The notes under the pieces: generated by a model
The model's database searches: none
Told to the model about the DNA's origin: nothing
Seen by the model: the letters and a program-made list of their open reading frames with translations, nothing else
Program-made: the position numbers and the translations under genes
NCBI GenBank assembly: GCA_044222065.1
Contig: JBGAOA010000004.1
Span: 1 to 64,000 of the forward strand
Source of the DNA: Candidatus Eiseniibacteriota bacterium
GTDB taxonomy: Bacteria; Eisenbacteria; RBG-16-71-46
Direction of reading: 5' to 3'
Length of the DNA stretch: 64,000 nt
In this document: positions 1 to 64,000 of the stretch, piece by piece
How positions within the stretch are numbered: the first letter of the stretch is position 1
Layout of the letters: every line of letters begins with the position of its first letter

Positions 1-38
1 GGCGGAGCCCCGCCCCGCACCCCCTTTACTCCGCCGGA

Positions 39-1379
39 ATGCACCTGCGCTCCGGCGGGGCTGCGGTGGTGGTGGTCGGGGCTCTGATGAGCACCGGGGT
101 GGCGGGTGCCGTCGAGTACACGCCTCCGGGGCCGGCGGCGTTCGCGCTCGTCGGCGGCACGGTGCATCCGGCGAGCGGGCCCGAGATCGCGAACGGGACC
201 GTGGTCGTAGAGGACGGTCGCATCGTCGCGGTCGGGGCGGGCGTCGCGGTGCCTTCGGGCGCGGCGGTCGTCAACGTCTCGGGCAAGCACGTCTGGCCGG
301 GGCTCATCGCGGCGAACACCGTGCTCGGGCTCACCGAGGTCTCGACGATCCAGGGCGCGCTCGACACGGACGAGACCGGCACGACGAACCCGAACATCCG
401 CGCCGAAGTGCAGATCAACCCCGACAGCGACCTGCTGCCCGTGACGCGCCTCAATGGCATCACGAGCGCGCTGGTCGTCCCGCGCGGCGGGGCGCTCAAC
501 GGCACGTCGGCGCTCGTCCACCTCGACGGCTGGACGTGGGAGGACATGACGGTGCGCGCGCCGGTCGCGCTGCACGTGCAGTGGCCGAACATGGGCATCG
601 TGCGCGCGTTCTTCGAGACGCGCTCCGAAGACGAGCAGAAGAAGGCGCGCGAGGAGGCGATCGCCGCGATCTCGAAGGCGTTCGACGACGCGCGCGCGTA
701 CGCGAAGGCGCGCGACGCCGAGTCGTCGCCCGGCGTGCCGCGTCACGACGCCGACGTGAAGTGGGACGCGATGCGGAAGGCGCTCGCGGGCGAGATCCCG
801 GTGGTGTTCCACGCCAACTCGGCGGCGCAGATCCGCGCGGCGCTCCGCTTCGCGGACGAACAGAAGCTGCCGAAGGTGATCCTGCTCGGCGGCCGCGACG
901 CGCCGCGCTTCGCCGAGACGCTCAAGGCCCGCGGCATCGCCGTCATCTACACCGATCTGCTCGCGACGCCGACGCGCGGCTACGAGTCCTACGACGCCGC
1001 GTTCACGGGACCCGCGGAGCTGGCGAAGGCGGGCGTGACGTTCTGCGTCGCCGACGCCGGCAACCAGGACGCGCACAACTCGCGCAACCTGCCCTACCAC
1101 GCGGCCATGGCGCGCGCGTTCGGGCTCACGGCCGACGATGCGCTCAAGAGCGTCACGCTCTTTCCGGCGCGCATTCTCGGCGTCGCCGACCGGCTTGGCT
1201 CGATCGAGGCCGGCAAGATCGCGGACCTCGTCGTGACCGACGGCGACGTGCTCGACGTGACGACGCACGTCGAACAGGTCTACATCGCGGGCCGCGCGAT
1301 TCCGATGGAGTCGCGGCAGACGCGGCTCTTCCACAAGTACGACGCGCGGCCGCGGGGCCCGAAGGCCCGCCCGCGCTGA
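39..1379 (+). CDS. Secreted amidohydrolase-family protein (imidazolonepropionase-like fold), probably lacking metal ligands
   Basis: GTVVVEDGRIVAVG and VWPGLI at the N-terminus; PARILGVADRLGSIEAGKIADLVV at the C-terminus; hydrophobic N-terminus. The frame is open to the window edge, so the start is uncertain. Confidence 0.8.
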   Translation: MHLRSGGAAVVVVGALMSTGVAGAVEYTPPGPAAFALVGGTVHPASGPEIANGTVVVEDGRIVAVGAGVAVPSGAAVVNVSGKHVWPGLIAANTVLGLTEVSTIQGALDTDETGTTNPNIRAEVQINPDSDLLPVTRLNGITSALVVPRGGALNGTSALVHLDGWTWEDMTVRAPVALHVQWPNMGIVRAFFETRSEDEQKKAREEAIAAISKAFDDARAYAKARDAESSPGVPRHDADVKWDAMRKALAGEIPVVFHANSAAQIRAALRFADEQKLPKVILLGGRDAPRFAETLKARGIAVIYTDLLATPTRGYESYDAAFTGPAELAKAGVTFCVADAGNQDAHNSRNLPYHAAMARAFGLTADDALKSVTLFPARILGVADRLGSIEAGKIADLVVTDGDVLDVTTHVEQVYIAGRAIPMESRQTRLFHKYDARPRGPKARPR

Positions 1380-1500
1380 AGCCACGCGCGGCCGCGGCGC
1401 GCCGCCGCGGCCGCGCCATCGATTCGGGTGCCGACCCGGATGCGCCAGGACGGCGCATCGCAATCTCCACGGACGGAGCCACGACGAGAGGAGACGTGCC

Positions 1501-2298
1501 ATGCCGACGATCACGAAGCACGCACAGGGGACGTTCAGCTGGCCCGAGCTGGGCGTGCCGAATCAGGCCGCGGCGAAGAAGTTCTATTCCGCCGTGTTCG
1601 GATGGGGTGTGAAGGACTACCCGATGCCGCCCGAGGCGGGCGGCGGCGCGTACACGATCTTCCAGGTCGACGGGAAGGACGTGTGCGCCTGCTACCACCT
1701 GTCGCCGGACATGCAGTCGCAGGGCATGCCCGCGAACTGGGGCGCGTACGTGACGGTGGACAACGCGGACGCGGCCGTGAAGAAGTGCGAAGCGCTCGGC
1801 GGCAAGCTGCTCATGGGTCCGATGGACGTGATGGGCACGCTCGGCCGGATGGCGGTGCTGCAGGACCCGACGGGCGCCACGTTCAGCGTGTGGCAGGCCG
1901 GCGACCACATCGGCGCGCAGGTGCTCGACGAAGCGGGCGCGCTCATCTGGACCGAGCTGATGACGAGCGACACCGCGAAGTGCGCGTCGTTCTACACGCA
2001 GCTGCTCGGCTACACGACGCAGGTCATGCCGATGGAAGATTCGCACTACACGATCTTCGTGTGCCCCGACGGCAAGCGGGCGGCGGGAATGATGGCGTTC
2101 CCTCCGAACATGACGAACGTGCCGCCGAACTGGACGAGCTACTTCGGCACGAAGGACATCCGTGGGACCGTCGCGAAGATCGAGCAGGCGGGCGGCAAGG
2201 TGTGCATGCCCGTCACCCCGATTCCGGGCGTCGGAGAATTCGCCGTCGTCCAGGACGACCAGAACGCCGTGTTCGCGCTGCTGCAGCCGAGCATGTAA
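1501..2298 (+). CDS. Two-domain VOC (glyoxalase/bleomycin-resistance) family protein
   Basis: Duplicated W-x-EL...FY..(V/L)(F/L)G(W/Y)...GG(K)...P..(V/I)..G..AV.QD modules; GAGGAG RBS upstream. Confidence 0.9.
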   Translation: MPTITKHAQGTFSWPELGVPNQAAAKKFYSAVFGWGVKDYPMPPEAGGGAYTIFQVDGKDVCACYHLSPDMQSQGMPANWGAYVTVDNADAAVKKCEALGGKLLMGPMDVMGTLGRMAVLQDPTGATFSVWQAGDHIGAQVLDEAGALIWTELMTSDTAKCASFYTQLLGYTTQVMPMEDSHYTIFVCPDGKRAAGMMAFPPNMTNVPPNWTSYFGTKDIRGTVAKIEQAGGKVCMPVTPIPGVGEFAVVQDDQNAVFALLQPSM

Positions 2299-2321
2299 CC
2301 GCTCCACCTCACGCGATGCAC

Positions 2322-2353
2322 GCGAGGGGCGCTCTCCGGAGCGCCCCTTTCGC
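2322..2353 (+). terminator. Hairpin, probable terminator after the VOC gene
   Basis: GAGGGGCGCTC-TCCG-GAGCGCCCCTT inverted repeat about 25 nt after the TAA. Confidence 0.6.
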
Positions 2354-2482
2354 GTTGGTGGATTGCGTCGCCGGTCAACTTCGCGCTTCCGCCCCGGCGG
2401 GGGCGCGCCCAGAATCGACGGACCGGACGCGCCCGCGTCCGGCGTCGTCCGCCCCGACGCGGGGCGTCCCAGGGAGGCGGTC

Positions 2483-2923
2483 ATGGGTCGAGTCTCCGAT
2501 CTGCTGGCCCGCAAGTCGTCCGTCGTCCACTGCGTGCGTCCCGATGATTCGGTGAAGCACGCGATCGAGAACATGATCGAGTTCAACGTCGGCGCGTTGC
2601 TCGTCATGGAAGGAACCGAGATTCGCGGCATCTTCACCGAGCGCGACGTGCTCCGGCGCGTCTCGCTCGCGGGCCGCGCTCCCGACCGCACGCCGGTGCG
2701 CGAGGTGATGACGGAGCGGCTCGTCTACCTCGATCCGACGCGGTCGATCGACGAGTGCATGGCCGTCATGACGAGCGCGCGCGTCCGGCACCTGCCGATC
2801 GTCGCGGAGCGCCGGCTCGTGGGCGTGATCTCGATCGGTGACGTCGTGCGGCACTTGAACGCCGAGCGCGAAGTCGAGCTGCGCTACCTGTCCGACTACA
2901 TCGCGGGGCGGTATCCGGGATAG
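2483..2923 (+). CDS. CBS-domain pair protein
   Basis: VGALLV..GIFTERD, VMT, VRHLPIV, GVISIGDVV; GGGAGG RBS before ATG 2483. Confidence 0.9.
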   Translation: MGRVSDLLARKSSVVHCVRPDDSVKHAIENMIEFNVGALLVMEGTEIRGIFTERDVLRRVSLAGRAPDRTPVREVMTERLVYLDPTRSIDECMAVMTSARVRHLPIVAERRLVGVISIGDVVRHLNAEREVELRYLSDYIAGRYPG

Positions 2924-3002
2924 GAGCGGCGCCGCGGCGCCGATCCCCCGGCGCCGATCCCGGCCAACCTTCTCGGACTCCGGCGCGTCACTACTGTTGC
3001 GC

Positions 3003-4514
3003 ATGCCCTCCGCCCGACTCGCCGTTCGGCCGCTCGCCCTCGCCCTGTTCCCGTTGCTCGCGCTCGCCGCGCTCCTTTCGCGGCCGACCGCGGGCCGGGC
3101 GTCCAATGCCTTCGCGAGCGACACTGCCCTGCAGCGAGCCGTCGAGGACCAGGGACGGCGCTTCGTCGAAGCGGTCAATGCTGCCGATCCCGCCGCCGCC
3201 ACGCGCGCAGTGGTGGAGCTGTACGACTCCGAGACGGTGAAGAGCGTCGGCGAGTCGAAGCTCGCCGGCGCGTTCGCGCGCATCCGGGAGCAGTTCGGGG
3301 CGCTCGAGTACCACCACTCGGAGGCGATCGCGGGCGGGGACGGCGCGACGCGCCGGTACTCGCTCCACGTCTATGCGAAGAGCGCGAAGGATGGCGGCTG
3401 GCACGACCTGCAGTTCTTCCTCGCGCCGTCGCCACCGCACCGGTTCACGCAGCTCGTGTTCGCCGCCGAGGTGGCCGAACCCGTCTATCTGCCGAACGGC
3501 GACTTCGACGACGCCGCGGCGCGCGCGTGGTTCTCGGACTACGTCGCGAAGCTCGAACGCGAGAACGACCTGTCGGGCGGAATCCTGATCGCGCGCGGCG
3601 AGCGTCTGCTGTTCGAGCGCGTGTTCGGTTTCGCCGACGCCGCCCGGCGTCGTCCGATCACGACCGGGACGCGCTTCAGCCTCGCCTCGGGCGGGAAGAT
3701 GTTCACCGCGCTGCTCGTCGCGCAACTCGTCGAGCGCAGGCGCCTGTCCTTCGACGACCGCCTCGCGCGCCTCCTGCCGCTCGTTTCGAAGCAGCCGTAC
3801 GTGCAGGACGTCACGATCGGACAGCTCTTGTCGCACACGTCGGGGATCGGCGAGTACTGGACGGAAGACTTCGAGCGGCACTGGGGCGAGATCCGCACGC
3901 TCGCCGACTTCGAACCATGGATCGCGAAGGCCGGCCGGCATTCGCCCCCGGGCGCGCGATACGAGTACAGCAACTCGAACTACATCCTGCTCGGGCTCGT
4001 GCTCGAGGGGATCTACGGCGAGCCGTACGAGACGATCGTGCGTGAGCGACTGTTCGAGCCGCTGGGCCTCGCCCACACCTCGCTCGGCCCCTTCGACGAC
4101 GACGACTCGCTCGCGGTGCAGCGCCTGAAGCGAGCGGGCGCGGGCTGGGCGGTGGCGGGGCACCTCGAACGGGGATCGTCGGCGGGCGGGGCGCTCTCGA
4201 CGATGGGCGACCTGCTGCGCTTCTCGCGCGCACTCGTCGCGGGTCGCATCGTCTCGGACACGCTGCTCGCTCGCATGACGAACCGCCAGACGCCGCCGGG
4301 CGAAGTCGGCGCGTACGGCTACGGCTTCCTGCTCGAGGGCCGCACGCGCGACGCGCGCTCGTTCGGCCACGGGGGCATCGCCCGCGGCGTGAACTTCGAG
4401 TACCGCTATTTCCCGGCGAGCGACGTGACGCTGATCGCGTTCTCGAACCAGGACAATGGCGCATACGACGACCTGCGCCGGAACGCCACGAAGCTCGTCA
4501 CCGGCGAGCGCTGA
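3003..4514 (+). CDS. Serine hydrolase, beta-lactamase/AmpC-like family, with an N-terminal extra domain
   Basis: SGGK (SxxK), LLSHTSGI, YEYSNSNY (YxN), FGHGG; signal peptide. Confidence 0.88.
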   Translation: MPSARLAVRPLALALFPLLALAALLSRPTAGRASNAFASDTALQRAVEDQGRRFVEAVNAADPAAATRAVVELYDSETVKSVGESKLAGAFARIREQFGALEYHHSEAIAGGDGATRRYSLHVYAKSAKDGGWHDLQFFLAPSPPHRFTQLVFAAEVAEPVYLPNGDFDDAAARAWFSDYVAKLERENDLSGGILIARGERLLFERVFGFADAARRRPITTGTRFSLASGGKMFTALLVAQLVERRRLSFDDRLARLLPLVSKQPYVQDVTIGQLLSHTSGIGEYWTEDFERHWGEIRTLADFEPWIAKAGRHSPPGARYEYSNSNYILLGLVLEGIYGEPYETIVRERLFEPLGLAHTSLGPFDDDDSLAVQRLKRAGAGWAVAGHLERGSSAGGALSTMGDLLRFSRALVAGRIVSDTLLARMTNRQTPPGEVGAYGYGFLLEGRTRDARSFGHGGIARGVNFEYRYFPASDVTLIAFSNQDNGAYDDLRRNATKLVTGER

Positions 4515-4550
4515 CGTCCGCCACGGGCGCCGCGTGCTAGGTTCGCGGCC

Positions 4551-5621
4551 ATGACGCTCCCGGCCCGCGCCGCGCTCGGCAAGATCGCTCCCGAAGTCTT
4601 CGACGGACTCATCGCACCGCACCTCGGCGCCGCGCGTGCCGAGGTGCTCGTCGGCCCGCGCGCCGGACACGACGGCGCGATCGTGCGCATCGGCCCCGCG
4701 CGCGTGATGAGCGTCACGACCGATCCGCTCTCGCTCGTGCCGTGCTGGGGGCTCGAACGCTCGGCACGGCTCGCCTGCCACCTGCTCGCCTCCGACGCGT
4801 GGACGAGCGGACTGCCGCCCGCGTACGCGACCGTCAGCTTTGCGCTCCCGCCGGACGTTTCGGACGACGACTTCGCGCGCTACTGGCGCGCGATGAGCGA
4901 GGAGTGGAGCGCTCTCGGCGTCGCGGTCGTCGCCGGCCACACGGGCCGGTACGACGGTGCGGACGGCACGGTGATCGGCGCCGCGACCGTGATCGGCGTC
5001 GGCGACGAGGGCCGCTACCTCGCGCCCTCGATGGCGCGGGCGGGCGACCGCGTCGTGGTGACGAAGGGCTGCGCGATCGAGACGACCGCGATCGTCGCGC
5101 ACCTTTGCCCGGAGCGGCTCGGCGAGCGCCTCGATCCCGAGGGCGTCGAGCGCGCGCGCGGCTGGGTCGAGCGCGTGAGCGTCGTCGCCGACTGCCGCGC
5201 GCTGCTGCGCGTCGGCGTGCGCGAACGCGGCGTCACGTCGCTCCACGACGCGACCGAAGGCGGCGTGCTCGGCGGGCTCGTGGAGCTGGCGAAGGGCGCG
5301 GGCGTGGACCTGCGGATCGAACGCGCGCGCATCCCGCTCGCACCCGAGGCGCGCGCGGCGTGCGAAACGCTCGGCGTGGATCCCTACTGGGCGCTCTCGG
5401 AGGGCACGCTGATCGCGACGGTGCGACCCGAACGCGCGGTCGAGGCGATCGCGGCACTCGCCGAGGACGGCATCGCCGCGGCCGACGTCGGCGAGGTGAT
5501 GGCGGGCGCGGGCCTCGTGTGGCTCGCCGAGTCCGACGGCCGCGTGACGACGCTCGATGCCGTCGAGCCCGATCCCTACTGGGCCGCGTACGGCCGCGCG
5601 GTGCGCGAGGGTTGGCGCTGA
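4551..5621 (+). CDS. AIR synthase (PurM/HypE-like) family protein
   Basis: GHDGAIV, TTDP, VVAGHT, LHDATEGG, SEGTLIA. Confidence 0.85.
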   Translation: MTLPARAALGKIAPEVFDGLIAPHLGAARAEVLVGPRAGHDGAIVRIGPARVMSVTTDPLSLVPCWGLERSARLACHLLASDAWTSGLPPAYATVSFALPPDVSDDDFARYWRAMSEEWSALGVAVVAGHTGRYDGADGTVIGAATVIGVGDEGRYLAPSMARAGDRVVVTKGCAIETTAIVAHLCPERLGERLDPEGVERARGWVERVSVVADCRALLRVGVRERGVTSLHDATEGGVLGGLVELAKGAGVDLRIERARIPLAPEARAACETLGVDPYWALSEGTLIATVRPERAVEAIAALAEDGIAAADVGEVMAGAGLVWLAESDGRVTTLDAVEPDPYWAAYGRAVREGWR

Positions 5622-5630
5622 CGCGTCCGC

Positions 5631-5711
5631 CGCGGGGGCCAAGCGAAAGCCCCCGCGCATCTCGGTGCGCGAGGGCTCTCGACTTCACCCACGGCGGTCG
5701 CCGTGGTGAAG
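5631..5711. terminator. Two hairpins between convergent genes
   Basis: CGCGGGGGC/GCCCCCGCG (5631-5657) and CTTCACC(C)ACGGCG/CGCCGTGGTGAAG (5683-5711). Confidence 0.55.
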
Positions 5712-5715
5712 AAGC

Positions 5716-6285
5716 TCAGAACTTGAACGCGATGCCCGCGCTCGCGTTCCAGAAGCTCGGGTCGAAGTCGCCGGACGTGATCGCGTTCGTGCGCTGGCCC
5801 AGGAACACGTAGCGGCCCTGGAAGTCGAGCGACACGAGCGGCGCGAGCGGGAAGCTCATGCCGCCGCCGACGTGGGCGCCGAACTCGGTCTTCGACTCGC
5901 TCGGGATCAGGAACGTCTCCTTGTAGTCGGTCGTCGTGATGTACGCGCCCGCGCCGCCGCCCACGTACAGGATCGGCGTCGGAGCGAGCCACACGGACGC
6001 GGTGACCGGGATCGTGCGCACGTTCAGGTCGCCGTTGAAGTACTCCTCGTTGCGGTAGCTCGCGCCGAAGCCGAGCTTCACCATCGGAGCGAGGCTTTGC
6101 CGCAGCTCGAGGCCGTACGACATCTTGTTCTCGTCGCTGTCGGGCGTGCGCGTGATGCCGACGGACGGAACGATCTCGGCGGAGTGCGCGTTCGAGAGTC
6201 CCGCCAGCAGCAGCAGCAGGAAGACGAGCGAGCCGAACAGCGCCCGCCGGCGGATCGAGATCGAGCGAGAGGTCGGTGCGTGCAT
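5716..6285 (-). CDS. Small outer-membrane beta-barrel protein (OmpW/OmpA-transmembrane-like)
   Basis: Signal peptide, amphipathic strands, YVGGGAG, C-terminal AGIAFKF. Start approximate. Confidence 0.8.
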   Translation of the reverse strand: MHAPTSRSISIRRRALFGSLVFLLLLLAGLSNAHSAEIVPSVGITRTPDSDENKMSYGLELRQSLAPMVKLGFGASYRNEEYFNGDLNVRTIPVTASVWLAPTPILYVGGGAGAYITTTDYKETFLIPSESKTEFGAHVGGGMSFPLAPLVSLDFQGRYVFLGQRTNAITSGDFDPSFWNASAGIAFKF

Positions 6286-6567
6286 GTGGTACTCCGGAAC
6301 GTGGGTCGCGAGCAGGGAGCTTCCGCGCGAGGAGTCGGCCCTCGCGGACACCTCCGCTATCGGCCGCTTCGAACCGCGACTTTCGCGCCCGGCGCGCGTC
6401 TTCCGGGGAATTCACGTCGCCTTCTCATTCGCCGGATTCGCGCACGCGGGATTTCCCAACCGCGCGCGGCGGACGTGCGATTCGCACGGCGGCGGCGCGC
6501 TTGCGCGGACCGGCGCGGCTCCGCGACCCTGCCGGGGCTCGCTTTCCTCGCCCATTCGGAGGTCGTG

Positions 6568-7188
6568 ATGCGCCTGCGTTCCGGAATCGCCGTCCTGCTG
6601 TTCGCCGTTCTCGCCGCCGCCGCCTTCGCCCAGACCGCGCCGCCCGCGCGCACGGACGCGCCGCGCGAGCGCAAGCCGCAACCGCGCGCGGCCGGGGCGC
6701 GCGTGCTCGTGGAGCCCTCGCGCCTCGAAGTGGACGACGGGGACACGGGCACGATCACGTGGGCGAACGGCGACACCGAAGTGGTGCGCATCCTCGGCAT
6801 CGACACGCCCGAGACGCGGCATCCGCACCAGAACCTGCCGTACGCGCAGTCGTTCGGACCCGAGGCGCGCGCGTTCGCGCAGGGCGCGTTCGGGCTCGCG
6901 GACAAGATCGAACTGCTGCGCTCCTCGACGCTCGATCCCTACGGCCGCACGCTCGGCTACTTCTTCCTGAACGGGAAGAACTACTCGGTGCTCGTCGTGA
7001 AAGCGCGGCTCGCCGAAGAGAGCGTCACGCGCTACGGCGACAACGGTCTCGCGAACGAAGCCGCCGAAGTGCTCGCGGCGGCGAAGGCCGCGGGCCCGCC
7101 GCCGTTCGAGTCGCCCGGCGAGTACCGCAAGCGCATGCGCGACGTGTCGCGCTGGCTGCGCGAGCACGGAGAGTATCCGGAGCAGTAG
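6568..7188 (+). CDS. Secreted thermonuclease (SNase-like) family protein
   Basis: DDGDT, VRILGIDTPE, DPYGRTLGY; signal peptide; GGAGG RBS. Confidence 0.88.
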   Translation: MRLRSGIAVLLFAVLAAAAFAQTAPPARTDAPRERKPQPRAAGARVLVEPSRLEVDDGDTGTITWANGDTEVVRILGIDTPETRHPHQNLPYAQSFGPEARAFAQGAFGLADKIELLRSSTLDPYGRTLGYFFLNGKNYSVLVVKARLAEESVTRYGDNGLANEAAEVLAAAKAAGPPPFESPGEYRKRMRDVSRWLREHGEYPEQ

Positions 7189-7509
7189 GAGGGAGCCGGC
7201 CGACGCGCCGCGATCGAGACTCGGCCGGACCCGACGAATTGTCACCTCGGAAGTTCGGCGCCGCGGCCGTCTATTGATGGAATCACCGAGGCGTTCGCCT
7301 CTCCGACGCGTGTGCTCCGCCCGACAAGCCCCGTCGGCTCGCTCGAATCGCGCCGTCTTCTCGCTCACCGAGACGGCTCGGCCGCGCTATTCGATTCCTG
7401 GCGGAGCACGCGTGTCGCCGGGAGGTTCGGCGTCTCGCCCTCGTCTGCGTGCGCCATCGCTTCGGCGCAGCGCCCGGAGACGCCTCTCGCTCCCCCGAAG
7501 GAGATCCGC

Positions 7510-10500
7510 ATGGGCCCCTCGGTTTCACGCGTCCCGCTGCTCCGGAAGTCCGTCGCCCTCGCGATCGCCGTGATCGCGCTCGTCACGCAGGCCGGCGCGG
7601 CGCGCGCCGCGAACGAATCGCTGTATGGCCAATGGTCGGTGCCGTTCTCGATGGCGCCGACGCCCGGGACCCAGTCGGACATGTGGACGAATCGGTTCAA
7701 CGACGTCCCCGTGAACGCGACGGTCTTCCCGAGTGGGACGCAGGACGCCAAGCTCGTCTACTGGGGTTCGAGCTACGCGTTCTTCCAGCTGCCGTACAGC
7801 TCCACGACGAGCTGGCTCAACCCGGGTTCGCTCACCCCGGTGCGGATTTCCAAGCCGATCAATGGAAGCGGCGCCAGCTCGCCGGACGAGTTCTTCTGCT
7901 CCGGGCAGACGATCATGTCGGACGGCCGCATGATGATTGCGGGCGGCCACATCGGCATCGTGAGCGAGCCTTCGACGAGCTACACGGGGTTCGATCGCTG
8001 GGTGCACACGTACGACACCGGGCCGCGCCTCGCGTACCGCTTCGACCAGGTTCCGGCCAACGACACGCGCTGGACGAAGTTCAACGACATGGGCGTGCCT
8101 CGCTACTACCCGACGGCGACGACGCTGCACGACGGCAGGGTGCTCGTGACCTCGGGAAACGTCGGGCAGTACTACGTGATGCTCGGCGGCGAGACGTCCG
8201 CGGGCGGGAACCCGATCACGGGCCTGCACGTGATCGAGGACTCCGACACCTATCGCCAGTTCTCGCCCACGTTCCGGACCGACTACGGCCCGGCATTGAC
8301 GCCCGAGATCAAGGGACACGCGTCCCTGTACGACGGGCTCACGTACGGACAGGACTACAACCGCTTCCGGGTCATCACGGTCGGCGGAATCGGAATGTCG
8401 GGCGGCTCTCAGGTGTTCAAGAACGACGTGTTCGCGATCTTCCGCCACGACAACCACGACAATCAGAGCTACGCCGACAAGTGGGAGTGGACGACCCTGA
8501 CGCCGAATCCCGGCACGGGCGTCAACTCGCCGCCGGCGGGTCGCGCCTATCACACCGCGGTGAAGGACGTGGCGCGCCGCAAGACCGACGGCACCTGGCA
8601 CATGGATCCCGCAGACCTCACGAAGTACGTCGTGGACAACGTGATGGTGGACTGCGGCACCGAGTTCTCGTGCGGCACGCCGCCGTGCAAGTGCCGCTAC
8701 ACCGGCAGCGTCGTGGTGTTCGGCGGGCTGACGGGCAGCGTCGCGTCGCCGACGCCGACGGACGAGCTGTGGACCTTCTCGTATCGTGCGCGCGACGAGG
8801 GCGGCTTCGCGCCGCCGAACCTCACGCAGTCGGGCTACTGGAACAACACGACCAATCCTTCGCGTGTCGTCGGTACGAACTGGCCGTCCGCTCGCTTCGG
8901 TCACGGCTCGGCCGTCATCCCGAGGCGAAACGTGGTCGGCGCCTCGTCGTCCTCCATTCCCGGCGCGCTGATCGTCTACGGCGGGCGGACGCTCTCGGGT
9001 GGCGTGGAGTCCACGATCGCCGAGAACGGCGACATCTGGGTCTGCAACCTCGAGGACGCGGGCCCCACGTGGACTCGGATCTCTCCCTTGAATGCGGCGT
9101 CCGTCGGCTCACGCGAAGGCGTGAGCATGATCTACAAGCCCTCGATCAGCGGAGACGTCGCGGGCGTGTACCTGTTCGGTGGGCGGCGGAAGGAAGCCAA
9201 CGGCACGTACACCTACTTCAACGACTTCTGGAAGCTGACCTATTCGGTCGCTTCGGACGGTCACACGCTGTCGGCGTGGACGTGGACTCCGATCACGGTC
9301 TCGGGTCCGCTGCCGCTCGCCCGCCATCAGGCGGCGCTCGCACTCGACGACGTTCAGCACGCGCAGTTCATCCTATCGGGAGGCGAGGGACCGCAGTCGC
9401 CTGGAAGCCAGACGATCGTGAAGTTCGGCGACGTTTATCGCCAGCTCGTCTCGACCGCCGTGGCGTTCGAATGGCGCGAGATCATCGCGGGCAGCATCGG
9501 GAATCCCACGGCGCGCTCGGGCCACACGCTCGTCGTGGATCCGCGCATCACGAACGCGCGCACGCACGAGCTGTTCGATCCCGCGACGGGGAACTGGTCG
9601 CCCCTCACCGCGAGCGGGCAGACGCAGCTGTGGATGGAGCAGTACCCGGCGATCTTCCAGCTCGCGGACAAGCGCATCTTCTACGCGGGTCCGTCAAAGC
9701 AGAACCGGATCTTCGACTGGGGCTCGGGCTGGCTGAATCCGACCGGCAGCGGGGCGCCGCGCAGCGTGGGCGTCGGCTCCACGTCCGTGATGTACCGGCC
9801 CGACGTCATCCTGAAGTGCGGCGACGGGACGAACACGACGACCGGACAGATCGTCGAGCGCATCGACTTCACGCTGGGCGCTTCCCCGACGTGGCAGCGG
9901 CTCACCGATCTGCCGGAGCGCCGCTTCCACCACAACATGACGATCCTGCCGAACGGCAACGTGCTCCTGACCGGCGGCGATGCGGGCGGGACGACGATGG
10001 AGACGATGGGCATCACGTCGGAGTCGCGTCACCGGACGCTGATGTGGAATTCCAATTCGTTCTCGGAAGTCGCGGCCGATCCGGTCGCGCGCAAGTACCA
10101 CTCGACCGCCGTCCTGCTTCCCGATGCGCGCGTGCTGACCGCGGGCGGTTTCGGTAAGACCGACACGCTCGCGCACACGGGGGCGATCTACACGCCGCCG
10201 TATCTGTTCAAGGCGAACAACACGATGTACACGGATGCCGAGCGCCCGCAGATCGTGAGCGTCAGCGTCGGCGCACTGGGCTACGACCCTCGTCCGTTCA
10301 CGATCACGCTGAATGCCACGACGCCGATCTCGAACGTCTGCCTGATTCGCGCGTCGGCGGTGACGCACAACTTCAACATGGACCAGCGATACGTGCCGTT
10401 GCGGTTCGTGCAGACCGGCACGCTCGTGACCGTGTCAAAGCTGTCGGCGTTCGCGAACTCGAGCAACCAGACCATTCAGTACGTCGCCGAGGACGACGGC

Positions 10501-11304
10501 GCCAACAACAGCGGGCGCGCCGTCCTCACGCCGGGCTGGTACATGCTCTTCGTCGTCCGCAACGACGGCGTGCCGTCGATCGCGCGCTGGATCCAGGTGG
10601 ATCCGTCGCTTCCGAGCGGCCATCCCACGCCGGACGATGCGAAGCCGGGCGTGTCTCCGATCAGCGTTTCCGCCAGCTGGCAGCCCGGATGCGTGCGTCG
10701 GACCTCGATCGCGTGGACGAACGCGGGCGATGACGACTACACGGGAACGGCGACGAACGTCGAGGTGCGCAAGAGCGTGAATCCGATCACCGATGCCAAC
10801 TTCGCCGGAGCGACACTGGTCGCGTCCGTGGTACCCCTGGACCCGAAGAACTTGCAGGGCGTTTCCTTCGACAGCCCGAGTTCGCCGACCGGGACGTGGT
10901 ACTTCGCCGTGCGCACGAAGGACGAGAACAACAACTTGTCGGCCGTGTCGAGCCGGGCGTTCACCTACACGGGCATGTGTTTCCAGGGACGTGCCTCGGA
11001 GAATCTCCACGCTCCCGAAGCGCTCGTGCTGAAGGCCCCGTCGCCGACGCCGTCGCGTGGCGAGGCGGTGCTCACGTTCGGGATTCCGCAGCGGCTCGTG
11101 AACGAGTCCATCGAGCTGAACATCTTCGATGCCGCCGGTCGCCGCGTGCGGCAGCTCGTCGGCAACACGTCCGGCGACGGCTGGAACTCGGTGCGCTGGG
11201 ATCTGCAGGACGAAAACGGCGGCGCCGCCCGAGCCGGGATCTACTTCGCCCGTCTGAAGGTCGGGCAGGAGCAGCGGACGGCGCGAGTGGTGGTCGTCAA
11301 CTAG
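7510..11304 (+). CDS. Secreted galactose-oxidase/glyoxal-oxidase-like (AA5) copper radical oxidase with an inserted second Kelch propeller, an FN3-like domain and an FlgD-Ig-like C-terminal domain
   Basis: FFCSG, RYYPT, RKYHSTAVLLPDARVL, IYTPPYLF, VTHNFNMDQR; AAGGAG RBS before ATG 7510; signal peptide. Confidence 0.82.
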   Translation: MGPSVSRVPLLRKSVALAIAVIALVTQAGAARAANESLYGQWSVPFSMAPTPGTQSDMWTNRFNDVPVNATVFPSGTQDAKLVYWGSSYAFFQLPYSSTTSWLNPGSLTPVRISKPINGSGASSPDEFFCSGQTIMSDGRMMIAGGHIGIVSEPSTSYTGFDRWVHTYDTGPRLAYRFDQVPANDTRWTKFNDMGVPRYYPTATTLHDGRVLVTSGNVGQYYVMLGGETSAGGNPITGLHVIEDSDTYRQFSPTFRTDYGPALTPEIKGHASLYDGLTYGQDYNRFRVITVGGIGMSGGSQVFKNDVFAIFRHDNHDNQSYADKWEWTTLTPNPGTGVNSPPAGRAYHTAVKDVARRKTDGTWHMDPADLTKYVVDNVMVDCGTEFSCGTPPCKCRYTGSVVVFGGLTGSVASPTPTDELWTFSYRARDEGGFAPPNLTQSGYWNNTTNPSRVVGTNWPSARFGHGSAVIPRRNVVGASSSSIPGALIVYGGRTLSGGVESTIAENGDIWVCNLEDAGPTWTRISPLNAASVGSREGVSMIYKPSISGDVAGVYLFGGRRKEANGTYTYFNDFWKLTYSVASDGHTLSAWTWTPITVSGPLPLARHQAALALDDVQHAQFILSGGEGPQSPGSQTIVKFGDVYRQLVSTAVAFEWREIIAGSIGNPTARSGHTLVVDPRITNARTHELFDPATGNWSPLTASGQTQLWMEQYPAIFQLADKRIFYAGPSKQNRIFDWGSGWLNPTGSGAPRSVGVGSTSVMYRPDVILKCGDGTNTTTGQIVERIDFTLGASPTWQRLTDLPERRFHHNMTILPNGNVLLTGGDAGGTTMETMGITSESRHRTLMWNSNSFSEVAADPVARKYHSTAVLLPDARVLTAGGFGKTDTLAHTGAIYTPPYLFKANNTMYTDAERPQIVSVSVGALGYDPRPFTITLNATTPISNVCLIRASAVTHNFNMDQRYVPLRFVQTGTLVTVSKLSAFANSSNQTIQYVAEDDGANNSGRAVLTPGWYMLFVVRNDGVPSIARWIQVDPSLPSGHPTPDDAKPGVSPISVSASWQPGCVRRTSIAWTNAGDDDYTGTATNVEVRKSVNPITDANFAGATLVASVVPLDPKNLQGVSFDSPSSPTGTWYFAVRTKDENNNLSAVSSRAFTYTGMCFQGRASENLHAPEALVLKAPSPTPSRGEAVLTFGIPQRLVNESIELNIFDAAGRRVRQLVGNTSGDGWNSVRWDLQDENGGAARAGIYFARLKVGQEQRTARVVVVN

Positions 11305-11328
11305 CACGTTTGAAGCGGTGATCGCGAG

Positions 11329-11362
11329 CGAAGGCCCCGGCGCGAGAGCGTCGGGGCCTTCG
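11329..11362. terminator. Hairpin terminator between convergent genes
   Basis: CGAAGGCCCCGGCGC-GAGA-GCGTCGGGGCCTTCG. Confidence 0.7.
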
Positions 11363-11394
11363 TGTCGTGCGGGCGACGCGGCGTCTCCCGGCGC

Positions 11395-12093
11395 TCAGTC
11401 CGTCGCGAGGCGCCGTTCCACTTCGGCTTCGACCTCGGCGATGTCCACGCGGCCGAGCCAGCGGCGGACGATGCGGCCCTCGCCGTCGATCAGGAACGAT
11501 GCGGGCACGGCCTTCACGCGGTAGCGCTCCCACGTCGCGGGCGTACCGCTGTCGAGCGCGACCGGATAGGTCGCCTTCTTCGACGCCACGAACTTCTTCA
11601 CCTTGCGCTCGCCGTCTTCGTCGATCGAGACCGCGAGCACATCGAGCCCGCGCGCGGCGAAGCGCTCGTGCAGGCGCTGGAGTTCGGGCATCGCGCGCAC
11701 GCACGGCACGCACCACGTCGCCCAGAAGTCGAGGTACAGGAGCTTGCCGCGCGAGTCGGCGAGCGTGCGCACGCGGCCGTCGAGGGCGCGCAGCGAGAAG
11801 TCCGGCGCGGGCTCGGCGTCACCGGTCGCCGTGAACGCCGCGGGTTCGGCGTCGAAGGCCTGTTTGCACTTCGCGGAGCAGAAGAAGTAGTCGCGCTCGT
11901 TCCAGCGGCTCGAAGCGCGCACCGGTTCCGCTTCGGCTTCGCCGTGCATCACCGCGCACACGACGCAGCTCGCGCGCGCGGGCGCGCTCGCGGCCGCGGG
12001 AAGCGGCGCCGGATCGGCGGCGTACGATGCGGGCGTGATCGCCGCGAACGAAGCGAGCGAGAGCGCGAGCGACAGGGTGAGCGAGTGGCGCAT
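11395..12093 (-). CDS. Secreted YHS/TRASH-domain + TlpA/ResA-like thiol-disulfide oxidoreductase fusion
   Basis: Signal peptide; CVVC...YFFCSAKCKQAF (YHS-like); APDFSL, DFWATWCVPC, VPASFLID (TlpA); GGAGG RBS. Confidence 0.88.
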   Translation of the reverse strand: MRHSLTLSLALSLASFAAITPASYAADPAPLPAAASAPARASCVVCAVMHGEAEAEPVRASSRWNERDYFFCSAKCKQAFDAEPAAFTATGDAEPAPDFSLRALDGRVRTLADSRGKLLYLDFWATWCVPCVRAMPELQRLHERFAARGLDVLAVSIDEDGERKVKKFVASKKATYPVALDSGTPATWERYRVKAVPASFLIDGEGRIVRRWLGRVDIAEVEAEVERRLATD

Positions 12094-12110
12094 GCCGCGA
12101 ATCCTCCGGA

Positions 12111-12758
12111 TCAGAAGCCGAACGCGAGCGCGATCCCCGCGCGCTCGTACCACGCCCACACCGCCGTCACGCTGAGCCGATCGTTCGCCCACGCCGCGAG
12201 CAGGTGCGAGCGGTGGCCGTCGTACATCGGCGTGAGTGAGAAACCGCGCGACAGGTCCACGTTCGCGCCGAACGGCACGTTGAACGCGTCGTCCCACTCG
12301 GACCAGTTGAGGCTCGCGTACGGTGCCACGAACCAGCCGGGCGGTCGTTTCGCGACCGTCAAGTAGTACGCCTGCGTGTGCGGCGGCGAACCGATGCGGT
12401 CCGAGCTGGTGCCGAGGAACAGCGCGGGGCGCGTGTCGGTCTCGGTCACGAGGAACAGCGTCGCGAGCGGGCCCACTTCCTCGGCCGCCGGATTCGCCTC
12501 GAGGCCGACCTGCAGCCGTTCGTGCACGCGCGCGTTCGCGGTGAATCGCCAGCGCGGCCGGTCGAGCGGCGTGTCCACCCAGCGCCCCGACACGGTCCAG
12601 GTCGTCCACAAGCCGCTCCCCCGGAGCGGCGCGCCCTCGCCGGGTCAGCCGCTTCAGGTCGGCGTGGCCGAGCGCGGTCGCGCGGACGGCTCGGCGGCGA
12701 GCGCCGGCGCGGAAGCGGCCAGCAGCAGGAGCAGCGCGAGCGCCGGAGCGAGCGGCAT
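12111..12758 (-). CDS. Putative selenoprotein with a UxxU motif: signal peptide + U-S-G-U + outer-membrane beta-barrel-like domain (215 aa if both TGA are read as Sec)
   Basis: ATG 12758 with GAGG upstream; MPLAPALALLLLLAASAPALA signal peptide; in-frame TGA at 12656-12654 and 12647-12645; the same frame continues into the 12611-12111 ORF ending AGIALAFGF. Confidence 0.72.
12612..12630 (-). promoter_or_regulatory. Candidate bacterial SECIS element
   Basis: mRNA GCCGCUCC-GGG-GGAGCGGC: perfect 8-bp stem with a G loop, starting after a 14-nt spacer from the second UGA. Confidence 0.6.
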
Positions 12759-12778
12759 CGCGGTTCGCCTCGCGCCCA

Positions 12779-14605
12779 CTACGGCGCGAGCGCCGTCTCG
12801 GGCGGACGGCGCTGTGCGCGGCAGACGGGCAGCAGGTTCTGCTCGGCATCCGCCCACGCGGTGCGCGTGTAGAAGAAGTTCGTCCGCGCGAAAGGATTCG
12901 CGGCGAATGCGGGGTCCTTGAGCCGCTCGGCGAACTCGCGCGCGAGCGCGGGGTCCTTCGCGAGCATCTGCTGCGCGAGCGGGTCCACGACGTAGTCCTC
13001 GCCGTACTCCTTCTGCTCGAGCACGGTGTCGAAGCCGTTCCAGTACAGGATGCCGTCCGGCGCCTCGGCTTCGAACGAATGGATCGCGACCGCCGCCGAC
13101 GGCTGGTCGAGCGGCACCCACAGGTCGCCCGCGCGGAACGTGCGCACGCGGCGCACGCTCACGAGCGAGTCCACGACCGTCGGCACGTGGCCCTCGCGGC
13201 TCGTGTTCTCGTGGTGGAAGCGCACGACGCGCTGTTGCTCGACCGTGTCGGTCCACGCCTTCGCGAAGCGCCGGTACGCGACGCCGTGCAGGTCGAGGCG
13301 GTCGCGCGCAACGGACCACTCCTGCGGCACGACGTAGCCGACCGGCGCCCGCACCGTGAGCGCGGGCACGGTCTGGCGGTAGAGCGCGATCGTCGTGTCC
13401 CACGCGACCGAGTCGTAGCGCGCGACGAGGTCGCCCGTGATCCGGCTCGTCTCCCAGCGCGTGCGGACGCCGTGGAAGACGTAGCTCGTCGGCCGGTCCG
13501 TCGTGCGCGTCGCGAGCGCGAACTCGCGCTTCGCGGGCGAGGCCTCGCGGCCGCGCGCGATCGTCTCCTCGGCCGCTTCCGAGACGGCGCGCGTGAGCGC
13601 GCGCGGGCGGGCGCGCAGTTCTTCGAGCACGGCGAGGAGCAGGTCGTACGTCGCGCGCACGCGCACGTCGTACGGCTTCAGCATGTGGGTTTCGACCAGG
13701 ATCGCCGGACGGTTGTGCAGCACCGGGTAGGCGGTCGAGAAGCGCGGCGGCGCGTTCCCGAAGTCGATGCCCGACGCGGGATCGTTGCCGCGCCGGAAGC
13801 TCATGTACGGGCCGACGAGGTGGCCGAGCGCTTCGGCGCGCGCGACGACGCGGCCTTCGAACGCGTCCGCCATCCAGCGGTCGATCGCGGCCGGGACGCC
13901 GGCGCCGTGCTGGATGCCGTAGGTGAGGTCGTAGCGGTAGTCGGCGCCGTCGGTCGTGTGCGTGTCGATCAGCAGGTGCGGCCACCACTTCGTGTAGACG
14001 TTCGCGAGCAGCGCGCGCATCTCGGGCGACTCACCCTTGAGCCAGTCGCGATTCAGGTTCAGGCCGGTCGGCGTGGTGCGCCAGCCCATCTCCTCGGGCC
14101 CGTTCTGGTTGATCCGGTTGAAGCGCCCGCGCCGCTCGTGCGCGTCCACGGACAGGATCGGCACGACGAGCACGATCGCGCTGTCGAGCAACTCGGCTCG
14201 CGAGCGCGTCGCCGCGACGTCGCGCATGAGCGCGAGTGCCGCGTCCTTGCCCTCGATCTCGCCCGAGTGGATGCCGCAGTTGACGAGCACGATCGGCTTG
14301 CGGGTCGCGCGCGCCGCGGCGGGCGTGAACGCGCGCTCCTTCGAGAGCACGACGAGCCACAGGTCGCGGCCCTGGCCGCTCTTGCCGAAGCTCTGCACGC
14401 TCACCCAGCGCGAGCCCGCCTCGATCTGCTTCGCGTAGCGGACCGTCTCGTCGTAGTCGGCGGTCTGGCGGTAGTTCGTCTTCTCGGCGCGCGTCTTCCA
14501 GTAGGTCGAGACCGCGGGCGGAGCCTGCGCGAGCGCGGCGCCGGCGGCGGCGAGTGCGAGTGCGGCGGCGGCCAGCAGGGCGCGGACGGCGGTGCGTGCG
14601 TTCAT
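12779..14605 (-). CDS. Secreted M14 family zinc carboxypeptidase
   Basis: GIHSGE (HxxE), NLNRD, LIDTHTT, ILVETH; signal peptide. Confidence 0.88.
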   Translation of the reverse strand: MNARTAVRALLAAAALALAAAGAALAQAPPAVSTYWKTRAEKTNYRQTADYDETVRYAKQIEAGSRWVSVQSFGKSGQGRDLWLVVLSKERAFTPAAARATRKPIVLVNCGIHSGEIEGKDAALALMRDVAATRSRAELLDSAIVLVVPILSVDAHERRGRFNRINQNGPEEMGWRTTPTGLNLNRDWLKGESPEMRALLANVYTKWWPHLLIDTHTTDGADYRYDLTYGIQHGAGVPAAIDRWMADAFEGRVVARAEALGHLVGPYMSFRRGNDPASGIDFGNAPPRFSTAYPVLHNRPAILVETHMLKPYDVRVRATYDLLLAVLEELRARPRALTRAVSEAAEETIARGREASPAKREFALATRTTDRPTSYVFHGVRTRWETSRITGDLVARYDSVAWDTTIALYRQTVPALTVRAPVGYVVPQEWSVARDRLDLHGVAYRRFAKAWTDTVEQQRVVRFHHENTSREGHVPTVVDSLVSVRRVRTFRAGDLWVPLDQPSAAVAIHSFEAEAPDGILYWNGFDTVLEQKEYGEDYVVDPLAQQMLAKDPALAREFAERLKDPAFAANPFARTNFFYTRTAWADAEQNLLPVCRAQRRPPETALAP

Positions 14606-14685
14606 GGGGCGGAGACTCTAACACGACGGCCCCGCGGGCTCGCGCCGCACGGGGCCGTGTGTTTCGCGCCGGGGGGCGCGAGTAC

Positions 14686-15327
14686 CTAGTTCAGGTGGAC
14701 GGTCGCATCGCCGACGCCGACGTTGAGGCGCACCGTCGAGCGGCCGGGGCCGTCGTTCCAGGCGGTCGAGCGGCCGATGAAGCCGCGGCTCGACGTGCGC
14801 GTGCCGGCGCCGCGGATCGAGGCGTCGCCGACGCCGGTGTCGATCTCGACCGAGCGCGTCTTCGCGACCGGCGCGTAGATGTCCGCGTCGCCGACGCCGA
14901 GCTCGACGTCGAGGTCGCCCTCGAGGCCGTCGATGTTCAGATCGCCGACGCCCATCTCGAGGTCGAGCGCGAGCGCGCGCGGCACCTGCAGCTCGCCGAT
15001 CAGGTTGAAGCCGCCGTTGTTGAACTTGGGGAAGCCCGTCACCTTGATCTTGAGCACGCCGTTCTTGTCGCTGGATTCGATCTCGAGCCGGCTCGCGCGT
15101 TCCTCGCAGCGTTCGGTGCCGCCGCGGCACTTCACCCGGAGCGAGAGCCGCACGTGCGTGTCGTCGTTCGGGACGACGCGCAGTTCGCCGACCGGGAACT
15201 CGAGCCGCACGCGGTGATTCGCCGTGACGGGGTAGGACTTGGTGTCCGCTTCGAGCAGGACCGCGCGCGCCGGGGGGGCGACCGCGATCACGCCGAGGAC
15301 GACGAGAGCGAGCCAGCTCTTCTTCAT
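14686..15327 (-). CDS. Secreted beta-strand-repeat protein (DUF4097/adhesin-like)
   Basis: Repeated (M/L/T/V)GVGD(L/A)x(I/V) units; signal peptide; GGAGG RBS. Confidence 0.65.
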   Translation of the reverse strand: MKKSWLALVVLGVIAVAPPARAVLLEADTKSYPVTANHRVRLEFPVGELRVVPNDDTHVRLSLRVKCRGGTERCEERASRLEIESSDKNGVLKIKVTGFPKFNNGGFNLIGELQVPRALALDLEMGVGDLNIDGLEGDLDVELGVGDADIYAPVAKTRSVEIDTGVGDASIRGAGTRTSSRGFIGRSTAWNDGPGRSTVRLNVGVGDATVHLN

Positions 15328-15659
15328 GGGTGCCTCCGGAGCGGGGAGCCGTGAATCCGCACGACTCCTTGGACGCTGCGCGGGGGCTCGAACGTTGGAA
15401 TCCCCCGCGGACCTTCGCGCGATGACGGGGTTACGGGTCCGCGTCCGGCCCGGTTGCGCCCGGTCCGCAACGGCGACCGATCGGGCGACGAGCGCGGGCG
15501 GGGGCGCCGCCGTGCGCGGGCGACGGCGCGCCGTTCGGCGGACCGGGGCGCGGGCCGCGGCGGCCGCGGCCGGGCCGACCGCATCCGCTATAGTCCCGGC
15601 CCCGGCCCGGCGGGGCGGACCCGCCGGCCGCTTCCCGCAACCTCTATAGGACGCCTCCC

Positions 15660-16643
15660 ATGAGCCAGCTCGTCGACGTGCTTCTGCTGCTCGCCCTTCC
15701 CGCCTCGGGCAAGTCCGAGGTCCGGCGCTACCTCGCGAACCTCACGCCCGACCAGTGCCGGAACGACTTCCACCTGGGGCCGACCGTTCAGCTCGACGAC
15801 TACCCGTACGTGCACATGATGCGGCGGGTGAGCCAGGAGCTGCGGAAGCGCGGGGTGGACGGCGTGTTCTTCGACTCGGACGACCTGCCCATGAAGGAGT
15901 CGCGCGACTGGGGGACGCTGGTCGAACTGTTGAACGAGGACTTCGCCGACCTGATGGCGAAGCGCCGGCCGTCGCCGGCCCACGCGGGCACGTGGCTGCT
16001 GGACCGCTTCGCCGCCGCGCGCCAGAAGGTCGGCGCGAACGCGGCGCTCGCGAACCTCGCGCCCGCGCTGCGGAAGGAACTCGCCGACGCGATCAACGCC
16101 GAGGCCGCGGAGCTGCTCAAGGACAAGAACGCCGGCATCCCCGACTCGCTCGAAGGCAAGACGATCGTGATCGAGGCCGCGCGCGGCGGTCCGGACAAGG
16201 CGACGCTGCCGCTGCCCGCACCGCTCGGTTACCGCTACTCGCTCTCGGTGTTCTCGGACGAGATCCTCAAGCGCGCGAGCATCCTGTACATCTGGGTGAC
16301 GCCCGAGGAGTCGCGGCGGAAGAACCACGAGCGCACCGACCCCAACGACCCCGGCTCGATCCTGCACCACGGCGTGCCGATCGCGGTGATGCTCGGCGAC
16401 TACGGCTGTGACGACATGGAGTGGCTGATCCAGAACTCCGGCACGCCCGACGCCGTGAAGATCGAATCACGCGGCCAGTCGTTCGTGATTCCGATCGCGC
16501 GCTTCGACAATCGCGTGGACAAGACGACGTTTGTGCGCGTGGACAAGGCGCAGTGGCCGGCGGAGAAGGTCGCGGCGTTGCACGGGGGACTGGCGGAGGC
16601 GTTCGCGCGGCTCGTGAAGACTGAGGCGGCGAGAAGGGCGTAG
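15660..16643 (+). CDS. Hypothetical P-loop-containing protein
   Basis: LLLALPASGKSE Walker-A-like motif; IVIEAARGG; codon usage typical of the genome; TATAGT -10-like box at 15589-15594. Confidence 0.7.
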   Translation: MSQLVDVLLLLALPASGKSEVRRYLANLTPDQCRNDFHLGPTVQLDDYPYVHMMRRVSQELRKRGVDGVFFDSDDLPMKESRDWGTLVELLNEDFADLMAKRRPSPAHAGTWLLDRFAAARQKVGANAALANLAPALRKELADAINAEAAELLKDKNAGIPDSLEGKTIVIEAARGGPDKATLPLPAPLGYRYSLSVFSDEILKRASILYIWVTPEESRRKNHERTDPNDPGSILHHGVPIAVMLGDYGCDDMEWLIQNSGTPDAVKIESRGQSFVIPIARFDNRVDKTTFVRVDKAQWPAEKVAALHGGLAEAFARLVKTEAARRA

Positions 16644-16677
16644 CGCGCGCCTTCGAGCCGTCGAGGCGTGAGACGAC

Positions 16678-16708
16678 CGCGCCCCGCTCTGGAATGGAGC
16701 GGGGCGCG
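16678..16708. terminator. Hairpin between convergent genes (end of the arg operon)
   Basis: CGCGCCCCGCTC-TGGAATG-GAGCGGGGCGCG, perfect 12-bp stem. Confidence 0.65.
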
Positions 16709-16740
16709 TGCTCTGGGCGGTGCGCGTCGCGGAGCGTGTG

Positions 16741-17751
16741 CTACTTCCCGCCGCCCCCGATCCCCGCGAACTCCAAGAGCCGCGTCTTCGCGCTCTTCTT
16801 CGCGCCGTCGTCCGCCGCAGCCAGCGCGACATCCGCTCCGACGAGCGCCACCATCAGCGCCTTCTGCAGGTGCAGGCGGTTCTCGGCTTCCTCCACGACC
16901 ACGCTCTGCGGACCGTCCATCACGTCGTCGGTGACCTCTTCGCCGCGATGCGCGGGGAGGCAGTGCATGAACAGCGCGTCCGCCTTCGCGTTCGCCATCA
17001 GCGCGTCGTTCACCTGGTAGCCGGCGAACACGACGCGGCGCCACGCGGCCTCGCGCTCCTGACCCATGCTCGTCCACGTGTCGGTGTACACCACGTCAGC
17101 GCCGCGCACGGCGTCGGCGGGATCGCGGAAGCGGCGCACCGCGCCGAGCGCTGTGCGCTCGGCTTCGAGGTACAGGCCCGCGTCGGGCTCGAAGCCATCG
17201 GGCACGGCGACGTTCAGGTGGAACCCGAACAGCGTCGCCGCCTGCAGCCACGAGTGCAGCACGTTGTTGCCGTCGCCGATCCACGCGACCGTGATCGCGT
17301 CCAGGTCGCGGCCGCGGCGCCGGAGCGTGTAGAGGTCCGAGAGGATCTGGCACGGATGCGAGTAGTCGGTGAGCGCGTTGATCACCGGCACGCTCGAGTG
17401 CTCGGCGAGCGTCGTCACGAGCCGGTGCTCGAACGTGCGCACCACGACGAGGTCGCACATGCCGGCGAGCACGTGCGCGACGTCCTTCAGGCTCTCGCGA
17501 CCGGTCTCGCTCACCTCGGTCGTGCCGAGGTCGACGGCGTCCCCGCCCAGTTCGTGCATGCCGACCGTGAACGACACGCGCGTCCTGAGCGACGGCTTGT
17601 GGAACACGAGCGCCGCGGTCTTGCCCTCGAGCGGCTTCGGCGCGCGCGGGGTCTTGCGCACGGCGCGCAGCTCGTCGGCGAGCGTGAACAGGCGATCCAC
17701 GAACGGGCGCTCGAGTCCGAGCAGGTCGACGAGGTGGCGGGGTTCGGTCAT
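16741..17751 (-). CDS. argF: Ornithine carbamoyltransferase
   Basis: SLRTRVSF, HPCQ, GDGNNV, DTWTSMGQE, HCLPAHRGEEVT. Confidence 0.95.
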   Translation of the reverse strand: MTEPRHLVDLLGLERPFVDRLFTLADELRAVRKTPRAPKPLEGKTAALVFHKPSLRTRVSFTVGMHELGGDAVDLGTTEVSETGRESLKDVAHVLAGMCDLVVVRTFEHRLVTTLAEHSSVPVINALTDYSHPCQILSDLYTLRRRGRDLDAITVAWIGDGNNVLHSWLQAATLFGFHLNVAVPDGFEPDAGLYLEAERTALGAVRRFRDPADAVRGADVVYTDTWTSMGQEREAAWRRVVFAGYQVNDALMANAKADALFMHCLPAHRGEEVTDDVMDGPQSVVVEEAENRLHLQKALMVALVGADVALAAADDGAKKSAKTRLLEFAGIGGGGK

Positions 17752-17772
17752 GGCGACGTCGGTTCCTCCCTT

Positions 17773-21538
<3,766 letters not shown>

Positions 21539-21567
21539 CGTTCTGCTCCTTCCGGCGCTCGCGCGCC

Positions 21568-22848
21568 TCAAGCGTTCGCCGCGCTCGCGGCCGGACGCGT
21601 CGTGGATTCGAGGGCGGTGAGCGCGCGATCGAGCGCGCCCACGGCTTCGTGCAGTTCTTCGCTCGTGACGTTGAGCGGCGGCAGCAGCCGGATCGCGCGC
21701 TCGCCCCCGCGCACGAGCAGCAGGCCCTCGCGGCGCGCGGCCGCGACGAGCGCGGGCGGATCGAAACCGGCGTCGGGCTTGAGTTCGATCGCGCGCAGCA
21801 GTCCGAGGCCGCGCGCCTCCGCGAGCGAATCCGCGTGACGGCCGACGAGCGACTGCAGCAGGCCGCCGAGTTCGAGGCCGCTCTTCCGCACGCGGGCGAG
21901 CAGCGTCTTCTTGTTGATCTGCGACAGCATCCAGAGACCGGCCGCTGCCGAGACGGGATTGCCGCCGAACGTGCAGCCGTGCATGCCGGGTCGGAGCGAG
22001 GCCGCGAGTTCGTTGCGCATCAGCACGGCGGCGAGCGGCACGCCGCCGCCGAGCGCCTTGCTGAGCACGGTCACGTCGGGCGTCACGCCGTAGTGCTCGG
22101 CGGCGAGCAGCCGGCCGCAGCGGCCCATGCCGCACTGGATCTCGTCGAACACGAGCAGGCTCCCGAGCGCCGTCGTGCGCGCGCGCAGCGCGAGCAGGAA
22201 GTCGCGCGTCGCGGGCACGGCGCCGCCTTCGCCCTGCACGGGCTCGACGATGACCGCGCACACGCCGTCGTCGAGTACGGCGTCGAGGCCGGGCGCGTCG
22301 TTCAGGTCCGCGAAGCGGATGCCGGGGACGAGCGGCTCGAACGGCTCGCGGTAGCCCGGCGTCCACGTCGCGGACAGGGCGAAGCCGGTGCGGCCGTGGA
22401 AGCCGCCGCGGAACGCGAGGATGTCGCGGCCTTCGCGGCCGCGTGCGCGCGCGTGCGCACGCGCGAACTTGAGCGCGGCCTCGACCGCCTCGGTGCCGCT
22501 GTTGCAGAAGAACGCGCGGTCGTAGCCGGTGGCGTCGAGCAGTGCCGTGGCGTAGGCGACGCCGGGCGGGTGCGCGAACAGGTTCGAGACGTGTCCGAGC
22601 GACTTGATCTGCTTCGCGACGGCGCGCGCGAGCCCCGCCGGCGCGTGGCCGAGCGCGTTCACCGCGATGCCGCTCACGAAGTCGAGATACGTGCGTCCGT
22701 CGGCGGCCGTGACGCGCGCGCCCTTGCCGGAGACGATCTCGAGCCGCGGCAGCGGATAGAGCGGCGCGAGCCGCGCGACTTCCGCCTGAGCGAGCGCGTC
22801 GGCGGGAGGCGCCGCGGGCGCTTCGGGGGTGAGCGTCGCTTCAGACAT
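21568..22848 (-). CDS. argD: Acetylornithine aminotransferase
   Basis: YLDFVSGIAVNALGH, NSGTEAVE, FHGRT, DEIQCG, SKALGGG; arg operon context. Confidence 0.92.
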   Translation of the reverse strand: MSEATLTPEAPAAPPADALAQAEVARLAPLYPLPRLEIVSGKGARVTAADGRTYLDFVSGIAVNALGHAPAGLARAVAKQIKSLGHVSNLFAHPPGVAYATALLDATGYDRAFFCNSGTEAVEAALKFARAHARARGREGRDILAFRGGFHGRTGFALSATWTPGYREPFEPLVPGIRFADLNDAPGLDAVLDDGVCAVIVEPVQGEGGAVPATRDFLLALRARTTALGSLLVFDEIQCGMGRCGRLLAAEHYGVTPDVTVLSKALGGGVPLAAVLMRNELAASLRPGMHGCTFGGNPVSAAAGLWMLSQINKKTLLARVRKSGLELGGLLQSLVGRHADSLAEARGLGLLRAIELKPDAGFDPPALVAAARREGLLLVRGGERAIRLLPPLNVTSEELHEAVGALDRALTALESTTRPAASAANA

Positions 22849-23635
22849 GCACGTTCTCCTTGGAGTGAGCGGTGATGCGCGTGCCGCTCGCGCGGCCCGT
22901 GAGGAGTCCCGCGAGCGTCCCCGGTCCCTGCCAGGCGGCGACGTGAACGCGGCCGACGCCGTGCGTGATCGCCTCGCGCGCGGCGACGAGCTTCGCGGTC
23001 ATGCCGCCCGTCACGTCCGGGTGCGCGAGCGCGCGCTCGAGTGCCGAGGCATCGAGCGACGCCACGACCTCGCCGTCGAGGCGCACGCCGGGTGCGTCGG
23101 AGAGCAGCACGAGCTCCGAGGCGCCGAGCGCGATCGCGATCGCGACGGCGAAGTCGTCGGCGTTGACGTTCAGGAGCGCGCCGTCGAGCGCCGCGAGGCT
23201 CGCGAGCACCGGCGTGCGGCCGCCGGCGAGCAGCGCATCCACGAGCGTGCGGTCCACGCGCGCGACCGCGCCGACCGCGCCGAGTTCGGCGGCGCGCGGG
23301 TGCGGCACGACGTGCGCGATGCCGCCATCGAGCGCCGCGAGGCCGACCGCGTCCACGCCGCGCGCACGAAGTGCGGCGACGAGGCGCTTGTTCGCGAGCC
23401 CCGCGAGCACGGCCGTCGCCACTTCGAGCGTCGGCGCGTCCGTGACGCGCAGGCCCTCCACGAAGCGCGGCTCGATGCCGAGGCGGCGCGACCACTCGCT
23501 CACTTCGGCGCCGCCGCCGTGCACGACGACGCGCGGCCGCGCGAGCGCCGCGAGATCGGCCGCGAGTTCCGCGGGCGCGTTCGGGCCTTCGAGCGCACGG
23601 CCGCCGAGCTTCACGACGAGCGACGCGCTCACCAT
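22841..23635 (-). CDS. argB: Acetylglutamate kinase
   Basis: VVKLGG, VVHGGG, GLRVTD, NVNAD, GGMTAKL. Confidence 0.93.
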   Translation of the reverse strand: MVSASLVVKLGGRALEGPNAPAELAADLAALARPRVVVHGGGAEVSEWSRRLGIEPRFVEGLRVTDAPTLEVATAVLAGLANKRLVAALRARGVDAVGLAALDGGIAHVVPHPRAAELGAVGAVARVDRTLVDALLAGGRTPVLASLAALDGALLNVNADDFAVAIAIALGASELVLLSDAPGVRLDGEVVASLDASALERALAHPDVTGGMTAKLVAAREAITHGVGRVHVAAWQGPGTLAGLLTGRASGTRITAHSKENVHV

Positions 23636-24701
23636 GGGCTCCCGTGCGCGCTGAGCGCCGTCGTCTCGGGCCAGCCGAGCGCGAGATTCAGGTTCTGGAG
23701 CGCCTGGCCGGCGGCGCCCTTCACGAGGTTGTCGATCGCCGCGGTGACGAGCAGGTGCGTGCCGTCGTGCACGGTCGTCACGCCGAGGTCGCAACGGTTG
23801 GACGCCCGCACGGCGCGCGTCTCGGGCCACGCGTCGGCCTCGAGCACCCGCACGAACGGCTCGCCGGCGTAGCGCTCCGACCACCGGGCGCGCGCGGCTT
23901 CGGGAGCGAGCGGGTTCGCGAGCGGCGCGGACGCCGTCAGCAGGATGCCGCGGCTCATCGGCACGAGCTGGGGCGCAAACGCGACCGGGCTCTTCGCCGC
24001 GCCCAGGCGCGCGAGGTTGCGCTGCATCTCGCCCGCGTGCGCGTGCACGGTGCCGACCTTGTAGAACGACGCGCCGCCGTCGAGTTCGGCGAACGAGGTG
24101 CGGAGCTGCGGCGCGCGCCCGGCGCCCGAGACGCCGAGATCGCGCTCACCGTGACGGGCCCCGCGAGCAGGCCGGCTTCGGCGGCGGGCGCGAGCGCGAG
24201 CGTCGCGGCGGTCGGGTAGCAGCCGGGGTTCGCGAGCTTCGTCGCTTCGGCGATGCCGTCGCGCGACACCTCGGGCAGGCCGTACACCCAGCCGTCCGCG
24301 CCGTCGCGATGATCGGACGACAGGTCGAGGAGCCGCGCGGCGCCGAGCAGCGCGGGCGTGGTCGCGAGCAGCGCCTTCCACGCGCCGTGCGGCAGGCAGG
24401 CGACGATCGTGTCGCACGCGCCCGAGGCGACGAGTGCCGCGAGCGCGTCGGGCGCGACGACGTTCGGGAGTGCCAGGCCGCGGCCGTCGATCCCGTGCAG
24501 CAGCTCGACGCCCGGCCGCCCCGCGTGCTCGCGCGACACGAGTGCGGCGATCTCGAGGCCGGGATGCGCGAGCGCGAGGCGCGCGAACTCCTGCCCCGAG
24601 TAACCGCTCGCGCCGAGCACGGCGACTCGCGCGGTCCGCGGCGGTGAAAGCGGTTTCACGCCCGCCGCGCCGGACGCGGCGGTGAACGACGGCGCCGTCA
24701 C
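23629..24701 (-). CDS. argC: N-acetyl-gamma-glutamyl-phosphate reductase, interrupted by a 1-nt frameshift near 24134
   Basis: GASGYSG, DLSSDHR, YGLPE, ANPGCYPT in one frame; GVSGAGR, RGIL, IDNLVKGAAGQALQN in another. Confidence 0.9.
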
Positions 24702-25171
24702 TTCGCGGACCCGCTCGTTCGGCCGGCCAGCGAGTCGAGCTGGCGCTTGAAGCGGCGCGCGGCCGCGTTGTCCTCGAGCACGACGAGGATCGTGTCGTCG
24801 CCCGCGACCGAGCCGACGCAGCCTTCGAAGCGCTGCAGGTCGATCGCGCGCGCGACGCCGTTCGCGTGGCCCGGCGGCGTGATGACGATCGCGAGGTTCT
24901 GCGCGACCCGCACTTCGTTCACGAACGCGCGCAGGTCGAGCGCCTGCCGCTGGCGGTCGAGCGCCTCGAGCGGCGGGCCCGGCAGCTCGTACACCGGCCG
25001 GCCGTCGGAATCCGGGCGGCGGATCACGCCGAGGCTCCGGAGATCGCGCGACAGCGTCGCCTGCGTGACCTCGTGTCCTTCACGGCCGAGCGCCCGCGCC
25101 AGCTCGTCCTGACTCGAGAACGGGCGTGCGCCGAGCAGCCGGGCGAGCGAAGCGAGCCTGCGGGAACGCAA
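24698..25171 (-). CDS. argR: Arginine repressor
   Basis: SSQDEL, VTQATLSRDL, T-PPGHA, VAGDDT; TTG start. Confidence 0.93.
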   Translation of the reverse strand: MRSRRLASLARLLGARPFSSQDELARALGREGHEVTQATLSRDLRSLGVIRRPDSDGRPVYELPGPPLEALDRQRQALDLRAFVNEVRVAQNLAIVITPPGHANGVARAIDLQRFEGCVGSVAGDDTILVVLEDNAAARRFKRQLDSLAGRTSGSAK

Positions 25172-25212
25172 CCGAGTGGCCTCCGGAGCGCGCCGGCCGG
25201 GGGCCGGAGCGC

Positions 25213-25250
25213 AGTGAATAGTTATTCAGCGGAGCGAATAGAAATACACG
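25213..25250. promoter_or_regulatory. Tandem ARG boxes (ArgR operator)
   Basis: AGTGAATAGTTATTCAGC (25213-25230) and AGCGAATAGAAATACACG (25233-25250), 2 bp apart; TTGACG on the minus strand at 25266-25261. Confidence 0.85.
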
Positions 25251-25474
25251 CGCGGGCGCGCGTCAAGAGGAATTCGCGGCACGGCCGGGCGGCGGATGCC
25301 GCGGCGCCCGGCCGGCCGGGGGGACGACAACGCTGCTTCCCGGTGGACGGACGCTCCAGCGCCGAACGCGGGAGCGGCGTGGCGTGCGGCTTGAGCGCGG
25401 GAGCGGGGTGGCGTGCTGCTCGTGCGCGGGAGCCGGGCGCCGCGCGACTCGAACGCGCGGGGGGAGGCGCGGCG

Positions 25475-26134
25475 TCAGCGCTTCGCGAGCGCGCGCACGC
25501 GGGCGAGGTCGAGCGTTCCCTTCGCGCCCCAGCCGCCGGCGCCGGCCGCGACCGCGGGGCGGAACGCCTCGTAGAGGGCGAACGCGCGCGCGGCGAGTTC
25601 CGCGGGCGGGAGCGCCTTCGCGAGCGCCGTCATCGCGGCGCGCGCTTCGGCGAGCGCGGCGCCGAACTTGGATTCGAGGTAGCGCTCGACCGCGGCCGGG
25701 TCGTCGGGCTTGCCGCCGGGCGAGGCGCGGAGCCCATCCTTCGTGCGCACGACGGGGACGCGGCGGCCGAGCAGCTCGATCTCGTCCGGCGCCGCGGCCT
25801 TTCGCCGCTCGGGGTGCCCGGCCTTCGCCGGCTCCTTCGAGGCGAAGATCCCGAGGCGGCGTCCCTTGCTCTGCGCGTTGAGCCCCGCGACCGCGCGCCC
25901 GAGCGTGAGCGCCGCGGCGCGGTCGTGCCCGAGGCGCTCGGCGACGATCGCGGCCCACAGCGTGAGCACTGGCGCGCGGTTGATCGCGATCGCGTCGCCG
26001 CCCGCCGGAGTCGCGGGCGCGGTCGCCGCGCGCGACGGCGCCCGCGCCGCGCGCTTCGCCACGGTCTGCTTCGCCGCAGTCTTCTTCTTCGCCGCCGTCG
26101 ACTTCGCCGCCGTGCGCTTCCTCGCCGCCGTCAT
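25475..26134 (-). CDS. Hypothetical protein with a Lys/Ala-rich N-terminal tail
   Basis: TAAK-like repeats, then a globular region (INRAPVLTLWA...YEAFRP...GWGAKG). Confidence 0.7.
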   Translation of the reverse strand: MTAARKRTAAKSTAAKKKTAAKQTVAKRAARAPSRAATAPATPAGGDAIAINRAPVLTLWAAIVAERLGHDRAAALTLGRAVAGLNAQSKGRRLGIFASKEPAKAGHPERRKAAAPDEIELLGRRVPVVRTKDGLRASPGGKPDDPAAVERYLESKFGAALAEARAAMTALAKALPPAELAARAFALYEAFRPAVAAGAGGWGAKGTLDLARVRALAKR

Positions 26135-26168
26135 GCGCCGATCCTCGGCGCGCGCCGCGGGCACGTCC

Positions 26169-26206
26169 AGAAAAACTTCGAGGGCCGGCGTCGCCGCCGG
26201 CCCTCG
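26169..26206 (-). terminator. Intrinsic terminator
   Basis: CGAGGGCCGGCG/CGCCGGCCCTCG stem followed by AAGTTTTTCT on the minus strand. Confidence 0.75.
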
Positions 26207-26228
26207 TCCCACCTCGAATCGGTGCGGA

Positions 26229-28895
26229 CTACTTCATCCACACCAGCCGGTGGACCGCCGAGCGGCCCTCCGACTCGAGCTTGTAGAAGTACGTGCCGGC
26301 CGCGACCGCGTGGCCGCGATCGTCGCGTCCGTTCCAGCTGAAGTTGTGCGTGCCGGCGCCGAAGTCGCCGCTCGCGAGCGTGCGCACGAGTTCGCCCTGC
26401 AGGCCGTAGATCTTGAGCGTGGCCTTGCCGGCGCGCGGCAGCGAGAAGGCGAGCTTCGTCGTGCCGAAGGCCGGGTTCGGGCTCGCCGGCAGGAGCGCGA
26501 ACGACAGCGCGCCGCCGTTCTCGACGCCCACGAGCGTGTTGACCGTGACGTTGAAGCAGCACGACTGCGTGAGCAGGCCGAGCGTGTTCTTCACGTACGT
26601 GCAGATCGTCACCGTGCCGGCCGCCGCCGTGTCGGGCACCGCGACCGCGTACGCGTTCCCGAACGTGCTCTGCGACGGCACGTTGTTGTAGTTCGTGCGC
26701 GCAGGCATCGGCCAGGCGCGGCTGCACGTCAGGCTGTCGTAGAACGAGCCCGAGAAGATCGGGTTCTGGTTCGTGCCGGTGAAGTTCACGTTCACCGTCG
26801 CGCCGCCGCCCGGCGTCACCGTCGTGTCGTCGGCGCAGCCCGCCAGCGTGTGCCACGTGTCGAGGCGCGCCACGTATACGTCGGGCGTGCCGCCGCGCGC
26901 GTCGGCCCACGTCGGCCGCACGTAGCGCTCGTCGGACGTCGCGTGCAGGTAGTCGCCCTGGTTCGGAAGCAGGTTCGAGAGCGCCGCCGTCCAGTTCGAC
27001 TGCACTTCGGTGAAGCGCTGGTTGCCGACCCACGCCACGCCGCCGTTCGGCGAGCGCGTGCCGTACTGGTGCGAGCGTCCGCCGCAGACGTGGTCGCGCC
27101 AGTCCATCCAGTGCACGTAGGGGTAGCCGTCGGGGCCGACCGCGACCTCGGGCAGCCAGTTGTCGTAGTACGGGCCGTCGTCGTTCACGCGCACCGGCGT
27201 GCTCCACGTCGTGCCGTTGTCGGACCACGCCACCATGACGTCGCGCTGGTCGCGGCCGGGCTCGGCGCCGGTCGCGAACGCGCTCGTGCGCACGCGGTAG
27301 TTGCCCGACGTGCCGCCCGTCACCCACGCCATGCGCACGTAGAACGTGTCCGTCGCGGGCGCCGTCCACACGTACAGCGACTGCGTGTTCGAGGGTCCGA
27401 ATGGCGAGCCCGCGTACGCGAGGTTCGTCGTCGTGTCCGCGCCGCACTGGATGCGCATCGTGTACCAGGGGCGAATGATCGTGGAGTCGCACCAGAAGAA
27501 GTAGTTCTGGCCCTGCACCGCGCCGAACTTGAAGTAGTCCACGTCGTTCGACGACAGCGTGCCGCGCAGCGTGGTTCCGATCGTGAACAGGTTCGCGCGA
27601 CGGTAGAAGTTGTCGTTCTCGACCGAGACCTTCGAGCCCGTCGAGACGATCGGGTCGTCGTAGTAGTTGAACGACTCGTTGTAGGTCACGTACACGCGGC
27701 CGCGATACGGGCCGTTCGTGCGGTCCACCGCGATGGACGGGAACTGGATGCCGCGTTCGCGGTTGAAGCCCGGGGCGCCGCCGCCGTAGTTCGTGAAGAA
27801 GCTCGCGGCCTGCACCGGCGCGCCGAACGACACGCCCTGGTTCGTGGACTTCGCGACGCGCACGAAGTCGGCGTCGATGCTGCCGATCTCGTAGAACGCG
27901 ACGTACACCTCGCCGTTCGCGCCGACGATCGGACGCGAACCCTGCACGAGTCCGGCCGAGGCCGCCGAGTTGAGGATCGTCGAGCCGCTCCACGTCGTGT
28001 TGTCGTCGGTCGAGCGATGGAAGCAGATCGAGTCGTCGGCCGCCGTGAACAGCGTGTAGCTCACGTACAGGTTGCCCGTGACGGGATCCACGGCGCCCCA
28101 CTCCTTGTCCACCGCGCGCGTCGTGCCGTTCGTCTCGCGCACCTTGCGCGGCGTGCCCCACGTGAAGCTCGGGCCGGAGAACGTGCCGCCCACGACGCCG
28201 ACGCCGTTGACGAGCTGACCGACCGGGTCCCAGTAGAGGCTGATGAAGTAGAACTTGCCGTTCGTCGGGTTCACGATCACGACGGGGTCGCTGATCCACT
28301 CCATGCCGGCCGGAGCGGGCACGCCGCCGCCATCGGTGAACGAGAGTCCGCCGTCGGTCGAGTAGCCCCAGCCCTGCGCCTCGGCGCCGCCGTCGTTCCA
28401 TGCCACGAGCACGTTGTTGCCGAGCGAGGCGATCGCCTCTTCGCTCTGGCACGCGCCGACCGGGTCTCCGGCGGTGTTGTTCGCGCGCACGTTCGCGGGA
28501 ATGGTCATCGTCTCGAACGGGTTCGCGGCGAGTTCGGCGGCGATGCGCTGCAGGCGCTCGGCGTTCGACGGCAGCAGGCCGGCCTCGCGGGTCACGGGCT
28601 CGAGCGGCTTCGCGCGATTCGCGCCCTTCTTCTTCAGCGCGCGCGCCATCTCGCGCATCTTCTCGCGGCGCTCGCGCAGCTCCTTCGGCCGTTCGCGCAG
28701 TTCGGCGCGGAAGCTCTCGCGCATTTTCGAGATCTGGAGCGCCTTCAGCGCGGCGCGCGTGGCGGCGGCGTCGGAGATGACCTCGGACTGGACGGCGCCG
28801 TTCTGCGCCGCCGCGAGTCCGGGCAGCGCGAGCGCCGCGGCGAACGCGGCCGCGAGCAGTGTGGAAGGTCGGAGACGGAACGAGCGAAGGTGCAT
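26229..28895 (-). CDS. Secreted BNR/Asp-box (sialidase-like propeller) protein with an inserted PPC-like domain and an FlgD-Ig-like tail
   Basis: YSTDGGLSF, RSTDDNTTW, KSTNQGVSF, RSPNGGVAW; PNPAF...WNGRDDRG..VAAGTYFYKL; GGAGGAG RBS. Confidence 0.82.
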   Translation of the reverse strand: MHLRSFRLRPSTLLAAAFAAALALPGLAAAQNGAVQSEVISDAAATRAALKALQISKMRESFRAELRERPKELRERREKMREMARALKKKGANRAKPLEPVTREAGLLPSNAERLQRIAAELAANPFETMTIPANVRANNTAGDPVGACQSEEAIASLGNNVLVAWNDGGAEAQGWGYSTDGGLSFTDGGGVPAPAGMEWISDPVVIVNPTNGKFYFISLYWDPVGQLVNGVGVVGGTFSGPSFTWGTPRKVRETNGTTRAVDKEWGAVDPVTGNLYVSYTLFTAADDSICFHRSTDDNTTWSGSTILNSAASAGLVQGSRPIVGANGEVYVAFYEIGSIDADFVRVAKSTNQGVSFGAPVQAASFFTNYGGGAPGFNRERGIQFPSIAVDRTNGPYRGRVYVTYNESFNYYDDPIVSTGSKVSVENDNFYRRANLFTIGTTLRGTLSSNDVDYFKFGAVQGQNYFFWCDSTIIRPWYTMRIQCGADTTTNLAYAGSPFGPSNTQSLYVWTAPATDTFYVRMAWVTGGTSGNYRVRTSAFATGAEPGRDQRDVMVAWSDNGTTWSTPVRVNDDGPYYDNWLPEVAVGPDGYPYVHWMDWRDHVCGGRSHQYGTRSPNGGVAWVGNQRFTEVQSNWTAALSNLLPNQGDYLHATSDERYVRPTWADARGGTPDVYVARLDTWHTLAGCADDTTVTPGGGATVNVNFTGTNQNPIFSGSFYDSLTCSRAWPMPARTNYNNVPSQSTFGNAYAVAVPDTAAAGTVTICTYVKNTLGLLTQSCCFNVTVNTLVGVENGGALSFALLPASPNPAFGTTKLAFSLPRAGKATLKIYGLQGELVRTLASGDFGAGTHNFSWNGRDDRGHAVAAGTYFYKLESEGRSAVHRLVWMK

Positions 28896-29192
28896 TTCTC
28901 CTCCGGGGGTGGGATCGGTGCGGGCGCGAGGGTAAACGTGTTCGAGAGTGGCAATCCCGGGGCCAGCCCGCGCCGGTCGAGGGAGCTGCGAATACCGCGT
29001 TTTCTGCGGCCTTTCGAGCCCCGTGGGTTCGACGGGTACGACGACGCTACTCGACGGGGACTGTCGGACTGCGGCTTTCGACCCAGCGGAAGGGCCTGAG
29101 CGCGCGGGGAATTCTACGACAAGGCCGCCCGGGACGCCGAAAGGAAATCGGGCGGCCGCGGCGTGCGACCGCCCGAATCCGGAACTCCCGGG

Positions 29193-31781
29193 CTAGCGGA
29201 CGACGCTGACCCTCGTGGTGGCGCGCTGGCCGCCCTGGGCGAGTTCGACGATGTAGAGGCCGGCCTCGAGCCCGCGCGTGTCGAGCTGGAGCGCGTGGCG
29301 GCCGGCGCCGAGCGAGGTGACGTCGCGGGAGCGCACGAGGCGTCCGGAGACGTCGTAGAGGTTCAAGCGCGCCGCCTCGCCGCTCGGCATCGCGAACGAG
29401 ACGAGGAAGCGGTCGCTCGCGGGGTTGGGCGTGACGCCCGCAAGCGAGAGCGCGGGGCGCGCCGGCACTTCGACGCGCGTCGCCGGCGACACGACGTCGC
29501 CGCCCGGATCGCGGACGCGCAGGCGGTAGTCGTAGCTCGAGCCGGGCGTCACGGCGAGGTCCAAGTAGTTCACGACGCCGCTGCCTTCCACCGCCACGTC
29601 CGCGACGAGGCTCCAGCCCGCCTCGGGTTCGAGCGCGGCCGAGGCGGAGCGCCGTTCGACCGACGCGCCGCCGCCTTCGTATCCGGCGGCGAACCAGCGC
29701 AGCGCGACGCGATCGGGCGCGGCGTCGTAGGCGACGAGCGAGACGGCGACCGGCGTCAGGCCGAGCGGCACGAGCGTCGTGTAGAGATCGGCGTTCCCGT
29801 TGCGGGCGTCGCCCCACGCCGCGGCGACGCGCACGGTGTCGGCGGTGAGCGAGATGTAGTCGCCCTGGTTCGGAATCAGGTTGCCGAGCTCGTTCGTCCA
29901 GTCGCTCGACACGTCGGTCAAGGCGCCGACCTCGATCCACGACGCGCCGCCGTTGTCGGAGCGCGCGAGGTACACGTTCGAGAACCCGCCGCAGTTCGCG
30001 GCCGGCGTGTCGCGCCAGTCGTACCACGCGACGTACGGCCGGCCGTTCTTCGGGTCGACCGCGACCTCGGGCAGGAAGTCGTCGTAGAGCGCGGCATCCT
30101 GATTGACGCGCGTCGGCGTGGACCACGCCGTGCCGCTGTTCGACGACGACGTCACGAACACGTCGCGATGGTCGCGCGAGCGCTCACCCGAGGTGATGGC
30201 GTTGAGCTGCGTCACGATGCGGTAGCCGCCCGTCGTGCTTTTGAGGTCGGCCGTGCGCAGGTAGTAGGTGCCGTTCGAGGGGATCGTGTACACGACGATG
30301 CACTGCTGCCCGGTGCCGAGCGAGGACGCGCCGAGGAACGTCGTTCCGTTCGAGCAGATGAGGCGCAGGCTGATCTCCGCGCCCGTGTCCACCGAGTCGA
30401 GGAACGCCACGATCGTCTGGCCGGCCGTGGCGGTGAACTTGAAGTAGTCGAAGTCGTTCGCGTCGATGAACCGCCCGCGCACGGCGTTCCCGACCGTGAA
30501 GTTGATTGCGGTGCCGGGCGTGTCGTTCGAGTGATTCTCGATCAGAGGCTCCGAGATGTTGCCGACCGGGAGCAAGTTCAGCTCGGGGTAGTAGTCCACG
30601 CTCTCGTTCCACGCGACGTACACGCGCCCGCGGTTCGCGCCGGGCGAGCGGTCCACGGCGAGCGACGGGAACCCGATTCCGCGCCGGCGATTGAAGCCCG
30701 GCGAACCCGTGGCGAAGTTGTCGTAGTAGTTGGACGGCGTGCGCTCCGTGCCGAACGTCGCGCCGGCGTTCGTGGACGCCTTGAAGCGGAAGTTGTCGAA
30801 GTTCGTGCTCGTGCTGATCTCGGCCCACGCGGTGTACACCTCGCCGTTCGGTCCCGTCGCGACGCGCGGCCCCTGCACGAGGCCGTTCGCGGCCGTGGAC
30901 GACAGCTTCGTCGCCGTTGCGGGCCAGGCGACGCCGTCGGCCGAGCGCTGGAACTCGATCTGCGCGCCGGTCGTCGCGAGGAAGTCCACGTAGATCACGT
31001 ACACGCTGTCGCTCGAGGAGTCGGCCGCGATCCACGGCTTGTCGAGGAAGTTGCTCCCCGAGTTGAGCAGTCGCGTGCGGTTCGTCGTGCCCCAGTTGAG
31101 CGTGTTGCCCGAGAACGTCGCGTTCGCGACGCCGATGCCGTTCCAGTTGACCGTCGAGTCGATCAGGCCGCACACGTAGAAGCGTCCCGTCTTCTCGTTC
31201 ACCGTGACGATCGGGTCGCTCACCCACGTCCAGTTCGTGCGCTTCGGCGGAATGCCGGCGTCGGTGAACGTCGCGCCGCCGTCGGTGGAGTAAGCGACGC
31301 CGAAGATGTCGTCGTTCGGCGCGGCGCGATCGAAGCCGTCGCCGTCGTTCCACGCCACGACGACGTAGTTGTTCCACACGGCGATGGACCCTTCGCTCTG
31401 TCCGGCGCCCGCGGGGACGAGGTCGTTCGCGGGGTCGTTCGCGCGGACGTTCGTGCCGAGCGCTTCGATCTGCGAGATCGATCGCCCGCGCAGCGAGGCG
31501 CTGGCCCGCGCCGGGCGATCGGCCTCGGCGAGCTTCTCGGGCGTGTACGGCCGCGCCCACGTTCCGGAGGGCGCGCGCTTCGTCTTCTTGTACTCCTTCC
31601 AGAGCTGCTGTGCGCGCGCGAGCCGCGCCTTCGCCTTCGCGTTCCAGACGTACTGCTTGAGTAGCTTGATGGGGAGCGGCTTCGCCGAAACCTCTTCGGC
31701 GGCGGTGGCGGACGGAATGACGGCGGCGAACGCGAGCGCGGACGCCAGCGCGGCGAAAGCGAGACGACGAAGCGGACGCAT
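29193..31781 (-). CDS. Secreted BNR/Asp-box protein, paralog of 26229-28895, with a CTD-like tail
   Basis: YSTDGGATF, ASTNAGATF, RSDNGGASW; shares QSE.., SDP, DK.W, VQG.R, PGFNR, PNQGDY with its neighbour. Confidence 0.82.
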   Translation of the reverse strand: MRPLRRLAFAALASALAFAAVIPSATAAEEVSAKPLPIKLLKQYVWNAKAKARLARAQQLWKEYKKTKRAPSGTWARPYTPEKLAEADRPARASASLRGRSISQIEALGTNVRANDPANDLVPAGAGQSEGSIAVWNNYVVVAWNDGDGFDRAAPNDDIFGVAYSTDGGATFTDAGIPPKRTNWTWVSDPIVTVNEKTGRFYVCGLIDSTVNWNGIGVANATFSGNTLNWGTTNRTRLLNSGSNFLDKPWIAADSSSDSVYVIYVDFLATTGAQIEFQRSADGVAWPATATKLSSTAANGLVQGPRVATGPNGEVYTAWAEISTSTNFDNFRFKASTNAGATFGTERTPSNYYDNFATGSPGFNRRRGIGFPSLAVDRSPGANRGRVYVAWNESVDYYPELNLLPVGNISEPLIENHSNDTPGTAINFTVGNAVRGRFIDANDFDYFKFTATAGQTIVAFLDSVDTGAEISLRLICSNGTTFLGASSLGTGQQCIVVYTIPSNGTYYLRTADLKSTTGGYRIVTQLNAITSGERSRDHRDVFVTSSSNSGTAWSTPTRVNQDAALYDDFLPEVAVDPKNGRPYVAWYDWRDTPAANCGGFSNVYLARSDNGGASWIEVGALTDVSSDWTNELGNLIPNQGDYISLTADTVRVAAAWGDARNGNADLYTTLVPLGLTPVAVSLVAYDAAPDRVALRWFAAGYEGGGASVERRSASAALEPEAGWSLVADVAVEGSGVVNYLDLAVTPGSSYDYRLRVRDPGGDVVSPATRVEVPARPALSLAGVTPNPASDRFLVSFAMPSGEAARLNLYDVSGRLVRSRDVTSLGAGRHALQLDTRGLEAGLYIVELAQGGQRATTRVSVVR

Positions 31782-31820
31782 GAGGGTCCTTCCCGGGGGC
31801 GCGAGGACGCGGCGTGGAGC

Positions 31821-32744
31821 CTAGTTGCGAAGCGTGGCCGGGGAAGTGCCGGCGAGCGCGGTCACGAACTCGATCAAGACGTGCGAGACCAGACTCGGCC
31901 ACAGCGAGCCACGGGCCAAGTCTCGCATCAGGCCCCACGCGAGACCAAGCGGGAAAACGACTCCCGCGAGGTAGAACGCCCACTCCGAGGGGGGCAACGC
32001 GAGGCCCGGCAGGTCGCGGAGGGCCCGGAGCGCGGTGTAGGCCAGCGCCGGCCCGAGGATCCGCATGCCCCGGCTCACCCGGCCGTCGAGCGAGGCCATG
32101 AGGTAGCCGCGGAAGAGCAGCTCGTCCGGGAGCGCCGAGCCGACGGAGGCGTGGAGTGCCGCGAACACGAGCAGGTCGGCGTCGAGGCGGGCGCCCTTCG
32201 CGAACAGCTCCCGGTAGGGTCCGATCGCGAACAGCGTCGCGGCGGCGACGCCCAGGAGCAGCGCGAGCAGCATGCGGCCGGCCGGAGCGCCGCGGAAGCC
32301 GAGGGCCGCGAGCGGGCGGCGCTCGGCGACGACCGTGACCCAGACGAACACGCCGAGCGTGATGAACACGACGTCGGCGAGCGCGAGCAGCCACGGGTTG
32401 CGCACGTCGCCCGCGAGCGCCGGCGCGATCACGCGCGTGAAGCACGCCGCGACGAGTCCGTAGAGGAGCGCGTAGAGCAGCGCGCGCCGCGTGCCCTCGG
32501 GCGACTCGAGCGGTCCGTGGCGGCGGTTCGCGGTCAGGATGCCGAGCCCGGCGGCGAGCAGCACGAAGCCCGCGAGCAGCCAGTGGAGCAGCGGGCGCGG
32601 ATCGGCGGGAGTCGCCGGCGCGCTCGCGTGCGGCGTCAGCGCCGGGACCGCGACGAGCGGGATCGCGAGCGCCGGCAGCGCCCACAGCAGCGTGACGCGA
32701 TCGCGCGCCGCGCGCCGTGCGAAGTCGCCCGCGGATTCGTTCAT
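31821..32744 (-). CDS. CPBP (Abi/CAAX protease-like) intramembrane protein with degenerate motifs
   Basis: Multiple TM segments; PDELLFRGYL; GSLWPSLVSH. Confidence 0.75.
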   Translation of the reverse strand: MNESAGDFARRAARDRVTLLWALPALAIPLVAVPALTPHASAPATPADPRPLLHWLLAGFVLLAAGLGILTANRRHGPLESPEGTRRALLYALLYGLVAACFTRVIAPALAGDVRNPWLLALADVVFITLGVFVWVTVVAERRPLAALGFRGAPAGRMLLALLLGVAAATLFAIGPYRELFAKGARLDADLLVFAALHASVGSALPDELLFRGYLMASLDGRVSRGMRILGPALAYTALRALRDLPGLALPPSEWAFYLAGVVFPLGLAWGLMRDLARGSLWPSLVSHVLIEFVTALAGTSPATLRN

Positions 32745-33208
32745 GCGTGGTAGCCCACGGTCATCCACCACAACGCGACGAGCAGCAGCACCGAGAGCGC
32801 GACGTTCGCGAAACGCGCGCGGGCGAGCGCGCGCGACCAGTCGGCGGCGTGCGCGTCGGCGCCGGCCGCGCGCGCGATCTTCTCGAGGCGCGCGGCGGCG
32901 GGGCGCGCGACCGCGAGCAGCACGAACAGCTTGAGCGCCCACAGCCCGTTCGCGGCGTGCAGCCACGGGTCCTTCGCGAACGAGCGGCCGCCGACGATCG
33001 CGAGCGCGTTCCCGAAGAACGCGAGCACGAGGAGCGAGGGCACCGCGACGACCTGGGTCGTGGTCTTCACGACCGCGAAGTGCGCGGCGCGTTCGTTCCA
33101 GTCCTGCGTGCGGCGCGCGAAGCGGATGTTCCACTCCGCGGCGAACAGCGCACCGCCATAGGCGAATGCGAAGAGGACGTGGGCGAACTCGAACCAGCTC
33201 GGGGTCAT
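32741..33208 (-). CDS. Four-TM membrane protein (DUF2269-like)
   Basis: FAHVL motif, four hydrophobic helices; GGAGG RBS; ATGA overlap with the next gene. Confidence 0.6.
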   Translation of the reverse strand: MTPSWFEFAHVLFAFAYGGALFAAEWNIRFARRTQDWNERAAHFAVVKTTTQVVAVPSLLVLAFFGNALAIVGGRSFAKDPWLHAANGLWALKLFVLLAVARPAAARLEKIARAAGADAHAADWSRALARARFANVALSVLLLVALWWMTVGYHA

Positions 33209-33463
33209 CGCGTGCCTCCCTGCGGTCCCGCACGGCGCTCCGGGTGCGCCGCGCGCGCAGTGTACGGAGCGCCGCCCGCGCCGCCTACGGAAACGTTTGC
33301 CGCACGCGCGAGCGGCGACGCGGCGCCGTCGTCGTCGGCCCGGTCCGGGCGGGCGCGCGCGTTGCGAGGCGCGTTCGCGCGGCGCAGTATGGCGCGGGGG
33401 CGGGCGCCGTGACGCGGGGAGGTCCCGGGGGGCGCGCCCGCCCGAGCCACAGGCAGGCCGGAC

Positions 33464-35095
33464 ATGAAACCGATTCTCGACATCGCTCGTGCGCTGGGAC
33501 TCGATCCCGCGCACGTCGAACCGTACGGACACTGGAAGGGCAAGGTCTCACTCCAGGCGCTCGAGGGCCGCGAACCCAAAGGGCGCCTGATCCTCGTTTC
33601 GGCGATCACGCCGACGCCCGCGGGCGAGGGCAAGACCACGACGACCGTGGGGCTCGTGCAGGGACTCGCGAAGAACGGCGTGAAGGCGGCGGCGGCGCTG
33701 CGCGAACCGTCGCTCGGGCCCTACCTCGGCATGAAGGGCGGCGGCTCCGGCGGCGGCGCGTCGCAGGTCGAGCCCGCGAACGACATCAACCTGCACTTCA
33801 ACGGCGACATCCACGCCGTGACGAGCGCGCACAACCTGCTCGCCGCGATGGTGGACAACCACCTGCACCACGGGAACGCGCTCGGGCTCGACTCGCGCCG
33901 CATCCTGTGGAAGCGCGTGCTCGACATGAACGATCGCGCGCTGCGCGACATCGTCATCGGGCTCGGCGGAAAGAGCGAAGGCATCCCGCGCGAGACCGGC
34001 TTCGACATCACGGCCGCGAGCGAGGTGATGGCGATCCTGTGCCTCGCGAACGGCGTCGCCGACCTGAAGGCGCGGCTCGGCCGCATCGTCGTGGGCTTCC
34101 GCGGCGACGGCACGCCGGTGCACGCGAGCGAGCTCAAGGCCGTCGGCGCGATGGCCGCGCTCCTCAAGGACGCGGTGAAGCCGAACCTCGTGCAGACGAC
34201 CGAGGGCGTGCCGGCGTTCGTGCACGGCGGGCCGTTCGCGAACATCGCGCACGGCACGAACACCGTGAACGCGACGCGCATGGCGCTGTCGTACGCGGAC
34301 TGCGTAGCGACCGAAGCGGGATTCGCGTTCGAGCTCGGCGCCGAGAAGTTCTTCGACATCAACTGCCGCTACGGCGGCTTCGCGCCGAGCCTCACCGTGC
34401 TCGTCGCGACGCTGCGCGCGCTCAAGATGCACGGCGGCGTGCCGCTCGCGAAGGTGAACGAGCCCGACCCGGCCGCGGTCGCGCGCGGACTCGCGAACCT
34501 CGAGAAGCACGTCGAGAACATCCGCAAGTTCGAGCAGCGCTGCGTCGTCGCGATCAACCACTTCCCGGCCGACACCGACGTCGAGATCGCGGTCGTGAAG
34601 AAGCACTGCGAGGTGCTGGGACTGACGGCCGTCGTGTCGAAGCCGTTCTCGGAGGGCGGCGAGGGCTGCCGCGAACTCGCCGAGGTCGTGTGGGCGACCG
34701 CGCAGAAGGGCGAGCCCGCCTTCAAGCCGCTCTACGAGTGGAGCGACTCGATCGAGAAGAAGATCGCGACCGTCGCGAGCGAGATGTACGGCGCCGAGGC
34801 CGTGGACTACACGGCCAAGGCGAAGCGCGACCGGAACCAGCTCGAGAAGCTCGGCTTCGGGGGGCTTCCCGTGTGCATCGCGAAGACGCAGCAGTCGCTG
34901 TCGGACAACCCCGCATTGCTCGGCCGGCCGAAGGACTTCCTCGTCACGGTGCGCGAGATCCAGCTGTCGGCCGGCGCCGGGTTCATCGTTCCGATCACGG
35001 GCGAGATCATGCGCATGCCGGGGCTCCCGTCGGCGCCGCTCGCCGAGCGCTTCGACCTGGACGACTCGGGCGAGATCGTGATGCGCGAGGGGTAG
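33464..35095 (+). CDS. fhs: Formate--tetrahydrofolate ligase
   Basis: TPTPAGEGKTT, REPSLGP, INLHFNGD, HGGPFANIAHG, MRMPGLP. Confidence 0.97.
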   Translation: MKPILDIARALGLDPAHVEPYGHWKGKVSLQALEGREPKGRLILVSAITPTPAGEGKTTTTVGLVQGLAKNGVKAAAALREPSLGPYLGMKGGGSGGGASQVEPANDINLHFNGDIHAVTSAHNLLAAMVDNHLHHGNALGLDSRRILWKRVLDMNDRALRDIVIGLGGKSEGIPRETGFDITAASEVMAILCLANGVADLKARLGRIVVGFRGDGTPVHASELKAVGAMAALLKDAVKPNLVQTTEGVPAFVHGGPFANIAHGTNTVNATRMALSYADCVATEAGFAFELGAEKFFDINCRYGGFAPSLTVLVATLRALKMHGGVPLAKVNEPDPAAVARGLANLEKHVENIRKFEQRCVVAINHFPADTDVEIAVVKKHCEVLGLTAVVSKPFSEGGEGCRELAEVVWATAQKGEPAFKPLYEWSDSIEKKIATVASEMYGAEAVDYTAKAKRDRNQLEKLGFGGLPVCIAKTQQSLSDNPALLGRPKDFLVTVREIQLSAGAGFIVPITGEIMRMPGLPSAPLAERFDLDDSGEIVMREG

Positions 35096-35264
35096 GCGGA
35101 CGCCTCTCCTCTATAAGTAGAGGCGGTGGAGATTCCGGCGAGGCGCCGGGGCCGAGGGCTCCGGCGCCTCGAACCGTCTTCGCGCCCGCGCGTGATTCGC
35201 CGCGGGCGCGCCCGGTCTCACCGGGTGTCGCTCGCGCCCGTCTGGTTCCCGGAGGCTGCCCACC

Positions 35265-36185
35265 GTGTCACTCCTCGCACGCTTCAACTTCCGCCGTGCC
35301 GTCGCCCTCGCCCTTGCCCCCGTTATCGCCGCAGGGCTCACCGCGGGCCACGCGCGTGCGGACCGCCTGGACTTCGACGACGTGGACACGGTCGCCCCGC
35401 CGTTCTTCGTCGTGCTCGATCCGTTCCGTTACGCGGGCTCGGGCGCCGTGATCCGCGCCTATCCGAACCCCGGCGACTCGGCGCTCGTGATCCGCGCGCC
35501 CCACTTCGGAAACGGCGCGACCTCGGCGCCGAACGCGCTCGCGATGCCCTTCCGGGCCCAGGGCGGCGCCACCGGCGTTGCGATCGCGTTCTTCGATCCC
35601 GCGAACGGTTGCCCCGCGACCGTGGGCTTCGTGCGCGCGCAGGTCGGTGATCTGTCGGCCGAGGAGGACCCGGTGACGATGACCGCCTTCGGCCTCGACG
35701 GATCCCCCCTCGGATCGTCGAGTTTCACTTCGCCCTTTGGCGGCGGCTTCGGGCTCGTGAACATCGCGACGCCGGGGATCCATCGCGTCGAGATCGTGGA
35801 CGAGAGTTCGAGCGGCGCCGACATCGACGATCTCGAGTTCGGGTCTCTCGCGGCCGATCCCGTGTGCCTCGCCTCGGCCGACGACGGAGTCGCCGGCTTC
35901 GCGGCCGCGTCGCTCCGCGTGGTGCCGAATCCGGTGCGCGGCTTCGCCCGCGTCGAGCTGGCGCTCCACGAGCCGGCGGACGTGCGCGCGGACGTCGTGG
36001 ACGTCTCGGGGCGTCTCGTCACGACGCTCCACTCCGGACCGCTTTCGGCCGGTGAGCACGCCTTCCTCTGGGCGGGCGTGGACGGTTCCGGCCGGGCCCT
36101 CGGCGCCGGGGTGTACTTCGTGCGCGTCGAAACCGCGGGCCGAAGCCTGGTCCGCCGGGTGGCGCTGGTCGCCCGGGCTCGCTGA
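35265..36185 (+). CDS. Secreted small beta-sandwich protein with an FlgD-Ig-like C-terminal domain
   Basis: Signal peptide; LDFDD...IDDLEF domain; PNPVRG...DVSGRLV...W.G.D.SG..LGAGVYFVRV. Confidence 0.72.
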   Translation: MSLLARFNFRRAVALALAPVIAAGLTAGHARADRLDFDDVDTVAPPFFVVLDPFRYAGSGAVIRAYPNPGDSALVIRAPHFGNGATSAPNALAMPFRAQGGATGVAIAFFDPANGCPATVGFVRAQVGDLSAEEDPVTMTAFGLDGSPLGSSSFTSPFGGGFGLVNIATPGIHRVEIVDESSSGADIDDLEFGSLAADPVCLASADDGVAGFAAASLRVVPNPVRGFARVELALHEPADVRADVVDVSGRLVTTLHSGPLSAGEHAFLWAGVDGSGRALGAGVYFVRVETAGRSLVRRVALVARAR

Positions 36186-36294
36186 CCGGCGACCCGAGGC
36201 GCGGGGCGTGATTTCCGGTGCACGGCGCCGGTCTCACCGCGCAGGGCTCCCTCGGCCTCTTTGCCACGCCTGCTCTCGCTCCGGAGGTCCCACC

Positions 36295-39200
36295 GTGCGT
36301 TCCTCGCGCCCGCTCGTCCGCGCGCTCGCCGCGCTCCTGTGCGCGGCTCCGCTCCTCGCGCCGTCCCTCGCTTCGGCGCTCTCGATCGCCGAGATCGTCG
36401 CTGCGAGTTCGTCGACCGTTCGTCGCGGTCAAGCCGTCTCGGGCGGCTTCGACTTCGACGGCGACGGCGTCCCGGACGGCGTCGTCGGCCAGCCGCTCGA
36501 CGACAGCCCGGGGGTGAACTCGGGATCGGCGCTCTGGGGCAAGTACTCGGCGCTCTCTCAATCGATCGCGTTCACCCTGCTCAATGGCGCCGCCGCGGGC
36601 GACAGCCTCGGTTGGTCGGTCGTGATGATGCGCGACTTCAACAACGACGGTTACGCCGACATCGCCGTCGGCGCGCCGGGCGCAAACAACGCCGCGATCC
36701 AGAGCGCGGGCAAGGTGTTCGTGTACTACGGCGGACCCACGGCCGACGGGGTCGCGGACCTGACGCTGAGCGGCACGCTCGCGGGAGCGAGTTTCGGCTG
36801 GGCGCTCGCGAGTGGGGACGTGAACGGAGACGGGGTCAGCGATCTCATCGTCGGAGCACCGGGAGAGGACGCGCTCGGGATCATCTCGGACGCGGGAACG
36901 GTCTACGTCTTCCTCGGCAGCTCCTCCCCGAGCATCGCGCCGGCCTTCACGATGAACGGCACTTCCGCCGGACAACGGATCGGTGACGCACTCGTCTCCG
37001 GCGGCGACATCAACCAGGACGGCTTCGACGATCTCGTGATCGGCCGGCCGCTCGCGGACGACGGCGGCGCGGATTCGGGCGCGCTCGCGGTCCACTACGG
37101 CGGAACGAATCTTCCGATCGTGGCGCTCACGATCACCGGCGCCGCGGGCGACCAGCTCGGCGCGTCGCTCGCGCTGCTCGACATGAACGGCGACGGCTAC
37201 GACGACCTCGCGGTCGGTTCGCCGAACGCCACGACCGGAACGGGACGCGTCACCGTGTACGCGGGCGGCTCCGAGATGAGCGCGACGGCGAGCCTCACGA
37301 TCGCGGGCGTCGTTGCGAGCGGGAACTTCGGCGCCGCGGTGTGCGGCGGCGACTGGAACGGCGACGGCTTCGACGACCTCGCCGTGGGCGCGCCCGCCGC
37401 GGGACTCCAGACGCACGGTTCGGTGCGCGCCTACTTCGGCGGCGCTGCGTTCAACGGCACGGTGGACCTGAGCTTCGGCGGCCAGAGCCTGATCTACGCG
37501 TTCGGCGCGGCGATCTCGAGCTTCGGCGACATGGACGGTGACGGCCACGACGATCTCGGCGTGGGCTGCCCGACGAACATCACGACTTCGCAACTCGTGA
37601 CGTGCTTTCCCTACGCGTTCCGGTTCGTCGAACCGCGCGCAGGCGGAACGCTGTTCGGCGGCCGCGACGCGACCGTGCGCTGGCAGGGCCGCGACCCGGC
37701 CGACCTCGCGCTGTCGCTCGATGGCGGCGCGAGTTGGACGACGCTCGGCGCGAGCATCGGCGGGCAGGACGAGAACGCGTGGACGTTCACGCCGCCGCTC
37801 GTGCCGAGCGAACACGCGCGGCTCAGGCTCACGATCGCGGGGCAGAGCGCGACGCGCGCGAACAGCCGCGTGATGGCGGGCGATCTGCGCATCGTGGCGC
37901 TGCCCGACGCGCACGCCGTGACGAGCCGCGTGGACCTCGAGTTCGACGGCGCGGCCGGCGCGCGCAACGGTTTCGGTCTCGCGATCGCCGACGTGAACGG
38001 CGACGGCCGCGGAGACCTGTGCGTGGGCGTGCCGAACCCGCCGCCCGGCGCGGTGAGGATCTACTTCGGCGCGCAGCACACCGACGGCGTGCCGGACCTG
38101 ACGCTCACCGGCGTCGGCGGCGGGAACGCGCTCTTCGGCGCGACGATCGCCGACGTCGGCGACGTCAACGGCGACGGCTACGGCGACCTGCTCGTCGGCG
38201 CGCCCGAGTACACGGGCACGTTCGCGCGCGAAGGGCGCGCGTTCCTGTACTTCGGCGGCCCGCTCTCCGACGCGACCGCCGACCTCACGATCGCGAACCC
38301 GACGCCCGCGGCCGACGACCGCTTCGGCGCCTCGCTCTCCGGCGTCGGCGACTTCAACAACGATGGCGGAAACGACTTCGTGATCGGGGCGCCGTTCGAC
38401 GACGCGAGTTCGGCCGACTGCGGCGTGTTCCAGTTCTACCTGGGCGGCGCGGCGCTGGACGCCACCTCGGACGGCTTCGACGACGGCGCCGTCGGCGACC
38501 GGCTCGGAAGCGCGCTCGCGGGCGTCGGCGACGTGACCGGCGACGGTCTGCCCGACTTCGCGATCGGCTCGCCGTTCGCGGACTTCAACGGCGCCGACAG
38601 CGGCGAGCTGTTCTTCCAGTCGGGGTCCGTGGCGCTGTCGCTCTTCAATGCGAACGACTTCGTGTTCGGCGGCTCGCTCGCGGGCGAGCAGCTCGGCTCG
38701 GCGCTCGCGACCGGCGACTTCGACGGCGACGGACGCACGGACATCGCGGCACTCGCGGCCGGCAACCTGCTCGCGCCGCGCGTGTACCTGTGGCTGTCGT
38801 ACGACGGCGTGATGGAATCGGAGCCCGACGTCGCGCTCACGCCCGCGCTCGGCACGGATCGCCTGAAGACGCTCGCGGCCGGCGACCTGAACGGCGACGG
38901 CGTGGACGACCTCGCGATCGGCGCGATCCAGGATCCCTCGATCGGCACGACGCGCGGACGGGTCGGCGTGTACTACGGCGGCGGATTGCTGGACGGCGCC
39001 GAGGACCTGGACCTCTCGGGCCCCGCGAACGGCGATTCGATGGGGCTCGCGATCGCGGTCGGCGATCTCGCGGCCGACGGCTTCGCCGACCTGGCGATCG
39101 GCATGCCGGGCGTGACGAGCGGCGCGGGCCGCGTGCGCGTGCTCGACTACGGCCGCTACCACCTGTCGGCGCCGGCTTCGGGCGTGACGTGGCCCGTCGG

Positions 39201-39996
39201 CTCGTCGCAGCGCGTCGCGTGGTCGGGCGCGGAGAGTGCCGATCTCGAGCTGTCCGTGGACAACGGCGCGACGTGGACGACGCTCGCGAGCGCGGTCGGC
39301 GGACGCGACGACAACGAGACGTCGTTGCGCGTGCCGCACCTGCCGACGCGCTTCGCGCGGCTGCGCGTCGTGCCGAACGACCGGCTCGTTGGAGGCTTCG
39401 ATGTGACCGACTCGAGCTTCACGATCCAGACCAGCGTCGCGCTGCTGTCGCTCGCGGCGACAGCGGGCGAGCAGGGCGTCGAACTCACGTGGCGAAGCGA
39501 CCCCGCGGTCGGCCCCGAGGGTCTCGCGGGTTATCGCGTGTACCGCATGGACGGCGGTGCGCTCGGCACGCGGATCGGCTCCGACCTGATCGCCGAGACG
39601 CGCTTCGTGGACGCCGCGGGCCGCGCGGGCACGAGCTACCGACTCGCGAGCGTGAACGGCCTCGGCGAAGAGCTTGAGCTGGGCCGCGTCACGGCCGGCG
39701 AACTCGCGGGCCCGCTCGCTGCCTGGCCGACGCCGCTCGTCGCGGGCGACGCGCTGCGCGTGCGGCTCGCCGCGCCGCTCGCGGCGAACGGGTTCCCGGC
39801 GAGCGATCTCGAAGTCGGGCTCTACGACCTGGCGGGCCGCAGGATCGCGCGCTTCGCCGGCTCGGCGGTCGCCCCGCTCGGCGGTGCGGTGAACCTGGAG
39901 TGGCGCGGCGGCGTCGCGCCCGGGCTCTACTTCGTGCGCGCCGCGGCGCCGAGCGCCGGGTACCGCGAGGAGCGCCGCGTCGTCGTCGTGAAATAG
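36295..39996 (+). CDS. Secreted FG-GAP (integrin-alpha-like) repeat protein with two repeat modules and a CTD-like tail
   Basis: Many FGxx(L/I)...GD(V/F)NGDG.DD(L/I).VGAP repeats; GTG start with GGAGG RBS. Confidence 0.88.
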   Translation: MRSSRPLVRALAALLCAAPLLAPSLASALSIAEIVAASSSTVRRGQAVSGGFDFDGDGVPDGVVGQPLDDSPGVNSGSALWGKYSALSQSIAFTLLNGAAAGDSLGWSVVMMRDFNNDGYADIAVGAPGANNAAIQSAGKVFVYYGGPTADGVADLTLSGTLAGASFGWALASGDVNGDGVSDLIVGAPGEDALGIISDAGTVYVFLGSSSPSIAPAFTMNGTSAGQRIGDALVSGGDINQDGFDDLVIGRPLADDGGADSGALAVHYGGTNLPIVALTITGAAGDQLGASLALLDMNGDGYDDLAVGSPNATTGTGRVTVYAGGSEMSATASLTIAGVVASGNFGAAVCGGDWNGDGFDDLAVGAPAAGLQTHGSVRAYFGGAAFNGTVDLSFGGQSLIYAFGAAISSFGDMDGDGHDDLGVGCPTNITTSQLVTCFPYAFRFVEPRAGGTLFGGRDATVRWQGRDPADLALSLDGGASWTTLGASIGGQDENAWTFTPPLVPSEHARLRLTIAGQSATRANSRVMAGDLRIVALPDAHAVTSRVDLEFDGAAGARNGFGLAIADVNGDGRGDLCVGVPNPPPGAVRIYFGAQHTDGVPDLTLTGVGGGNALFGATIADVGDVNGDGYGDLLVGAPEYTGTFAREGRAFLYFGGPLSDATADLTIANPTPAADDRFGASLSGVGDFNNDGGNDFVIGAPFDDASSADCGVFQFYLGGAALDATSDGFDDGAVGDRLGSALAGVGDVTGDGLPDFAIGSPFADFNGADSGELFFQSGSVALSLFNANDFVFGGSLAGEQLGSALATGDFDGDGRTDIAALAAGNLLAPRVYLWLSYDGVMESEPDVALTPALGTDRLKTLAAGDLNGDGVDDLAIGAIQDPSIGTTRGRVGVYYGGGLLDGAEDLDLSGPANGDSMGLAIAVGDLAADGFADLAIGMPGVTSGAGRVRVLDYGRYHLSAPASGVTWPVGSSQRVAWSGAESADLELSVDNGATWTTLASAVGGRDDNETSLRVPHLPTRFARLRVVPNDRLVGGFDVTDSSFTIQTSVALLSLAATAGEQGVELTWRSDPAVGPEGLAGYRVYRMDGGALGTRIGSDLIAETRFVDAAGRAGTSYRLASVNGLGEELELGRVTAGELAGPLAAWPTPLVAGDALRVRLAAPLAANGFPASDLEVGLYDLAGRRIARFAGSAVAPLGGAVNLEWRGGVAPGLYFVRAAAPSAGYREERRVVVVK

Positions 39997-40112
39997 CGCC
40001 GCCCGCTCGGGGCTCAATCCCCGCGCGGAATCGGCCGAAAACTCCCGCGATCCGTCGCGGCGCCCCGAGGGTCGGGCCGCGTGCCGCGACGGCGAATCGC
40101 GGGAGATCGGCG

Positions 40113-40685
40113 ATGAAGCGGATGCGAATTTCGTCACGGCTCGCACTGCTCGCCCTCGCGGCGGCGCTCGCGAGCGGATGCGGCGCGGGCAGCGGCGCGG
40201 GCCTGGAGGCGAGTGCCGCGGAGGCGCGCGCGAAGGCGCAGCGCGACTGGAAGATCCAGGTGGACTGGGCCGGAGCGAAGACCGACCTCGCGCTCGATCG
40301 CATGGACATCTTCCTCGTCGAAGAGGAAGAGAGCGAGCCCGAGATCTTCGAGATCCACGGCGAAGGCGCGGTGCTCGTCGGCCAGCTGCCGATGGACGTG
40401 CACGTCGGCTACGGCGCCGAGTTCGAAAAGCTCGTCGGCAAGACGATCGCGCTCCAGTCGTACGGCGGCGATCCGGGGGAGCCGAAGACGTCGTGGGTGA
40501 ACCTCGGCGGCACGCAGGTGCCGGTGACGGGCGGCAGCCTGACGATCCAGAAGTTCACCGGCCACTGGGACGGCAGCGAGGGCGACAAGACCTACTGGGG
40601 CACGGTCGAGCTGCGCGTGAACGGCGCTTCGGGCGAGCAGACCGTGCGCGGCAAGTTCGCCGTCAACTGCGTGACGTGGGGATGA
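40113..40685 (+). CDS. Hypothetical lipoprotein
   Basis: Basic N-terminus, hydrophobic stretch, LASG-C lipobox; GGGAG RBS. Confidence 0.7.
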   Translation: MKRMRISSRLALLALAAALASGCGAGSGAGLEASAAEARAKAQRDWKIQVDWAGAKTDLALDRMDIFLVEEEESEPEIFEIHGEGAVLVGQLPMDVHVGYGAEFEKLVGKTIALQSYGGDPGEPKTSWVNLGGTQVPVTGGSLTIQKFTGHWDGSEGDKTYWGTVELRVNGASGEQTVRGKFAVNCVTWG

Positions 40686-40733
40686 GCTTCGAGGCGTCGT
40701 GAGGCGCGGCGCGCCGGCGACGAGCGAGCGCGC

Positions 40734-41210
40734 CTACGCCGCCTGCTTCCGCTGATACACGACGAGCCGGCACGCGACGGGGCCGAGCTTCGCCTCGGCG
40801 GCCACGGATTCGTCGTCGCGGCCGACGCTCGCGGCGTTGCGCACGAAGATCGGCAGCCCGAGCCGGATTGCGCCGTCGCGCGCCGCCATCTTCGACTTCA
40901 CCTTCCCGGCGAGGATGTTCATCACTTCGCCGACGCCGTCCACGACGTCCGCTTCGCTCAGCGGCACGTCGGAGCGCACCCCGAGGAATCCGCGCGCGAG
41001 CGTGCGGCAGCCGTCGGGCGTCGAGCTGAAGCCGAGGTGCACGGCGTTCGCGTCGCTCAGGAGCGCGATGAACGCGCCGGGCTCGACCGCGAGTTCGTCG
41101 CCCTCGTGGTGTTCGGGGCGGTCGAAGCGGAACGACGACAGCGACACTTCGCTCGCGACCTCGCGGAACGCCTCGAGCCAGTCTTCGATCGGAATCACCT
41201 TCGCGCTCAT
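40734..41210 (-). CDS. cheX: CheX-like chemotaxis phosphatase
   Basis: DGVGEVMNILAG (ExxN), LGLP; AGGAGGTGA RBS; last gene of the che cluster. Confidence 0.75.
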   Translation of the reverse strand: MSAKVIPIEDWLEAFREVASEVSLSSFRFDRPEHHEGDELAVEPGAFIALLSDANAVHLGFSSTPDGCRTLARGFLGVRSDVPLSEADVVDGVGEVMNILAGKVKSKMAARDGAIRLGLPIFVRNAASVGRDDESVAAEAKLGPVACRLVVYQRKQAA

Positions 41211-41263
41211 CGCTTCACCTCCTTCGCGCGCCTTGCGGCGCTTCGGGTCGTCGGTGCGGCGGC

Positions 41264-42136
41264 TCATGCGGCCTCCGCGAACTTCGGCTGGTAGCCCACC
41301 GTGCGGCCGAACGGCACCGCCTCGAACGCGTCGTCGAGCCTGAGCGGCGTCTCGCCGCCGCCGAGGAACAGCCAGCCGTCGGGCTTGAGGACGCGCCGCA
41401 GCTGGCGCAGCACGTCGCGCCGCGTGGCGTCGTCGAAGTACAACAGCACGTTCCGCATCAGCACGACGTCCATCGCCGGCAGCGCGGGCCACGGCTGGAT
41501 CAGGTTCAGCTCGCGGAACTCGACGGCGCGCTTCAGATCGTCGTTCACGCGCCAGTCGGGGCCGTCCTTTCGGAACCAGCGCACGAGGCAGTGCGCGGGC
41601 AGCCCGCGGTTCACCTCGAGCTGGCTGTAGAGCCCTTCGCGCGCGCGGCGCAGCATCGCGTTCGAGAAGTCGGTCGCGAGGATGCGCACGTTCCAGGCGC
41701 CGAGCATCGGGAAGTGCTCGCGCGCGAGCATCGCGACGCTGTAGGGCTCCTGGCCGCTCGCGCACGCGGCCGACCAGATCGCGAGTTCGCGCTCCTTCGA
41801 GCGCCGCGCGATCAGCTCGGGAAGCACGTCGCGCTTCAGCGACTCGAACGGGTGGAGGTCGCGGAAGAACGACGTCTCGGTGATCGCGAGGCTCTCGACG
41901 ACGCGGCGGTGGAGCGGCCCCCACGACTCCTCGGTGCGCAGGCTCGCGAGCAGGTCCGAGACGCGGTCGAAGCCCTCTTCGACGGCGAGCCAGCCGAGCC
42001 GCAGCTCGACGAAGTACTCCTTGCCGGGGTCGATCACGAGTCCGGCGCGCGCGCGCACGAGCGCGCGCAGCTCGTCGAACTCGGGGCGCGTCACGGCGTG
42101 GCGTGGGTCTCGCGGCTTCGGGGCGTCATGCGGCAC
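41264..42136 (-). CDS. cheR: Chemotaxis methyltransferase
   Basis: TETSFFRD, IWSAACASGQEPYS, RNVLLYFD, LFLGGGE. Start approximate (GTG with GGAGG). Confidence 0.93.
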   Translation of the reverse strand: MPHDAPKPRDPRHAVTRPEFDELRALVRARAGLVIDPGKEYFVELRLGWLAVEEGFDRVSDLLASLRTEESWGPLHRRVVESLAITETSFFRDLHPFESLKRDVLPELIARRSKERELAIWSAACASGQEPYSVAMLAREHFPMLGAWNVRILATDFSNAMLRRAREGLYSQLEVNRGLPAHCLVRWFRKDGPDWRVNDDLKRAVEFRELNLIQPWPALPAMDVVLMRNVLLYFDDATRRDVLRQLRRVLKPDGWLFLGGGETPLRLDDAFEAVPFGRTVGYQPKFAEAA

Positions 42137-43199
42137 GGCGCGACCCTCCGGCGCTCGCGCGCTCCGCGATCTCGGCCGCGAGTGACTCGGGCGCGAGCGC
42201 TGCATCGGCGAGCCCCGCGCGCGCGACGTTGCCCGGCATACCCCACACGACGCTCGTCGCCTCGTCCTGCACGAGCACGCGGCCGCCGGCCTCGCGCACC
42301 GCGCGTGCGCCGTCGAGCCCGTCGCGCCCCATGCCGGTCATCACGACGGCGAGCGCGCCGCCGCCGAAGGCGTGCGCGAGCGAGCGAAAGAGCGGATCGG
42401 CGCTCGGCCGGCACGCGTTCACGGGCGGCGAGTCGTCGAGCGCGAGCCGCCACGCGTCGCCGCGGCGCGCGAGCACGAGGTGGCGCTCGCCGGGCGCGAC
42501 CCACACGCGGCCCGCTTCGAGCGGCGCGCCGTCCTCGGCCTCGTCCACGCGCAGGTCGCACTGCGCGGCGAGACCGTCGGCGAGGTGGCGCGTGAACGTG
42601 CGCGGCATGTGCTGCACGACGAGGATCGGCGCGGCGAAATCCGCGGGCAGCTTCGCGAGCAGCGCGGCGAGCGCGCGCGGGCCGCCGGTGCTCGCGGCGA
42701 TGCCGACGATCGCGGCGCGAGCGCGCCGCGCGGGCGCGCCGGGCCGTGCGGCCGACGCCGGCGCCGAGGCCGCGTGCGCGGTCGCCGCGGCGCGCGCCTC
42801 GGCGAGCGCCTTGAGCCGCGGCGCGAGTTCCGAGCGCACGTGCGCCGCCGCGCCCTGCGGATTCGCGTGCGCGGGCTTCGGCAGGTAGTCGCTCGCGCCG
42901 TGCCACAGCGCCTGCAGCGTCGCCTCGGCGCCCATCGTGCTGAACGAGCTGAACACGATCACGGGGAGCCGCGGATGGAGTGGGCGCAGCGCCTGCAGGA
43001 ACTCGTAGCCGTTCATCACCGGCATGTCGAGATCGAGCACGACGACGTCCGGCGGATCGCGCTTCACCGCGGAGAGCGCGAGCAGTCCGTTCGACGCCTG
43101 CGCCGGCGGCGCGAACGCCGGATCGGCGGCGAGCGCCTCGGCGACGAGCCGGCGCAGCGCCGCGCTGTCGTCCACGAGCAGCACGCGGATCGGCGTCAT
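42126..43199 (-). CDS. cheB: Chemotaxis methylesterase with receiver domain
   Basis: VDDS, LDLDMP, ASTGGP, VQHMP, MTGMGRDG. Confidence 0.95.
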   Translation of the reverse strand: MTPIRVLLVDDSAALRRLVAEALAADPAFAPPAQASNGLLALSAVKRDPPDVVVLDLDMPVMNGYEFLQALRPLHPRLPVIVFSSFSTMGAEATLQALWHGASDYLPKPAHANPQGAAAHVRSELAPRLKALAEARAAATAHAASAPASAARPGAPARRARAAIVGIAASTGGPRALAALLAKLPADFAAPILVVQHMPRTFTRHLADGLAAQCDLRVDEAEDGAPLEAGRVWVAPGERHLVLARRGDAWRLALDDSPPVNACRPSADPLFRSLAHAFGGGALAVVMTGMGRDGLDGARAVREAGGRVLVQDEATSVVWGMPGNVARAGLADAALAPESLAAEIAERASAGGSRRAA

Positions 43200-43233
43200 G
43201 CGGCGCCCGCGGCCCGATGCGCGCGATCGATCG

Positions 43234-43617
43234 TCACGCGGCCTGCTCGCCCGGATCCACGCCGAGCAGCACGAGCTTCTCGAGCAGGCCCTGCTTGTCG
43301 AACGGCTTCATCAGGTACTCGTTCGCTCCGGCCTCGAGCGCGATCACGACCTGCTCCATCTCGCTCTCGGTCGTGACCATCATCACGGGCACTTCGGCGA
43401 ACTCGGCCTCGCCACGGATCGTGCGCAGGAACGCGCAGCCGTCCATCTCGGGCATGTTCCAGTCCACGAGCACGATGTCCACCGAGCGCAGCTTCCGGAT
43501 CGTGACGAGCGCCTCCATGCCGCTCGCCGCCTCGTGCACTTCGAATCCCAGCTCCTTCAGGAACTTGCCGATGATGCTGCGCATCGCGCGCGAATCGTCG
43601 ATGACGAGCGCTCTCAT
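43234..43617 (-). CDS. cheY: CheY-like single-domain response regulator
   Basis: IDDS, VDWNMPEMDG, MVTT, YLMKPF. Confidence 0.88.
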   Translation of the reverse strand: MRALVIDDSRAMRSIIGKFLKELGFEVHEAASGMEALVTIRKLRSVDIVLVDWNMPEMDGCAFLRTIRGEAEFAEVPVMMVTTESEMEQVVIALEAGANEYLMKPFDKQGLLEKLVLLGVDPGEQAA

Positions 43618-43644
43618 GTCGGTCCTCCTCGCTCGACGCGCGGC

Positions 43645-45315
43645 TCAGGCGGCCGCGCGCCAGTGCTCCTCGGCCGCGGCCGGCGCCACGGCGGGTTCCT
43701 TGGGCGCGCGCGCGACGCGCGTGCCGGTGTCGGTCGTGAAACGGCGCGTGAGCCGCTGCAGCTCGGCGGCCATGCCGGCGAGTTCGCCGGCGGCGTTCTG
43801 CGTGCGCGCCGAGCCCGCCGCGGTGCTCTTCGCGGCCTGCGCGACGCTCGTGATGCCCTCGCCGATGTCGGACGCGCCGCGCGCGGCCTCGCTCAGGTTG
43901 CGGCCGATCTCGCTCGTCGTCGCGAGCTGCTCGTCCACCGCGCTCGCGATCGAGTTCGAGATGTCCTTGATGTGCTGGATCGTCGCGCGGATCTGGTTGA
44001 CGGCGTTCACCGCCTCGCGCGTGTCGGTCTGGATGGACTGGATCACGACCCGGATCTCTTCGGTCGCCTGCGCCGTGCTGCGCGCGAGGTCCTTCACTTC
44101 GTGGGCGACGACGCTGAAGCCCTTGCCGGCGTCGCCGGCGCGCGCCGCCTCGATCGTGGCGTTCAAGGCGAGCAGGTTCGTCTGCTCGGCGATCTTGCTG
44201 ATCAGGTGCACGACGTTGCCGATCGCCATGCCGCTCTGGCCGAGCCGCGCGATCGTCGTGCTCGCGGTCTGCACTTCGCCCGCGGCCCCCGAGGCGACGC
44301 GCGCCGCCTCGTTCGTGTTCTTCGAGATCTCCTGCACGCTCGCGTTCATTTGCTCGACCGCGACCGCGACCGTCGCGACGCTGCGGCTCACCTCGTTCGC
44401 GCTCGACGCCACGGAGCCCGCCTGGTGCGACGCCTCTTCGGCCGTCGCGGACAGTTCGTAGCTCACGTTCGACAGGTCCTCGGACGCATCGGCGAGCGTG
44501 GACGCCTTGTTCGTCAGGTGGCTCACGACGCCGTGCAGCGACTCGCGCATGCGGTCGAGCGATTTCGAGAGTTCGGCGACCTCGTCGCCGCCCGGCACCG
44601 AGGCGACGCGCGTGAGGTCGCCCGCGGCCATCGCCTCGGCGCCGCTCTGGAGCGCGGTGAGCGAGGTGCGGATGCGGCGCGCGAACGCGAGTCCGGCGCC
44701 GAGCGTCACGCCGCCGACGAGGAACCACATCAACGTGAGGAGCCCCGTGCGCTGCCGCAGCGTCGCGAGCGCCGCCGACTCCATGCGCGCGTGCTCGGCG
44801 CGCGCGAGCCGCGTCGCTTCGACGGCCGCTTCGCGGTGGCGCGCGTAGGCGAGCCGCAGCGGCCCGCGCACGAGCGCCTCGACCTTCGCGGCATCGCCCT
44901 TCTCGGCCGCGGGCAGCACCTCGTCCCGCAGCAGGCGCGAGAGGCGGTCGGCGCTCGGCATGAACCGCTTCGCGACCTGCGTGCGGAGCGCGCCGGGCGG
45001 AAGACCCGTCTCCCACGTCGAGCGGTGCTCGTCGAACTCGTCGAGCCGCTGGTGCAGTTCGTCCACGAGCGCCTCGCTTCGCGGAGTGGCGCACTCCCAG
45101 GCGAGCGACTGCGCGACGACGCACGCCTCGACGAGGTAGAGCGGCGTCGGCACGACGTCGGCGACGAACGACTCGGACGCCGTGATGCGTTCGTACGTCT
45201 CGCCGCCGATGGACGTGTCGCGCAGCGTGAGGAACGCCGTCAGGCCGCAGGCCGCGAGGCCGAGCGACGACAGCAGGATCAGGCCGGTGAGCCGGCGCTG
45301 GAGGGTGACGTTCAC
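43645..45315 (-). CDS. Methyl-accepting chemotaxis protein (2 TM, periplasmic sensor, HAMP)
   Basis: [29 protein letters not shown] start with GAGAGG RBS. Confidence 0.93.
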
Positions 45316-45385
45316 GAGAACCTCTCCGGTGCGAGGGAGCGGGACGAGATCCCGGGGTGCGAGGGAACAAAGGGCGCGCGGACGG

Positions 45386-45817
45386 TCACGGCAGCGCCTC
45401 CGCGAGCAGACGATCGAGATCGAGCGCGAGCAGCAGTTCGCGCTCGAGCAGCGCGACGCCGCGCACGCGGCCGCGCAGGTGCTGGGGCACCGACGCGGGG
45501 CAGGGCTCGAGCGGCGCCTCGCCGGCATCGAACACGTCCTCCGCCGCGTCCACGACGAGCGTGAGCGCTTCCTCGCCGTGGCGGACGACGAGATGCGTGC
45601 GCTCGCCGTCGCCTTCGGCGTCGTCGAGTCCGAACACGCGGCGCAGGCTCACGGCCATGAGGATCTCGCCGCGCAGGTTCAGCAGCCCGAGCACGCTCGC
45701 GGGCGCGAGCGGCACGGGCGTGACGTCGGCGGCGGTCACGACCTCGACCACGCGCTCGACCGGCACGCCGTAGCGGTTCGCGCCGACGCGGAACGTGCAC
45801 AACGCGCCGGCGGTCAC
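45386..45817 (-). CDS. cheW: Chemotaxis adaptor
   Basis: [22 protein letters not shown] overlap with the cheA stop. Confidence 0.9.
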
Positions 45818-47913
45818 GCGGCCTCCGCGAGAGCCGCGAGGTCCACGACCTCGGCGAGCCGCCCGCCGACGATCGCGCGCGCCGCGCCGTCGGGGTCGAG
45901 CGCGAGCACGTCCTCGACGCGCTCGAACGCGAAGCCGACCGTCTTGCCGCGGCACTCGCACACGAGCACGGGCACGGTGCCCGCCGCGGCGCTCCACGCC
46001 GGATCGCCCGCATCGCCGAGCGCCGTGCCGAGCGGCACGACCGGGAGCAGGCGGCCCTGCCACTCGGCCGCCCAGCCGTCGCGGCCGCGCGCGAGTGATC
46101 CGGGCGCGAACGACTCGATGCGCGCGACGTGTTCGAGCGGCACGATCGCGAGCCGCTCGCCGCCGAGCGAGACGAGCAGTCCGCGCGCGCGGTCGTCCGG
46201 CGGCGCCGGCGGCGGCGGCGCGGCGGCGCGCGGCGCGGCGGCATCGAAGCCCGCGCGGCGCGCGAGCCCCGGCAGATCGAGGATCAGCGCGATGCCGCCG
46301 TCTCCGAGCAGCGTCGCGCCGGCGTAGGCGCGCAGCGCCCGCAGCGACTGCGCGAGCGGCTTCACGACGATCTCCTGGGTGTCCACGATGCGCTCGAACA
46401 CGAGCCCGAGGCGGCGGCCGTCCGCGGTGACGACGGCGATCTGGCCGCGGCGGCGCTCGAGGCTCTCGGCGCGCGTCGCGAGCCCGAGCGACTCGGCGAG
46501 GAACACGAGCGGCAGCAGCGTGCCGCGCAGCCGCATCACGGGCGCTCCCTCGACCTGCTCGAACGCGTCGCCGCCGAAGACGTGCAGCGGGACGAGCTCG
46601 TCCACGCTGACCTGCGGGATCGCGAAGCGCGCGCCCGCCTCCTCGACGAGCAGCACGGGCACGATCGCGAGCGTGAGCGGGATGCGCAGCCGGAACGTCG
46701 TGCCGCGCCCGGGGTCGGAGTCCACCTCGATCGAGCCGCCGATGCGTTCGATGCCCGACTTCACGACGTCGAGCCCGACGCCGCGCCCCGAGATCGCGGT
46801 GACCTCCTTCGCGGTCGTGAAGCCCGGCAGGAACAGGAACTGGAGCCACTGCCGCTCGCTCGCGCGCTCGGCGTCCTCGCGCGCGAGCAGCCCGCGCTCG
46901 AGCGCCGCCTCGCGGATGCGGTCGACGCGGATGCCGCCGCCGTCGTCGGCGACCGTGAGCAGCACCTGTCCGCCCTCGTGGCGCGCGGCGATGCGCACGA
47001 CGCCCTCGGCGGGCTTGCCCGCGGCGGCGCGCGCCTCGGGCGACTCGATGCCGTGGTCCACCGCGTTGCGGACGAGATGGACGAGCGGGTCCTTGAGCGC
47101 CTCGATCAAGGCCTTGTCGAGCTCGGTCGAGGTGCCTTCCCTGTCGAGCCGCACGCGCTTGCCGCACGCGGCGGCGACGTCGTGCACGAGGCGCGGCAGC
47201 CGCTGCCACAGCGTCGAGATCGGCTGCATGCGCGTTCGCATGACTTCTTCCTGCAGCCGCGTCGTCAGGTGGTGCAGGCGCTGGTTCGCGCCCGGCAACT
47301 CGGCCCAGTTGCGCGCGGCCGAGTACTGCGCGACCTGGTTGCGCACGAGCACGAGTTCGCTCGCGAGGTTCATGAGCCGGTCGAGCAGCCCCACGTCCAC
47401 GCGCAGGTGGTTCGCCTCGGCGGCGCTGGCCGCGGCCGCGGCGTCTTCGCGCTTCCCGCGCAGGGCGCGCACCGCCTCGCTCGTCGTGTCGGCGGTCGCG
47501 CTCGAGCGCGCCGCTCGCTCGGCCGCGCGGCCCGCGAGCGCCTCGGCGCGCAGCACGACGTCGTCGAACGAGTCGGGGCCCTCGCTGCGGGAGCGCTCGA
47601 CGTGGCCGAGGATCACGCGCACCGCGTCCACGGTCGCGAGCAGCGCGGCGGTGACGTCGGCGGACGGCTCGAGCGCGCCGGCGCGCACGCGCGCGAGCAG
47701 GTTCTCGCCGGCGTGCGCCACGCGCTCGAGCGCGCGGTAGCCGAGGAACGAGCACGTGCCCTTGATGGTGTGGAGCGCGCGGAACGCGTCGTCGAGCGCG
47801 GGCTTCGCGCCCGGTTCGCGTTCGAGCGCGAGCAGGTCGCGGTCGAGACGGTCGAGCCCCTCGTGGCTGTCCGCGAGGAACTCCTCGATGATGGCGTCGT
47901 CCATCTCGCTCAA
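45814..47913 (-). CDS. cheA: Chemotaxis histidine kinase (no P2 domain; extra degenerate CheW-like C-terminal domain)
   Basis: FRALHTIKG, HLVRNAVDHGIE, DDGGGI, GRGVGLDVV, IPLTLAI. Start TTG 47913 (GAGGAG RBS) or ATG 47904. Confidence 0.95.
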   Translation of the reverse strand: MSEMDDAIIEEFLADSHEGLDRLDRDLLALEREPGAKPALDDAFRALHTIKGTCSFLGYRALERVAHAGENLLARVRAGALEPSADVTAALLATVDAVRVILGHVERSRSEGPDSFDDVVLRAEALAGRAAERAARSSATADTTSEAVRALRGKREDAAAAASAAEANHLRVDVGLLDRLMNLASELVLVRNQVAQYSAARNWAELPGANQRLHHLTTRLQEEVMRTRMQPISTLWQRLPRLVHDVAAACGKRVRLDREGTSTELDKALIEALKDPLVHLVRNAVDHGIESPEARAAAGKPAEGVVRIAARHEGGQVLLTVADDGGGIRVDRIREAALERGLLAREDAERASERQWLQFLFLPGFTTAKEVTAISGRGVGLDVVKSGIERIGGSIEVDSDPGRGTTFRLRIPLTLAIVPVLLVEEAGARFAIPQVSVDELVPLHVFGGDAFEQVEGAPVMRLRGTLLPLVFLAESLGLATRAESLERRRGQIAVVTADGRRLGLVFERIVDTQEIVVKPLAQSLRALRAYAGATLLGDGGIALILDLPGLARRAGFDAAAPRAAAPPPPAPPDDRARGLLVSLGGERLAIVPLEHVARIESFAPGSLARGRDGWAAEWQGRLLPVVPLGTALGDAGDPAWSAAAGTVPVLVCECRGKTVGFAFERVEDVLALDPDGAARAIVGGRLAEVVDLAALAEAA

Positions 47914-48149
47914 CGCGCCGCTCCTCACCCGAATCGAAGCAAACGAAAATGCGCGCTCCCGCGTCGGACGCGGAGCGCCGGGTCGTGCCTGCGCGGAAGT
48001 TATCGGCGCTCAGGCGCCGAGCCTGCACGGCGGAATGCGGTTGCGGGCGCGAACGGCGCGGCCGGAACGCGTGTCGGCGGAGAGGCGCGCGCGGGGCGAA
48101 ACGCCGCGCGCCGGAGGCGCGGCGCGCCTCCGGTCGAGGGGCTCGAGCG

Positions 48150-50585
48150 TCAGCGCAGCGGCTTGAGCGCGATCGCGAGCTCGAGGTTCGTCGTGCCGAG
48201 GCTCACGGCCTCGCGGTGGGTCAGGAACCCTTGCGCGACGACGGACAGCGTGCGGTCGCCGCTCGGCGCGGCGATGCAGAAGCGCCCGCGCCGGTCGGTG
48301 CGCGCGGACAGATCGAGGTCGGCGAGCAGCACGCGCGCGCCGACGACCGGGTGGCCCTCGTCGTCCACGACCGCGCCGCACAGCAGCGGCCAGTCGGAGG
48401 AATCACCGGCCGCCTCGTCGGCCGCGCTCGACGGCGCGGCCTGCGCGGGCGCCGGTGCGGAGGTCACGTTGGTGCGCGTCGCGGACGTGAAGGCGGGCGG
48501 ATTCGCAGCCGGAGCGGGCGGCGGCGCGGCATTCGCGCCCGCGGGCGTCGTGCCCGCGGACGGCTCGCTCGTGCGCGCCGGAGCGGCCGCGGCATTCGTG
48601 GGACGCGACGTGGCCGCGACGTTCGGCGAGCGCGGCGAGGTCGCGGCGGCGTCGGAACGCGTCGCGGGCGCCGCGTTCACGACGGGCTTCGAGGCGGGCG
48701 GCGTGCGCTCGGGCGCCGGCGATGCGGTTTCGGCCGGCGCGTTCGCGCGTGCGGGCGGCGTCGGCGCGGGCGCCGCCGGTTCGAGCGCGGTCGCGGGTAC
48801 CGCGGGCGCGGGCTCGAGGTTCGCGTTCGGTTCGAGCGCCGGCGCGTCGTGGCGTGCGGCGGCGGACCCGGGCGTCACGCCCGTCGCGGGCGGTCCCGAG
48901 AGCCGGGGCCCGATCCACACGCCGAACGCGAAGAGCATCAGCGCCACGCTCGCGATCGCGATCGCCGAGCCGTGCGACGAGCGCTTCGGAGGCGCCGTGT
49001 CCATCATGCGCTCGAGTCGCGAGATCGCGGCCTCACGCGCGGCCGCCGCGCGCGCCTCGGCGCGCTTCGCACGGGCGCGCGCGCGGCGCGGCGACTCGGG
49101 CGCGCCGTCGTCGCCGGTCGCGAACGCATCGGCGTCGTCGTCGGCCGCGACCTCGGCGAGGTCGGCGTCCATCGGCGGCGTATCCGTCTCGCGCGCGAGG
49201 CTCGCGCGGTCGTCGTGCGCGTTCGCGGGCGCGTCCGATTCGCGTGCGTCCTTCGCGCGTCGCTCGTCGCGTCGCGGCGTTTCGGAAGCGGCCGCCGCGG
49301 TCGGGGTCGCCGCACCGTCGGCCGGGCGCGAGGCATCGGGCTTCGCGCCGCGCCCGAAGCGGCCGAGGTCGAGCTGCTGCGGCACGATCGGCCGAGTCGC
49401 CTGGTTCGCCGCCGGCGAGATGGACTGGCTCGGCAGGATGAGCGGCGTCGGCCGGCCCGCGGCTCGATCCGGCGCTTGCGACGCCGGCGACGACGCCGCG
49501 TCGCGGCCGCGCGATTCACGCCGCGACTCGCGCGAGCGCTCGGGCGCGACGTCGCGCTTCGGCGTCTCGGGCTTCGGTGCGGCGACGTTCGTCGGAGCGG
49601 CATCGCGCTTCGGTGTCTCGGGCTTCGGCGCGGCGACGTTCGTCGGAGCGGCATCGCGCGTCGGCGTCTCGGGCTTCGGAGCGGCATCGCGCTCTTTCGC
49701 CTCGCGCTTCGGCGCGGCTTCGTTCGCCGTCGCCGCATCGCGCTCTTTCGCCTCGCGCTTCGTCGCGGCTTCGTTCGCCGTCGCGGCATGGCGCTCTTTC
49801 GCCTCGCGCTTCGGCGCGGCTTCGTTCGCCGTCGCGGCATCGCGCTCCTTCGCCTCGCTCTTCGCCGCAACGTCGCTCGTGGGCTCGGCCCCGCGCTTCG
49901 CCGTCTCGCTCTTCGCCGCGGCGTCGGGCTTCGCCACGCCATCGTGCTTCGGCGCTTCCGGCTTCGCCACGAGGCGCGGAGGCTCGATCGCTCGCGGCGC
50001 GGCGGGCGCGGGGCCCTGCGGCTCGAGCGATTCGAGTTCGATCGCCGGCGGCTCGGGCGGCGGGGGCGGCCCCGCCGACGCGCCCGCGTCGCTCGCCGCA
50101 GGGAGCGCCGGAATCGCCGCGGCCGGTTCGTTCGCGATCGGGTCGGCGGGCGCGACGAGTTCGAGCGGCTCGGGCGCGTCGGCCGCGCGCGCCGCACGCG
50201 CCTCGCCGGCGCTCGCCGCGCGGTCCGCGGGCCTGGTCGTCGCCTCGCGGCGTTCGGCGCGCCGCTCGATCCGCGGGTCCGCGCCCGTCTTCGCGAGGCC
50301 GAGGAAGTTCGCGAGCCGAGAACCGCCGCGCTTCGCCCGGGGCGCGCCGCCCGTCGCCTCCGCTTCGATCTCGGTTTCGAGGCGCGTGGCCGCGTCCTCG
50401 AAGAACTCGTCGCCCGGGTCGTGCGCGAGCAGGCGCACGAGCGCCGCGTCCACGCGCGCGAGCCGCTCGCGGCGCTCGGTGCACGCCTCGCACGCCGACA
50501 GGTGCCGACGCACGAGTTCGAGCGAGACGCCGAACAGCGCGTCGTCGAGCGAGGCCGAGAGCTGCTGGGGCGTGAGGTGCTTCAT
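48150..50585 (-). CDS. Putative zinc-finger anti-sigma factor with a long repetitive linker, one TM and a C-terminal carboxypeptidase-regulatory-like domain
   Basis: HLSACEAC (HxxxCxxC); TM IAIASVALMLFAFGVWIG; G.VVDDEGHPVVGARV..TDRRGRF; ATGA overlap with the ECF sigma stop. Confidence 0.75.
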   Translation of the reverse strand: MKHLTPQQLSASLDDALFGVSLELVRRHLSACEACTERRERLARVDAALVRLLAHDPGDEFFEDAATRLETEIEAEATGGAPRAKRGGSRLANFLGLAKTGADPRIERRAERREATTRPADRAASAGEARAARAADAPEPLELVAPADPIANEPAAAIPALPAASDAGASAGPPPPPEPPAIELESLEPQGPAPAAPRAIEPPRLVAKPEAPKHDGVAKPDAAAKSETAKRGAEPTSDVAAKSEAKERDAATANEAAPKREAKERHAATANEAATKREAKERDAATANEAAPKREAKERDAAPKPETPTRDAAPTNVAAPKPETPKRDAAPTNVAAPKPETPKRDVAPERSRESRRESRGRDAASSPASQAPDRAAGRPTPLILPSQSISPAANQATRPIVPQQLDLGRFGRGAKPDASRPADGAATPTAAAASETPRRDERRAKDARESDAPANAHDDRASLARETDTPPMDADLAEVAADDDADAFATGDDGAPESPRRARARAKRAEARAAAAREAAISRLERMMDTAPPKRSSHGSAIAIASVALMLFAFGVWIGPRLSGPPATGVTPGSAAARHDAPALEPNANLEPAPAVPATALEPAAPAPTPPARANAPAETASPAPERTPPASKPVVNAAPATRSDAAATSPRSPNVAATSRPTNAAAAPARTSEPSAGTTPAGANAAPPPAPAANPPAFTSATRTNVTSAPAPAQAAPSSAADEAAGDSSDWPLLCGAVVDDEGHPVVGARVLLADLDLSARTDRRGRFCIAAPSGDRTLSVVAQGFLTHREAVSLGTTNLELAIALKPLR
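49540..49950. repeat. In-frame 51-bp (17-aa) tandem repeat array, two sub-types
   Basis: Units at 49552/49603/49654 (RDAAPTNVAAPKPETPK) and 49684/49735/49786/49837 (RDAATANEAAPKREAKE). Confidence 0.88.
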
Positions 50586-51172
50586 GCGGCGTCCTCGCGC
50601 GGTTCTGCGGGCAGCGCCGTCGCGAGCCGCTCGCGCACGCCCGCGAGCCGGTGCATCACGTGGCCGACCTGCGTCTCGGTCAGGTTTCCGAGCGCGGCGT
50701 AGTGCAGCTGCTCGACGAGCCGGAGCGCGAGCAGCATCTGCTCATCGGGGCCGAGATCGGCGTACGCGCGCAGCACCGCGGGATCGAGCGTCGCGGCTTC
50801 GGGCGGGTACGACGGGTCGTTCCACGCCTCGCCGTTCGGGCGCACGCGCGCGGCGAACGACGGCTGGTCTCCCGCGCGCCGGCGCTGTCGCGTCACGGCG
50901 AGGTTGCGCGCGATGCGCGCGAGCCACGGGAAGAACGGCCGGCCGACCGGCAGGTGGCGCAGCCCGCGCCACGCGTGAAGGGCGGACTCGTGCGCGAGAT
51001 TCGCCGCGGCCGAGTGCTCGCGCGTGAACGCGAAGCACAGCCGGTAGAGCGGACGCTGGTACTCGCGCAGCAGCTCGAAGAACGCCGGACGGTCGCCCTT
51101 CTGCGCCAGCAGCACGAGACCCGCTTCTCGACCGGACTCCATCCAGGGTCCGGGGTTCACCGGAGCGTCCAT
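50582..51172 (-). CDS. ECF-family RNA polymerase sigma factor
   Basis: AQKGDRPAFFELL.EYQ..LYRLC, FFPWLARIARN, degenerate region 4; coupled to the zf anti-sigma gene. Confidence 0.8.
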   Translation of the reverse strand: MDAPVNPGPWMESGREAGLVLLAQKGDRPAFFELLREYQRPLYRLCFAFTREHSAAANLAHESALHAWRGLRHLPVGRPFFPWLARIARNLAVTRQRRRAGDQPSFAARVRPNGEAWNDPSYPPEAATLDPAVLRAYADLGPDEQMLLALRLVEQLHYAALGNLTETQVGHVMHRLAGVRERLATALPAEPREDAA

Positions 51173-51656
51173 ATTCCGGGTTCCTCTCCACGCCTTTCGC
51201 CGCACGCTCGAACACCCCACGGGCCGAGACCCGCGGGCGGAGACCTGCCGAGATCGTTTTCGGCCGCGCGGGCCGAGGCTTAGAGGGGGAATTGCCGCCC
51301 CGCCCCGGCCGCCGCCGGTGCCGGGTCATTTCGTCCCGGCCACCGGCGACCCGTAACCCCTGTGCGCCCCGGCCGGTTTTCGCGTTTAGGGAAGTGAGAG
51401 GGGGCCGGAACGGGTCGCGCACCGAGGGCGCGTGATCTTTTCGACGGGCACCTTGTCGAAGGGGACTCAGGGAGTCCCGCCGCGTCGGAGGGCGGGGCCC
51501 GGGCCTCCCCCCGGCAGGCGGAGCGAAGGCTCCGCCGCCGCGCCGACGGCATGGGCCGGCGCGGACGGAACGAGGCGCGGCCCTCTCGAATGTTGCGCCG
51601 GTAGCGAGGTGCGTTGCCCGCGGTGGGGCGGGCGACGCCCTCCGCCGGCGCAGCTG

Positions 51657-54600
51657 CTATTGCACGCGGACCTGGAACGTCACGCTGCCCGAGCCGCCCG
51701 GAAGCAGCGTGCCCGAGAGCGTCCACTGGACGACGCCCGTTCCGCCCGGCGCCGGCGCCGCCGAGACCACGCAGCCCGTGAGTCCGCCGCCGAGCGCGCC
51801 GCAGCCCGCGCCGAGGAACACGGTGTAGGCGGGGGTCGCGTCCTGGACCACGATCGCGGACAGCGGCTCGGGCCCGGGATTCGTGTAGGTGATCGTGTAG
51901 GTGAGCGCATCGCCCGGCAGCGCGGACGCGCTGCTCACGGACTTCGTCAGCTGGAGTCCGCCCGAGGTCGCGATCGTCGTCTGATCGAGCAGCACCGCGT
52001 CGGCCGAGAGCGGCGGCGCCGCGCCCGAATAGTCGAAGCTCGCCCGCACCGTGAGCTGCTCGCCCGCGCCCGCGGTCGCGCCTGCCGGGCTCTGGTGGCG
52101 CACGATCACGCACACGCTCTGGCCCGCGAGCAGCGCGAGCGGCGCCGTGATCTCGGGCTCGCCGGGCTCGAGCACGCCGTCGCAGTCGAGATCGCGCCAC
52201 ACGCTCGCCGACCAGCCCGGGATCGCCGGCACCGGCGCGCCGCTCGTCGAGAAGGCGAGCGTCCCCGCCGAGCCGGCCGCGAACACGTGCGGGTAGTCGG
52301 CGAAGGCGCCGGGGAACACCGCGCGCGCGCCCGCGGCGGCGAAGCCGCTCGCGGGCACGTCGCCGAAGCCGAGACCCGAGTACACGACGCCGCTCGCGAG
52401 CGTGAACGCGAACGCGTCGGAGGCGCGCGCGTACGTGCCGCCCGTGGTGCCGGCGGCGCCGCCCGTCGAGAGCCATCCCGAAGGCGTCGATTCGGCGATC
52501 GTCACCGCGCCCGCGGCCGTGAACGGCAGCCACAGCGCGAAGCCGCCGGCCGGATCGGTGAGCACGCTGTCGCACGCGCCGCCCGGGCACGCGGCCGACA
52601 GCGCGCGCACGCGCGCGCCGGCGACGCCAGCTTCGGCCGGCTGCGCCACGCCGTCGTTCGCGCCGCCGCCGCCCGCGCCGTCGTCGCGGAACACGCGGCC
52701 TTCGACGCGGCTGCCGTGGTAGAAGCCGAAGTTCTGGTCCACGAGGTTCGCGGCCGACACCGTGACGGTCGTGCGCACGCCGCCCGCGGCCTCGGTGCCG
52801 ATCCAGCCCGCGGGTGTGGCGGGCGTCACGTCGGAGGCGACGCCGTTGTCGTCGAGCACGATCGAGTACGTGCCGGCGGCGACGAAGCCGAAGCCGTAGG
52901 CCCCGGTGATGCCGTCCACCGACACGATCTGCTGCGCCGAGCCGGGCAGCGCGTTCGACACGAGCTTCGCGAACAGCGGCTGGCCGGTGCCGTTCTCGCC
53001 CGCATCGCGCGTGAGGTCGTGGTTCGCGTCGTGGTACGCCCAGCCGCTCACCGACACGCCGCTCGTCACGGTCGCGAGCCCCGAGAACTCGCTCGTCGCC
53101 GAGGCGAGCGTCGCCGTCGCCGTGAGCCGCACGCCGGGCGAGACCGCGCCCGGGGTCGGAACCGTGAAGCGGAAGCGGTTCGTGAGGTCGGTGCCCTGGT
53201 TCACACCGTTCACGAGCCCCGAATAGGTGCTCGCGCCGGCGTCGAGGTCCGAGGCCGAGCCTTCGACGAGCGTCGTCACGTACGTGCGGCCCTCGCCGAA
53301 GCCCGAGGGATCGGGCTCGGCCACGAACAGCTCGATCGTCGAGCCCGGCCGCGCCCAGCCCGTCACGGTGAAGCTGCCGTTCGCCGTGACCGCGGTTTCG
53401 AGCACGGGGAAGTTCGGCAGTCCGTTCGCGCCGGCGTCGGCGTCGGCGAGATCGTTGCGCGTGAAGAACGGGCTCGTGCCGCGCGCTTCGTTCTGGCCGC
53501 TCGCGAGCAGGTCGATGCCGATCTGCCCGCTCGCGACACCGCCGCCGAGCGGTGCGACGGTGCCGTTGTCGTACATCGAATTGCGCGTGAGCGTGCTCGT
53601 CGAAGCGGTCGGGCAGGCGAGCACGCCCGCGCCGACGTTCTGCGCGAGCACGCAGCGATCGACGCGGTTGCCGGCGCCGTCGAGCCGCACGCCCGGCGTC
53701 TCGGACGTCGCGCCCGCGCCGAGCCCGTTGCGCGTCACGGTGAGGTTCGTGAACGTCGAGCCGCCGGTGCCGGTGCGCGTGTCGAGGCCCGGCCCCTCGT
53801 GCTGCGTCACGAGCGCGTTGCGCACGACGAGCGTCCCGCCCCCTTCGAGCGACACGCCGTCGCGCGTCGGGTTCCCGATCGCGTTCCCGCGGATCTCGGC
53901 GCCGTCCACCGTCCAGCCGTTCGAGCCCGCGACGAACGCGAGACCCGAGCCCGCGCCGAAGCCCGCGAGCACGTTCGTCACCGCGCCGTTGTCGCCGCCG
54001 ACGGCGCGCAGGTGGTCGCCGCCCGAGCGCAGGCTCGCGCCGGGATCGGCGAACGCGCGCGCGGACGTGCCGAGCACGGCGGCCGTGAGCGCGAACGCGT
54101 TCGCCGTCGCGCCGACGCGCACGTCGGCGTTCGCGTCCGAGCCGGCGGCGTTCCCGAAGCCGAACACGGCGAGACGCGCGAGCACGACGTTCGCGGCCTG
54201 CACGTCGAGGCCGATCGCGACCGACAGGCTGTCGCGCAGTTCGACCTCGGGCGCGGCGACGGTCGCGAGCGCGACGCCGTCCACGCCGACGGTGCCGCCC
54301 GCGCCGAGCGCGCCGGGATTCGTGTCGCCGACGTTCGCGGTCTGCGTCGCGCCGTCCACGCGCACGGCCTCCGTGATCGCGGGCAGCGCGCTCGTCACGC
54401 GCACGGACACGACGCCGCTCACGAGCAGGTTCGCGAGTCCCGCGCGCAGGCCCGGGTGCGCGGCGCCGTCGGTGACGAGGAACAGCGCGTTCTCGGTGCC
54501 GGGCGTGAAGCCGGACTGGGCGAGCCCGGTGTTCGAGAGCGCGTTCGCGTTCACGAGGAACTGGCGCAGGCTGCCTGCGCCTGAGTCGTTCGCGTTCACG

Positions 54601-56588
54601 ATCGTGTCGAAGTTGAAGCCGAAGTCGAGCCCGCCGAGGTCGGCCGTGCCCGCGAACGCGACGGGCGCGAGCGACTGCGCGGTCGTCGTCGCGGTCGTGA
54701 GCGAGGCGAGCGTCTGGCTCGTCAGGTTCGCCGCGGCGTCCGCGCGCGCCGGGTTCTCGCCGCCGACGCGGTTCGCGTCCGCGACCGCCGCGCCGCCCGA
54801 GGCGTCGGTGCGGAACGTCTGCACGGGGAGCAGCGTCGCGACGGCGCCCGCGCGCGACGAGGTGACGGTCGCGTTCACGACGCGCACGGTGTAGCTGCCG
54901 CCGACGAAGCCGTCGAACACGTAGAGCCCCGCGGCATCCGTCGTGTCGGCCGCGAGCCACGCGCCCGAGGCGTCGTACAGCTCGACGCGCACGTTCGGCC
55001 GCGCGACGCCGCCCGACGCGGCGAGCGAGCGGCCCGCGCCGCCGCCGTAGTTCACGTCCTCGAACACGGTGCCCGTGAAGCGGTAGCCCGTCACCGTGAC
55101 GTCGGTGCGCTGGACCCCGGGCGTCACGGCGTCGCCGTCCGAGAGCGCCGCGAGCGGTGTGCCCGACTGGGCGCCGATGCAGTCGAGCGCGGCCTGGTTC
55201 GACACGACGGTGCCGGTCGGCGCGGGCGCGTTCACCGTGACGCGGAAGCGCACGCTCGAGGACGCCCCGGGCGCGATCGAGCCGCCGGCGCCGGCGGTCG
55301 CGCCGCTCCCGAGCCGGAACGTCACGCGCCGGCTCGCCGCGTCGTACTCGGCCTGGTCGTCGCCCGCGGCGTCGGACTTCGTGCCCGCGTTCGGGCCGCT
55401 CGCGACGACGAGGCTGCCGGCCACGTACGTCGCGTTCGCGGGCAGCGTGTCGCGCACGACGACCGCGTTCGCGCCGTCGTTGCCGTCGTTGCGCAGCGTG
55501 ACGAGGTACTCGAGCACGTCGCCCGGACGCACGACGCCGCCGTTCACGTCGGTCACGGTCTTCGTATAGCCGGTCGCGTTGAAGATCGGCTGGTACAGCT
55601 CGGTCGCGAACGTCAGCAGGCCCGGCAGGATGCGGTCGCCCGTCGAGACGACCGTGATCGTCGCGCTCGTCGCGCCGTTCGGCAGCACGCCGTTCGCGGT
55701 GATCAGATCCACGTCCCAGCCGAGCTGGTTCTGGTAGTTCGGGTTCTTCGCCGTGAAGTTGGCGCCGAACTGCGTGATCGTGCTGTTGAAGAAGTTGTCC
55801 ACCGGGTTCAGCGCGTCGGACAGGTTCGTGCCGTTCAGCTGGAACGCGTCGCCGGTGAGGCCGCGGTCGCCCTCGCCCGCGACGACGCCGAGCCGCGTGT
55901 TCACGGCGCCCGCGGGCGGCGTGACGAAGCCGCTCGTCGTCGTCGTGACCGTCGCGCCCGGCTCGACGCGCGCGAAGCCGTCGAACACGACCAGGTTGCG
56001 CGGCGGCTGGCTCGCGAGCGCGTACACGACGACGAGCGCCCAGCCCGCGTGATGGTTCGCGCTGCCCGTGGTCGAGTAGACGTTCGCGCACCAGTACGTG
56101 CCGCTGCCGCCGGCCTGAACGAGCGCCGTCACGTCGCGGAAGCCCTGGTAGTAGGGCGACGACACGTCGAGCTGCGTCGCGATGATGTTCTGGTAGCCGA
56201 CGGCCGGGGTCGAGAAGCGGCACGTGTTGCGCGCGGCGTTCGTGGACTCGCCCTGCCAGTAGAGCCCGGCCCACAGGACCGTCGCGCCCGCGGGCACGGT
56301 GAGCGTCGCGCTGCTCGACGAGAACGTCGTGCCGTCGGCGTCGGCGTTCACGTACGTCATCGTGAAGTCGTTGTTGTCCACGTTGCCGCCCGTGCCGTTG
56401 CGGCCGTTCGTGCAGCCGCCGCCGCCGTTGCACGACAGGATCGTGTTTCCGACGAGCGTGATGTCGCCGCTCTGGTTGGTCGTGAAGCGCGGCGTGAACG
56501 TGCGCACGACCTGAGCCGCCGCGGGCGCGGCGGCGAGCGCGAGCGCGAGCGATGCGAAGACGAGCGGGCGGAGCGTGCGCGCGCTCAT
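51657..56588 (-). CDS. Large secreted adhesin-like protein: N-terminal globular domain, DUF11, SdrD-B-like, beta-helix, C-terminal truncated DUF11
   Basis: Signal peptide MSARTLRPLVFASLALALAAAPAAA; PGDVLEY.VT..N.G..D.LP; GSLRQF..NAN; IGIDL..N.DLAD.D.GANG..NFP; ATGA overlap with the upstream gene. Confidence 0.82.
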   Translation of the reverse strand: MSARTLRPLVFASLALALAAAPAAAQVVRTFTPRFTTNQSGDITLVGNTILSCNGGGGCTNGRNGTGGNVDNNDFTMTYVNADADGTTFSSSSATLTVPAGATVLWAGLYWQGESTNAARNTCRFSTPAVGYQNIIATQLDVSSPYYQGFRDVTALVQAGGSGTYWCANVYSTTGSANHHAGWALVVVYALASQPPRNLVVFDGFARVEPGATVTTTTSGFVTPPAGAVNTRLGVVAGEGDRGLTGDAFQLNGTNLSDALNPVDNFFNSTITQFGANFTAKNPNYQNQLGWDVDLITANGVLPNGATSATITVVSTGDRILPGLLTFATELYQPIFNATGYTKTVTDVNGGVVRPGDVLEYLVTLRNDGNDGANAVVVRDTLPANATYVAGSLVVASGPNAGTKSDAAGDDQAEYDAASRRVTFRLGSGATAGAGGSIAPGASSSVRFRVTVNAPAPTGTVVSNQAALDCIGAQSGTPLAALSDGDAVTPGVQRTDVTVTGYRFTGTVFEDVNYGGGAGRSLAASGGVARPNVRVELYDASGAWLAADTTDAAGLYVFDGFVGGSYTVRVVNATVTSSRAGAVATLLPVQTFRTDASGGAAVADANRVGGENPARADAAANLTSQTLASLTTATTTAQSLAPVAFAGTADLGGLDFGFNFDTIVNANDSGAGSLRQFLVNANALSNTGLAQSGFTPGTENALFLVTDGAAHPGLRAGLANLLVSGVVSVRVTSALPAITEAVRVDGATQTANVGDTNPGALGAGGTVGVDGVALATVAAPEVELRDSLSVAIGLDVQAANVVLARLAVFGFGNAAGSDANADVRVGATANAFALTAAVLGTSARAFADPGASLRSGGDHLRAVGGDNGAVTNVLAGFGAGSGLAFVAGSNGWTVDGAEIRGNAIGNPTRDGVSLEGGGTLVVRNALVTQHEGPGLDTRTGTGGSTFTNLTVTRNGLGAGATSETPGVRLDGAGNRVDRCVLAQNVGAGVLACPTASTSTLTRNSMYDNGTVAPLGGGVASGQIGIDLLASGQNEARGTSPFFTRNDLADADAGANGLPNFPVLETAVTANGSFTVTGWARPGSTIELFVAEPDPSGFGEGRTYVTTLVEGSASDLDAGASTYSGLVNGVNQGTDLTNRFRFTVPTPGAVSPGVRLTATATLASATSEFSGLATVTSGVSVSGWAYHDANHDLTRDAGENGTGQPLFAKLVSNALPGSAQQIVSVDGITGAYGFGFVAAGTYSIVLDDNGVASDVTPATPAGWIGTEAAGGVRTTVTVSAANLVDQNFGFYHGSRVEGRVFRDDGAGGGGANDGVAQPAEAGVAGARVRALSAACPGGACDSVLTDPAGGFALWLPFTAAGAVTIAESTPSGWLSTGGAAGTTGGTYARASDAFAFTLASGVVYSGLGFGDVPASGFAAAGARAVFPGAFADYPHVFAAGSAGTLAFSTSGAPVPAIPGWSASVWRDLDCDGVLEPGEPEITAPLALLAGQSVCVIVRHQSPAGATAGAGEQLTVRASFDYSGAAPPLSADAVLLDQTTIATSGGLQLTKSVSSASALPGDALTYTITYTNPGPEPLSAIVVQDATPAYTVFLGAGCGALGGGLTGCVVSAAPAPGGTGVVQWTLSGTLLPGGSGSVTFQVRVQ

Positions 56589-59500
56589 CGGCGGCCTCGC
56601 GCGGGGCGCAGCAGTTCGTCGTCGAAGCGCGCGCGGATGCGCAGGAAGCCGCCCTCGCGCGTCCAGTCGGTCCCTGCGAGTTCGTCGTCCTCGTAGCCGA
56701 AGCGGTTCCAGCCCGCGCTCAGCCACACGCCCGCGCCGAGCTGGCGTCCGATCTCGGCGCCGAGCGCGTCGCGGCGCTGGCGGAGCGTGCGGCCTACGAC
56801 GGCGCTCGCGGCGACGCTCGCGTCCCAGTCGCGTCCGAACGCGATCGAGGCGCGCGCCGATCCGCGCTGCGCGCCCGTCACGCCGCGGAAGCCGTCGGCG
56901 CGTTCGCTCGCGACCTTGCCGGCCCAGCCGAGCGTGGCCTCGAGCGCGCCGCCGACCGGGCCCGTGCTCTGGAGCGCGAGCACGTGCGCGAGCCGGCGGT
57001 GCGGGAACGGCGAGCCGCCCGTGTCGCGGTCGTAGCGGAACTCGTAGCGCGTGAGCGCGTCCCACGCCTCGTGGGTCGCGTCGCGATACGCCGCGCCGAG
57101 CTGGAAGCGCAGCCGCGCGTGCGTGCCGCTCGCTCGCGCGTCCTCGAACGACAGCTGGTGGCGGCCGAGCATCGTCCACGACGAGTCCACGCGGCACGCC
57201 GCGGCCATCGTCGCGAGGAAGCCGTCCGAGGCGCGGCTCGTGCGCACTTCGACGCGCGTCGAGCCCTTCCAGCGTTCGCCCTCGGCGTACTCGATCGAGC
57301 CCGTCACGGCGGTCGCGGGCCCGGTCGTCGCGCCGGCGAGCGGGCTCACGCGCTCGAACGACGTGCCGATGCGCATCACGCCGTCCACCGTCCACAGGTT
57401 CCGCAGGCCGAGCGCCGCCTCGCCCTCGCGGCCCGAGAGCCCGTCGCCGAGCCGGTACTCGCTGAAGACGCGCGTGTCGGGCCGCACGTCGGTGTCCACG
57501 CCGAGCACGGTCGAGAGCCGGCGCTGCGATTCGCGCAGCGCCCACTCGCCCGCGAGGCTCGACACGAGTTCGTGACGCGCGTACACGCGGCCGCGCCCCG
57601 CGAGCCGGTACTCGCCGCCGACGGCGACGAGCCGGCGCGCGTCCATCACGCTCTGCTCGTACTCGGCGAAGCCCGTGACGTCGGGCCGCCCGGGCGCCTG
57701 CGCCTGGAGCCGAGCGCGCAGCGCGTAGCTCGTCGGTTCCTCGAAGCCGGTGCGGCGGTCCTCGCCCGCGACGCGCACGCCGAGTTCGCCCTGCACGCCG
57801 CGCGCGAGCACGCGGTCCACGCCGACGAGCACGCCGCCGCGCTGGTCGCGCGCGAACGCGTCCGCGCTGTAGAGCGCCTCGAGCCGCAGGCTCGTGCGCG
57901 GGTCCACGCGCCCGGTGAGCCGCGCGCCCGCCTCGGTGCGGCCCGCGCCGAAGCCCGCGCCGGGATTGTCGAAGTCGGCGCCCGTGGCCGAGCCGAACGC
58001 GTAGCCCTGCACGGCGCCGCTCTCGTGATGCAGGTCGAAGCGCGCGCCGTCGCCGCGGCTGCCCCCGATGCGCTGCGTCACGGCCCACTCGGCCTCGAGC
58101 GTCGTCTTCGGCGAGAGCTTCGCCGCGATCGAGAGGCTGCGCAGCTCGGAGGGCTTCTCGGGATCGTGGTCGTCCACGTACGAGCCGCCGGCCTCGAGCC
58201 GCGGCGTGAGCTTCACGCGCGCCTCGGCGCCCGACACCCAGAACGGCTCGCCGTCCGACTCCACTTCATAGCCCACGCGGACGTAGACCGGGTTCAGGTC
58301 CGCGTCCACGCTCGGCACCGGCTGCTTGAAGACGATGCGGCCTTCGAACGGATCGATCTCGTAGTCGGTGAAGCGCGAGCGCGCGTTCGCGCTCAGCACG
58401 ACCGCCGGCTGGTTGCGATCGCGCACGATCACCTCGACGCGCTCCGAGTTCTCGACGATCGGCGCGCCCGGCAGCACGTAGGGGCCCGAGACGCCGAGGC
58501 CGGGCAGCTCGTCCACGCGGCGGCGCGTGCGTTCGCGGCTCGTGAACGCGTCCACGCGCACGCGCTCGTCTTCATAGTGGTGCTGGACGCCCGTGAGGCT
58601 GCGCTGGTAGCCGGCGAGGCTGCGGACGCTGCCGCTGCCGCGCGTGACGAAGTCGCCGTACAGCAGCGAGGCCGCGCCCCGGTCGGCGCGCGCGTACAGC
58701 CGGCCGGTGGACTGCGCCTCGTAGCCGCGCACCGACGCGTCGCCGTAGACGGGGTAGAACGCCTCGGGCTGGATGTCGCGGAAGCGGCGCAGGCCCTCGG
58801 GCTTGTCGGTCGCGTAGCCGAGCGTGAGCAGCACGTCCTCGAACACGCGGCCCTTCACGAACAGCGCGCCGCGCGCGACGGCGCTCGCGTCGCCGTCGCG
58901 GCGCTCGCTGCGGAACTGCGACGCCCACGACTCGAAGCCGGTCTCGGGGTGGAGCGGCGCGTTCGGCCCGCGGTGCAGCTTGCCGAACGACACCGTGCCT
59001 TCGAGCGAGCCGAGCGCGAGCAGCGGGCGGAGGTCGGGGCCGAAGTCCACGACGGATGCCGCGCGCAGCGCGCCTGCCGCGGCGCCGAGGCGCGCGCGCC
59101 CCGGCGTCGCCGGCGCGACGAGCGCGAGTTCGGCGAGTCCGCCCTCGACCGCAACCTGCACGCCCGGCGCGGCGGGATCGAGGTCGGGAGCGGTGAACGC
59201 GCCGAGCGTGGTCTCGAGCGTGACGATCGTGCGCGCGCCGACCGGGACGCCCTTCGCGTCGGTGAGGCGGATCGCGAGCGGCGCCGGCGTGCGGCCGTCG
59301 GCGATCGGGCGGCGCGGCGTCTCGAGCGCGACGTGCGCGAGCGGGCCGGGCGCCACGACGCGCAGCGCGACGCGGCCGACCGAACGCGGCGGCGCGACCT
59401 CGAGCACGTTCACGCCGGGCTCGAGTTCGACGCCGAGGTACTCCCACGCTTCGACGTTCGCGGCGTGCGCGACGACGCGGCGGCCGACGCGCGTCTCGGG

Positions 59501-62012
59501 CAGCGGCCGGCCGTTCACGCGCAGGCGGAGCGTCGTGCCGGGGCGCCCCTTCACGCGCACCGCGAGCTGCGTCACGCCGACCGTGTCGTAGTCGGCGAGG
59601 CCGACGAAGCCGAGGTCGAGCGACGGCGCGAGCTGCTCGAGCGAGGCGACCGGCAGCGCGTGGTGCGCGGACGACGGCGCCGAGGCGAGCGCGGCGTCGG
59701 CGAACAGCGGCAGGCGCGACTCGCCGCTCGTCACGGCCGACGTCGCCGCGCGCGCGCATCGCCCGGCAGGGTCGCGGGCTCGTCCATCGCGGACGGCCGC
59801 GCGAGGCCGCGCGCGAGTTCGCTGCCGAAGGCGCCCGGCGTCTCGCGGCGCGCGCGCCGCCGCGACGGCGGCGGTGTCGGCGCCGAAGTGCGTGCTGTCG
59901 GGCGCGAGCGGGAAGTCCGCGCGCGAGTTCTCCGCGGTGCAGGTCCACGAGCCTCAGGCCCGGCGTGCCGAGGTCGCGGCGGTCGCGCGCGACCGGCTTC
60001 GTCACCGCGGGCACCGTCGTGCGGTCGAGCTTCACCGCGGTCGCGCGCGGATCGAGGCCGTACAGGCTGTACGCGCCGTCGCGGTCGGTGATCGCGAACG
60101 TGCCGTCCAGGTACAGCCGCACGCCCGGCACGCCGGGCTCGCCGGCCGAGCGGCGGCGGTCGCCGTCGAGGTCCACCCACACCGTGCCGACGAGCGTCGC
60201 TTCGTCGGCGAACGCGCCGCCCGTCACGACGACGCGCGCGGTCGCGACGTTCGACAACACGCTGTCCGCGACGGCCCAGGCGCGGTTGATGCCGTCGCCG
60301 TCGGGCGCGCCGGGGCTCACGCGCACGCGGTAGCGCAGCGTCGCGCTCGCGTGGGCGGGAAGCGCGCCGAAGTCGAACGTCAGCGACGGGCCGCGGCCGC
60401 CGGCGGGGTCCGCGAGCCGCGAGGTGTCGCGGCGCGCGGTGCCGGCGACGTACGCGAAGCCGAACGGCAGCCGGTCCTCGATTGCGACGCGGTCGAGCAG
60501 GCTGTCGGTGCGGCTCTCGATCCGGACCGCGAACTCGAGCTCGTCGCCGATCTCGACCGCGGCGCGCGAGGCGGACTTCTCGGCGAAGAGCCGCACCGCC
60601 GCGCGCGCGTCGAGCGGCACGTCCCAGCTCACGGGCGACAGCGCGGCGGTGGCGGCGAACGGCGCGCCGTAGGAGGCGACGGCGTCCACGCTGCGGAACG
60701 CCGGGAACGACGCGGCGGGAAGCCCCGAGGGGAAGCGGTGGGTCGCGGGCGGGAACACGTCGAGCCGGTACGTGCTCGGCGGCACGAGCGGGAACGCGTA
60801 CGCGCCGCTCGCGTCGGTGACGAGTGCTGCCGGCGCGGGCGTCACGCCGTCCGCGGCGAACACGCGCGCGGGGCCGCCCGCGAGCCCGCCGTTGCCGGCG
60901 CCCGTGACGTCGGTGAGCTGCACGCGCACGTTCGCGACCGGCAGCCCGGTGCGCGCGTCGAACACGACGCCCGCCGGCGCGATCCACACCTCGGCCTCGG
61001 TGCGCGTCGCGCCGCAGCCGAGGAGCGTCGCGCGCACGGCGTCGTTGCGAGTGACCTCGACGACGCCGGTGCGCGTCGCGGCGAACGTGCCGGTCGCGTC
61101 GAACGTCGGCACGTTCGGCTCGATGCGGAACCGGCCGGTCGAAGGGCCGGTCTCGGCCGCGCGGTAGGACTCGGAGTCGCCCGCGCGCGTCGTCGCGATC
61201 GAGATCGTCACGGTGTCGGCGAGCGCCGGGTCGAGGTCGCACTGCGGGGCGACCGCCTCGAGCCAGAGCGGCGCGCTGACCGTGCTCACGCGCGTCGGCG
61301 TCGCGTACGACGGCCCGGCGTAGAACGCGAGCGTCGGCGGCACGAGCGGCGGCGTGGCGGTGACCGAGTCGCGGTTCGCGGCCGTGACCCCGGAGGCGAG
61401 CCCGGTCGCGCGCAGCTCGAGGCGCGCGAACGCGCCGTTCGGCGCGGTGAGCGGGCTCGTCGCCGAGACGATCAGCGCGACCGAGTCGCCGGGAGCGAGC
61501 GTGATCGTGCCGCCCGGCGCGAGCGCGACGTCGCCCGGGCCGACGAGGCCGTCGCGGTCGACGTCGCGGGCGAGCGCGAGGCTCGCGAAGTCCCAGCCGT
61601 CGCCCGCGAGGTTCGCGAGGTCGAGCCGGTAGGTCGCCGTCGCGTTCCCGAGGTGCCGCAGCTCGTGCACGAACGCCGTCGTCGCGCCGGCGGGCGCGAT
61701 CGCGCCCTGGTCGCGCGTGAGCGACAGCGCCTCGATCGCCGAGACGATCGTGCGCACGGGGTTCGAGTCCACGAGCAGCGCGCCCGAACCCGCGGTCGTG
61801 GCCGTCGCGCGGGCGACGTTGTCGATCGGCGTTCCCGGTGCCGGGCCCGCCTGCGCGCGCGCGTATACAAAAACCAGCGTCCCGATCGCGACGCCGAGGC
61901 GCACGGCGGCCGCGCGCGCGACGCTCGCGAGCGAGCGCGCGGCGAGACCGGCCGCGTTCGCGAACGGCGAACGCGGGTGCGGAGACCCCGGATGGCGACG
62001 GGACGTGGGCAC
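56585..62012 (-). CDS. Very large DUF11/SdrD-B/Ig-containing outer-membrane beta-barrel protein, frameshifted at about 59745-59925
   Basis: ORFs 58572-62147 and 56585-59734 join into one protein; FYPVYGDAS, IVENSE.VE..VRDRNQP, DYEID...GRI.F..PVPS.D; long amphipathic barrel ending FLRIRARFDDELL. GTG 62012 with GGGAG RBS (approximate). Confidence 0.75.
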
Positions 62013-62205
62013 GGTGCGAACTCCCGGCGTCCCGCTCCGGCGCGCCAGCTTCTGTCTGAGACGTCCGATTGCTGCGTTACTCGCTCGCTTCTCGCTGCGG
62101 AGCATCTTGCAGATGCGCCTCGCTCGTCGCTTGCTCGTGCCTTGCACTCGGACTTCTCAGACAGAACCCAGAGTCGCGCCGGATGCGGAACACCCAGAGG
62201 GGGAC

Positions 62206-62235
62206 GCGGCGGGCCCGAAGGGAGGCCCGCCGCGC
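62206..62235 (-). terminator. Hairpin just after the upstream DUF11 gene
   Basis: CGCGGCGGGCC/GGCCCGCCGCG 11-bp stem, about 10 nt after the TAG. Confidence 0.6.
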
Positions 62236-62243
62236 GGAGCCGG

Positions 62244-64000
62244 CTAGGGATCGATGCGGACGCCGAACTCGACCACGGTCGTGTTGCCCGGTCCCAGCGT
62301 CGGGATCGTGACCGTGATCGTTCCGGCAGCGCCCGCGGCCGGAGCGGCCGTGACGCTGCCGGCCCCGCTCACGACCGCGGCGGGGACCGTCGCCGAGTAG
62401 GTCGTGAAGGGCGGCGTCGCATCGCTCACCACCACGTTCGTGACACTCGACGTGCCGACGTTCGTGATCGTGAGCCGGTAGCGCAGGCAGTTGCCGGGCA
62501 CCTGCGTCAGGTTGACCGTCGTGTACGCGCCGTCGGCCACGCCGTCGCAGGTGTTGTCGAGCACCTGCTCCTTGAGGACCGTGACCTGGCCGTTGATGAC
62601 GGTGCTGTTGTCCGTCGCGGTCACGATCGGCGGCGCGATGCTCACGTAGCCGAGGTTCGACGTCGAGGCGTCGAACGTCGTGACGTTGACCTGGCCGAGC
62701 GGGGCGCCGGCCGGAGCGAACACCTGCACGAACAGGCGGATCGAGGTGAGCGGAGCGATGCCGCCGATCGTCGAGAGGTCGTTGATCGCGACGTCGCCGG
62801 CGTCGAACACGCCGCTGTTGTTCGTATCGTGGTAGATCACCGACGACCATCCGGCCTGGTTGTCGGCGGTCGTGAGCGCCACGAGGCTGCCGGTGCCGTC
62901 GCCTTCGACGACGTTCCCGTTGTTGAACAGCAGGTGCGTGTACACGACCGTGCCGCCCGGGACGATCTGCGCGTTGTTGTTGGGCACGAGCGTGAGCTGG
63001 CGCAGCGGGTTCACGGTCACGGCGTCGTGGATGCGGTCCGCGGCGCCCGTCGTCGGCGACAGCGAGCGGAAGTACACGTCCGTCGTGCCCGGCGTCGCGG
63101 CCGCGGGGACCGTGACGTCGGCGTACACGAGCACGCCGCTCCACGGACCGACGGCGACCGTGCCCGCGATCGGGGTGAGCGTCGCGTCGAGGAACTGCAC
63201 GCTCCAGCCCGCCGGCAGCGTGAGGGCGCCGAACGAGCCGTCCGTGCTGGCCGCGAGGTTGTAGGCGTCCGCGACGCCGGCGGTGTTGTTGACGTACAGC
63301 GTGAAGCGCGTCGTCGTGCCGGGGTTCGTCGCGTTCGTGACGACCGCGCCCGCTTCGGGGCCGGCGCCGACGCCGAGTCCGCCGGGGAACGCGGCGTTGT
63401 TCGTGAGGTCCACGCGGTTCGGACGGATGCCGTTCAGGATGTCGGTCGCAGTGGCGTTCGTACCGTTCGTGATCGAGGTCGCGGTCTTCTGGACCTGGAA
63501 CCCGCCACCCGTGGCGTTCGGCGGCAACTGCACGCGCAGCACGACGGTGGTCGTGGCGCCTGCGGCGACCGGGCCCGTGTCGGGCGTGCCGTTGAAGTTC
63601 GTGTCCGTGAGCGGCGTCACGCCGTCCGCCTGGTAGAGCGCGTACGTCGTGCCCGGCGGGAACGTGGACACGCCGATCGTCACGTCGAAGCGGTCGGTGC
63701 CGTTGCCGTTGTTGACGAGCGTGTTCGCGTACGACAGCGCCGCGCCCTGGTTCACCGAGTCGATCGTCGTGCCGGTGAACGTGAAGGCCACCGACTGGAG
63801 CACCGTGAACGGCGCCTGGTTCGTGAAGAACGGACCGGCGTTCGCCGCGCCGTCGAAGTAGGCGTAGCGCGACGAGTTGTTGAGGACCTGCGGCGCGAGG
63901 CCCGGATCCACGTTCACACCGAACGTGATCGTTCCGGACGAGCCCGCCGGCACCTGGTTCAGGATCGCGGTGACGGTGCGGCTCGGCCCGTCGTAGATCC
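62244..64000 (-). CDS. Secreted tandem Ig/DUF11-repeat protein, 5' end outside the window (putative major fibre subunit)
   Basis: Frame open to the window edge; Thr/Asn/Gly/Val-rich Ig repeats (NNGNGTD.F, Y.H.L.NNGN); terminal PGNCLRYRLTITNVG..VSDATP. Confidence 0.82.
   Translation of the reverse strand, partial: IYDGPSRTVTAILNQVPAGSSGTITFGVNVDPGLAPQVLNNSSRYAYFDGAANAGPFFTNQAPFTVLQSVAFTFTGTTIDSVNQGAALSYANTLVNNGNGTDRFDVTIGVSTFPPGTTYALYQADGVTPLTDTNFNGTPDTGPVAAGATTTVVLRVQLPPNATGGGFQVQKTATSITNGTNATATDILNGIRPNRVDLTNNAAFPGGLGVGAGPEAGAVVTNATNPGTTTRFTLYVNNTAGVADAYNLAASTDGSFGALTLPAGWSVQFLDATLTPIAGTVAVGPWSGVLVYADVTVPAAATPGTTDVYFRSLSPTTGAADRIHDAVTVNPLRQLTLVPNNNAQIVPGGTVVYTHLLFNNGNVVEGDGTGSLVALTTADNQAGWSSVIYHDTNNSGVFDAGDVAINDLSTIGGIAPLTSIRLFVQVFAPAGAPLGQVNVTTFDASTSNLGYVSIAPPIVTATDNSTVINGQVTVLKEQVLDNTCDGVADGAYTTVNLTQVPGNCLRYRLTITNVGTSSVTNVVVSDATPPFTTYSATVPAAVVSGAGSVTAAPAAGAAGTITVTIPTLGPGNTTVVEFGVRIDP

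Follow-up and report, generated by a model that had tools for sequence, protein, structure and literature searches.

The stretch of DNA analysed here (64,000 nt from a Candidatus Eiseniibacteriota bacterium; hereafter, the window) carries on its minus strand a frame that leads from a signal peptide, through two TGA codons with CxxC spacing, into a sequence resembling a small beta-barrel. This locus raises the question of whether both TGAs are read as selenocysteine (Sec, U) and, if they are, what an exported barrel with a U-x-x-U (UxxU) motif would do.

Reading frame and relatives of the barrel gene

The features of the barrel gene and of the gene behind it are as follows.

12111 to 12758, minus strand: barrel gene, 215 aa if both UGAs are Sec, with signal peptide, Pro/Arg-rich linker, UxxU arm, 12-stranded barrel and terminal Phe
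12758 (ATG start codon) and 12113-12111 (TGA stop codon), minus strand: ends of the frame, with Phe215 as the final residue, from the sequence
12768 to 12771, minus strand: RBS-like motif GAGG, 9 nt 5' of the ATG, from the sequence
12696 to 12758, minus strand: signal peptide, residues 1-21, with an A-L-A cleavage motif, judged by eye and by hydrophobicity
12600 to 12686, minus strand: arm preceding strand 1, residues 25-53, with UxxU near its tip and a predicted position within the lumen of the barrel
12654 to 12656, minus strand: UGA codon 35, first putative Sec; TGA in 80/80 loci, Cys in CxxU and CxxC relatives
12645 to 12647, minus strand: UGA codon 38, second putative Sec; TGA in 80/80 loci, Cys in CxxC relatives
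12612 to 12630, minus strand: candidate bSECIS hairpin, 7-8 bp stem and 3-nt loop beginning with G, from comparison across genomes and the consensus in section 5 of PMC13188914
12114 to 12599, minus strand: amphipathic outer-membrane beta-barrel, 12 strands, residues 54-215, from the predicted model and conservation
12103 to 12107, minus strand: RBS GGAGG of the partner gene, in the 17-nt intergenic gap, from the sequence
11395 to 12093, minus strand: partner gene encoding a signal peptide, a YHS/TRASH-like domain (CxxC...FCSxxC) and a TlpA/ResA-type thioredoxin (WCVPC) without Sec, from profile matches and conserved adjacency

In frame, the motif reads P-T-U35-S-G-U38 and is followed by 177 open codons. 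Apart from the two TGAs, there was no in-frame stop from the ATG at 12758 to the TGA at 12113-12111, and the layout given in the sequence-only reading (signal peptide, TGAs at codons 35 and 38, open barrel frame) was confirmed on the minus strand. Neither a sigma-70 promoter nor a terminator consensus was found within 11200-15500, and in the RNA runs X15 and X16 the contigs had their coverage outside the UGA region. A contig from a separate public DNA run (X5) covers 12183-12796; two letters differed, neither within a TGA. Since this contig matches both TGAs and all 80 relatives read carry them, a sequence error is ruled out as the origin of the TGAs. The genome contains 1317 TGA-N6-TGA sites, of which 113 have open flanks and nine pass a composition filter. 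The pair in the barrel gene is beyond chance, because it was the only one of the nine in which something like a signal peptide was followed by a protein.

Relatives were collected by scanning species-representative genomes with two barrel motifs. This yielded 183, the best 80 of which were fetched and read; the ranking query had Cys at both Sec sites, so that TGA was not favoured. TGA-x-x-TGA was present at the same place, in frame, in 80/80 of these best 80 of 183, as had been predicted for homologs. The motif was USGU in 52, UVGU in 18, UTGU in 4, UAGU in 3, USAU in 2 and UMGU in 1, and the codons flanking and between the TGAs varied synonymously. An upstream start codon with a hydrophobic stretch was found in frame in 78/80 relatives, as against 3/80 and 2/80 in the other two frames; both relatives without an upstream start run off a contig, and one of them is a YHS fusion. 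In 65/80 relatives, there was no ATG in codons 4-35 past the motif. Judged from these comparisons, both UGAs of the barrel gene are almost certainly recoded. Two members seem to be broken past UxxU, by a frameshift-like split or an early stop (G064:C2:41616-42186 and L174).

A search of protein databases yielded 622 homologs, and 118 of the 120 homologs listed were 155-171 aa long and lacked the N-terminus, which bears out the expectation that gene callers would truncate the protein. The sole full-length entry among the homologs listed has Trp at both Sec positions, most likely the product of a gene caller that decoded TGA by another code. By record title, the family occurs in Eisenbacteria, Latescibacterota, Gemmatimonadota, Acidobacteriota, Calditrichota, Krumholzibacteriota, Poribacteria and Planctomycetota, and the closest relatives carry the label Candidatus Eisenbacteria. 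A scan for the TGA pattern added Armatimonadota. Of its matches, 103/120 lead into a barrel; they were selected for TGA, and hence do not test conservation and were used solely for SECIS covariation, architectures and neighbours.

Full-length relatives with Cys were obtained from a profile-free deep search that gave 165 representatives. They carry P-T-C-A-G-C at the place of UxxU, several with N-terminal YHS domains. The CxxC form was found at 17 loci, nearly all from Armatimonadota, with YHS fused to the barrel and reaching two or three copies on CxxC barrels. The CxxU form was found at one locus (L232), which has C-x-x-TGA with the same hairpin; the Cys-containing relatives foreseen in the sequence-only reading were thus present at the same place. 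Cys forms would be expected in genomes without Sec. This expectation failed: selA is present in 14/17 CxxC genomes and 12/17 also carry a two-TGA copy, so the Cys form is a paralog and not a replacement. The CxxC forms have Leu or Ile in place of Met178. Six rows are common to the UxxU and CxxC alignments, so a comparison of their profiles is not independent. In a midpoint-rooted tree, the CxxC forms made up one group and the C-P-L-U forms another; because of this rooting, the tree gives no order of events.

The C-P-L-U forms belong to a distant subfamily (L242:1372-1986, L273, L274 and L275, from G218, G054, G056 and G059) in which a signal peptide precedes C-P-L-TGA in 4/4 loci read. The hairpin is in the same register, with 24/28 cells paired and the loop GTT, and NCBIfam gave no match. 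By its motif and hairpin, this is probably a second undescribed selenoprotein subfamily. More distant relatives of the barrel among database proteins (P0158, P0240, P0156, P0255, P0260 and P0262) show no Cys pair before strand 1 in their database sequences, and may be either truncated Sec forms or forms that lack the motif.

SECIS hairpin and selenocysteine machinery

The loop of the hairpin lies 22 nt past the second UGA and 31 nt past the first, and its energy when folded alone was -14.9 kcal/mol. Section 5 of PMC13188914 gives the bSECIS consensus as a 3-9 nt loop with G and a 4-16 bp stem, at 16-37 nt from the UGA and with ≤ -7.5 kcal/mol; the barrel-gene hairpin lies within it in loop, stem, distance and energy. 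When the 71-nt stretch was compared with shuffles, it was not more stable (z -0.07), and the hairpin was absent from its minimum-energy structure. The support for the hairpin therefore comes from the comparison across genomes, not from energy. In a first set, 92.6% of 624 cells paired and 21 had changed on both sides, and in a wider set (n = 99) 96.5% of 693 cells paired and 133 had changed on both sides, counts that are inflated by the relatedness of the sequences. The covariation score of the wider set was 0.678 compared with 0.268 for shuffles and ≤ 0.242 for slid partners; two of five covariation measures (pairs with a double change and further pair types) did not exceed the shuffles. The first loop base was G in 99/99 sequences. 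In the same columns of the CxxC genes (n = 17), 69/119 cells (58%) paired and the loop G was present in 8/17. The Rfam SECIS models gave no match to the hairpin. The SECIS-like hairpin of the sequence-only reading thus stands on the consensus and on covariation, though it is not stabler than shuffles when folded alone. Since 22 and 31 nt both fall within 16-37 nt, one hairpin can serve both UGAs, and a single SECIS probably does so. One SECIS for two UGAs has likewise been proposed in UxxU hydrogenases, according to the available part of PMC13582414.

The Sec machinery that had been predicted was found, apart from selA. The genome contains selB, selC and selD, all above the model cut-offs, and its tRNA-Sec is canonical, 98 nt long, adjoins selD and is the sole tRNA with a UCA anticodon. 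No selA was found with two models in this 94% complete assembly. The genes known from relatives as neighbours of selA sit, in this assembly, right at the end of contig C50 and right at the start of C72, and selA was therefore probably lost in an assembly gap; 55/59 genomes of the same family have it. Among the first 50 carrier genomes (of 80), a strong selA match was found in 47, an edge fragment in 1, only a weak match in 1 and none in 1, with selB in 43, and tRNA-Sec was found in 24/24 carrier genomes examined. Sec is very probably inserted at both sites, 35 and 38.

Co-occurrence with the Sec machinery, although necessary, was rejected as discriminating evidence. Among genomes sampled from the phylum, 144/151 had selA and 30/151 the barrel, counts that include the study genome and genome G082 (without G082, on which no conclusion depends, 143/150 and 29/150); since selA is nearly universal in the phylum, the co-occurrence does not discriminate. 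Genome-wide reassignment of TGA was ruled out, as TGA is the main stop codon and terminates 532/767 long ORFs, including the barrel gene. Two side observations concern selD. In the study genome (G000:C79:1319-2500), selD has an in-frame TGA of its own and the tRNA-Sec gene comes directly after it, whereas selB lies alone on C64. In the window, 4551-5621 (plus strand) encodes an AIR synthase-related protein of the HypE/ThiL/SelD superfamily, which scores below all cut-offs and is not the true selD.

Barrel fold, partner gene and neighbourhood

The predicted model of the protein is all-beta, a 12-stranded barrel. This agrees with the exported barrel of about 12 strands in the sequence-only reading, and both the signal peptide and the terminal Phe are conserved. 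The protein thus combines the marks of an outer-membrane barrel: a signal peptide, an even number of amphipathic strands and a terminal Phe (94% of 123 members). Conserved barrel residues are R59, R71, E87, E94, D120, R121, M178, D180 and H185. A SelL-type or Prx-like identity was ruled out, given the all-beta barrel model and the lack of a thioredoxin HMM match.

The arm became ordered in the model only after the alignment covered it, with a pLDDT of 68-81, and it aligns with the lumen-filling N-termini of COG4313, FapF, FadL and autotransporters. The model suggests that the UxxU arm probably sits inside the pore, as a plug beside the conserved Met, Asp and His, a placement based on the ranges that align, on secondary structure and on a measure of covariation open to inflation by relatedness. 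The COG4313 channel Pput2725 (4rl8) and FapF (5o65) have 12 strands and a lumen-inserted N-terminus, an arrangement that the barrel may share; their identity with the barrel is 8-11%, and they are ca. 100 residues longer and have a plug without a Cys or Sec pair. Among solved structures, no chain matched the barrel protein at the sequence level. The nearest family-named predicted structures were YjbH (PF06082) and DUF5777 (PF19089), with a TM of 0.83; these small barrels are without the UxxU arm, and the Pfam scores lay far under the cut-off (for YjbH, best E 0.0085, in 1/123 members).

The next gene, which had been read as a redoxin, was confirmed as such at 12093-11395 and additionally bears a YHS/TRASH-like domain. 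Its product scored above the cut-offs of PF00578 and PF08534 and below those of the ResA and TlpA equivalogs; therefore, we describe it as TlpA/ResA-like and not as an ortholog. Its YHS domain reached 21.6 bits against PF04945 (gathering score, 30.3), and several orthologs and fused forms were above this cut-off. A YHS-TlpA gene match was found near the barrel at 74/80 loci, in one case as a YHS-barrel fusion. The TlpA domain was adjacent at 70/80 loci, and 4 of the 10 misses have <260 nt of sequence left; it was also found at 41/67 further loci (1.5-kb flanks) and at 13/17 CxxC loci, where a YHS-less TlpA lies directly behind the barrel. In at least 11 of the 67 further loci, the UxxU barrel itself bears a fused YHS domain, and YHS-TlpA often lies upstream of it. 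On this conserved adjacency, as read from the gene sequences, the YHS-TlpA partner gene is assigned to the barrel system.

Besides YHS-TlpA, no widely conserved neighbour was found in the 80 loci and the further loci. The upstream M14 peptidase and DUF4097-like genes were excluded as members of the system, their adjacency to the barrel not being conserved. Genes like CzcA or P1B lie nearby at 2/80, 3/67 and 1/17 loci, with the clearest case in one lineage: in Fimbriimonadaceae (L244:4594-10688, G052:C13), the UxxU barrel has a CusA/CzcA-family RND operon on one side and a P1B heavy-metal ATPase on the other, with no TlpA. Three Armatimonadota loci (L245, L246 and L276) have an operon of an ArsR/SmtB regulator, the UxxU barrel and YHS-TlpA; at L276, it is ca. 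1.5 kb from selA, which is on the opposite strand. In L247:4258-7861 (G219:C5), one gene run encodes a TonB-dependent receptor, a protein with two YHS domains and a UxxU barrel fused to YHS.

In the window, 7312-11304 (plus strand) encodes a large protein that is exported and contains a radical copper oxidase (GlxA/galactose oxidase-like) region, kelch-like repeats and, at the C-terminus, a sorting-type domain. This gene ends just past YHS-TlpA, which lies on the other strand, and did not emerge as a conserved neighbour; its product is a possible copper client.

Proposed function, alternatives and known families

In the reading that we favour, with a probability of ca. 0.55, the system would be a channel for soft metal ions that is gated by selenium and reset by TlpA. 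We know of no example of a selenium-gated membrane channel. SelB and tRNA-Sec would translate the barrel gene through both UGAs, directed by one SECIS within the coding sequence, and the product would be exported and then form an outer-membrane barrel of 12 strands. From the periplasmic side, the arm would turn back into the pore, bringing U35-x-x-U38 close to the conserved Met178, Asp180 and His185 at the outer mouth. There, the reduced selenols of U35 and U38, aided by Met, Asp and His, would bind a soft metal ion and form a high-affinity gate; Cu(I) would be the most likely metal, and Zn, Cd, Ag or Hg are possible. The co-encoded periplasmic TlpA would keep the Sec pair reduced, and the YHS domain would receive or sense the metal. 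Computed support covers the recoding signals, the fold and the gene partnership. We regard it as quite likely that TlpA acts on the arm of the barrel, and we lean slightly towards a metal ion as the cargo. The metal reading is weakened because metal-transport neighbours are rare and because Met178 is replaced in the CxxC forms.

Precedents exist for parts of this scheme. The copper response of a YHS domain is described in the available part of PMC4626032. As given in the accessible text of PMC6696091, TlpA of Bradyrhizobium reduces Cys pairs of ScoI and CoxB ahead of copper loading. The likeness to that system lies in the periplasmic thioredoxin, which there reduces Cys pairs for the loading of copper; however, ScoI and CoxB are inner-membrane-anchored Cys proteins, whereas the TlpA-type partner of the barrel carries a YHS domain and its presumed target is the Sec pair of a barrel in the outer membrane. 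As a broader and tentative proposal, many little-studied phyla may have a three-module envelope system with a diselenol-plugged pore that selects soft metal ions, a dedicated thioredoxin to reset it and a metal-receiving YHS; the barrel would be tuned as UxxU, CxxU or CxxC, often in paralogs within one genome, with a single SECIS for both Sec.

The main rival to the metal channel is a thiol-redox relay, in which the same selenoprotein would receive electrons from TlpA at a diselenide on the arm and, at the outer membrane or beyond it, reduce or isomerise disulfides, peroxides or compounds of chalcogens, the YHS domain being a structural zinc site or docking module. The sole constant neighbour is indeed a thioredoxin, the UxxU/CxxU/CxxC spacing is a classic redox motif, and metal transporters seldom adjoin the barrel. 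The four Cys of the partner YHS (CxxC...CxxxC) are compatible with structural zinc, and most of the selenoproteins in the catalogue are regarded as redox enzymes in the available part of PMC13188914. On the other hand, YHS persists through domain shuffling and is multiplied on the CxxC barrels, heavy-metal efflux and ArsR contexts occur, and a site buried in a pore is poorly suited to protein substrates. We consider this relay unlikely, yet a serious contender.

Alternatively, a stable diselenide might merely lock or gate the plug as a redox valve, with TlpA opening a channel for an unrelated small solute. The nearest solved plugged folds (COG4313, FapF and FadL) carry organic solutes or polypeptides rather than metals, and the lumen is rich in conserved Arg, Glu and Asp. 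This valve would leave the persistent YHS domains unexplained, and no conserved catabolic or secretion genes lie nearby; it seems improbable.

Two further alternatives concern the decoding itself. One or both UGAs might be recoded as Cys by a tRNA-ReC/selC*-type system that uses SelB and the SECIS. The available text of PMC13582414 reports tRNA-ReC to be enriched in genomes with UxxU hydrogenases, 5/5 in Armatimonadota, a phylum rich in the barrel family, and selA was not assembled in the study genome. Against this, the genome has a single UCA-anticodon tRNA, the canonical tRNA-Sec, a single tRNA-Cys of the ordinary kind and one copy each of CysRS and SelB; neither a tRNA-ReC-like gene nor a second CysRS was found in it, a search that a divergent or unassembled tRNA-ReC could escape. 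Thirteen second-best matches to the tRNA-Sec model in carrier genomes were ordinary Ser, Leu or Gly tRNAs. Cys recoding is thus very improbable. Finally, true stops, leaving a short secreted leader and a separately started barrel without a signal peptide, or a decayed gene, would fit TGA as the genome's main stop and the barrel part standing alone in databases, but there is no conserved start past the TGAs, coding-type conservation extends on either side of and between them, intact relatives have Cys at the same positions, and the covarying SECIS is confined to TGA forms, so that we dismiss this explanation.

The preferred reading, a metal channel with a diselenol plug, concerns a family that appears to be new. 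No NCBIfam 20.0 family matched at E 0.01 for the 123 members, and none matched the full protein or the variant forms; Pfam gave only two stray matches near E 0.01. SelL has UxxU within a thioredoxin-type fold. UxxU had been considered rare and of the SelL type, and the second part of this statement needs widening: Table 1 of PMC13188914 also lists the motif in a Prx-like oxidoreductase (PF00578), the metal-binding NF041115 and the FmdB-family TIGR02605, and, according to the available part of PMC13582414, group 4 [NiFeSe] hydrogenases bear it as well. As far as these sources describe them, the catalogued UxxU proteins and the hydrogenases likewise have two Sec with CxxC spacing and one downstream SECIS proposed for both UGAs, but none is a beta-barrel, unlike the present family. 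Among the 119 prokaryotic selenoprotein families in that table (2026), there is no small UxxU barrel.

The porin ExtI of Geobacter is reportedly an outer-membrane protein with Sec. To our knowledge, neither ExtI nor the families NF049945 and NF041027 have a YHS-TlpA partner. The latter two, the FCYXU-type TonB-dependent receptor and the GSU2204 family, respectively, are listed in Table 1 of PMC13188914. All three resemble the present family in having Sec in an outer-membrane protein or its complexes; they differ in having one Sec each and in being large barrels or cytochromes, with no sequence match to it.

Four family motifs had no match in four supplementary files of PMC12013277, and the accessible portion of bioRxiv 10.64898/2026.09.15.751765 does not mention barrels, although its unannotated SECIS loci might include the present family. 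A literature search, in which subscription journals were thinly covered and the source paper of the Tso families was not among the results, returned no description of the barrel family. With neither an NCBIfam or Pfam family, nor an entry in the catalogue table, nor a description in the literature found, the undescribed di-selenoprotein family suggested by the sequence-only reading held up: on comparative grounds, a two-Sec barrel family seems to be real and is apparently undescribed, in a fold absent from that table.

A hidden family with 183 relatives in species-representative genomes and 622 database proteins would thereby join the bacterial selenoproteome. It bears on the open question of how one bacterial SECIS can direct two UGAs three codons apart. 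Because UxxU, CxxU and CxxC share one scaffold, often in the same genome, the family is a test bed for selenium versus sulfur. If the plug model is true, it would represent a new means of making an outer-membrane pore selective or switchable. Since gene callers lose the signal peptide and the active site, an HMM that includes Sec would mend annotation in many phyla.

Two other genes of the window may be mentioned. At 5716-6351 (minus strand), there is a second small exported beta-barrel-like protein, which ends in Phe and has no NCBIfam match. At 19814-20400 (minus strand), an argininosuccinate synthase frame ends in a long low-complexity tail composed of about three near-identical repeats of ca. 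30 residues each.
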